A stretch of DNA of 32,000 nt, from positions 480,001-512,000 of the forward strand of contig NC_010814.1 in assembly GCF_000020385.1 (NCBI RefSeq), in the 5' to 3' direction. Positions 1-32,000 of the stretch are shown here, in pieces (position 1 is the stretch's first letter; each line of letters begins with the position of its first letter). Position numbers and translations under genes: made by a program. The DNA is from Trichlorobacter lovleyi SZ. GTDB taxonomy: Bacteria > Desulfobacterota > Desulfuromonadia > Geobacterales > Pseudopelobacteraceae. The notes beneath the pieces are model-generated. The model had not been told where the DNA came from. It did no database searches and was given only the letters and a program-made list of their open reading frames with translations.

Positions 1-716
1 CCGCGCCAGCCGGTGGTAAGCCGTCCGTGCAGCAGGGCTGCATAGATAAACCAAGTGATCAGCGACCAGCTCTCTTTAGGGTCCCAGGACCAGTAGCTGC
101 CCCAGGCCCGGGAGGCCCAGATGGCACCGGTGATGATGGCAACCGTCAGCATCGGGAAGCCGAAGGCAAGACAGCGGTAACCGATCTCGTCCAGTACATC
201 CAAAGATGGCAGCTTCAGGAAGAGCGGCCCCAGGTGCTTCTTTTTCAGGAAATGGGATTGAATCAGATACAGCAGGGCTACGCCGCCGGAGATAGTAAAG
301 AAGGCGTAGGCACCAAAGGCCAGGATGGTGTGCGAATAGATCCAGAGCGATTGCAGGGCCGGATTCAGCGGCTTGATTGCGGTTGGCGCGATGCCGGCGC
401 CAAGGGTCAGCAACAGGGTGAATGGCACCACAAACGAACCCAGGATCCTGACCTTGTAGCGCTGCTCAAAGAAGAGGTAGACCCCTGCGATTGTGAGTGC
501 AAAGAAGGAGAGTGATTCGTGCATGTTGGTGATCGGCAGGTGCCCGGCAGCGATGAAGCGATGGATAGTGGCCAGGCAGTGGGCCAGAAAACCGGCCAGC
601 AGCACCCTGCTGCCCAGAATGGACTGGCAGGAGGAGTTGCGTAACAGGCAGCTCAGGTAAAGCAGTGTGGCAACTGCATAGAGCGAGAGGGTCAGGTAAA
701 AGGATATCTGGGTCAT
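1..716 (-). CDS. ccsA: Cytochrome c biogenesis heme-handling protein, CcsA/ResC family (3' end of the gene runs off the window; about 238 N-terminal codons present)
   Basis: Absent from the ORF track because it is open to the window edge. My translation from ATG (complement of 714-716) reads MTQISFYLTLSLYAVATLLYLSC... It is a polytopic hydrophobic protein ending in the Trp-rich WWD signature WGSYWSWDPKESWSLITW (about 50-105), typical of CcsA/CcmC/CcmF proteins. Thiol-disulfide oxidoreductase genes are adjacent. Confidence 0.85.
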   Translation of the reverse strand, partial: MTQISFYLTLSLYAVATLLYLSCLLRNSSCQSILGSRVLLAGFLAHCLATIHRFIAAGHLPITNMHESLSFFALTIAGVYLFFEQRYKVRILGSFVVPFTLLLTLGAGIAPTAIKPLNPALQSLWIYSHTILAFGAYAFFTISGGVALLYLIQSHFLKKKHLGPLFLKLPSLDVLDEIGYRCLAFGFPMLTVAIITGAIWASRAWGSYWSWDPKESWSLITWFIYAALLHGRLTTGWR

Positions 717-859
717 TGGATAGGGTCCAGGGGCCAGAGGCCAGTGTTCAGGATAAAAAATAAACCTGCATAGTGATCGGCAAGGGTGTATTGTACGGGT
801 CTGCTATTCCCACCGTCAACAGCTTTTCGTTGGTTGATTCTCTCTGTGGGATTTCCTGC

Positions 860-887
860 TTGCATTTTTTCTGAAACACGGTAGTAT
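860..887 (+). promoter_or_regulatory. Putative sigma70-type promoter of trxA
   Basis: TTGCAT (860-865), 16 nt spacer, TAGTAT (882-887), about 43 nt upstream of the trxA ATG. Pattern match only. Confidence 0.35.
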
Positions 888-929
888 TCAAAAAGTTGAA
901 TACATTACCGAGACTTAAGGAGGCTCTCC

Positions 930-1259
930 ATGGCCAGTGATGCTGTTCTTACCCTGAGCGATGCCAATTTCGACCGTGACGTACTTCAGTCCGACCTGCC
1001 GGTGCTGGTGGACTTCTGGGCTACCTGGTGTGCCCCTTGTAAGGCGATTGCCCCGTTGATTGATGCCGTTGCAGCAGACTATGCCGGTAAGGTAAAGGTT
1101 GGCAAGGTCAACGTTGATGACAACCCGGCCACACCCGGTAAATACGGCGTGCGTGGCATTCCGACCCTGATCCTGTTCAAGGGTGGCAAGGTGGTTGATC
1201 AGGTGGTTGGTGCTGTTCCCAAGTCCCAACTCGATGCCCTGATCGCCAAGGCGCTCTAG
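930..1259 (+). CDS. trxA: Thioredoxin
   Basis: 109 aa. Canonical thioredoxin layout: [14 protein letters not shown] active site, [21 protein letters not shown] at 917-923. Confidence 0.95.
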
Positions 1260-1260
1260 G

Positions 1261-1788
1261 ATGCCGTTCGTATCCTTGCAAGGCTGTTTCCGGGCTGTGA
1301 CGCTGATCGTCACAGCCCTTCTGTTAGGCCTCTGTCCTTACAACGCGGAGGCTGCACCACGCCGTGGCCAGCCCGCTCCGCCCTTCAAGACCTTTTCCAT
1401 CAAAGGCCAGCCGGTCTCTACTGAAGGGTTGAAAGGCTCGGTGGTGCTGCTGGATTTCTGGGCTACCTGGTGTCCCCCCTGCCGTGAATCAATCCCGCAT
1501 CTGGCTGAACTGCACCGCAAGTACAGCAAGCAGGGACTGGTCATTATCGGGATGAGTGTGGATGAGGGGGGGGAGCGGACCGTCAAGGAGTACGCGGAAA
1601 ACCATGCCATCCCCTACCAGATCGTGATGGCCAGCGGCAGGATCAGTTCCGACTATGGGGTGCGGGCACTGCCGGTGCTGTACGTGATTGACAAAAACGG
1701 CCTGGTGCGCGAGCAGATCATGGGCTTTTCTGATCAGGCCGGCAAGGTGATCGAAAACCTGGTTAAAAAACTGTTGAACGAAAAGTAG
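1261..1788 (+). CDS. Periplasmic thiol:disulfide oxidoreductase, TlpA/ResA family
   Basis: 175 aa. N-terminal signal/anchor, VLLDFWATWCPPCRESIPHL thioredoxin-fold CxxC motif. Start is 1 nt after the trxA stop, next to ccsA. Confidence 0.9.
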   Translation: MPFVSLQGCFRAVTLIVTALLLGLCPYNAEAAPRRGQPAPPFKTFSIKGQPVSTEGLKGSVVLLDFWATWCPPCRESIPHLAELHRKYSKQGLVIIGMSVDEGGERTVKEYAENHAIPYQIVMASGRISSDYGVRALPVLYVIDKNGLVREQIMGFSDQAGKVIENLVKKLLNEK

Positions 1789-1810
1789 GGCGAGGCAGCA
1801 GGCCTCGCCC
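1788..1810. terminator. Stem-loop between convergent tlpA-like and galU genes (likely bidirectional terminator)
   Basis: GGGCGAGGC (1788-1796) pairs with GCCTCGCCC (1802-1810), 5-nt loop. The minus-strand reading is followed by CTACTTTTCG. Confidence 0.55.
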
Positions 1811-1818
1811 TTATCAGC

Positions 1819-2694
1819 TTACAAACATCCCAGCCGCTGTTTCAGGTAGGCGGTAAAATCCTCCTTGAACTCATCCCGCTTCAGTGCCAGATCCACCGTT
1901 GCCTTCAGGAACCCCAGCTTGTCCCCGCAGTCATGGCGTAACCCTTCAAACAGACAACCATACACCGCCTCGTCCTGAGACAGCCGTTTGATGGCGTCGG
2001 TCAGCTGGATCTCGCCGCCCCGGCCCGGTTGCTGCTGTTCCAGAAGCGGGAAGATGGCCGGGGTCAAGACGTAGCGACCTATGATGGCAAGGTTGGAAGG
2101 GGCCTCCGCCTGTGGCGGTTTTTCCACCATATCGGTCACCTCCATCACATGATCAGTGATCCGGTTGACCGCAACACAGCCGTAGGAGGAGATCTGTTCC
2201 ATCGGCACCTGCTCAAGGGCCAGCACACTGCCTTTATAGTGCTCGTAGACATCCAGCAGCTGCCGCAGGCAGGGGGCGCTGCCAGGGGTGTCGATGATGT
2301 CGTCCCCCAGCAACACGGCAAACGGTTCATTGCCGATAAAGTCGCGGGCACAGAGGATGGCATGCCCCAGCCCCAGGGCCTTTTTCTGGCGCACATAAAA
2401 GATATCAACCAGGTCGGCAATACAGCGTACCGCCTGCAGGGTCTCGTCTTTGCCCTTTTCTTCAAGATGGTTTTCCAGCTCGGGTGAGCTGTCAAAGTGG
2501 TCCTCAATGGAACGCTTGGTGCGGCCGGTCACAAAGATGATCTGCTCAATACCGGCTGCCACCGCCTCTTCAACCACATACTGCACCAGCGGCTTGTCGA
2601 TCAGCGGTAGCATCTCTTTGGGAGATGATTTGGTGGCAGGCAGGAAGCGGGTTCCCAGGCCGGCCACCGGAAAGATCGCCTTGCGGACTTTCAT
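1819..2694 (-). CDS. galU: UTP-glucose-1-phosphate uridylyltransferase
   Basis: 291 aa. N-terminus MKVRKAIFPVAGLGTRFLPATKSSPKEMLPLIDKP is the GalU nucleotide-binding signature. Confidence 0.95.
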   Translation of the reverse strand: MKVRKAIFPVAGLGTRFLPATKSSPKEMLPLIDKPLVQYVVEEAVAAGIEQIIFVTGRTKRSIEDHFDSSPELENHLEEKGKDETLQAVRCIADLVDIFYVRQKKALGLGHAILCARDFIGNEPFAVLLGDDIIDTPGSAPCLRQLLDVYEHYKGSVLALEQVPMEQISSYGCVAVNRITDHVMEVTDMVEKPPQAEAPSNLAIIGRYVLTPAIFPLLEQQQPGRGGEIQLTDAIKRLSQDEAVYGCLFEGLRHDCGDKLGFLKATVDLALKRDEFKEDFTAYLKQRLGCL

Positions 2695-2697
2695 GGA

Positions 2698-3552
2698 TTA
2701 CCTCGTTGCAGCCCGTTGGGCAGATTCAAGCGTATTTTGCAGCAGCATGGCAATGGTCATCGGGCCAACACCGCCCGGTACCGGGGTGATCGCGCTGGCC
2801 CGTTCGGCAGCCGCAGCATACTCCACATCCCCCACCAGTTTTTTCTCACCTACCCGGTTGATGCCGACATCAATCACCACGGCCCCCGGCTTGATCCAGT
2901 CGCCTTTGACCATCTCGGCCTTGCCCACCGCTGCAATGACCACATCCGCCCGGCGGACCACATCTGCCAGATCCTTGGTGCGGGAGTGACAGATGGTGAC
3001 GGTGGCATGACGGGACAGGCACATCAGTGCCACCGGCTTGCCCACGATGTTGGAGCGTCCCACAACGACCACCTCTTTGCCCTTCAGGTCATAGCCGATC
3101 TCATCCAGCATCACCATTACGCCATAGGGGGTGCAGGGCTGGAAGGTCGGTTTGCCGATGGCCAGGCGCCCCACGTTGTAGGGATGGAAGCCGTCAGCAT
3201 CCTTGTCCGGCGAGATCGCCTCCAGCACCTTGTCTGTATCGATATGGTCAGGCAGTGGCAACTGCACCAGAATACCGTGTACCCGGGGATCGGCATTCAG
3301 CTGTCCGATCAGGGTCAGCAGCTCTGCCTCGCTGGTGGAGGCCGGCAGTTCATGGTCAGCCGAGTACATCCCCAGTTCCACACACATTTTTTTCTTCATG
3401 CCGACATAGACCCGGCTGGCCGGATCATCACCCACCAGCACCACTGCCAGACCGGGGGTGATCCCCTGCTGTTTCAGGGTTGAAACCGTGCTGCCGATCC
3501 GTTCACGAACCTTTGCCGCAATCGCCTTACCGTCAATAATCTGTGCTGCCAT
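2698..3552 (-). CDS. folD: Bifunctional methylenetetrahydrofolate dehydrogenase/methenyl-THF cyclohydrolase
   Basis: 284 aa. [12 protein letters not shown]..., [41 protein letters not shown] motifs. Confidence 0.95.
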
Positions 3553-3581
3553 GGCTGCCCTCCAGTGTGATTCCCATTCCA

Positions 3582-3618
3582 GTACAAGCTGTCGGCTGCG
3601 TTGGCCGGCAGCTTGTAC
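3582..3618 (-). promoter_or_regulatory. Long imperfect hairpin in the predicted folD leader
   Basis: Arms 3582-3596 and 3604-3618 give 15 positions with one mismatch (10 perfect outer bp GTACAAGCTG/CAGCTTGTAC) and a 7-nt loop. No U-run on either strand. It lies between the putative folD promoter and the ATG. Confidence 0.4.
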
Positions 3619-3650
3619 GGGAATCAGAACGAGTCTTAAAATATCCCAAC

Positions 3651-3679
3651 ATGATACGTTCAGGCCTGCTGCTTGTAAA
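3651..3679 (-). promoter_or_regulatory. Putative sigma70-type promoter of folD
   Basis: Minus strand: TTTACA (complement of 3674-3679), 17 nt spacer, TATCAT (complement of 3651-3656). Pattern match only. Confidence 0.35.
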
Positions 3680-3700
3680 GCCGGTATACCGGTTTGTGTA

Positions 3701-3738
3701 TAAAAAAATCCCCTGATTGGTGCTCATCAGGGGATTTT
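3701..3738 (-). terminator. Rho-independent terminator of the fmdB-like gene
   Basis: Minus-strand RNA: AAUCCCCUGAU (8-nt loop) AUCAGGGGAUU followed by U7 (complement of 3702-3708). Confidence 0.75.
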
Positions 3739-3780
3739 GCCTGCTGTTCGTTCCGGCACCCGGCCGGAATCCTAGACGCC

Positions 3781-4002
3781 TCAGCCACCGGCTGAGCAGG
3801 CTGCCGGCTTGGGGCCGCCACTTGAGGGGCAGTAGCCGGAGTTAAACCAGCCGTCACCTTTCAGGCTGAAGGCGGTCTGGGAAATCATCTTTTCTACTGC
3901 GCCGCCGCACTTCGGGCATTCAGTGGCAGGGGCATCTGAAAACTTTTGGCGTAATTCAAACTGATTGTCGCAGGACTGACAACGGTATTCGTACATCGGC
4001 AT
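3781..4002 (-). CDS. FmdB-family zinc-ribbon protein (CxxC-CxxC)
   Basis: 73 aa. MPMYEYRCQSCDNQFE...ECPKCGG is the FmdB/CxxC_CxxC_SSSS signature. GGAGG RBS (complement of 4011-4015). Confidence 0.9.
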   Translation of the reverse strand: MPMYEYRCQSCDNQFELRQKFSDAPATECPKCGGAVEKMISQTAFSLKGDGWFNSGYCPSSGGPKPAACSAGG

Positions 4003-4035
4003 GGCAACAGCCTCCTTCTAGTATAGCTTATTTTG

Positions 4036-4065
4036 AATATAGTAGTTCTTCTGGCTATTTGTCAA
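4036..4065 (-). promoter_or_regulatory. Putative sigma70-type promoter of the fmdB-like gene
   Basis: Minus strand: TTGACA (complement of 4060-4065, inside the end of the smr-domain gene), 18 nt spacer, TATATT (complement of 4036-4041). Confidence 0.4.
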
Positions 4066-4777
4066 GGGGGCGCAGAAAGATAACAAAGGCGCCACTGCCC
4101 CCCATTTCTGCCGGGGCCGGGGCATATTCGGTAATCAGCTCACGCCCCTGATCTCGTAACCAGGCGGCAACGACCTGCTGCAGTACCGGGCCTTCGAGAG
4201 AATGATTTCCTTTGCCGGTGATCACCAGCACCCCTTTTTCGCCGGCATTGCGGGCTGCCTGCAGAAACGGTCCCAACGATGCAACCGCCTCTTCACGGGT
4301 CAGACCGTGCAGGTCCAGCTGGCGGTCCAGCTGGATGATACCCCGCTTGAGCTGGCGCAGCCGGTTGCCGGTCAGGGGACGCAACTCCTCTTCTTCAGGC
4401 AGCTGGTCTTTAAAGCGGACATCGAGCTGCAGTTTCTCCACCTCCTGCAGGAAGGCCTTGCGGGCCGCAGCCTCTTCCCGGGGCAGCGGCTTTGCGACAG
4501 ATCTTGCCGGGGCTTTGGGGGGAGCGCCCCTCTTGCCGGGGCTGACAGGCGCCGGGGTGCTGGTCCGGCTGTCCTCATCATCCAGCCGGCGTACCCCGGA
4601 CATGGCCTGCCGGAACAGCTCGTCACCCGCCGGTTCAGCTTTTGGCGCTACCGCCTTTTTGACCGGCTCAGGAGGAGGCGCCGTTTCAACGGCGATCCCT
4701 TTCAGGGCAGCAAAGGGGGTGTGCCGGAAAGGGGGCGGTGTAGTCGGCTTTTGCTCTTTCTGTTTTCTAGGTGCCAT
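4055..4777 (-). CDS. Smr (MutS2 C-terminal-like) domain protein
   Basis: 240 aa. Pro/Ala-rich N-terminal half. C-terminal LDLHGLTREEAVASLGPFLQAARNAGEKGVLVITGKGNHS...GGSGAFVIFL matches the Smr nuclease domain pattern. Confidence 0.9.
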   Translation of the reverse strand: MAPRKQKEQKPTTPPPFRHTPFAALKGIAVETAPPPEPVKKAVAPKAEPAGDELFRQAMSGVRRLDDEDSRTSTPAPVSPGKRGAPPKAPARSVAKPLPREEAAARKAFLQEVEKLQLDVRFKDQLPEEEELRPLTGNRLRQLKRGIIQLDRQLDLHGLTREEAVASLGPFLQAARNAGEKGVLVITGKGNHSLEGPVLQQVVAAWLRDQGRELITEYAPAPAEMGGSGAFVIFLRPLDK

Positions 4778-4787
4778 CGTGCATTCC

Positions 4788-6005
4788 TCAGTGATAGATC
4801 AGATATGGGACCAGGACGGCTGCCAGCACCACTACGGAAGGAACCATCAGCCGGTGGTAGACCAGGGTGGTGTCCGCCTCAAAATACTCGCGGGTCAGTA
4901 CAAGACAGAGATGGACCGGCGAGAGCATCACCCCGGCAAAACCGCTGGCAAAGGCCAACGCCTCCAGCCAGAGATTGGGCTGGCCGCTCCCCATCAGTGG
5001 TAACAACAGCGGAAAGGTAATCCCGACATAGCCGACCGTCAGGCCGGTCATCACTCCGGCAATGAACGGAATCAACGCCACCAGCAACGGTATCGGCAGC
5101 TGCGAGGTGACAAAGAAGCCTGAAATACCCGCCAGAGCACCGGTGGCACGCAGCACCTCCTGGAAGACCATAATACCGGCCACCAGGAGCAGGGCCCTGA
5201 TTGAAAGGCTCTCGTGCAACGTCTTCAGTATCTGCGGCGGACTGTAACGATGGGCCGCAAACAGGACCGCCACACCGCCGGAGAGCGCCAGCACGGCGCT
5301 GATCTTAAAGAACACCACCAGTGCCAGTGAGATCAGGATCGGGGCGGACATCAGCAAAAACGTGCCGAACTGGGCCGCCCGGTCATTCTGCCGCTGATCT
5401 GCTGCGGAGGGGCTGGAGTCAATCCCCCTGAAACAGAACCAGGCTCCGGCAAGGATCACCGTCAGGGCAAAGGGCAGGTGAGCCAGAAAGAGCTGTCGGG
5501 TTGAGAGCCCGCTCAGGCCGGCAGCCAGGATGATGCCGGGATAAAGTGGTGAGACATACTCCCAGATATGGCGGTACCAGTAGTTGATGAATGCCTTCTG
5601 TTCCGGGCTTGCCGCTATCCCTTTGGCAGCCTCGGCCACCATCGGGGCTGAAAAGACCGCCCCGCCGGGGGAGGGAAGCATGCCGATCATGGCAGGCAGG
5701 GCAGCCATCACCATCCTGCGATCCGGCAGTGCTGCCGAGAGGGAGCTGACCATGCGCTTCAGCATGCCGGTGGTACGCAACAGATTTTCCATCACCATGG
5801 TCAGGGCCAGGGTAGCGGTCATTTCCAGTGATTTGGGGGATGCCAGGCCCAGCCAGACTGCCCGGCCCAGATCCGGTAGGGGCAGCAGGTACAGCAGTGC
5901 CAGCAGTGCGGCGCCGATCGGCATTACAGCGGCCATGGAGACCTTGCGCCGCAGCAGCCAGATGATGAAGACCAGCACCAGGCCGGTCAAAAACAGGTGG
6001 CGCAT
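4788..6005 (-). CDS. Polytopic inner-membrane protein, putative transporter (DUF401-like; family call tentative)
   Basis: 405 aa, about 10-12 hydrophobic segments, no soluble domain. The family assignment is from memory of DUF401/TIGR00529-type proteins and is unverified. Confidence 0.7.
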   Translation of the reverse strand: MRHLFLTGLVLVFIIWLLRRKVSMAAVMPIGAALLALLYLLPLPDLGRAVWLGLASPKSLEMTATLALTMVMENLLRTTGMLKRMVSSLSAALPDRRMVMAALPAMIGMLPSPGGAVFSAPMVAEAAKGIAASPEQKAFINYWYRHIWEYVSPLYPGIILAAGLSGLSTRQLFLAHLPFALTVILAGAWFCFRGIDSSPSAADQRQNDRAAQFGTFLLMSAPILISLALVVFFKISAVLALSGGVAVLFAAHRYSPPQILKTLHESLSIRALLLVAGIMVFQEVLRATGALAGISGFFVTSQLPIPLLVALIPFIAGVMTGLTVGYVGITFPLLLPLMGSGQPNLWLEALAFASGFAGVMLSPVHLCLVLTREYFEADTTLVYHRLMVPSVVVLAAVLVPYLIYH

Positions 6006-6011
6006 GGCCGC

Positions 6012-6401
6012 TCAGTTTCCCTGAACTGCCTTCTTGCTCAAGGAGCTGAAGATCATGTCCAGCACCGCCTTCTGGCGTACTTCATGTTTGTTGAGAACGG
6101 CAAGGCAACTGCCCATGGGGCACTGCTCATGCAGAAAGTCGGCATCCCGGCTGGAGAGGATCACAATCCTGTTTTTTTCGATGCCGGACTGCACGGCAAA
6201 ATTCATCAGTTTACGTCCATCAAGGGTGGGCATTTCAAAGTCAATCAGGATCAGGTCATAGGGGGCGCGGCGGATGGCGGTCAGCGCTTCAAGGGGGTTG
6301 TTGCAGACATCCACCGAGAGCAGGGGGTACTGTTCGGCAATATACTCTCCCAACAGGCGGGTAAAGGCTGGATCATCATCTATCAACAGAATTTTTCCCA
6401 T
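6012..6401 (-). CDS. Single-domain response regulator (CheY-like receiver)
   Basis: 129 aa. ILLIDDDP acidic pocket, DLILIDFEMPTLDG phospho-acceptor region, IVILSS, conserved Lys region. No output domain. Confidence 0.9.
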   Translation of the reverse strand: MGKILLIDDDPAFTRLLGEYIAEQYPLLSVDVCNNPLEALTAIRRAPYDLILIDFEMPTLDGRKLMNFAVQSGIEKNRIVILSSRDADFLHEQCPMGSCLAVLNKHEVRQKAVLDMIFSSLSKKAVQGN

Positions 6402-6416
6402 TGCGTCCTCAGTATG

Positions 6417-6872
6417 TCAGAACAGGTAGGGAGAGTGATTCGTGAACTGCTCCCGCTGCCTCCGGATAACCCAGCTGATCCAGAGTATGATCCCGACCGT
6501 GCAGAGATTGCTGAACAGCATGCCGCCTGGATCAATCGTCCGCTCAAGTATCCGCTCCAGTTCCTTGCGGGGCACCAGCCAGAGATTGACCAGGGTGTTC
6601 AGCACTTCATAACTGTTGTAGCTCAGCAGCAGATACCAGGTCAGGCGCTGCCGTTTCAACAGTCCGAGAAACAGATGCAGGCAGACCAGGCTGTCCAGCC
6701 CGATAAAGATCTGGGCTGCTCTCCCCTCCAGAATGCGTCCGAAAAACGGCACCGGCTGGCCATAGCTCATTACCGTCATGACCAGCAGGAAGAGGTACAG
6801 ACCGGTCAGCATGATCATGGCCTGGGAACGTGGTTGTGCCTCTTCGGTATCCTCCGGCAGATCCTCGATCAT
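6417..6872 (-). CDS. Small integral membrane protein, unknown function
   Basis: About 4 predicted TM segments. The frame is open up to a GTG at 6977, but that 35-aa extension is Arg-rich and overlaps the upstream gene. The first ATG is at 6872 (MIEDLPEDTEE...). The start is uncertain. Confidence 0.6.
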   Translation of the reverse strand: MIEDLPEDTEEAQPRSQAMIMLTGLYLFLLVMTVMSYGQPVPFFGRILEGRAAQIFIGLDSLVCLHLFLGLLKRQRLTWYLLLSYNSYEVLNTLVNLWLVPRKELERILERTIDPGGMLFSNLCTVGIILWISWVIRRQREQFTNHSPYLF

Positions 6873-6970
6873 GACTTCTTTTTTCGCATATCGCTGATCC
6901 CGACGCAAAAGGCGATCACCAGCAGGATAAAACCGATAAACAGCCAGTCGGCGGTGCTGAAGCCGAACAT

Positions 6971-7867
6971 CTAGCACCGTCCTTTCAAGGCATCAGCCTT
7001 GTCGGTCATGTTGACCGCCCGATAGCACTGCTCGAGAAAGCGGTAGACGCCAGCCATCGGGAACTGGGCGCAGAAGACCGTGTCCAGCAGTACATCCTCC
7101 ACAATGGCCGCCGCCTCATAGAACTGGTCATCCTGGTGCTGCTCAAAGGCAACCGAGAGGGCGGTCAGGTAGTCCACCGCCGGCACCTTGGGCAGTTCAC
7201 CACGCTGAATAGCGGCAATACGGGCTTCAAGACTAAGGCGCTCGCCAGCCTGCAGCCGCTCAACCAGCGGTTGCCACAAGGCCAGTGCCTGGTCATAGTG
7301 GCCCAGCACATAGTGGGTTTCTCCCAGCTGGTAGCAGGTATGCAGGTCATCCGGGGCCAGTTCAACCGAACGGCTCAGGTATTTTTCTGCACCGTACCAG
7401 GACTGCACCGCCAGGTGGGCAGCCTCCATCCGGCTTCCTTTTTCCATCAGGGTCCGGCCGATCTCCCGCCACAGGCCGGCATTATCCTGCTCCAGCAGGG
7501 CCATGATCTTCAGCAGGTTGACCTTGCGATCCAGGTAAGGGGAGTCAACCTCTTTTGCATCCAGCATGATCGCCTCGCCACCGATCTCGGCAATGATGTG
7601 GGGGTAACCTGTCTGCAACACCCGCGCATAATCAACTGCGTAGGTGCAGTCCGGGTTCTGGCGCAGGGCAAAGAACATTCCCTGGCCAACCTGATCGTAA
7701 TCGGGAGCGCCATGTTCAAGGGCGGCACGGTAGCTCTCTTCCACCAGCGGTATCGGAAATTCCCACGGGATGTTGACCCGGCCATCACGACCGGTGATGT
7801 GGAAATCTACAGGAGGTTGAAAGTAGCTGATCCCGTCCAGCGGGGTTGGTGCAATGCAGTTCTGCAT
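6971..7867 (-). CDS. Hypothetical protein with a TPR-like helical repeat region
   Basis: 298 aa. The segment AVQSWYGAEKYLSRSVELAPDDLHTCYQLGETHYVLGHYDQALALWQ looks TPR-like. Its start overlaps the upstream stop by 1 nt (TAATG). Confidence 0.75.
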   Translation of the reverse strand: MQNCIAPTPLDGISYFQPPVDFHITGRDGRVNIPWEFPIPLVEESYRAALEHGAPDYDQVGQGMFFALRQNPDCTYAVDYARVLQTGYPHIIAEIGGEAIMLDAKEVDSPYLDRKVNLLKIMALLEQDNAGLWREIGRTLMEKGSRMEAAHLAVQSWYGAEKYLSRSVELAPDDLHTCYQLGETHYVLGHYDQALALWQPLVERLQAGERLSLEARIAAIQRGELPKVPAVDYLTALSVAFEQHQDDQFYEAAAIVEDVLLDTVFCAQFPMAGVYRFLEQCYRAVNMTDKADALKGRC

Positions 7868-8712
7868 TAGTGATGCTCCTCAGACTGGCGGCCCGGGAAG
7901 GTGTTCAACCCGGCATCAACGCCGATCATTTTGTAGATACGTATTTCATCCCAGGGTTCATCCAGGATTCCGTCATGGATGGCCCAACTGCGGCCCCGTA
8001 CGGTCAGCTCCATCCCCGGCATCCTGAACGGGCTGGAACCGTCCAGCCGACGGTGCAGCCTGCCACCGGGCTGGAACTCACGGTCAATCTCCAGCATCAA
8101 GCGCTTGCCGGTCAGGTAGTCAAAGCCGTAACGTTCATAACGGATGGCGTTGTCGTAGGAGAGCGGCTCGGCAACGATCATCTCCATCCCCAGGCGGTCG
8201 GTGAACCGTTCGGCCAAAGCGAAAAACTCGCCGAACATCCGCAGTCCCCGTCTGGTCTGGTGCGGAAACAGTCCGGCCTGCATGGCCCGTAGTTCCTCCG
8301 GCAGGTTCCTGCCGTTGGAAGAGAAGTAGTTTACCGCCCCGGCTTCGTTTACGTCAACCGCAAAGCGCGGAGCTGACGGATCGCAGATGATGCAGAAAGC
8401 CAGCTCCATCTGGTGAAATTGCGTATCACTCAGTTCAGCAAAAAAAACGACGTCAGTATCTTCCGGCCGGGCGCGCACCTCAATCCTGGCAAAACTCAGT
8501 CCGTCCGGGGCGATTATCTCTACCAGCCGCTCTTCTGCCGGAGTGCAGAGCGTGCCGGGGTCAAGCTGCAGAAGTTGCAAGAGGCGCCCTGGCAACAGAC
8601 CGGCATAGATCGCTTCTTTTTCCGGTGTATCCAGCCGGTTGATGGCCGCCAGTGAGGTCAGCGCGTGGCCATGCCGGCCAAGCATCGGGCTGTTTCCCGG
8701 CAGCTTCGGCAT
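7867..8712 (-). CDS. Conserved-looking hypothetical protein, no recognised family (see findings)
   Basis: 281 aa soluble protein. Its start overlaps the deacetylase stop by 1 nt (TGATG). Codon usage resembles that of its neighbours. Confidence 0.75.
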   Translation of the reverse strand: MPKLPGNSPMLGRHGHALTSLAAINRLDTPEKEAIYAGLLPGRLLQLLQLDPGTLCTPAEERLVEIIAPDGLSFARIEVRARPEDTDVVFFAELSDTQFHQMELAFCIICDPSAPRFAVDVNEAGAVNYFSSNGRNLPEELRAMQAGLFPHQTRRGLRMFGEFFALAERFTDRLGMEMIVAEPLSYDNAIRYERYGFDYLTGKRLMLEIDREFQPGGRLHRRLDGSSPFRMPGMELTVRGRSWAIHDGILDEPWDEIRIYKMIGVDAGLNTFPGRQSEEHH

Positions 8713-9878
8713 CAGAGCAGTACCGCCAGTTCTCCACCGATAATCACCGGGAAGATCTGCTTCTTGATGACGTTGATGCTGCGTTCCAGGGCATCCAGCG
8801 CCAGGCCGCGGTCATGCTCGTCAGCCCAGTGCAGGGCATCCAGCAGCATGGTGTGCGGGTAGCCCTGCTGGCGGATTTTTTTTACAAAGGCAGCCGGCAA
8901 CCGAGGTGGCAGTGCCACCTTGTTCATGGCGCCCCAGGCGATGGTCCAGGCCCTGGCGGTGTTCATCAGGTCATAGCCGCCCCCCCCCAGCGCCACCCAG
9001 GGGATCTGCAGGGCCTGCAGCTTGCGCATGATGTAGGCATAGCTGTGGGTGGTAATCTCCAGTCTGGTCAGCGGATCGGTGCGGAAGGCATCAGCCCCGA
9101 TCTGAGCCACGATAATATCCGGGTTAAAGGCCGCCAGCAGGGGGTAGACCACCTCATCGAAGGCCCGCATGTAGAGCGGATCATCGGTATGGGCCAGGAG
9201 CGGCAGGTTGACACTGTACCCCTGTCCGCGCTCGATGCCGGTCTCATCTTCAAAGCCGGTGCCGGGAAAGAAGTAGACCCCGCTTTCATGCAGTGAGATG
9301 GTCAGCACCTGATCATCCGCGTAGAACCCCTCCTGGACACCGTCACCGTGGTGGGCATCCAGATCAAGGTAGGCCACCCGGCGTCCCCGTTCCCGCAGCC
9401 AGTTGATGGCAATCACTGCATCATTCAGGTAGCAGAATCCTGAAGCCCTGGCAGGGTGGCCATGGTGCCAGCCGCCGGCCAGAGACAGTACGCTGTCAAA
9501 GCGCTCTTCCTCGATCAGGCGGCAGGCCTCCAGTGTGGCGCCTGCCCCCAGGGCGGCATAGTCGTAGAGCCCTTTGAAGACCGGACAATCAGCATCACCC
9601 AGGCCGAACATGAAGTCGGCCCGGGGGTCATCCGAGGCGCTGAACTCTTTCAGACGCTGCAGATAGGCCGGGGTATGAAAGCTGAGGATCTGCTTGTCGG
9701 TCACCGGAGTGCAGTCACGGCGTTCCATGCCGGGCAGGTCAAGCAGGCCATAGGCCTCCAGCAGCTCCAGTGCCAGGCCGTAACGGTGCAGCTGAAACGG
9801 GTGCTGACTGCCGTAGCTGAACTGTTCAAAACGGGATGAATAGACGAGGGCGGTACGTGGCACGGTGGGATCAGGCAA
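8712..9878 (-). CDS. Histone deacetylase-family (class I, AcuC-like) lysine/acetoin-utilisation deacetylase
   Basis: 388 aa. LAGGWHHGHPARASGFCYLNDAVIAI, AYLDLDAHHGDGVQEGFY and GGGGY catalytic motifs of Zn-dependent HDAC/AcuC enzymes. Confidence 0.93.
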   Translation of the reverse strand: MPDPTVPRTALVYSSRFEQFSYGSQHPFQLHRYGLALELLEAYGLLDLPGMERRDCTPVTDKQILSFHTPAYLQRLKEFSASDDPRADFMFGLGDADCPVFKGLYDYAALGAGATLEACRLIEEERFDSVLSLAGGWHHGHPARASGFCYLNDAVIAINWLRERGRRVAYLDLDAHHGDGVQEGFYADDQVLTISLHESGVYFFPGTGFEDETGIERGQGYSVNLPLLAHTDDPLYMRAFDEVVYPLLAAFNPDIIVAQIGADAFRTDPLTRLEITTHSYAYIMRKLQALQIPWVALGGGGYDLMNTARAWTIAWGAMNKVALPPRLPAAFVKKIRQQGYPHTMLLDALHWADEHDRGLALDALERSINVIKKQIFPVIIGGELAVLL

Positions 9879-10761
9879 AGGCTGAAATCAGCAGATCGGC
9901 GCGGGTTTGAGAAGAGCTGCTGCCTGATCTGGTTGCCGCCGGTTGAGTGGGGTTGCTGTTTTTATCCGTTGTCCGGTCGCTGCCTTGTACGGCAGGATTG
10001 CCGTAGGCCTGTTGAATCCGGGTGTCCGTGCCGTTGGGGGCGTTTGGAGCGGTCTTGTCGTCCTTGGCGGCGGTCGGGTCAGCAGCTTCCGCAGCGGCCT
10101 CTTGGGCAGGCTCCACCGGCTGGGTCGGGTCAGGTTTGGCTGTCGGACTTTCTGATTGCAGTTTCTGCTGCTGGGCCTCTGCCATCTGACTGGAGGCCTG
10201 GGCCGCCACGGCCCGATCCTGGCCTGAGGGATCAGCCGGTGCCAGGGCCGCCCGGATGACCTGCTGCATGCGGGAAATGGTTTCCTCGGGGGTCCGGCCG
10301 CTGGACATGTCAATCTGGACCTCGCCGCCGGTGATGTAGCTGCGGCCATCCGGCCCCTGGGTGTAACTATAGGAGGCGGAGCTGGCCAGGTTGCCGCCAA
10401 CCGCCTTGTGGGCCGCCTCGTGGGCCTTGACCTTTTCCTCGGTCTGCTTCAGACGGGAAATCTGCTGTTGAACCTGGGGATCATCGATGCTTTTGCCGTC
10501 AGCGGTGGTCTTTTCGCCTGGCTTGGGTTGCTTTTTGGTGCCGTTCTGCTCAGTTGCCCGGGGTTGGGACGCCTCTGTCTCTGAACTCCGTCCGGACAGG
10601 GTTACCTGATCCTCCGGCAGCCGGATATCCTCTGCCCGGACAGACGTGCCACTACGTCCGGCAGCGGTCTCAGACTGTCCGCTCTCCGTTGACCGGGCTC
10701 CTGTTGCCGGTACTGACGAGGTGTAACCGGCGCCGCTATTGATGATGCCGAGAGGGTCCAT
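9871..10761 (-). CDS. SprA-related / putative HExxH metalloprotease family protein (PF12118-like)
   Basis: Core KAHEAAHKAVGGNLASSASYSYTQGPDGRSYITGGEVQIDMS...RAALAPADPSGQDRAVAA matches my recollection of the SprA-related family. HEAAH lies at 10408-10422. The flanks are low-complexity (S/T/Q/A/P rich). The ORF is open to a TTG at 10800, but the first ATG is at 10761 and a TATAAT sits at 10802-10807. Confidence 0.75.
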   Translation of the reverse strand: MDPLGIINSGAGYTSSVPATGARSTESGQSETAAGRSGTSVRAEDIRLPEDQVTLSGRSSETEASQPRATEQNGTKKQPKPGEKTTADGKSIDDPQVQQQISRLKQTEEKVKAHEAAHKAVGGNLASSASYSYTQGPDGRSYITGGEVQIDMSSGRTPEETISRMQQVIRAALAPADPSGQDRAVAAQASSQMAEAQQQKLQSESPTAKPDPTQPVEPAQEAAAEAADPTAAKDDKTAPNAPNGTDTRIQQAYGNPAVQGSDRTTDKNSNPTQPAATRSGSSSSQTRADLLISAFA

Positions 10762-10801
10762 ACCCTGCCATCCCTGCCTGAAAGTGCTATCCCATACCAA
10801 A

Positions 10802-10831
10802 ATTATACAAAATCAGGTGGTAGTACTGCAA
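10802..10831 (-). promoter_or_regulatory. Putative sigma70-type promoter heading the long minus-strand cluster
   Basis: Minus strand: TTGCAG (complement of 10826-10831), 18 nt spacer, perfect TATAAT (complement of 10802-10807). Confidence 0.4.
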
Positions 10832-10884
10832 GAAACAATATGTTGCGTCATTCGGGCGGAGAAGACGGGTAGAGTAGCGGCGAT

Positions 10885-11781
10885 TCAGAGCCCTGCCCTG
10901 GCCAGCTCTTCCACCAGCTTTTTCTGACTGCTGTTCAGCCCTTCCGGCACATGCACGCTAATCTTGACGTACAGATCGCCCTTGGCATTGGAGCCAAGCG
11001 ACTTGATACCGCATCCTTTCAGGCGGATCTTGGTGCCGGGCTGGATGCCGGCCGGGACCTTGATCCTTTTGGGCTCTTCAAGGGTGGGCACTTCAAGGCT
11101 GACCCCCAGGCAGGCCTCGCTGAAGCGGATGGTGCGCTCCACAAACAGGTCGCCGCCGTCGCGGGTAAAGACCGGATCATTGGCCACCCGGATATCAAGA
11201 TAGAGATCGCCATTGGGGCCGCCGTTTTCTCCGTCGCTTCCCTTGCCGGCAATTCTGATCCTGCTGCCGTTGTCCACCCCGGCCGGAATCTTTACCTTCA
11301 GCTCCTCACGCTGGCCGTTACGGCGGAAGGCCACCAGCCGTTCGCCGCCGGTGGCTGCATCGCGGAATCCGACATCAACGGTCAGGGAAAGATCCCCCCC
11401 CTGACGGGGGCCTTTGCCAAAACCGCGTCCCCCACCCCGGCCAAAGGCACCGCCGAACAGGCGCGAGAAAATATCTTCGCCACCGCCCATGCCCATATCC
11501 TTGAAGGTGCCGGAGAAGTCAAAATTGCGGAAGATATCTTCCTGGCTGTACTGCTGATGGAAGTCAGAAGAACCGAAGGTGTCGTACTTTTTGCGTTTGT
11601 CAGGGTCGGAGAGGACGGCATAGGCCTCGTTGATCTCCTTGAACTTCTCCTCTGCCGCTGTATCGCCCTGGTTGCGGTCCGGGTGGTATTTGACCGCCAG
11701 TTTGCGGAATGCCTTCTTGATATCGTCAGCTGAGGCATCCTTGGCAACACCCAGTGCCTCGTAGTAGTCTTTCTGTGCCAT
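10885..11781 (-). CDS. cbpA: DnaJ-class co-chaperone lacking the zinc-finger (CbpA-like, curved-DNA-binding type)
   Basis: J-domain [33 protein letters not shown], a G/F-rich linker, no CxxCxGxG repeats, and a DnaJ C-terminal substrate domain. The ATG at 11781 is preceded by AAGGAG. The 29-codon extension in the ORF track (to 11868) reads into the IS end and is an artefact. Confidence 0.85.
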
Positions 11782-11810
11782 TGTCACTGCTCCTTTCATC
11801 CATTTCCCAT

Positions 11811-11818
11811 AACAATTT
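11811..11818. repeat. Left copy of the 8-bp target-site duplication AACAATTT
   Basis: An identical octamer directly abuts the other IS end at 13221-13228. Confidence 0.85.
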
Positions 11819-13220
11819 GGCTCTTCAGCAGAATCTGTGGGTAGCCTCAGGTTCTGGCAGGTTGCCAAGTGTATGATACAAGGCGATTTTCATCACTTCA
11901 AAGTTTCTGAAACCGTATGCTTTACGTGAGGTCACTTTAGCCTTGTTGTTGAATCCTTCTACGGCCCCCAAGGCAACCTGCCCTTTGGTCCGAAACCAGT
12001 TGAGTAACAGCTCCCGATGCGAGCGCAGCATCTTGGCAATCTTCTTCATCGGGATGATGCGTGACCTCATGGTTCTTTTGCACCAAGCATCCAGAAATCT
12101 GGCAGCCCAGCCCGCAGTGGCATAGCGCCAGAAGAACTGGAACTCCTCTTTGAGGAGATAGGCCCGGACGGTTTTCAAGTTAATGGCCAGCAGTTCATTC
12201 AGCTTGATGCTCTGCTTCTCCGTCAGGTGTTCAGGCCGTTTGAGCAGGCACCAGCGGCTACCGGTCAGCACCGGTTCCTGGCCCTTGGCTTTCAGTTCTC
12301 TGGCTTCCGTTGCCCGGACCTTGTCGACAGCTTTGCCGAAGTGGGTCATGACATGGAACCGGTCAAGGATATGCATGGCTTGACCTGCAACCTCGGCGAC
12401 GATCCGCAGGTATGGCTTCCACATGTCGCTGCAGATGAACCGAAGGTGTGCTGTTCGCTCTTTGCCAAACTCCTTGAAGAACTGCCGCAACGTTTTCTGG
12501 GTCCGCTCCTTGCCGACCCACAGCAGGCGTTTGCATCCGGCATCGATCTGGTAAACCAGGGTCAGGTACTTGTGCCCCTTTTTCCAGGCAATCTCGTCGA
12601 TGCCGATGGCGGTTATGGTGTCGAGGTCGCGGTGGGCCAGTCCCCAGGCAACGGCCATTTTGACCGAGCGGAAGACGTTGTCCCAACTGGTCTGAAACAC
12701 TTGCCCCACTTCCTTCCACGACAACCGCCTGGCCCAGCGGGCCAGGAACCAGGCATAGGTGGTGGTCAGGTGGTTCTTGCCGGTGGCCCAGGGGACTTGT
12801 TCCACCTTCACACCGCAGGATGGGCAACTGACCCGGCGCATGGCGTAGAGGAAGAACACGGCAATGCCCCATAGCGGCACGAACTCAAACCGGCGCACAG
12901 GCAAGGTGTCATAGCCGGGACCAGGTTTGCCGCATCTGGAACAGACAGGCTGCCTGTTCTTGCGGGGGCGGATCTCAATGTCAAGGACCGTGCGCTGTCC
13001 CTTGTTTCGCTGGTGGACAGCGCCATACACAAAACCTTGATGCGGTTGAACGAAATTCAGTATAGACTTGAGCTGCATCCCGCTCTCCTTGTCTGTATTG
13101 GGTTTCTTGGTCGAAACACACAATGACAGATTTGTAGGCGGGATGCTCTATTTCGTTCACCAGGTAGCTGCTCAGACCATCTTCGGCAGGTCAGTTACCC
13201 ATAAATTCTGCGGAAGAACC
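11819..13220 (-). mobile_element. Complete ISL3-family insertion sequence (1402 bp)
   Basis: Single transposase ORF. Terminal imperfect inverted repeats GGCTCTTCAGCAGAATCTGTGGGTA (11819-11843) versus the reverse complement of 13196-13220, GGTTCTTCCGCAGAATTTATGGGTA (21/25 identical). The GGCTCTT-type terminus and 8-bp direct repeats are both typical of ISL3. Confidence 0.9.
11825..13078 (-). CDS. ISL3-family transposase
   Basis: N-terminal zinc-finger CSRCG...CPSCG, DDE region ([22 protein letters not shown]..., [18 protein letters not shown]). ATG at 13078 with an AAGGAGAG RBS. The upstream 15 codons in the ORF track are unlikely. The stop codon lies inside the left IR. Confidence 0.92.
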
Positions 13221-13228
13221 AACAATTT
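13221..13228. repeat. Right copy of the 8-bp target-site duplication AACAATTT
   Basis: See 11811-11818. Confidence 0.85.
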
Positions 13229-13258
13229 AGGCAGCTTTTAGCCCGCTGTCAACGTTGC

Positions 13259-13287
13259 TTGACAGTCCGGGAGGTGCACCGTACTAT
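13259..13287 (+). promoter_or_regulatory. Putative sigma70-type promoter of hemY
   Basis: TTGACA (13259-13264), 17 nt spacer, TACTAT (13282-13287), about 30 nt upstream of the ATG at 13318. Confidence 0.45.
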
Positions 13288-13317
13288 CTATCGTTACCAC
13301 AGTGCGAGAGGAGTATC

Positions 13318-14721
13318 ATGAAAAAAGTACTGGTAATTGGCGGCGGCATATCCGGTCTTTCCACGGCCTGGCTGCTGAACAAGCGGGCCGGAGAGGCCGG
13401 GATAAGCCTTGATCTCTGTCTGCTTGAGCAGGAACAGCAGCCCGGCGGCAAGATCAAATCGGTTCGTGAGGATGGCTTCTTATGCGAATGGGGCCCCAAC
13501 GGGTTTCTGGACAGCAAGCCCCAGACCCTGGAACTCTGCGCTACTTTGGGGATAACCGATCGTCTGCACCGCAGTAATGATAATGCCCGCAAACGGTATA
13601 TCTTCACCGGTGGCGAGCTGCACCGCCTGCCGGAAAACGGTCCTTCCTTTCTGAAGAGCCGTCTGCTTTCCTGGCCCGGCAAGCTCAGGCTGCTGGGGGA
13701 ACCGTTTGCCGCCAACCCGCCGGGCAGTGACGAAAGTCTGGCGGCCTTTGGCCGTCGCCGTCTTGGTGCAGAGGCGCTGCAGAAACTGATTGCGCCGATG
13801 GCCTCCGGTATCTTTGCCGGTGACCCTGAAACCATGTCGCTGGTCTCCTGCTTTCCCCGCATTGCCGAGCTGGAGCGGGAATATGGCGGCCTGTTTGTGG
13901 CCATGCTGGCCCTGGCAAAGAAAAAGAAGCAGGAACGCAAAGAGGGCAAGATCAGCAGCTCAGCTGCCGGGCCGGGGGGGACCCTGACCTCATTTAAAGA
14001 GGGGATCCAGTTTCTGACCGATACCCTGGCAGCCCAACTGGGTGAGCAGGTCAGGACCGGGGTTGCGGTTGCTTCGGTTACCAGATCAGGTGACGGCTGG
14101 GAGGTCAGAACCACAGGGGGAGAAACCCTGCAGGCTGATCTGGTGATCTCGGCAGCGCCGGCCTTTGCTGCTGCCGGCATGCTGGAGGGGGTTGATACTG
14201 CCCTGGTTGATACCCTGCGCCAGATCCTCTATTCCACTCTGAATGTGGTCTGCTGCGGTTTCAAAACCGAAGGTCTGGGGCATCCGCTGGACGGCTTTGG
14301 TTATCTGGTGCCCAAGGAGGAAGGGCGTACCGTACTGGGTACCCTCTGGGATTCAAGCATGTTTGAAGAGCGGGCGCCGGATGGCATGGCGCTTTTGCGC
14401 AGCATGGCCGGTGGAGCCTGCCGCCCTGAATTGATGGAGCTGCCGGAGTCTGAGCTGCTGCAGCGGGTGCGGGATGACCTGCAGGCCGCCATGGGGATCA
14501 GCCAGCCCCCCTGTTTCAGCCGGATCATCCGCCATCAACAGGCAATACCACAGTACACGATAGGGCATGGCAAACGGCTGGAGGCGATTGAAGGGCGCCT
14601 GTCCAGTCTGCCCGGTCTGCTGCTGACCGGCAACGCCTTTAAAGGAGTCGGACTCAACGACTGCGTAGCGGCCTCGCAGGCCACCGTGGAGCGGGCAATG
14701 GCATATCTCGAGAGGGTATAA
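13318..14721 (+). CDS. hemY: Protoporphyrinogen/coproporphyrinogen III oxidase, HemY (FAD, oxygen-dependent) family
   Basis: MKKVLVIGGGISGLSTAW dinucleotide-binding start, overall HemY/PPOX layout, C-terminal LLLTGNAFKGVGLNDC. ATG at 13318 with a GAGAGGAG RBS. The TTG at 13255 in the track falls on the promoter. Confidence 0.92.
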   Translation: MKKVLVIGGGISGLSTAWLLNKRAGEAGISLDLCLLEQEQQPGGKIKSVREDGFLCEWGPNGFLDSKPQTLELCATLGITDRLHRSNDNARKRYIFTGGELHRLPENGPSFLKSRLLSWPGKLRLLGEPFAANPPGSDESLAAFGRRRLGAEALQKLIAPMASGIFAGDPETMSLVSCFPRIAELEREYGGLFVAMLALAKKKKQERKEGKISSSAAGPGGTLTSFKEGIQFLTDTLAAQLGEQVRTGVAVASVTRSGDGWEVRTTGGETLQADLVISAAPAFAAAGMLEGVDTALVDTLRQILYSTLNVVCCGFKTEGLGHPLDGFGYLVPKEEGRTVLGTLWDSSMFEERAPDGMALLRSMAGGACRPELMELPESELLQRVRDDLQAAMGISQPPCFSRIIRHQQAIPQYTIGHGKRLEAIEGRLSSLPGLLLTGNAFKGVGLNDCVAASQATVERAMAYLERV

Positions 14722-14723
14722 CC

Positions 14724-14978
14724 ATGAAGATCCGAAAAAAACTGTTCGCCGATTTTGAGTATGAAGAGGTGCTGGATACCAAGACCCGCGAACTGATCCG
14801 GGTCGGCTGCGCCGTGGCAGTGGGGTGCCCCACCTGACTGAAGAAACACTTCGCCCTGGCGAAGGAAGCCGGCGCCGGGAGCGCCGAACTGAAGGAAGCC
14901 ATGGCCTACGGGGTGATCGCTCCGGCCGGCAGGGCCAAGAATTTTGCACTGGAGCTGTTGGAAGAATTGGAAAAGTAA
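14724..14978 (+). CDS. AhpD/carboxymuconolactone-decarboxylase-family small redox protein with in-frame UGA (predicted selenocysteine U38)
   Basis: Read-through translation: MKIRKKLFADFEYEEVLDTKTRELIRVGCAVAVGCPT-U-LKKHFALAKEAGAGSAELKEAMAYGVIAPAGRAKNFALELLEELEK. TGA at 14835-14837 falls on the second Cys of the CxxCxxxH motif. GAGAGGG RBS at 14710-14716. The ATG is 2 nt after the hemY stop. Stem-loops lie 12 and 33 nt downstream of the UGA. Confidence 0.75.
14838..14886 (+). promoter_or_regulatory. Candidate bacterial SECIS region (two stem-loops downstream of UGA)
   Basis: Hairpin A: CUUCGC/GCGAAG, 14849-14864, loop CCUG. Hairpin B: CGGCGC/GCGCCG, 14870-14886, loop CGGGA. Folded by eye only. 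Confidence 0.4.
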
Positions 14979-14997
14979 AACGTCGCAGTAGTTTTAC
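14975..14997. terminator. Weak AT-rich hairpin spanning both stop codons of the convergent selenoprotein and radC genes
   Basis: GTAAAAC (14975-14981) pairs with GTTTTAC (14991-14997), 9-nt loop. It is the only structure available in the 15-nt gap. Confidence 0.3.
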
Positions 14998-15686
14998 AGC
15001 AGTCCTGATTCTACGAAGCTGAAGTAGGCACCATCCCCGATGATGATATGATCCAGTACCTTGATCCCCAGGATCTCACCGGCCTCGTTCAGGCGGCGGG
15101 TGATCTCGTGGTCCTCCCGGCTGGGGGCCGGATCGCCGGAGGGATGGTTGTGGATGAAGATCACGGCAGCGGCCGATTCCCGCACTGCCGGGGCAAAGAC
15201 CTCCCGCGGATGGACGATGGATTGATTCAGGCTGCCTTCTGATACCTGTACCTTGCGGGTGATCCGGTTCTTACCGTCCAACAGCAGGGTCAGAAACAGT
15301 TCTTTACGGTTATCCCGCAGCTCATGGTGGAAAAAGTCAAAGACCTGGGCCGGTGAGGTAAACCGTTCCAGGGTCTCCAAGCGCCGGGCCTGAAAACGCT
15401 TCCCCAGCGTAAAGGCTGCCTTGATTGAGGCAGCCTTGGCCAAGCCCAGTCCCTTGATCTGTTGCAGTTCATTCAGTTCAGCCTGGGCCAGCTCCCGCAG
15501 GTTGCCGTCAAACCGTTCCAGCAGTTCCCGTCCCAGATCAATGGCACTTTTGCCTGCTGCAGCATCGCCGGTACGCAGTACCAGGGCCAGCAGCTCTGCA
15601 TCGGACAGGGCTGCAGCGCCACGTTTGAGCAGCTTTTCCCGTGGCCGTTCATCTTCCGGCCAGTCTTTGATGGCATTGTTGCTCAT
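14994..15686 (-). CDS. radC: RadC-family (JAB/MPN domain, UPF0758) protein
   Basis: 230 aa. ERPREKLLKRGAAALSDAELLALVLRTG helix-hairpin-helix start and HNHPSGDPAPSREDHEITRRL JAMM motif. Confidence 0.93.
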   Translation of the reverse strand: MSNNAIKDWPEDERPREKLLKRGAAALSDAELLALVLRTGDAAAGKSAIDLGRELLERFDGNLRELAQAELNELQQIKGLGLAKAASIKAAFTLGKRFQARRLETLERFTSPAQVFDFFHHELRDNRKELFLTLLLDGKNRITRKVQVSEGSLNQSIVHPREVFAPAVRESAAAVIFIHNHPSGDPAPSREDHEITRRLNEAGEILGIKVLDHIIIGDGAYFSFVESGLL

Positions 15687-16501
15687 GACAGCAGGCCAAC
15701 CCCCAGAAGTGCCATAACCCCGATACCTGCTGCCACCCGATACCAGACAAACGGCCAGAGCGTGCGGCTCTGTACAAACTTCAGCAAAAAGGCAACGCTG
15801 ATATAGCCGACAACCGCCGAAACTGCTACCCCCACCAGCATCGGCATCGCCATACCCGGTTCAATACCATGTTTCAACAGGTGGAGCCCTTTCAGCAGGG
15901 CAGCGCCAAACACAATCGGCAGCGAGAGCAGGAATGAAAAACGGGCCGCATCAGTGCGGGCCAGCCCCAGCAGCAGTCCGGCAGTGATGGTGATACCGGA
16001 ACGGGAAACCCCCGGCACCAGGGCCAGGCATTGAAAACAACCCACCAGCATGGCTGTGCCCAGGGTGATTGAGGCAACGTCGTGCAGTTTTTTGCCGTAA
16101 CGGTCAGTCAGTCCTAACCCCAGTCCGAACAGAATCAGCATCAGGGCGATCATCAGCGGGCTGCTGCGGAAGAGTTCTTCAATCGGCTGTTCAAGGGTTT
16201 TACCTGCAATGGCCGCAGGTATCGAGGCCAGTACGATCATCCAGGGCAGCCGCAGCCTACGGGGGGCTTCCGGCTGGAAAAAACCGGTCAGGCCATCCTG
16301 TACCAGGCTAACAACGTCTTTGCGGAAGTAGACAAAAATGGCCAGAAAGGTACCAAAGTGCAGGGCAACATCAAAGGTCAACCCGGAATCGGGCCAGCCC
16401 AGCAGGCGGGGGATCAGGATCAGGTGGCCGGAGCTGCTGATCGGCAGTACTTCAGTGGCACCCTGAATCAGGCCCAGCAGGGCGGCATGCAGCAGGTCCA
16501 T
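15683..16501 (-). CDS. uppP: Undecaprenyl-diphosphate phosphatase
   Basis: 272 aa. GLIQGATEVLPISSSGHLIL and PGVSRSGITITAGLLLG motifs of BacA/UppP. Overlaps the radC start by 4 nt. Confidence 0.95.
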   Translation of the reverse strand: MDLLHAALLGLIQGATEVLPISSSGHLILIPRLLGWPDSGLTFDVALHFGTFLAIFVYFRKDVVSLVQDGLTGFFQPEAPRRLRLPWMIVLASIPAAIAGKTLEQPIEELFRSSPLMIALMLILFGLGLGLTDRYGKKLHDVASITLGTAMLVGCFQCLALVPGVSRSGITITAGLLLGLARTDAARFSFLLSLPIVFGAALLKGLHLLKHGIEPGMAMPMLVGVAVSAVVGYISVAFLLKFVQSRTLWPFVWYRVAAGIGVMALLGVGLLS

Positions 16502-16508
16502 TGGTCTC

Positions 16509-17198
16509 TTACTCCTTAGGAAGGTGTTTCATGGTGGGGTGCAAGCGTAGAGACGCGCCATCCTGCCTGCCCTGATGGAACGCCTCTGAAACGACAGTGG
16601 AACTGCGGCTGCGCCGGGTTCTCAGTTCGCCGACATGCTCTTCCCGGTACTGCCGGATCAGGGCGTCCTTAACCGGTACCAGCGCCTTGCTGGTGGTGGG
16701 AGTCTGGGCTTTCTGGGCCTGCAGGGCCTGACGTATGCCATGCACACCGCCCAGCAGGTAGGAGGTACGAATTCTCTGGCGATCAGCGGGGGGCAGTTTG
16801 TTATCACGCAACTCCAGACTGCTCAGGTAGCCTGAGGCGAGTCGGCGCAACTCCTTGATCAGAAACTGCAGGGTGCAGGCCGCCACACCGGGATCTTCTC
16901 CCACCCCGATGAAGCGTAACCGGCTGTGTTCCTGATTAGTGGTGACAATTGGAAAACAGTCAAAGGCATTGGCCACGGTGGCAAACAGTGACGACAGCCA
17001 TTTGGGGACGGTCTTGGCCACCTTCAGTTCAACTTCGCCTGCCCCTTCCTCCTGCATCTCCAGTTCAGACATGGCCAGGTTGTGTTCGGCCAGCAGGCGT
17101 TGGGCATGGGCCGCAGCCAGGGCGGCTTCATGCTCGTTACTGCTGTTTGAAAGGGCCAGCAGCTTGCGTACCCGCTCAATGATCCGTTCGCGGGTCAT
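16509..17198 (-). CDS. DUF2786-domain protein
   Basis: 229 aa. The N-terminus IIERVRKLLALSNSSNEHEAALAAAHAQRLLAEHNL is the DUF2786 signature as I recall it. Function unknown. Confidence 0.8.
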   Translation of the reverse strand: MTRERIIERVRKLLALSNSSNEHEAALAAAHAQRLLAEHNLAMSELEMQEEGAGEVELKVAKTVPKWLSSLFATVANAFDCFPIVTTNQEHSRLRFIGVGEDPGVAACTLQFLIKELRRLASGYLSSLELRDNKLPPADRQRIRTSYLLGGVHGIRQALQAQKAQTPTTSKALVPVKDALIRQYREEHVGELRTRRSRSSTVVSEAFHQGRQDGASLRLHPTMKHLPKE

Positions 17199-17692
17199 GG
17201 CTTTTCCTGTTCCTGCTCCAGATCCTCGCCGGTCAGGATTGATTCGCGGGTCAATTCTGCCAGTCCGGGGTCTTTGCGGCGGAAACGCACCACCAGCCAG
17301 TAGCAGAGAAAATAGGAGATGATTGCTGCACCAAGACCGATGAGGGAACTGCCGAGAAAGACTGATTTTGCATAGGGCTTCAGGGCAGTCCAGGACAGTT
17401 CGCTAAGGCAGAACGGACGTGCCTTGGCCCCCATCAACCATTCCCCCAGTTTATAGCTGGCTGCCAGTACCGGCACAACTGTCAGCGGGGTGTTGACCCA
17501 GGCGCCGGTGATGGTGGTCAGTTTGTTCAGGCGGAACAGGAAGGCCGCAGCAATGGCCAGGGGGGTATGGATGCCGAAGAAAGGGGTGATACTGATAAAG
17601 ACCCCCACCGCAAAACCGGCGGCAATATGGCCGGGGTGACTGTCCAGGGCAAGAATTGCCTTCATGCGTTGTTTTATCTGTTCTTTATTCAT
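17195..17692 (-). CDS. DUF2062-family membrane protein
   Basis: GFAVGVFISITPFFGIHTPLAIAAAFLFRLNKLTTITGAWVNTPLT matches the DUF2062 pattern. The first ATG is at 17692; the frame is open to a TTG at 17731. Its stop overlaps the next gene's start (ATGA). Confidence 0.7.
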   Translation of the reverse strand: MNKEQIKQRMKAILALDSHPGHIAAGFAVGVFISITPFFGIHTPLAIAAAFLFRLNKLTTITGAWVNTPLTVVPVLAASYKLGEWLMGAKARPFCLSELSWTALKPYAKSVFLGSSLIGLGAAIISYFLCYWLVVRFRRKDPGLAELTRESILTGEDLEQEQEKP

Positions 17693-17818
17693 GGGAGCAG
17701 TCAGTCTAAAGAGGGGCCCGCTGCTTGTCAATCGTCAAAAACCGTTGCAGCACAGTTGTAATAATGGTAACCAGTCCGCACCAGCCATTACACACTCTAG
17801 TCCAGCCGGGAGAGTATC

Positions 17819-18376
17819 ATGCCCCATCGCGAGTTGACCCACTATGCTGTCTCAGTTGTCGGTGCTGACCGTCCCGGCATTGTTGCCGGAGTAACTGAGG
17901 CACTCTACAAGCTGGGCTGCAATATCGCCGACTCCAGCTGCGCCATGCTGGCCGGCGAATTTGCCATGATCCTGATTGTCTCCCATCGCAAGCCGTTTAC
18001 CAAGGCCAACCTGGTTGAGGAATTGAAGCCGGTCTGTGAGCGGATGGCCATGACCCTGTCCGTGCGTCATCTGCCGCAGGGGGAAGAAGACCGGAAAGAA
18101 ACTGCCGGTGAGATCTGTCAGGTCACGGTGTATGGCGCTGATCAGCCGGGGATTGTCTACCGGGTGACCAGCACCCTGGCAGCACGCCAGATCAATATCA
18201 TGGATCTGCAGACCAAGCTGGCCGGAACGGAGCAGGAGCCGGTTTATATCATGCTGCTGGAGGCAACCCTGCCCGATGACTGTGCGCCGGAAGAGGTGGA
18301 AAAACTCTTGAATGGTCTGAAGCAGGAGCTGCAGGTTGAGATCAGTGTGCGGATTGTCACGCCGGTGGAGCTGTAA
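17819..18376 (+). CDS. Tandem ACT-domain protein (GcvR-like)
   Basis: 185 aa. Two ACT repeats (VSVVGADRPGIVAGVTEALYKLGCNI and VTVYGADQPGIVYRVTSTLAARQINI). Confidence 0.85.
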   Translation: MPHRELTHYAVSVVGADRPGIVAGVTEALYKLGCNIADSSCAMLAGEFAMILIVSHRKPFTKANLVEELKPVCERMAMTLSVRHLPQGEEDRKETAGEICQVTVYGADQPGIVYRVTSTLAARQINIMDLQTKLAGTEQEPVYIMLLEATLPDDCAPEEVEKLLNGLKQELQVEISVRIVTPVEL

Positions 18377-18885
18377 TGGCGGTTCAGCCGATCCTGAAAT
18401 ACCCGCACCCGCTGCTGAAAAAAATGGCCCACCGTGTTGCTGCTCTGGACGAGCCTATCCACACCCTGGTGCAGGATCTGATTGACACCATGCAGGCCGG
18501 TCCCGGTTCGGTCGGGGTGGCTGCGCCCCAGATCGGCGTGGGGTTGCGGGTCTGCGTGGTGGATGTCTCCAACAGCCGTCACGGCAAAGATAACAACCAC
18601 GGCCTGCTCTGCATGGTCAACCCGGAGATCATCAGCCGCTCTGGCCTGGCGGTGATGCGGGAAGGCTGCATGAGCGTGCCGGATTATACCGGTGATGTTG
18701 AGCGTGCCACCGAGATAACGGTCCGTTTTCTGGACAGCCGGAGCGGCCAGCAGCGGGAGGTGGCTGCCTCCGGGTTTGAGGCGGTGGCGATCCAGCATGA
18801 GATGGACCATCTGGATGGTCTGCTTTTTCTGGATCGGATCATCAGTGTTTCCACCGGTCTTTTCCGGCGGAAACAGTACCGCTAG
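18376..18885 (+). CDS. def: Peptide deformylase
   Basis: 169 aa. GVAAPQIGV, EGCMSVP and HEMDHLDG motifs. Confidence 0.95.
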   Translation: MAVQPILKYPHPLLKKMAHRVAALDEPIHTLVQDLIDTMQAGPGSVGVAAPQIGVGLRVCVVDVSNSRHGKDNNHGLLCMVNPEIISRSGLAVMREGCMSVPDYTGDVERATEITVRFLDSRSGQQREVAASGFEAVAIQHEMDHLDGLLFLDRIISVSTGLFRRKQYR

Positions 18886-18893
18886 GGGGAGAG

Positions 18894-19439
18894 ATGAAAA
18901 AGACAGAACAGAAGGTGTTGCTGCAGCTTGCCAGGGCGACCATCGTTGCGCAGGTTCATGGTCAGTCCCTGCCTGTGCTTGAAAAGCCGTCGGAGACCCT
19001 GCTGTCCCATTCGGGCTGCTTTGTGACCATCAAACAGCAGGGGCAGCTGCGGGGCTGTATCGGCAGTTTTGTGGCCCAGCAGCCGCTCTGGGAGACCGTG
19101 CGGGAGATGGCGGTCTCGGCTGCTACCCGTGATCCTCGTTTTTACCCGATGCGACCGGCTGACCTGGCTGACTTTCAGCTGGAGATTTCGGTACTCTCGC
19201 CGTTACAGCTGGTTCAGTCCATTGAAGAGATTCAGGTCGGCAGACATGGCCTCTACCTGATCAAAGGACATGCCCATGGTGTGCTGCTGCCCCAGGTGGC
19301 CACCGAATACGGCTGGGATCGGGAGACCTTCCTGCGCCATACCTGCCTGAAGGCCGGCCTGCCGGAGACGGCCTGGAAGAAGGATTGTGAGATCTATATC
19401 TTCTCTGCCGAGGTGTTCGGGGAAGAAAGGCCTGCGTAA
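18894..19439 (+). CDS. AMMECR1-domain protein
   Basis: 181 aa. GCFVTIKQQGQLRGCIGSF signature and RDPRF. Confidence 0.9.
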   Translation: MKKTEQKVLLQLARATIVAQVHGQSLPVLEKPSETLLSHSGCFVTIKQQGQLRGCIGSFVAQQPLWETVREMAVSAATRDPRFYPMRPADLADFQLEISVLSPLQLVQSIEEIQVGRHGLYLIKGHAHGVLLPQVATEYGWDRETFLRHTCLKAGLPETAWKKDCEIYIFSAEVFGEERPA

Positions 19440-19458
19440 AAATTTACGCAGGCCTTTC
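19425..19458 (+). terminator. Rho-independent terminator after the AMMECR1 gene
   Basis: GAAAGGCCUGCGUAA / UUACGCAGGCCUUUC stem of about 14 bp that includes the stop codon, followed by a U-rich CUUCUGUUGU. Confidence 0.7.
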
Positions 19459-19501
19459 TTCTGTTGTACGGTCCGATCTTTCTGCTCCTCGATAATCCCT
19501 G

Positions 19502-19530
19502 TTGCTCTACTGTTGTTGTCAAGTTATACT
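19502..19530 (+). promoter_or_regulatory. Putative sigma70-type promoter of the second tlpA-like operon
   Basis: TTGCTC (19502-19507), 17 nt spacer, TATACT (19525-19530). Pattern match only. Confidence 0.3.
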
Positions 19531-19594
19531 CATTAAGAATCCGGCTGTTTGTGTCGGCTTTTTAAGAAATGAAAAGCTGTAGAGGAGCTACGAC

Positions 19595-20101
19595 ATGCGA
19601 TGTGCTCTTGTTTTTCTGCTTTTTGTGCTCAACCTGCTAACCCTTTCCGTAACTCCCTGTCTGGCGGTAAAACTCAACACCCCGGCCCCGGATTTTACCC
19701 TCAAAGACCTGCAGGGGGGCAGACAAACCCTTTCAGGCTACCGGGGCAAGCTTGTACTGCTTAACTTCTGGTCCACCACCTGCCCCCCCTGCGTACAGGA
19801 ACTGCCATCACTGAACGATCTGTACAAAGATCAGAAACAGGCCGGACTCCTGGTGCTGGGTATTGCCCTTGATCCTGCTGAAAAGCCGGTTCATGAACTG
19901 GCCGGCAAGCTCAGGCTGGAGTTTCCGGTCGTGCTTGATAGTAACAAGGATGTCTACTTTGACAGCTATGGCCTGTTTGGACAGCCGGTCAGCGTTATTA
20001 TTGACCGTACCGGCCTGGTGCGTGAAAAGATGATTGGTGCCGTGGACTGGAACTCGCCCCAGATCAGGGCAAAAATAACCAGCTATCTGAAAGGACGGTG
20101 A
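19595..20101 (+). CDS. Periplasmic thiol:disulfide oxidoreductase, TlpA/ResA family (second paralogue)
   Basis: 168 aa. Signal peptide, VLLNFWSTTCPPCVQELPSL. Confidence 0.9.
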   Translation: MRCALVFLLFVLNLLTLSVTPCLAVKLNTPAPDFTLKDLQGGRQTLSGYRGKLVLLNFWSTTCPPCVQELPSLNDLYKDQKQAGLLVLGIALDPAEKPVHELAGKLRLEFPVVLDSNKDVYFDSYGLFGQPVSVIIDRTGLVREKMIGAVDWNSPQIRAKITSYLKGR

Positions 20102-20106
20102 CCCGT

Positions 20107-20457
20107 ATGCATTCCTGGCTGAAGTTTGGCGTAGTGGCAGTGGCAGCTTTTGGCATAATCGGCTGCAGTTCCGGTAACTTTCTGGTCTACAAGGATTCCA
20201 AGCACTTTTATGTGACCAGCACCGGGCCCGAACTGCGCAGGATCCTGTGCGATTCCGGTGATATGGCAAAAATAGCGAAAGACTCGCAACTGCCGGACGC
20301 CCTCCAGAAGGACCTGAAGGATGGCATCTGCAACAGCAACAAGGTGAAGGAACGCCTGCTGGCGACCCTCGAAGGGATGACTAAGGAGCAGCGCACCGCA
20401 TTGAAGACCGCGTTCCAGCAAAACGGCTACGATATCAATGTGGTAGCCAACTGTTGA
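20107..20457 (+). CDS. Small lipoprotein, unknown function
   Basis: Lipobox FGIIGC followed by SS. The ATG at 20107 lies 11 nt after AAGGA. The frame is also open from a GTG at 20098 (GTGA overlap with the upstream stop). Confidence 0.7.
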   Translation: MHSWLKFGVVAVAAFGIIGCSSGNFLVYKDSKHFYVTSTGPELRRILCDSGDMAKIAKDSQLPDALQKDLKDGICNSNKVKERLLATLEGMTKEQRTALKTAFQQNGYDINVVANC

Positions 20458-20498
20458 GGCAGTGCATACTAGCGTCCGGGTGACGCTGACAATAAAAT

Positions 20499-20540
20499 GA
20501 AACAACAATGGCCGGGTATTTACCCGGCCATTGTTGTTTC
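20499..20540. terminator. Very stable 20-bp perfect hairpin terminator
   Basis: GAAACAACAATGGCCGGGT / ACCCGGCCATTGTTGTTTC. The 3' arm is U-rich on the plus strand, and the minus-strand reading is followed by UCAUUUUAUU. A second 6-bp hairpin lies at 20471-20487. Confidence 0.7.
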
Positions 20541-20642
20541 TAAGGCAGACAGTCTGTGCGGAGCCGATGCATGCCGTTTCATTGACAGCCTTTGCTTTTA
20601 CGGTAAGCTTCTAAAACCACACACAAAGGACTGGAGTTTTCC

Positions 20643-21755
20643 ATGCAGCTGTTCCGCAAAGTTATAGGTTTTTGGTGCCTCCTCGGCCTGCTGGCCGCCT
20701 GTACGCCCAAGGAACCGGTCAGGATCGGTTTTATCGGCGGCATGTCAGGCCGGGTTGCCGATCTGGGGGTGGCTGGCCGTAATGGTGCCATGCTGGCCAT
20801 TGAGCAGAGAAACGCTGCCGGTGGCATTCATGGGCGGACAGTGGAGCTGGTGGTAAAGGATGACGGGCAAAATCCTGAAATTGCCCAAAAAGCCGTTGCC
20901 GAGCTGCTGAACTGCAGGCTGGAGCTGATTATCGGCCCCATGACCAGCAGCATTGCCATGGCGGTGCTGGAGCAGATCAATGCCTCCAGGTGTGTCCTGC
21001 TCTCTCCCACCGTGACCACCACGGCCTTGACCGGTAAGGACGATAACTTTCTGCGGGTGATCGGCGATACCCGTTCCTACGCAAGCAAGGCAGCCGTCTA
21101 CCAGGCCGTGAAGCTTGGCCGGCGCAACGTGGCGGTTATCTATGACCTGAATAACCGTTCCTACACCGAAAGCTGGTTGAATGATTTCAAGGCTGAGTTT
21201 GAGCGGCATGGCGGTTCAGTCATGACCGTACAAACCTACCAATCCTCTCCCGCAACCTCATTCAATCAGCTGGCAACCGTACTGCTGAAAAGCAAACCGC
21301 AACTGGTGATGATTATCGGTAATGCCATTGATGCCGCCCTGATCTGCCAGCAGATTCGCAAACTGGATCCGGTCGTTGCAATAGGATTAGCCGAGTGGGC
21401 CTCAACCGAGCGGTTTGTCGAGCTGGCAGGGGGCGCTGCCGAGGGGGTGGTTGTTTCCCAGTTTCTTGATCGCAATGATCGCTCAGAGCGTTATCAGGCC
21501 TTTCTGAAACAGTACCATGAACGCTTTGGCGGACAGGAACCGGGTTTTGCCGGGCTTGCCGGGTATGATGCCGCTCTGGCGGCCATGGAGGCTTATGGCG
21601 CGCGTCGGGAGGGTGAAATGCTCAAGCAGACGCTGATCCGGCTGAACAGTTATCAGGGCGTACAGCAGAAGTACCAGATTGATCGTTTTGGTGATGCAAA
21701 CCGGGCAACCTTGATGACGGTCATCCGTAACGGAAGCTACCAAACCCTGGAGTAG
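20643..21755 (+). CDS. Periplasmic solute-binding lipoprotein, LivK/Peripla_BP_6-type (branched-chain amino acid family fold)
   Basis: 370 aa. Lipobox LLAAC, IGFIGGMSGRVADLGVAGRNGAMLAIEQRNAAGGIHGRTVELVVKDD typical of type-I SBPs. Confidence 0.88.
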   Translation: MQLFRKVIGFWCLLGLLAACTPKEPVRIGFIGGMSGRVADLGVAGRNGAMLAIEQRNAAGGIHGRTVELVVKDDGQNPEIAQKAVAELLNCRLELIIGPMTSSIAMAVLEQINASRCVLLSPTVTTTALTGKDDNFLRVIGDTRSYASKAAVYQAVKLGRRNVAVIYDLNNRSYTESWLNDFKAEFERHGGSVMTVQTYQSSPATSFNQLATVLLKSKPQLVMIIGNAIDAALICQQIRKLDPVVAIGLAEWASTERFVELAGGAAEGVVVSQFLDRNDRSERYQAFLKQYHERFGGQEPGFAGLAGYDAALAAMEAYGARREGEMLKQTLIRLNSYQGVQQKYQIDRFGDANRATLMTVIRNGSYQTLE

Positions 21756-21764
21756 GCATTTACT

Positions 21765-23747
21765 ATGGTTGCACGTCCGCTGCGTCATATGCTGGTCCGC
21801 TTCGCGGCACTGATCACCCTGCTGCCCCTGGGATTGACAGCGCTGCTGGGCAGTCTGTGGCTGCTGCCCGAAGCAGAGCAGGAGATCGCTTCCTACCATC
21901 GTCAACTGGCGTTAACAATCGCCGGTCAGGTCGATTCCTACTTCAAGGCATCGCGCGTCTCAGCTGTTTCCGTAGCAGCCGTCACCGGCCAGACCGATCT
22001 TGCCGTTGTCCAGAAGGCGATTGCAACCAACCTGCAGTTGCTCAAGCGGCTACGTGCCATGTACCTGGTTGATGCAACAGGCCGGGTACGGGCCGTTGGA
22101 GTCAGCAATATGTCCAAGGCCTTGCAGGGCGACCTGCTCGGGCTGGATCTTTCCCGTAACGAACTGTTCCAGAAGGCGCGCGCCAGCGGCACGGAACAGT
22201 GGTCCGACAGCTTTCTTTCCGTGGTGGGCGGCGGCCTGTCGGTTGCCGTGGCAATGCCTGCAGGCAGTAACGTGGTGATTGAGGAGTTTGATCTTGCCCA
22301 TCTGAGTGAGTTTCTGCATCAGACAACCCCCGGCTCCGAGCAGCTGATCATGCTGATTGACCGGCACGGACAGGTCGTTGCCGACCAGGCAGGGACTTGG
22401 ACCGCCCAGCAGTTGAATCTGAATAATATCCCGCTGATCCATGAACGTCTTACGTCAACCAAAGAGGTGCGTGGCAGTCTGGTGCTGAACGGGATCGAGA
22501 TGGTGGGCAGCCTGCATAAAATCAACACGGTTGACTGGTGGATTCTGGTGGCCCGTCCCAGGCATGCTGCCTATCGTCAGCTCTGGACGTCGCTGGGGAT
22601 CATGGCCGTAACACTTGCCGCCACCACCCTGGCCGCCTTTGGTGTGGCCATGGTCCTGACCCGCCGGATGTCGCAACGTTTTGAATCACTGGCTGAACAT
22701 GCGCAGCTGGTCACCCGTGGCGGAGAGGCAACCGACTGGCCGCACTCGACCATTGTCGAATTCAATGCCCTGGCAGACAGCCTGCAGCAGATGTCTGAAA
22801 GCCTGCATGAACGGGCCCGTCTGCTTGAAGATGAGATCGCAGAGCGCCAGCATGCGCAGGAAGAGCTGCATGAAAAGGCGCTACTGCTGGAACAGGAGAT
22901 CGGCGAACGGGTACTGGCAGAGCATAACCTGCAGGTCAAACAGACCCAGCTTGAGGCACTTAACCTGACACTGGAGGCACGGGTACTAGAAGAGCTGGCC
23001 AAGAACCGCGAGAAGGATGCCCTCATGATCCAGCAGGGGCGCCTTGCCGCCATGGGAGAGATGCTGTCGAACATTGCCCATCAGTGGCGGCAACCCCTGA
23101 ATGAACTGGGTATCATGATTCAGACGCTCAGACTTGAATATGACGACAAGCTGCTGGACGGCAGTCGGATTGACGAGTTTAGCGATGACTGCATGCGGAC
23201 CATCCTGCATATGTCAAAAACCATTGATACATTCCGTGATTTTTTTAAAAAGGACCGGTCGTTGCAGCAGTTTGACCCATCTGTCTGCATTGTCGCAACA
23301 GTGGAGCTGCTCAAGGCCTCTCTGCAGGCAGCCGGAATCAGTCTGAGGCTCGATCTTCAGCCGGAGTGCCTGCTGCAGGGGCAGCCAAACGACTTTTCCC
23401 AGGTCATTCTGAACATCCTGAATAATGCCCGGGATATACTGCTGGCACGGGCGGTGGCTACGCCGGTCATCACGGTGACGTCGCAGCAGGCTCAGGGGGT
23501 GCTTGTAATCGTCGTGGAAGATAATGGCGGCGGCATTGCAGCCGATATTGTCGACAAGGTCTTTGATCCGTATTTTACCACCAAGCACAAGGCACAGGGA
23601 ACAGGGTTGGGGTTGTATATTTCCAAAAAGATCATCGAGGGTAATTTTAACGGTACGATTACGGTGGAACACTGTCCTGGCGGCACCCGTTTCAGGATTG
23701 CCGTGCCGGTGAGAATAGCGGAAACGGTTCATGGTGAATCAGATTAG
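21765..23747 (+). CDS. Membrane sensor histidine kinase (periplasmic Cache-like domain, HAMP, coiled coil, HisKA/HATPase)
   Basis: 660 aa. Two TM segments flank a periplasmic region of about 240 aa. H-box SNIAHQWRQPLNEL, N-box ILNNARD, G-boxes DNGGGI and GTGLGLYISKKI. Confidence 0.9.
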   Translation: MVARPLRHMLVRFAALITLLPLGLTALLGSLWLLPEAEQEIASYHRQLALTIAGQVDSYFKASRVSAVSVAAVTGQTDLAVVQKAIATNLQLLKRLRAMYLVDATGRVRAVGVSNMSKALQGDLLGLDLSRNELFQKARASGTEQWSDSFLSVVGGGLSVAVAMPAGSNVVIEEFDLAHLSEFLHQTTPGSEQLIMLIDRHGQVVADQAGTWTAQQLNLNNIPLIHERLTSTKEVRGSLVLNGIEMVGSLHKINTVDWWILVARPRHAAYRQLWTSLGIMAVTLAATTLAAFGVAMVLTRRMSQRFESLAEHAQLVTRGGEATDWPHSTIVEFNALADSLQQMSESLHERARLLEDEIAERQHAQEELHEKALLLEQEIGERVLAEHNLQVKQTQLEALNLTLEARVLEELAKNREKDALMIQQGRLAAMGEMLSNIAHQWRQPLNELGIMIQTLRLEYDDKLLDGSRIDEFSDDCMRTILHMSKTIDTFRDFFKKDRSLQQFDPSVCIVATVELLKASLQAAGISLRLDLQPECLLQGQPNDFSQVILNILNNARDILLARAVATPVITVTSQQAQGVLVIVVEDNGGGIAADIVDKVFDPYFTTKHKAQGTGLGLYISKKIIEGNFNGTITVEHCPGGTRFRIAVPVRIAETVHGESD

Positions 23748-23777
23748 CGCTGATCTTCCGCCGTATCAGTATGTATC

Positions 23778-23885
23778 CCCTCTCCCTGAGGGAGAGGGCC
23801 AGGGTGAGGGGGAAACTGATGGATAGTGTTTGACCTCATCCCCCTCATCCGGCCTTTGGTCCCCTTCTCCCTCAAGGGAGAAGGG
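23778..23885. repeat. Cluster of three G/C-tract palindromes (REP-like intergenic element)
   Basis: CCCTCTCCC-tga-GGGAGAGGG (23778-23798). TGAGGGGGA...TCCCCCTCA (23805-23847). CCCTTCTCCC-tcaa-GGGAGAAGGG (23862-23885). Confidence 0.55.
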
Positions 23886-24010
23886 TAAAGCGGAAGCTTT
23901 GACGCTAATCAGGATGGTGAATGACGTGTCAGCCCCTGTCTCCTGATGGTGATTAGTCCCCCCGCAACGTCCTTGGCAGATTGTCCAGACCTCCAAGCGG
24001 ATCAGCCCGC

Positions 24011-24042
24011 TTGAAAAAAGCCGGCCCTGTTTTCAGGGCCGG
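24011..24042 (-). terminator. Rho-independent terminator of the czc-type operon
   Basis: CCGGCCCUG (4-nt loop) CAGGGCCGG at 24021-24042. On the minus strand it is followed by CUUUUUUCAA. Confidence 0.7.
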
Positions 24043-24062
24043 TCTGGTTGCCGCAAGGAGTG

Positions 24063-24638
24063 TCAGCACTGTTTTGCTGCAATCAGTGTCTTAACACCGC
24101 CATAGAAGGTTCTATCGCCATGGAACCCCAGCAGGCGGTGGTTCCCTTTGGCCCGGTATACCGGTTTAAGCTCAATTGCATTTGCTCCTTGCCCGACTAT
24201 CACCTCATGCTCCAGCACAACACCGTCAACCGGCAGCGCAAAGGTAACCTGATGGGGCCCTATCGGCAGCCGCAGGGTGGTTGCAAAACGGTAGCGCGTT
24301 CCGTTGCCGGCTTCAGGATCCATGCTGCCACGGTACTCGCCAACTTCCTGTTTCATGGCGCCGGTTACCCGTTGCGTTTGTCCATTGACGCCAATCAGCA
24401 GTTGATATTTTTCCGTACCGTAACCGGTCGTATCGATGAGGACACTACCGGGGTTTCTTGTCTTCAGGTTGAGGGTAACCTGTAGGTCACCGAACCCGGC
24501 TGGTGATTGCGAGCGACGCTGCTCAACGACGTGAAACACTCCCTGCCCATTTTGGGTTTCGAGGCGATTGATGGTTGCTGTTGAGGCACACCCGGAAAGC
24601 AGGGCGGCCGTGGCAAATAGCATATATATTTTTTTCAT
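24063..24638 (-). CDS. Lipoprotein, unknown function (last gene of the efflux operon)
   Basis: 191 aa. MKKIYMLFATAALLSGC lipobox. Predicted beta-rich mature part. Confidence 0.8.
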   Translation of the reverse strand: MKKIYMLFATAALLSGCASTATINRLETQNGQGVFHVVEQRRSQSPAGFGDLQVTLNLKTRNPGSVLIDTTGYGTEKYQLLIGVNGQTQRVTGAMKQEVGEYRGSMDPEAGNGTRYRFATTLRLPIGPHQVTFALPVDGVVLEHEVIVGQGANAIELKPVYRAKGNHRLLGFHGDRTFYGGVKTLIAAKQC

Positions 24639-24670
24639 GAGTGTTCTCCCTTTTATACGCTTGAAGAATG

Positions 24671-25012
24671 TTAAATTGCGGCGATGCCTCTTTCGTTGGT
24701 TCGAATCTTCACAACGTCATCAATGGTCGATACGAATATCTTGCCGTCACCGGTATTGCCGGTGTGAGCATATTTCTGAATGATGGTGACGACACGCTCG
24801 ACCATTGCGTCGTCCACCACAACTTCCAGTTGTATGCGCGGCATGAACTCCACCATTTCATAACTGACTTTGTCCTTGGCATTCTTTGCTCTGCCCTTGC
24901 CAAAGCCCTTGATTTCGAAGACTGTTACGCCGGGAAGTCCCTCGATTTGGTGGAGTTCCGTTGTGACGTCCAATAGTTTTGCCGGTCGAATAATAGCTTT
25001 TATCTCTTTCAT
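24671..25012 (-). CDS. P-II (GlnB/GlnK) superfamily protein with a divergent T-loop
   Basis: 113 aa from the ATG at 25012 (AAGGAAA RBS). MKEIKAIIRP...GVTVFEIKGFG...TGNTGDGKIFV aligns along its full length with GlnB. The 21-codon extension in the ORF track overlaps czcA and is unlikely. Confidence 0.9.
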   Translation of the reverse strand: MKEIKAIIRPAKLLDVTTELHQIEGLPGVTVFEIKGFGKGRAKNAKDKVSYEMVEFMPRIQLEVVVDDAMVERVVTIIQKYAHTGNTGDGKIFVSTIDDVVKIRTNERGIAAI

Positions 25013-25043
25013 GATATTTCCTTTGCTTCGCAGGGTTGTGAAC

Positions 25044-28000
25044 CTACATCTCCTCGTCAGCTTTACGCTTCTCAAACCAGCTGTATACTGACGGAATGAT
25101 CAGAAGTGTTAAGACCGTTGAGGTCACAAGCCCGCCGACGACAACGGTTGCCAAAGGTTTTTGGATCTCCGAACCGGTGCCGCTTGCCAGCAGCATCGGG
25201 ATCAGGCTGAAGATCGCAATGGAGGCGGTCATCAGGACCGGCCGCAGACGGTCAGTGGCCCCTTGTCTGATCGCTTCCTCCAGCCCGAGCCCCTCATCAC
25301 GCAGCTGAGCGATGCGCGATACCAGCACCAGGCCGTTCAAGACCGCCACCCCGAACAGGACCACAAAACCGACTGAGGCTGGCACTGAGAGATATTGCCC
25401 GGAGATGAAAAGCGAAAACACCCCGCCAATCAGGGCAAATGGCAGGTTGGAGATGACCAGTAGTGCCAGCCGAAGCGATCTGAAGGTTACATACAGCAGC
25501 AAGAGGATCATGCCGACCGCCACCGGTCCAATGATCATAAGCCGTTGCATGGCTCGCTGTTGATTTTCAAACTGGCCGCCCCAGGTCAGGTAGTAGCCGG
25601 GTGGCAGCTTGACCTTCTGCCTGATCTGCTGCTTGGCCTCGGCTACAAAACTGCCGATATCCCGGCCGGTGACGTTCATCTCAATACCGATCCTGCGGAC
25701 GCCGTCCTGACGGCTGATCTGGACCGGTCCTTCACGCATCGCCACATCGGCCAACTGTTCCAGCGGCACGTTCACCCCGCTTTTGGTGGTGATCAGCAGG
25801 TTCTTGACGGCATCAAGGGAATTCCTTTTTTCTTCCGGCAAACGTACGGTGATCGGGAAACTGCGGTTCTCTTCGTACAGCTGTGACGCCGCCTTGCCGG
25901 CCACCGCGATTTCGATGACCTTCTGCACATCGTTGATATTCAGGCCGTAGCGTGCGATCTTCGCGCGGTCGATCGTAACGGTCAGATAGGGTTGGCCGGA
26001 TACTTTCTCGGCGTTCAGGTCAGTCCCGCCCTTCACGCTTGCAAGCACCCTGGCGATCTCCTGCGATTTTTCACTGAGCACAGCGATATCTTCACCGAAC
26101 AGCTTGACGATCAACTGTGCCCTGGTACCGGCCACCAGCTCGTCGATCCGGCACTGGATCGGCTGACTGAACCCCACTGTAATACCGGCGATCGATTCCA
26201 GCGCCTGACGCATCCGGTTGGTGAGTTCATCCTTGTTCAGATCACGCTTCCACTGATCCTTTGGTTTAAAGATTCCGACATAGCCGGTCTTGTCGGCACC
26301 GCGTGTGTCAAGGGCCACACCGGTCTGGCCGGTACGGGATATGACGGTATCCAGTTCAGGGAACTGTTTGAGTTTCTCTGCGACACGCTGGTTAACCTCC
26401 ATGGCCTTGGTCAGCGAGACACCCGGCAGCATGGCTACATCCATGTCAAACGAGCCTTCATCCATAATCGGAATGAACTCGGTTCCCAGCCGCGTCACCA
26501 ACACCAGCGAAATAACCAGCAGTGCCCCAGCCACCCCCAGTACCACCCGTTTCTGGTTCATGGCATAGTTGAGCAGCGGCAGGTAGAGCCGGTTGGCATG
26601 CCTCATGATGAAGCTTTCCTGTTCCGGCTGCGGCTTCAGAATCAGATTGCAGAGTACGGGGATGATGAAGATGGAAAGCAGCAGCGAGGCCAGGAGCGCT
26701 ACGGTCACGGTGATGGCCAACGGACCGAACATCTTCCCCTCAATCCCTTCCAGCGCCAGGATCGGGATAAAGGTGATGGCAATGATCAGCTCACCAAAGA
26801 TACTCGGTTTGCGCACTTCCATGACCGCTTTCAACACGGTTGTCAGCTTGGGGTGATGTTCTCCGGCTTCACTTAGATGCCGTTGCACGTTCTCCACCTG
26901 GATAATGGTGGTGTCAATGATCATGCCGATGGAGATGGCAAGGCCACCGAGTGACATCAGGTTGGCAGTAATACCGGTCAGCCTCATGATGATGAAGGTG
27001 GCCAACAGCGACAGCGGCAGGGCGATGAGCACGACAATGCTCCCGCGGATGCTGTTTAGGAGCAGATAGAGCACAATCAGAACCAGGATGGACCCTTCGA
27101 TCAGCGCTTTGTTGACCGTACCGACACTGGCCTTGACGATATCGCTGCGGTCATAGTACGGCACGATCTTGATACCCTCGGGCAGGATGTTGTTTTTGTT
27201 GATCTCCTTAACCTTGTCTGCGACCCGGCGGACCACCTCGCGGCTGTTCTCGCCCCGCAGCATCATGACAATGCCGCCGACGCATTCATCCTTGCCGTTT
27301 TTCATGGCAGCCCCCATCCGGACCGCCTCACCGACTTTTACCTCGGCCACGTCGCGAATGTATGTCGGGGTACCGCCAACCGATTTCAGCACGATATTGC
27401 CAATGTCGCTTACATCCTTAATCAATCCGACTCCACGGACAATGTACTGGTCGCTGCCACGCTCCAGCAGATTGCCGCCTACATTTTCGTTGTTGTTGCC
27501 GATGGCGGTGTAGACGTCGTCAACGGTCAAGCCGTATTTCACCAGTTTTTCCGGCGACACCAGCACCTGATACTGCTTGAAGTAACCACCAAAAGAGTTG
27601 ATCTCGTTAACCCCTGCCACGCTTTTTAACTGCGGGGTAACAATCCACTCCTGGATGGTGCGCAGATTGGTCAGGTAGGCGATCTTCTGCTGCGGGTCCG
27701 TGGGGATGGTGCCTTCCAGGGTGTACTGGTAGATCTCCCCCATGGCGGTGCCGATGGGACCCATGGCGACCTCGACCCCTTTCGGCAGCTTTTCTCGTGC
27801 CTCGGCCAGCCGTTCAAACACCAGCTGACGGGCAAAGTAGATGTCCACATTGTCCTTGAAAACGATGGTGACGATGGAGAGACCGAACTTGGTAACCGAG
27901 CGCATCTGCTCGATACCCGGCAAACCGCGCATGGCCATCTCAATCGGATACGTCACATTTCTTTCAATCTCGGCGGCTGAAAGGCCGTCGGCCTGGCTGA

Positions 28001-28148
28001 CCACCTCTACTTGGATGTTGGTCACATCCGGAAAGGCGTCGATCGGCAGCCTGCTATAGGAGTACAAACCAAAAGTGATAATCAGCAGCGCCAGGAAGAT
28101 AACCATGCCCTTCTGACGTAAGGTATACGCAATTAATTTTTCCAGCAT
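25044..28148 (-). CDS. czcA: Heavy-metal efflux RND pump, CzcA/CusA family
   Basis: 1034 aa. N-terminus LPIDAFPDVTNIQVEVVSQADGLSAAEIERNVTYPIE and the 12-TM RND architecture typical of HME-RND. Confidence 0.95.
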   Translation of the reverse strand: MLEKLIAYTLRQKGMVIFLALLIITFGLYSYSRLPIDAFPDVTNIQVEVVSQADGLSAAEIERNVTYPIEMAMRGLPGIEQMRSVTKFGLSIVTIVFKDNVDIYFARQLVFERLAEAREKLPKGVEVAMGPIGTAMGEIYQYTLEGTIPTDPQQKIAYLTNLRTIQEWIVTPQLKSVAGVNEINSFGGYFKQYQVLVSPEKLVKYGLTVDDVYTAIGNNNENVGGNLLERGSDQYIVRGVGLIKDVSDIGNIVLKSVGGTPTYIRDVAEVKVGEAVRMGAAMKNGKDECVGGIVMMLRGENSREVVRRVADKVKEINKNNILPEGIKIVPYYDRSDIVKASVGTVNKALIEGSILVLIVLYLLLNSIRGSIVVLIALPLSLLATFIIMRLTGITANLMSLGGLAISIGMIIDTTIIQVENVQRHLSEAGEHHPKLTTVLKAVMEVRKPSIFGELIIAITFIPILALEGIEGKMFGPLAITVTVALLASLLLSIFIIPVLCNLILKPQPEQESFIMRHANRLYLPLLNYAMNQKRVVLGVAGALLVISLVLVTRLGTEFIPIMDEGSFDMDVAMLPGVSLTKAMEVNQRVAEKLKQFPELDTVISRTGQTGVALDTRGADKTGYVGIFKPKDQWKRDLNKDELTNRMRQALESIAGITVGFSQPIQCRIDELVAGTRAQLIVKLFGEDIAVLSEKSQEIARVLASVKGGTDLNAEKVSGQPYLTVTIDRAKIARYGLNINDVQKVIEIAVAGKAASQLYEENRSFPITVRLPEEKRNSLDAVKNLLITTKSGVNVPLEQLADVAMREGPVQISRQDGVRRIGIEMNVTGRDIGSFVAEAKQQIRQKVKLPPGYYLTWGGQFENQQRAMQRLMIIGPVAVGMILLLLYVTFRSLRLALLVISNLPFALIGGVFSLFISGQYLSVPASVGFVVLFGVAVLNGLVLVSRIAQLRDEGLGLEEAIRQGATDRLRPVLMTASIAIFSLIPMLLASGTGSEIQKPLATVVVGGLVTSTVLTLLIIPSVYSWFEKRKADEEM

Positions 28149-28184
28149 CGGAACCTCGCTTCCATTGTCGAGTGTCTAGCCACG

Positions 28185-29387
28185 TTAGTGCTCATCCTTC
28201 ATTTCAGCTTTTTTCAGTTCTGACTTCAGGATAAAGGCACCCTTGACCGCGTACAGCTCGCCTTCCTGCAAGCCGGACAATATCTCAATCTTGCCGTTTG
28301 CCATCCGGCCAGCCTGCACCGGCCTCGGGACAAAGGTGTCTTTACCTTCCACAACAAAGACCACTTTTTTGCCGTCCAGATCCTGCAGGGACTCTTCCGG
28401 TACCGCCAGTACCGGTGGTGCATCTGCGGCAAGTTTCAACTCAACGCTGGCGAACATCTCCGGTTTCAATTTACGCTGCAGGTTGGCCACCTCGATACGC
28501 GCCTTGACCGTGCGGGTGTTCTGATCCACCAGATCGGCAATATAGGTGATACGTCCCTGCAGCTTCAGGTCCGGGAAGGCACTCACGCTAACCGAGGCGA
28601 TCTGGCCGCGATGGATCTTTGCCAGATCCTTTTCGTTGATATCCACCATGATCCAAACCGAGGAAAGATCTGCAATGGTGAAGAGGTTTTTGGAAGGATC
28701 AGCCAATTCTCCAACAATGGCGTGCTTCTCTGTAATGATGCCGCTGATTGGTGAACGTACCGGCAACAAGGGGCTTCTATGCCGGGTATTGGTCAGGTCA
28801 GCAAGAGAGACGCCGTAGAGGGCAAGCCGTTCCTCATCGGTATGGAGTTCTGTCTGGGCGGTTTTGAATTCGGTTTCAGCCAGAAGGATGTCCTTGCGTG
28901 CCGCAATCTTCTTGTCCACCAGGAGCTTGATCCGGTCCATGCTGGATTGCGCCAGAGCCAGTTTGGTCTTTGATTGATGGTAGCGGTTCAAGGCCTCACC
29001 AAGCTCCACACTGTCCAGGGTCACCAGGACCTGGCCAGCGGAGACCTGATCCCCGAGCGAGGATCTGACGGATACGATCTTGCCGGAGATCCGGGGGGAT
29101 ACATGGGCGATCCTGTCGCTATTGACATCAACCTTGCCGGTAGCGCTGATAACACCGGCAAGACGCTGTGTTGCGGCTGTTCCGACCGCGACGCCGTTCT
29201 GTTGCTGGAGCTCAGCGGTCATTTTGACCTTGCCGTCTTCCTCGTGCTTTTCAGCCTTTGTATCTTTGCTGCCGGCTTCTTTTGGTTCAGCCTTTTCTGC
29301 ATCACCTTGGGTGGTGATGCGGTAATACAGTCCGCTGCCAATGGCTGCCAACAGCAACAAGCTGACGAGTAATGTCCTTTTCTTCAC
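28185..29387 (-). CDS. czcB: RND efflux periplasmic adaptor (membrane fusion protein, CzcB-like)
   Basis: 400 aa. Signal/anchor, lipoyl/beta-barrel motifs (VSPRISGKIVSV..., coiled-coil hairpin). GTG start with a GGAGG RBS, GTGA overlap with czcC. Confidence 0.9.
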   Translation of the reverse strand: MKKRTLLVSLLLLAAIGSGLYYRITTQGDAEKAEPKEAGSKDTKAEKHEEDGKVKMTAELQQQNGVAVGTAATQRLAGVISATGKVDVNSDRIAHVSPRISGKIVSVRSSLGDQVSAGQVLVTLDSVELGEALNRYHQSKTKLALAQSSMDRIKLLVDKKIAARKDILLAETEFKTAQTELHTDEERLALYGVSLADLTNTRHRSPLLPVRSPISGIITEKHAIVGELADPSKNLFTIADLSSVWIMVDINEKDLAKIHRGQIASVSVSAFPDLKLQGRITYIADLVDQNTRTVKARIEVANLQRKLKPEMFASVELKLAADAPPVLAVPEESLQDLDGKKVVFVVEGKDTFVPRPVQAGRMANGKIEILSGLQEGELYAVKGAFILKSELKKAEMKDEH

Positions 29388-30682
29388 TTTTCACCTCCGG
29401 TGAGTTCTGTTGCAGTGGCTGACTCAAGCCTCACCAACGCTACCTGCCGGTCGCGCAGGGCCGTCAGGTGGCCTTCACTCACTTCAAAGAATTTTTTCTG
29501 TTCCTGGATAACTGCAATGATGCCGGTTTCGCCCAGACGGTAAGCTTCCTGGGTCAGCTTCAGGTTTTCCTCAAGTTGCGGGATTATGTCGATTCTGTAG
29601 AGAGAAAGCACCGATACGGCATGCTCAAACGTTGCATATGCGGTAGCAACTTCACGTTCCACAGCCATGAAAGTACCGTTTAAGCGGCTTTCAGTGCTGT
29701 TCTTCCTGGCAGTTGCCTCTTGAACGCCTGCCCGGTTTCTGTCAAAGAGCGGAATCGGTATCGAGAGCCGTATCCCAACGGTATAGGCGGTATCCTTGCC
29801 TTCTTGGCCTGCGATTTCCATGGAGGTCGTGTCACGCCGCAGCACCAGACCTGCTGTCAGGTTGGGAATCTTTTCGGCTTGGGCAAGCGTAATATCAGCC
29901 TCTCCCCGCTTTTTTTCCGCTTTAAGCGCCCTGAGGTCAGGACGGTTGGCATTGGCACGCTGTTGCAGGTCTGCCAGAGTCCCCGCCACCAGCGTGCCGA
30001 TGTCCAGCGTGCCGGTGATTTCTGGCCGACTGCCGCTGGCAAGTCCCATCAGCGTCCAGAGTCGCGCCTGATTTTGGAGCATCGTTTTCGCACTTTCGAT
30101 CCTGGCCCCTTCACTCCGCGCCAGTTCAACCTTGACGAGATTCATCTCCAGTTCCGGGATGTCTCCGGCGGACAGGCGTTCTTTGGTTACGTCAAGGAGT
30201 TGCCGGTTGAGCGCAATGGAACGGTCAGCCAGCGCAACGCGCTCTTTTGCCAGCAGGGCATCATAGAAGGCGGTCTTCACCTCTTCTCGTAACCGACGCT
30301 CCTTATCCAGCAACTGCCAGCGGTAGAGATCCCGTTCCTGTTCGGCAACTGAAAGGCGTTTTCCGCGCTTGCCGACAAGCGGGATCTCTTGTGACAGGCC
30401 AAGTGCCAGGCTGTTTTCATTTTTGCTGCCGGTCAGTGCGCCGGTGCCGGCTTCAAGGTCAAGGGTTGGATTCGGCAGCAGACCGGCTCTGGTCACACCG
30501 GCGTCGCGGACACCCAGCTCCTCGCGCAACGCCCGCAGCTCGGCATTGTGCTGCATCGAAAGTGCAATGACATGGGACAACGAGAGTGTTGACTCTACCG
30601 CCCAGGCCGTGCTGGACAGGGCCATGACGAAAATGACTGTCAACAGGGATAATGCTCCCTGTGCGCGTAGTGTTCTGCTCAA
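29384..30682 (-). CDS. czcC: TolC-family outer-membrane efflux protein (CzcC-like)
   Basis: 432 aa. Signal peptide and two OEP repeats. TTG start preceded by AAGGAG. Confidence 0.88.
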   Translation of the reverse strand: MSRTLRAQGALSLLTVIFVMALSSTAWAVESTLSLSHVIALSMQHNAELRALREELGVRDAGVTRAGLLPNPTLDLEAGTGALTGSKNENSLALGLSQEIPLVGKRGKRLSVAEQERDLYRWQLLDKERRLREEVKTAFYDALLAKERVALADRSIALNRQLLDVTKERLSAGDIPELEMNLVKVELARSEGARIESAKTMLQNQARLWTLMGLASGSRPEITGTLDIGTLVAGTLADLQQRANANRPDLRALKAEKKRGEADITLAQAEKIPNLTAGLVLRRDTTSMEIAGQEGKDTAYTVGIRLSIPIPLFDRNRAGVQEATARKNSTESRLNGTFMAVEREVATAYATFEHAVSVLSLYRIDIIPQLEENLKLTQEAYRLGETGIIAVIQEQKKFFEVSEGHLTALRDRQVALVRLESATATELTGGEK

Positions 30683-30802
30683 GAGATGTTCTCCTTTTAT
30701 TCAGTTGTATGATCGGCTGAACAGCGGTTGTAGGCGTACTACGACGGGAAATGGACGCAGGTGTCCCTGTGGATCAGGGCGAACTGCTCCCTCCGTAGCG
30801 TG

Positions 30803-31174
30803 CTAGGCTTGGTTTTGCGGAGGAATAAACTTGGAGAGGAAAACTTCAGGAAGAAACTGATAGGGCTCGGAAAAGATCAAGTCACGTACAACAGGGCTGT
30901 AGTGTAATGCCAGCTGTTGCATGGGAAGAGGGGCGTGGCAGATGCAGTTGACACAGCTATCGCAGCCGTCAGAATCCTTGTGCTCGGACGACGGCGTGCT
31001 GCAGGGACAGTGATCGTTTGCACAGGGAGGATGGTGAATGTATGCCGAGGCGTTCGGTACGGCTGAACATCCCTGAAGGGCATGGGCACTTTCTGCCACG
31101 CCATGCAGGGTAATGGCCAGCATGACCAGAAGCATGAGCTGCGTTAAAAATTTTATGAAAGGTAGTTTGCGCAT
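30803..31174 (-). CDS. Small secreted Cys/His-rich protein (possible CzcI-like metal-binding component; tentative)
   Basis: 123 aa. Signal peptide MRKLPFIKFLTQLMLLVMLAITLHGVAESAHA. The mature part carries 8 Cys and several His within about 50 residues (HHPPCANDHCPC...DGCDSCVNCICH). Confidence 0.7.
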   Translation of the reverse strand: MRKLPFIKFLTQLMLLVMLAITLHGVAESAHALQGCSAVPNASAYIHHPPCANDHCPCSTPSSEHKDSDGCDSCVNCICHAPLPMQQLALHYSPVVRDLIFSEPYQFLPEVFLSKFIPPQNQA

Positions 31175-31183
31175 TTAGTCTTA

Positions 31184-31212
31184 AAAATATAAATTACTAC
31201 GCTATCTGTCAA
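31184..31212 (-). promoter_or_regulatory. Putative sigma70-type promoter immediately upstream of the Cys/His-rich gene
   Basis: Minus strand: TTGACA (complement of 31207-31212), 17 nt spacer, TATTTT (complement of 31184-31189). Only 9 nt separate the -10 from the ATG, and there is no SD. Confidence 0.3.
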
Positions 31213-31362
31213 GAATTATAAAATTAATGTTTAAAGCTGGATGATTACAGTAGATGGAAAGACAATTAAAAACGTTAAAATGGTCTTACCCTTTTGTTGG
31301 CAATTTTGAGGCAGCGCTTGACCGGCACTTTAATCGCCGCTTGCATCATGAGATAAACTTTC

Positions 31363-32000
31363 TCAGTTAAACCCGTTAGTTAGGTAGTATTCCTGGATTC
31401 TGGTGCTTTTCGGCAGTATTGCCTCGGGATCGGTAAACTTGATGATACTGCGTGGTGAGTCATACTGCTCGGTAAAGAGTTTTTTGAAACGTTGTGGCGC
31501 ATAGGTTGTCCGTGCGGTTCCGTATTCAAGCACTGGCCTGTCGTTGCTTAGAAGAGGGGCGTCTGTCGAGATATTTGCCAGAGTTTTCGGCCCCATCAGG
31601 AAGCTTGCAGCCAGCACTTCCGGCAGATTCAAAAAATGCTCCTCGGTGCCGGGGTAGCCGAAGAACAGTTCGGCACGTACCCTGCTGTTCTGCTTCAATA
31701 CCCTGACCCCTTCCGCCCGAATCGCTAAATCTCTGTCGGGGGAACCGATCAGCAACAGTTCGGCATGTTGATTGTACCAGAGGGTGCTGTGGGGGAACAC
31801 TGCCAGAAAGGTTCTGATCACCGACTTGAGCTGGTCTTGGTTGAAGAAGCCGACCGGCAGAAATTGGGCGATGATGCCGTCCTGAGCCAGTTTTTCCCTG
31901 GCGTTGCGATAAAATTCAAGGGTATAGAAGGCCGATGCCTGCGGCCTGAAGATCTGCCCCACCTCAACCGAGATCAGGTCATACCGCCGCTTGCCGTACC
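31363..32000 (-). CDS. Spermidine-synthase-like (class I methyltransferase fold) protein, C-terminal part; the 5' end lies beyond the window
   Basis: The frame stays open to position 32000 (...YGKRRYDLISVEVGQIFRPQASAFYTLEFYRNAREKLAQDGIIAQFL...), so the GTG at 31962 is internal. The pattern resembles spermidine-synthase-like domains. Confidence 0.6.
   Translation of the reverse strand, partial: YGKRRYDLISVEVGQIFRPQASAFYTLEFYRNAREKLAQDGIIAQFLPVGFFNQDQLKSVIRTFLAVFPHSTLWYNQHAELLLIGSPDRDLAIRAEGVRVLKQNSRVRAELFFGYPGTEEHFLNLPEVLAASFLMGPKTLANISTDAPLLSNDRPVLEYGTARTTYAPQRFKKLFTEQYDSPRSIIKFTDPEAILPKSTRIQEYYLTNGFN

Follow-up and report, generated by a model that had tools for sequence, protein, structure and literature searches.

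The window (the whole 32,000-nt stretch of Trichlorobacter lovleyi SZ DNA analyzed here) contains a protoporphyrinogen oxidase gene of the hemY type whose stop codon (TAA, 14719-14721) is followed, after a gap of only 2 nt, by an ATG at position 14724. The reading frame opened by this ATG runs into an in-frame TGA at codon 38 and closes with a TAA at 14976-14978, leaving 37 codons before the TGA and 46 after it. The features of the locus are as follows.

13255-14721, + strand: hemY-type protoporphyrinogen oxidase gene (TIGR00562, E=1.2e-96, alignment starting at residue 22)
14710-14716, + strand: Shine-Dalgarno-like sequence GAGAGGG, 7 nt 5' of the ATG
14724-14978, + strand: predicted coding sequence of a GSU3128-family (distant AhpD homolog) selenoprotein, 84 residues plus TAA
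14790-14849, + strand: predicted active-site helix hairpin, E23-x11-C35-P-T-U38-x3-H42, with E23, C35 and H42 invariant
14835-14837, + strand: predicted selenocysteine codon U38, an in-frame TGA, with TGA in the same column in 98 of 98 loci
14849-14864, + strand: hairpin 1, CUUCGC-CCUG-GCGAAG, 17 nt after the UGA, the canonical SECIS position of the family
14870-14886, + strand: hairpin 2, CGGCGC-CGGGA-GCGCCG, 38 nt after the UGA, candidate SECIS of the Trichlorobacter clade

Read through the TGA, the frame translates as MKIRKKLFADFEYEEVLDTKTRELIRVGCAVAVGCPT*LKKHFALAKEAGAGSAELKEAMAYGVIAPAGRAKNFALELLEELEK* (the first asterisk being the TGA at codon 38), and the product carries the redox motif C35-P-T-U38-L-K-K-H42. 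An earlier note, made from the sequence alone, had described this frame as an 84-aa read-through product split into 37 and 46 codons, preceded by its own ribosome-binding site and beginning 2 nt after the hemY stop, with no listed ORF covering it in full. The observation is real, and every sequence-level statement in it was confirmed; the mechanical ORF list, for instance, shows only the 37-aa piece at 14724-14837. In orthologues, the position equivalent to the GAGAGGG of the window is occupied by GGAGG or GGGAGG.

The same note had assigned both halves of the frame to the carboxymuconolactone decarboxylase (CMD)/AhpD family and had proposed profile searches with PF02627 and TIGR00778, which we ran on the product with U replaced by C. 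Both models scored above threshold, PF02627 with 54.4 bits over residues 8-81 (gathering threshold 23) and TIGR00778, the AhpD core model, with 35.6 bits (threshold 27.8). When the two pieces were searched separately against PF02627, each fell on its own half of that model, with residues 7-36 aligned to profile positions 11-39 and residues 2-43 of the second piece to positions 43-84. The strongest match was to the NCBIfam equivalog NF041047, "GSU3128 family (seleno)protein", at 160.4 bits (cutoff 110, E=8.6e-48), with residues 1-83 aligned to positions 1-83 of the 84-position profile, while the model for PcaC, the 4-carboxymuconolactone decarboxylase (TIGR02425), reached 19.7 bits, below its equivalog cutoff of 155.7.

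The closest solved structures by sequence are the small CMD-domain proteins 7y4r, 3bey and 5dik. All three have a cysteine opposite U38, namely the second Cys of CxxCxxxH, which is where the earlier note had placed the TGA. A further Cys/Sec pair is provided by one metagenomic orthologue, P0003, which has Cys (CSEC) at the Sec column. The AlphaFold (AF2) model of this Cys-form orthologue is a four-helix domain with a pLDDT of 82.9, and its top fold matches in the PDB are all CMD/AhpD proteins, M. tuberculosis AhpD among them. Two of the three structures, 3bey (M. thermautotrophicus O27018, 96 aa) and 7y4r (RclX, 112 aa), are the best matches by sequence (E=1e-8 and 6e-8) as well as by fold (TM about 0.59 to the P0003 model). 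These hexameric proteins have the CxxCxxxH motif and are of similar size to the window protein, but they carry Cys instead of Sec, share only 33-42% identity with it, and have poorly defined functions of their own. Every solved small CMD homologue has six chains in its deposited entry, and it is thus plausible by analogy that the selenoprotein also forms an oligomer.

To follow the TGA column through related genomes, as the earlier note had suggested, we assembled orthologues from 17 species-representative genomes (Geobacteraceae, Trichlorobacter and Desulfuromonadales) and 80 metagenome contigs, which together with the window amount to 98 loci and 91 distinct CDS. TGA occupies the Sec column in 18 of 18 genomes and, with the metagenomes included, in 98 of 98 loci, and E23, C35 and H42 are unchanged in all 91 distinct CDS. 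Coding conservation likewise persists 3' of the TGA. By the Nei-Gojobori method, codons 39-81 give dN/dS values of 0.076 inside the clade of the window, 0.112 inside the other one, and 0.129 when the window is set against that other clade, compared to 0.023-0.101 for codons 11-37 on the 5' side. Many columns downstream of the TGA combine one invariant amino acid with two to four synonymous codons. Low downstream dN/dS and synonymous codons beneath invariant residues together show that the second half is translated and under purifying selection. Judged from these comparisons, the match is far beyond chance, with a CMD hit that extends across both halves and a TGA column that does not change.

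These data bear directly on the reading that the existing records imply, in which the locus is a pseudogene or encodes a true 37-residue peptide ending at the TGA, with the 46 later codons untranslated. The GenBank record of the locus is indeed a 37-residue stump (ACD94250.1, "conserved hypothetical protein"; UniProt B3E338), gene calls on other assemblies and on metagenomes also give a 37-aa product, and the databases contain some 70 N-terminal stumps that end in ...GCPT. (The earlier note had expected annotation to leave the locus intergenic or to call it a pseudogene, which is not what the GenBank call of a hypothetical protein does.) Against a genuine 37-residue product, the TGA has been kept in every locus while dS is about 0.7-1.4, dN/dS downstream is about 0.1 and equal to that upstream, and the second half fits the second half of the CMD profile; the stump would, moreover, be left without H42 and two of the four helices. 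We give this reading practically no credence and regard it as already refuted on the comparative evidence, which also excludes sequencing error and generic read-through with Trp. Two separate small ORFs were considered as well and rejected, there being no start codon after the TGA until M60.

A second possibility is that UGA38 is read as Trp, Cys or another standard residue, whether through a genetic code resembling codes 4 or 25 or through near-cognate read-through. Twelve metagenomic entries (P0001, P0002 and P0004-P0013) are in fact deposited with W at the Sec column. These W calls, however, are gene-caller artefacts on short contigs, and Trp would destroy the site, because in all solved homologues this column holds the second, catalytic Cys. 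TGA also terminates 12 of the 29 genes in the window and is thus a normal stop in this genome. The conserved hairpins and frozen synonymous sites 3' of the UGA that are described below are expected for SelB-dependent recoding, and the organism has been reported to utilize Sec (PMC5029168). We therefore consider decoding as a standard residue very improbable. A systematic scan of the 32-kb window found no TGA-interrupted ORF outside the major genes other than the selenoprotein gene. One read-through candidate at 6012-6977 on the minus strand was set aside as ordinary adjacent genes in the same frame with a single TGA between them (151 aa and a 129-aa response regulator in the gene calls of assembly GCA_047291845.1, hereafter L024).

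The evidence thus supports reading the locus as a gene for a selenoprotein of CMD/AhpD fold whose Sec takes the place of the second Cys in CxxCxxxH. With a probability that we put at about 0.93, the gene encodes an 84-residue, single-domain, GSU3128-family selenoprotein of T. lovleyi SZ in which UGA38 specifies Sec within a C35-P-T-U38 redox centre.

The earlier note had called this a hidden selenoprotein gene and had stated that AhpD-like selenoproteins were already on record. The selenoprotein part of that description stood, as did the precedent, and it is the precedent that takes away the word hidden: descriptions of the family date from 2004-2006, and it has an annotation model of its own. 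Zhang et al. 2006 (PMC1794560) listed a "distant AhpD homolog" as a selenoprotein in both G. sulfurreducens and G. uraniumreducens. The NF041047 family is given as a CxxU selenoprotein with one Sec in PMC13188914, by way of which the GSU3128 family is attributed to Kryukov & Gladyshev 2004. Peng et al. 2016 (PMC5029168), who define the Sec trait by SelD, SelA and SelB, include Geobacter lovleyi SZ among the Sec-utilizing organisms with 12 selenoprotein genes (Table S2), and they record "Distant AhpD homolog COG0599" for 10 organisms in a table of families. Given the accounts in PMC1794560, PMC5029168 and PMC13188914, the family is already known, and known in a Sec-utilizing organism, making the finding real but not new. 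Compared to the GSU3128-family reference (about 84 residues, CxxU, one Sec), the window gene is an orthologue with no essential difference, and it comes from the same taxonomic group, the Geobacterales/Desulfuromonadales. Literature searches under the name GSU3128 returned no match, and searches for "Geobacter lovleyi" with selenocysteine returned nothing relevant. Within the 32-kb window, there is no selA, selB, selC or selD, and ARAGORN found no tRNA or tRNA-Sec. Rfam searches likewise produced nothing relevant, either over the whole window at the gathering threshold or over positions 14600-15100 at E<=10.

If UGA38 is decoded as Sec, this would be done by SelB and tRNA-Sec under the direction of an mRNA hairpin just 3' of the codon, and the two hairpins of the window are the candidates for that role. 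We divided the distinct CDS by protein identity to the window into clade A (identity of at least 0.89; 18 distinct CDS, all Trichlorobacter, window included) and clade B (identity of 0.86 or less; 73 distinct CDS), a division which coincides exactly with the types of hairpin. We then compared the hairpins to the bSECIS consensus, a set of four rules including a spacing of 16-37 nt and a G in the first two loop positions (PMC13188914). The window departs from this consensus in both hairpins, each in a different way. Hairpin 1 (-8.2 kcal/mol) conforms to the spacing, stem and energy rules, but neither of the leading two positions of its CCUG loop is a G. Hairpin 2 (-11.7 kcal/mol, loop CGGGA) conforms to the loop, stem and energy rules, but its 38-nt spacing lies 1 nt past the range.

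In clade B, hairpin 1 is universal, reading CUUCGC-GG[UGC][CU]-GCGAAG in 73 of 73 CDS with energies of -8.2 to -9.4 kcal/mol, in keeping with all four bSECIS rules; in loci L008-L016 and L042-L109 it spans UGA+14 to +29. It agrees with the E. coli fdhF-type bSECIS model (Zhang & Gladyshev 2005) in its stem of 6-7 bp and its 17-nt spacing, and the loops GGUC, GGGC, GGCC and GGCU agree with the fdhF-type consensus as well. Codons 42-47 of clade B (H-F-A-x-A-K) show zero synonymous variation, compared to a minor-codon fraction that averages 0.39 elsewhere (p=1.5e-4), and in a 9-genome subset of the clade all six of these codons are frozen versus 2 of 37 elsewhere (p=4.6e-6). The residue encoded at the loop alternates among V, G and A, whose codons always begin with G, and the GG start of the loop is kept as a result.

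The situation in clade A is different. There the loop of hairpin 1 is CCUG, CUUG or UUUG, the stem is broken in 7 of 18 sequences, and the pairwise synonymous difference over the region is 0.27 (9-genome set). It is instead hairpin 2 that is conserved, as CGGCGC-CG[GU]GA-GCGCCG, with energies of -9.5 to -11.7 kcal/mol and the stem kept in 17 of 18 sequences; of the four single changes in that stem, three give G-U wobbles. Codons 50-55 of clade A are frozen synonymously (5 of 5 versus 9 of 61 elsewhere, Fisher p=2e-4), with a minor-codon fraction of 0.019 versus 0.248 (p=5e-4) and a synonymous variation of 0.02-0.05. Hairpin 2 is absent from the 73 distinct CDS of clade B, in which codons 50-55 vary synonymously, and residues 52-54 are hypervariable there, in contrast to the fixed GSA of clade A. 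In the Trichlorobacter clade, unlike the rest of the GSU3128 family, a second hairpin 21 nt downstream thus either takes the place of the GGNN-loop hairpin or stands beside it.

Seven clade A sequences (L002, L003, L007 and four metagenome loci) have yet another arrangement, a register-shifted hairpin, CGCCUU-GGCA-AAGGCG, with a 6-bp stem at UGA+17 to +32, 20 nt after the UGA, and an energy of -9.6 kcal/mol, which satisfies the bSECIS rules. This Trichlorobacter sub-lineage has lost hairpin 1, retains hairpin 2, and carries the substitutions F43Y and E48A. RNAalifold on 18 sequences gave no covariation support, and compensatory double substitutions were absent from both stems except for one C-G to U-A change, by which a single clade A sequence retains the stem of hairpin 1. 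The single-sequence fold is unexceptional (z-score -1.49).

Taken together, these results support the presence of a SECIS 3' of the window UGA. As to which hairpin it is, one may ask whether hairpin 1 is still the working SECIS, with hairpin 2 auxiliary or conserved for some other reason. Hairpin 1 is, after all, present in the window at the canonical distance and with an energy of -8.2 kcal/mol, it is found throughout clade B, its stem has been retained in one clade A sequence by the compensatory change just mentioned, and hairpin 2 sits slightly beyond the consensus spacing range. Arguing the other way are the clade A loops of hairpin 1, none of which has the required G in its first two positions, the frequent breakage of its stem in that clade, the contrast between the freely varying synonymous sites there and the frozen codons 50-55, and the fixation of GSA at otherwise hypervariable positions. 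On balance, we consider it unlikely, though well worth weighing, that hairpin 1 is still in use; the synonymous-site evidence favours hairpin 2 (14870-14886) as the putative working SECIS of the window strain. We suggest tentatively, at slightly under even odds, that the SECIS has relocated, i.e., that the ancestral GGNN hairpin is decaying in the Trichlorobacter clade and that a stronger hairpin 21 nt downstream has taken over. The new hairpin 2 would then be what constrains both the synonymous sites and residues 52-54, which are otherwise hypervariable.

For the chemistry of the predicted product, we compared it to M. tuberculosis AhpD (PDB 1GU9/1KNC) and to PA0269 of the AhpD-like family (PDB 2O4D), which have the same two-helix active-site hairpin and the same E-x11-C-x2-C-x3-H spacing. 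The relay of AhpD consists of Glu118/Cys130/His132/Cys133/His137, or E-x11-C-x-H-C-x3-H, and that of PA0269 of Glu36/Cys48/Tyr50/Cys51/His55 (PMC3141380). The equivalents in the window protein are E23/C35/T37/U38/H42, with four of the five positions conserved; at the remaining one, His132 of AhpD or Tyr50 of PA0269 gives way to Thr37 (in some orthologues Asp, Ala or Val). The window protein also differs from AhpD in having Sec at the position of Cys133 and in being a single CMD domain of 84 aa, half the size of the 177-aa AhpD. In AhpD, Cys133 is exposed and cross-links to Cys61 of AhpC, and Cys130 is partly buried (PMC6626918), on which basis Sec would occupy the attacking position and C35 the resolving one. 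The second active-site helix would carry the C35-P-T-U38 redox centre at its N-terminus, with E23 and H42 flanking that centre. The oxidized partner attacked by U38 would be a peroxide or else a peroxiredoxin-type sulfenate or disulfide, and C35 would resolve the intermediate into a selenenylsulfide. By analogy, the protein is most likely a small thiol/selenol oxidoreductase acting on an oxidized protein thiol or on peroxide, with both chemistry and partner inferred from these homologues.

Linkage to ahpC, which would be expected of a bona fide AhpD (AhpC-reducing alkylhydroperoxidase D), is not seen here: the window gene has no ahpC next to it, and no ahpC-type partner is found in its operon. 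A gene of the AhpC/TSA-Redoxin family (168 aa, 19595-20101, + strand) is located 4.6 kb downstream in a separate transcription unit. It is conceivable that its product is the redox partner, but nothing links the two.

The immediate neighbour, hemY, is probably co-transcribed with the selenoprotein gene, as no promoter-like or terminator-like site was found on the + strand between hemY and 14724. The longest hemY ORF begins with a TTG at 13255, but translation probably starts near 13318, given that TIGR00562 aligns from residue 22 and that the L024 annotation calls a protein of 467 aa. The extra 5' stretch of the longer ORF contains a sigma-70-like site at 13259-13287. Upstream of hemY is an ISL3-family insertion sequence of 1399 bp (11822-13220), with its transposase ORF on the minus strand at 11825-13123 (NF033550, E=2.7e-90) and a 12-nt direct duplication at its flanks (11810-11821 identical to 13221-13232). 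The element separates hemY from a divergent DnaJ-like gene, probably occupies the region of the promoter for the hemY-selenoprotein pair, and is missing from L024, whose contig is otherwise 99.99-100% identical.

On the downstream side, the RadC and UppP proteins of the window are identical to ACD94251.1 (Glov_0523) and ACD94252.1 of T. lovleyi SZ, respectively. Most loci of the Trichlorobacter clade share the order hemY-selenoprotein-RadC-UppP, with HemY present in 13 of 17 and RadC likewise in 13 of 17. This order occurs in 0 of 73 clade B loci, hemY being no neighbour of the gene in other clades. Recurrent neighbours in clade B are a predicted membrane protein of ~460 aa (30 loci) and a protein of ~1000 aa (17 loci), which by eye resemble a MATE transporter and GlnE. 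Because gene contexts differ between the clades, the neighbourhood offers no clue to function. A link to haem synthesis through the adjacency of hemY was considered and rejected, as this synteny exists only in the Trichlorobacter clade.

For annotation, the consequence is practical. ACD94250.1/B3E338 and many metagenome calls truncate the gene at 37 residues or give Trp for the TGA, and the full 84-residue selenoprotein deserves to be annotated with a transl_except qualifier. As regards the biology of the GSU3128 family, the gene in T. lovleyi adds nothing new. If the proposed SECIS relocation is true, however, it would represent SECIS turnover in nature within one orthologous selenoprotein family and would slightly extend the spacing that bacterial SelB tolerates. 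The clade-specific change of hairpin could, in that event, serve as a small natural test case for the evolution of bacterial SECIS elements and for the limits on their distance from the UGA.
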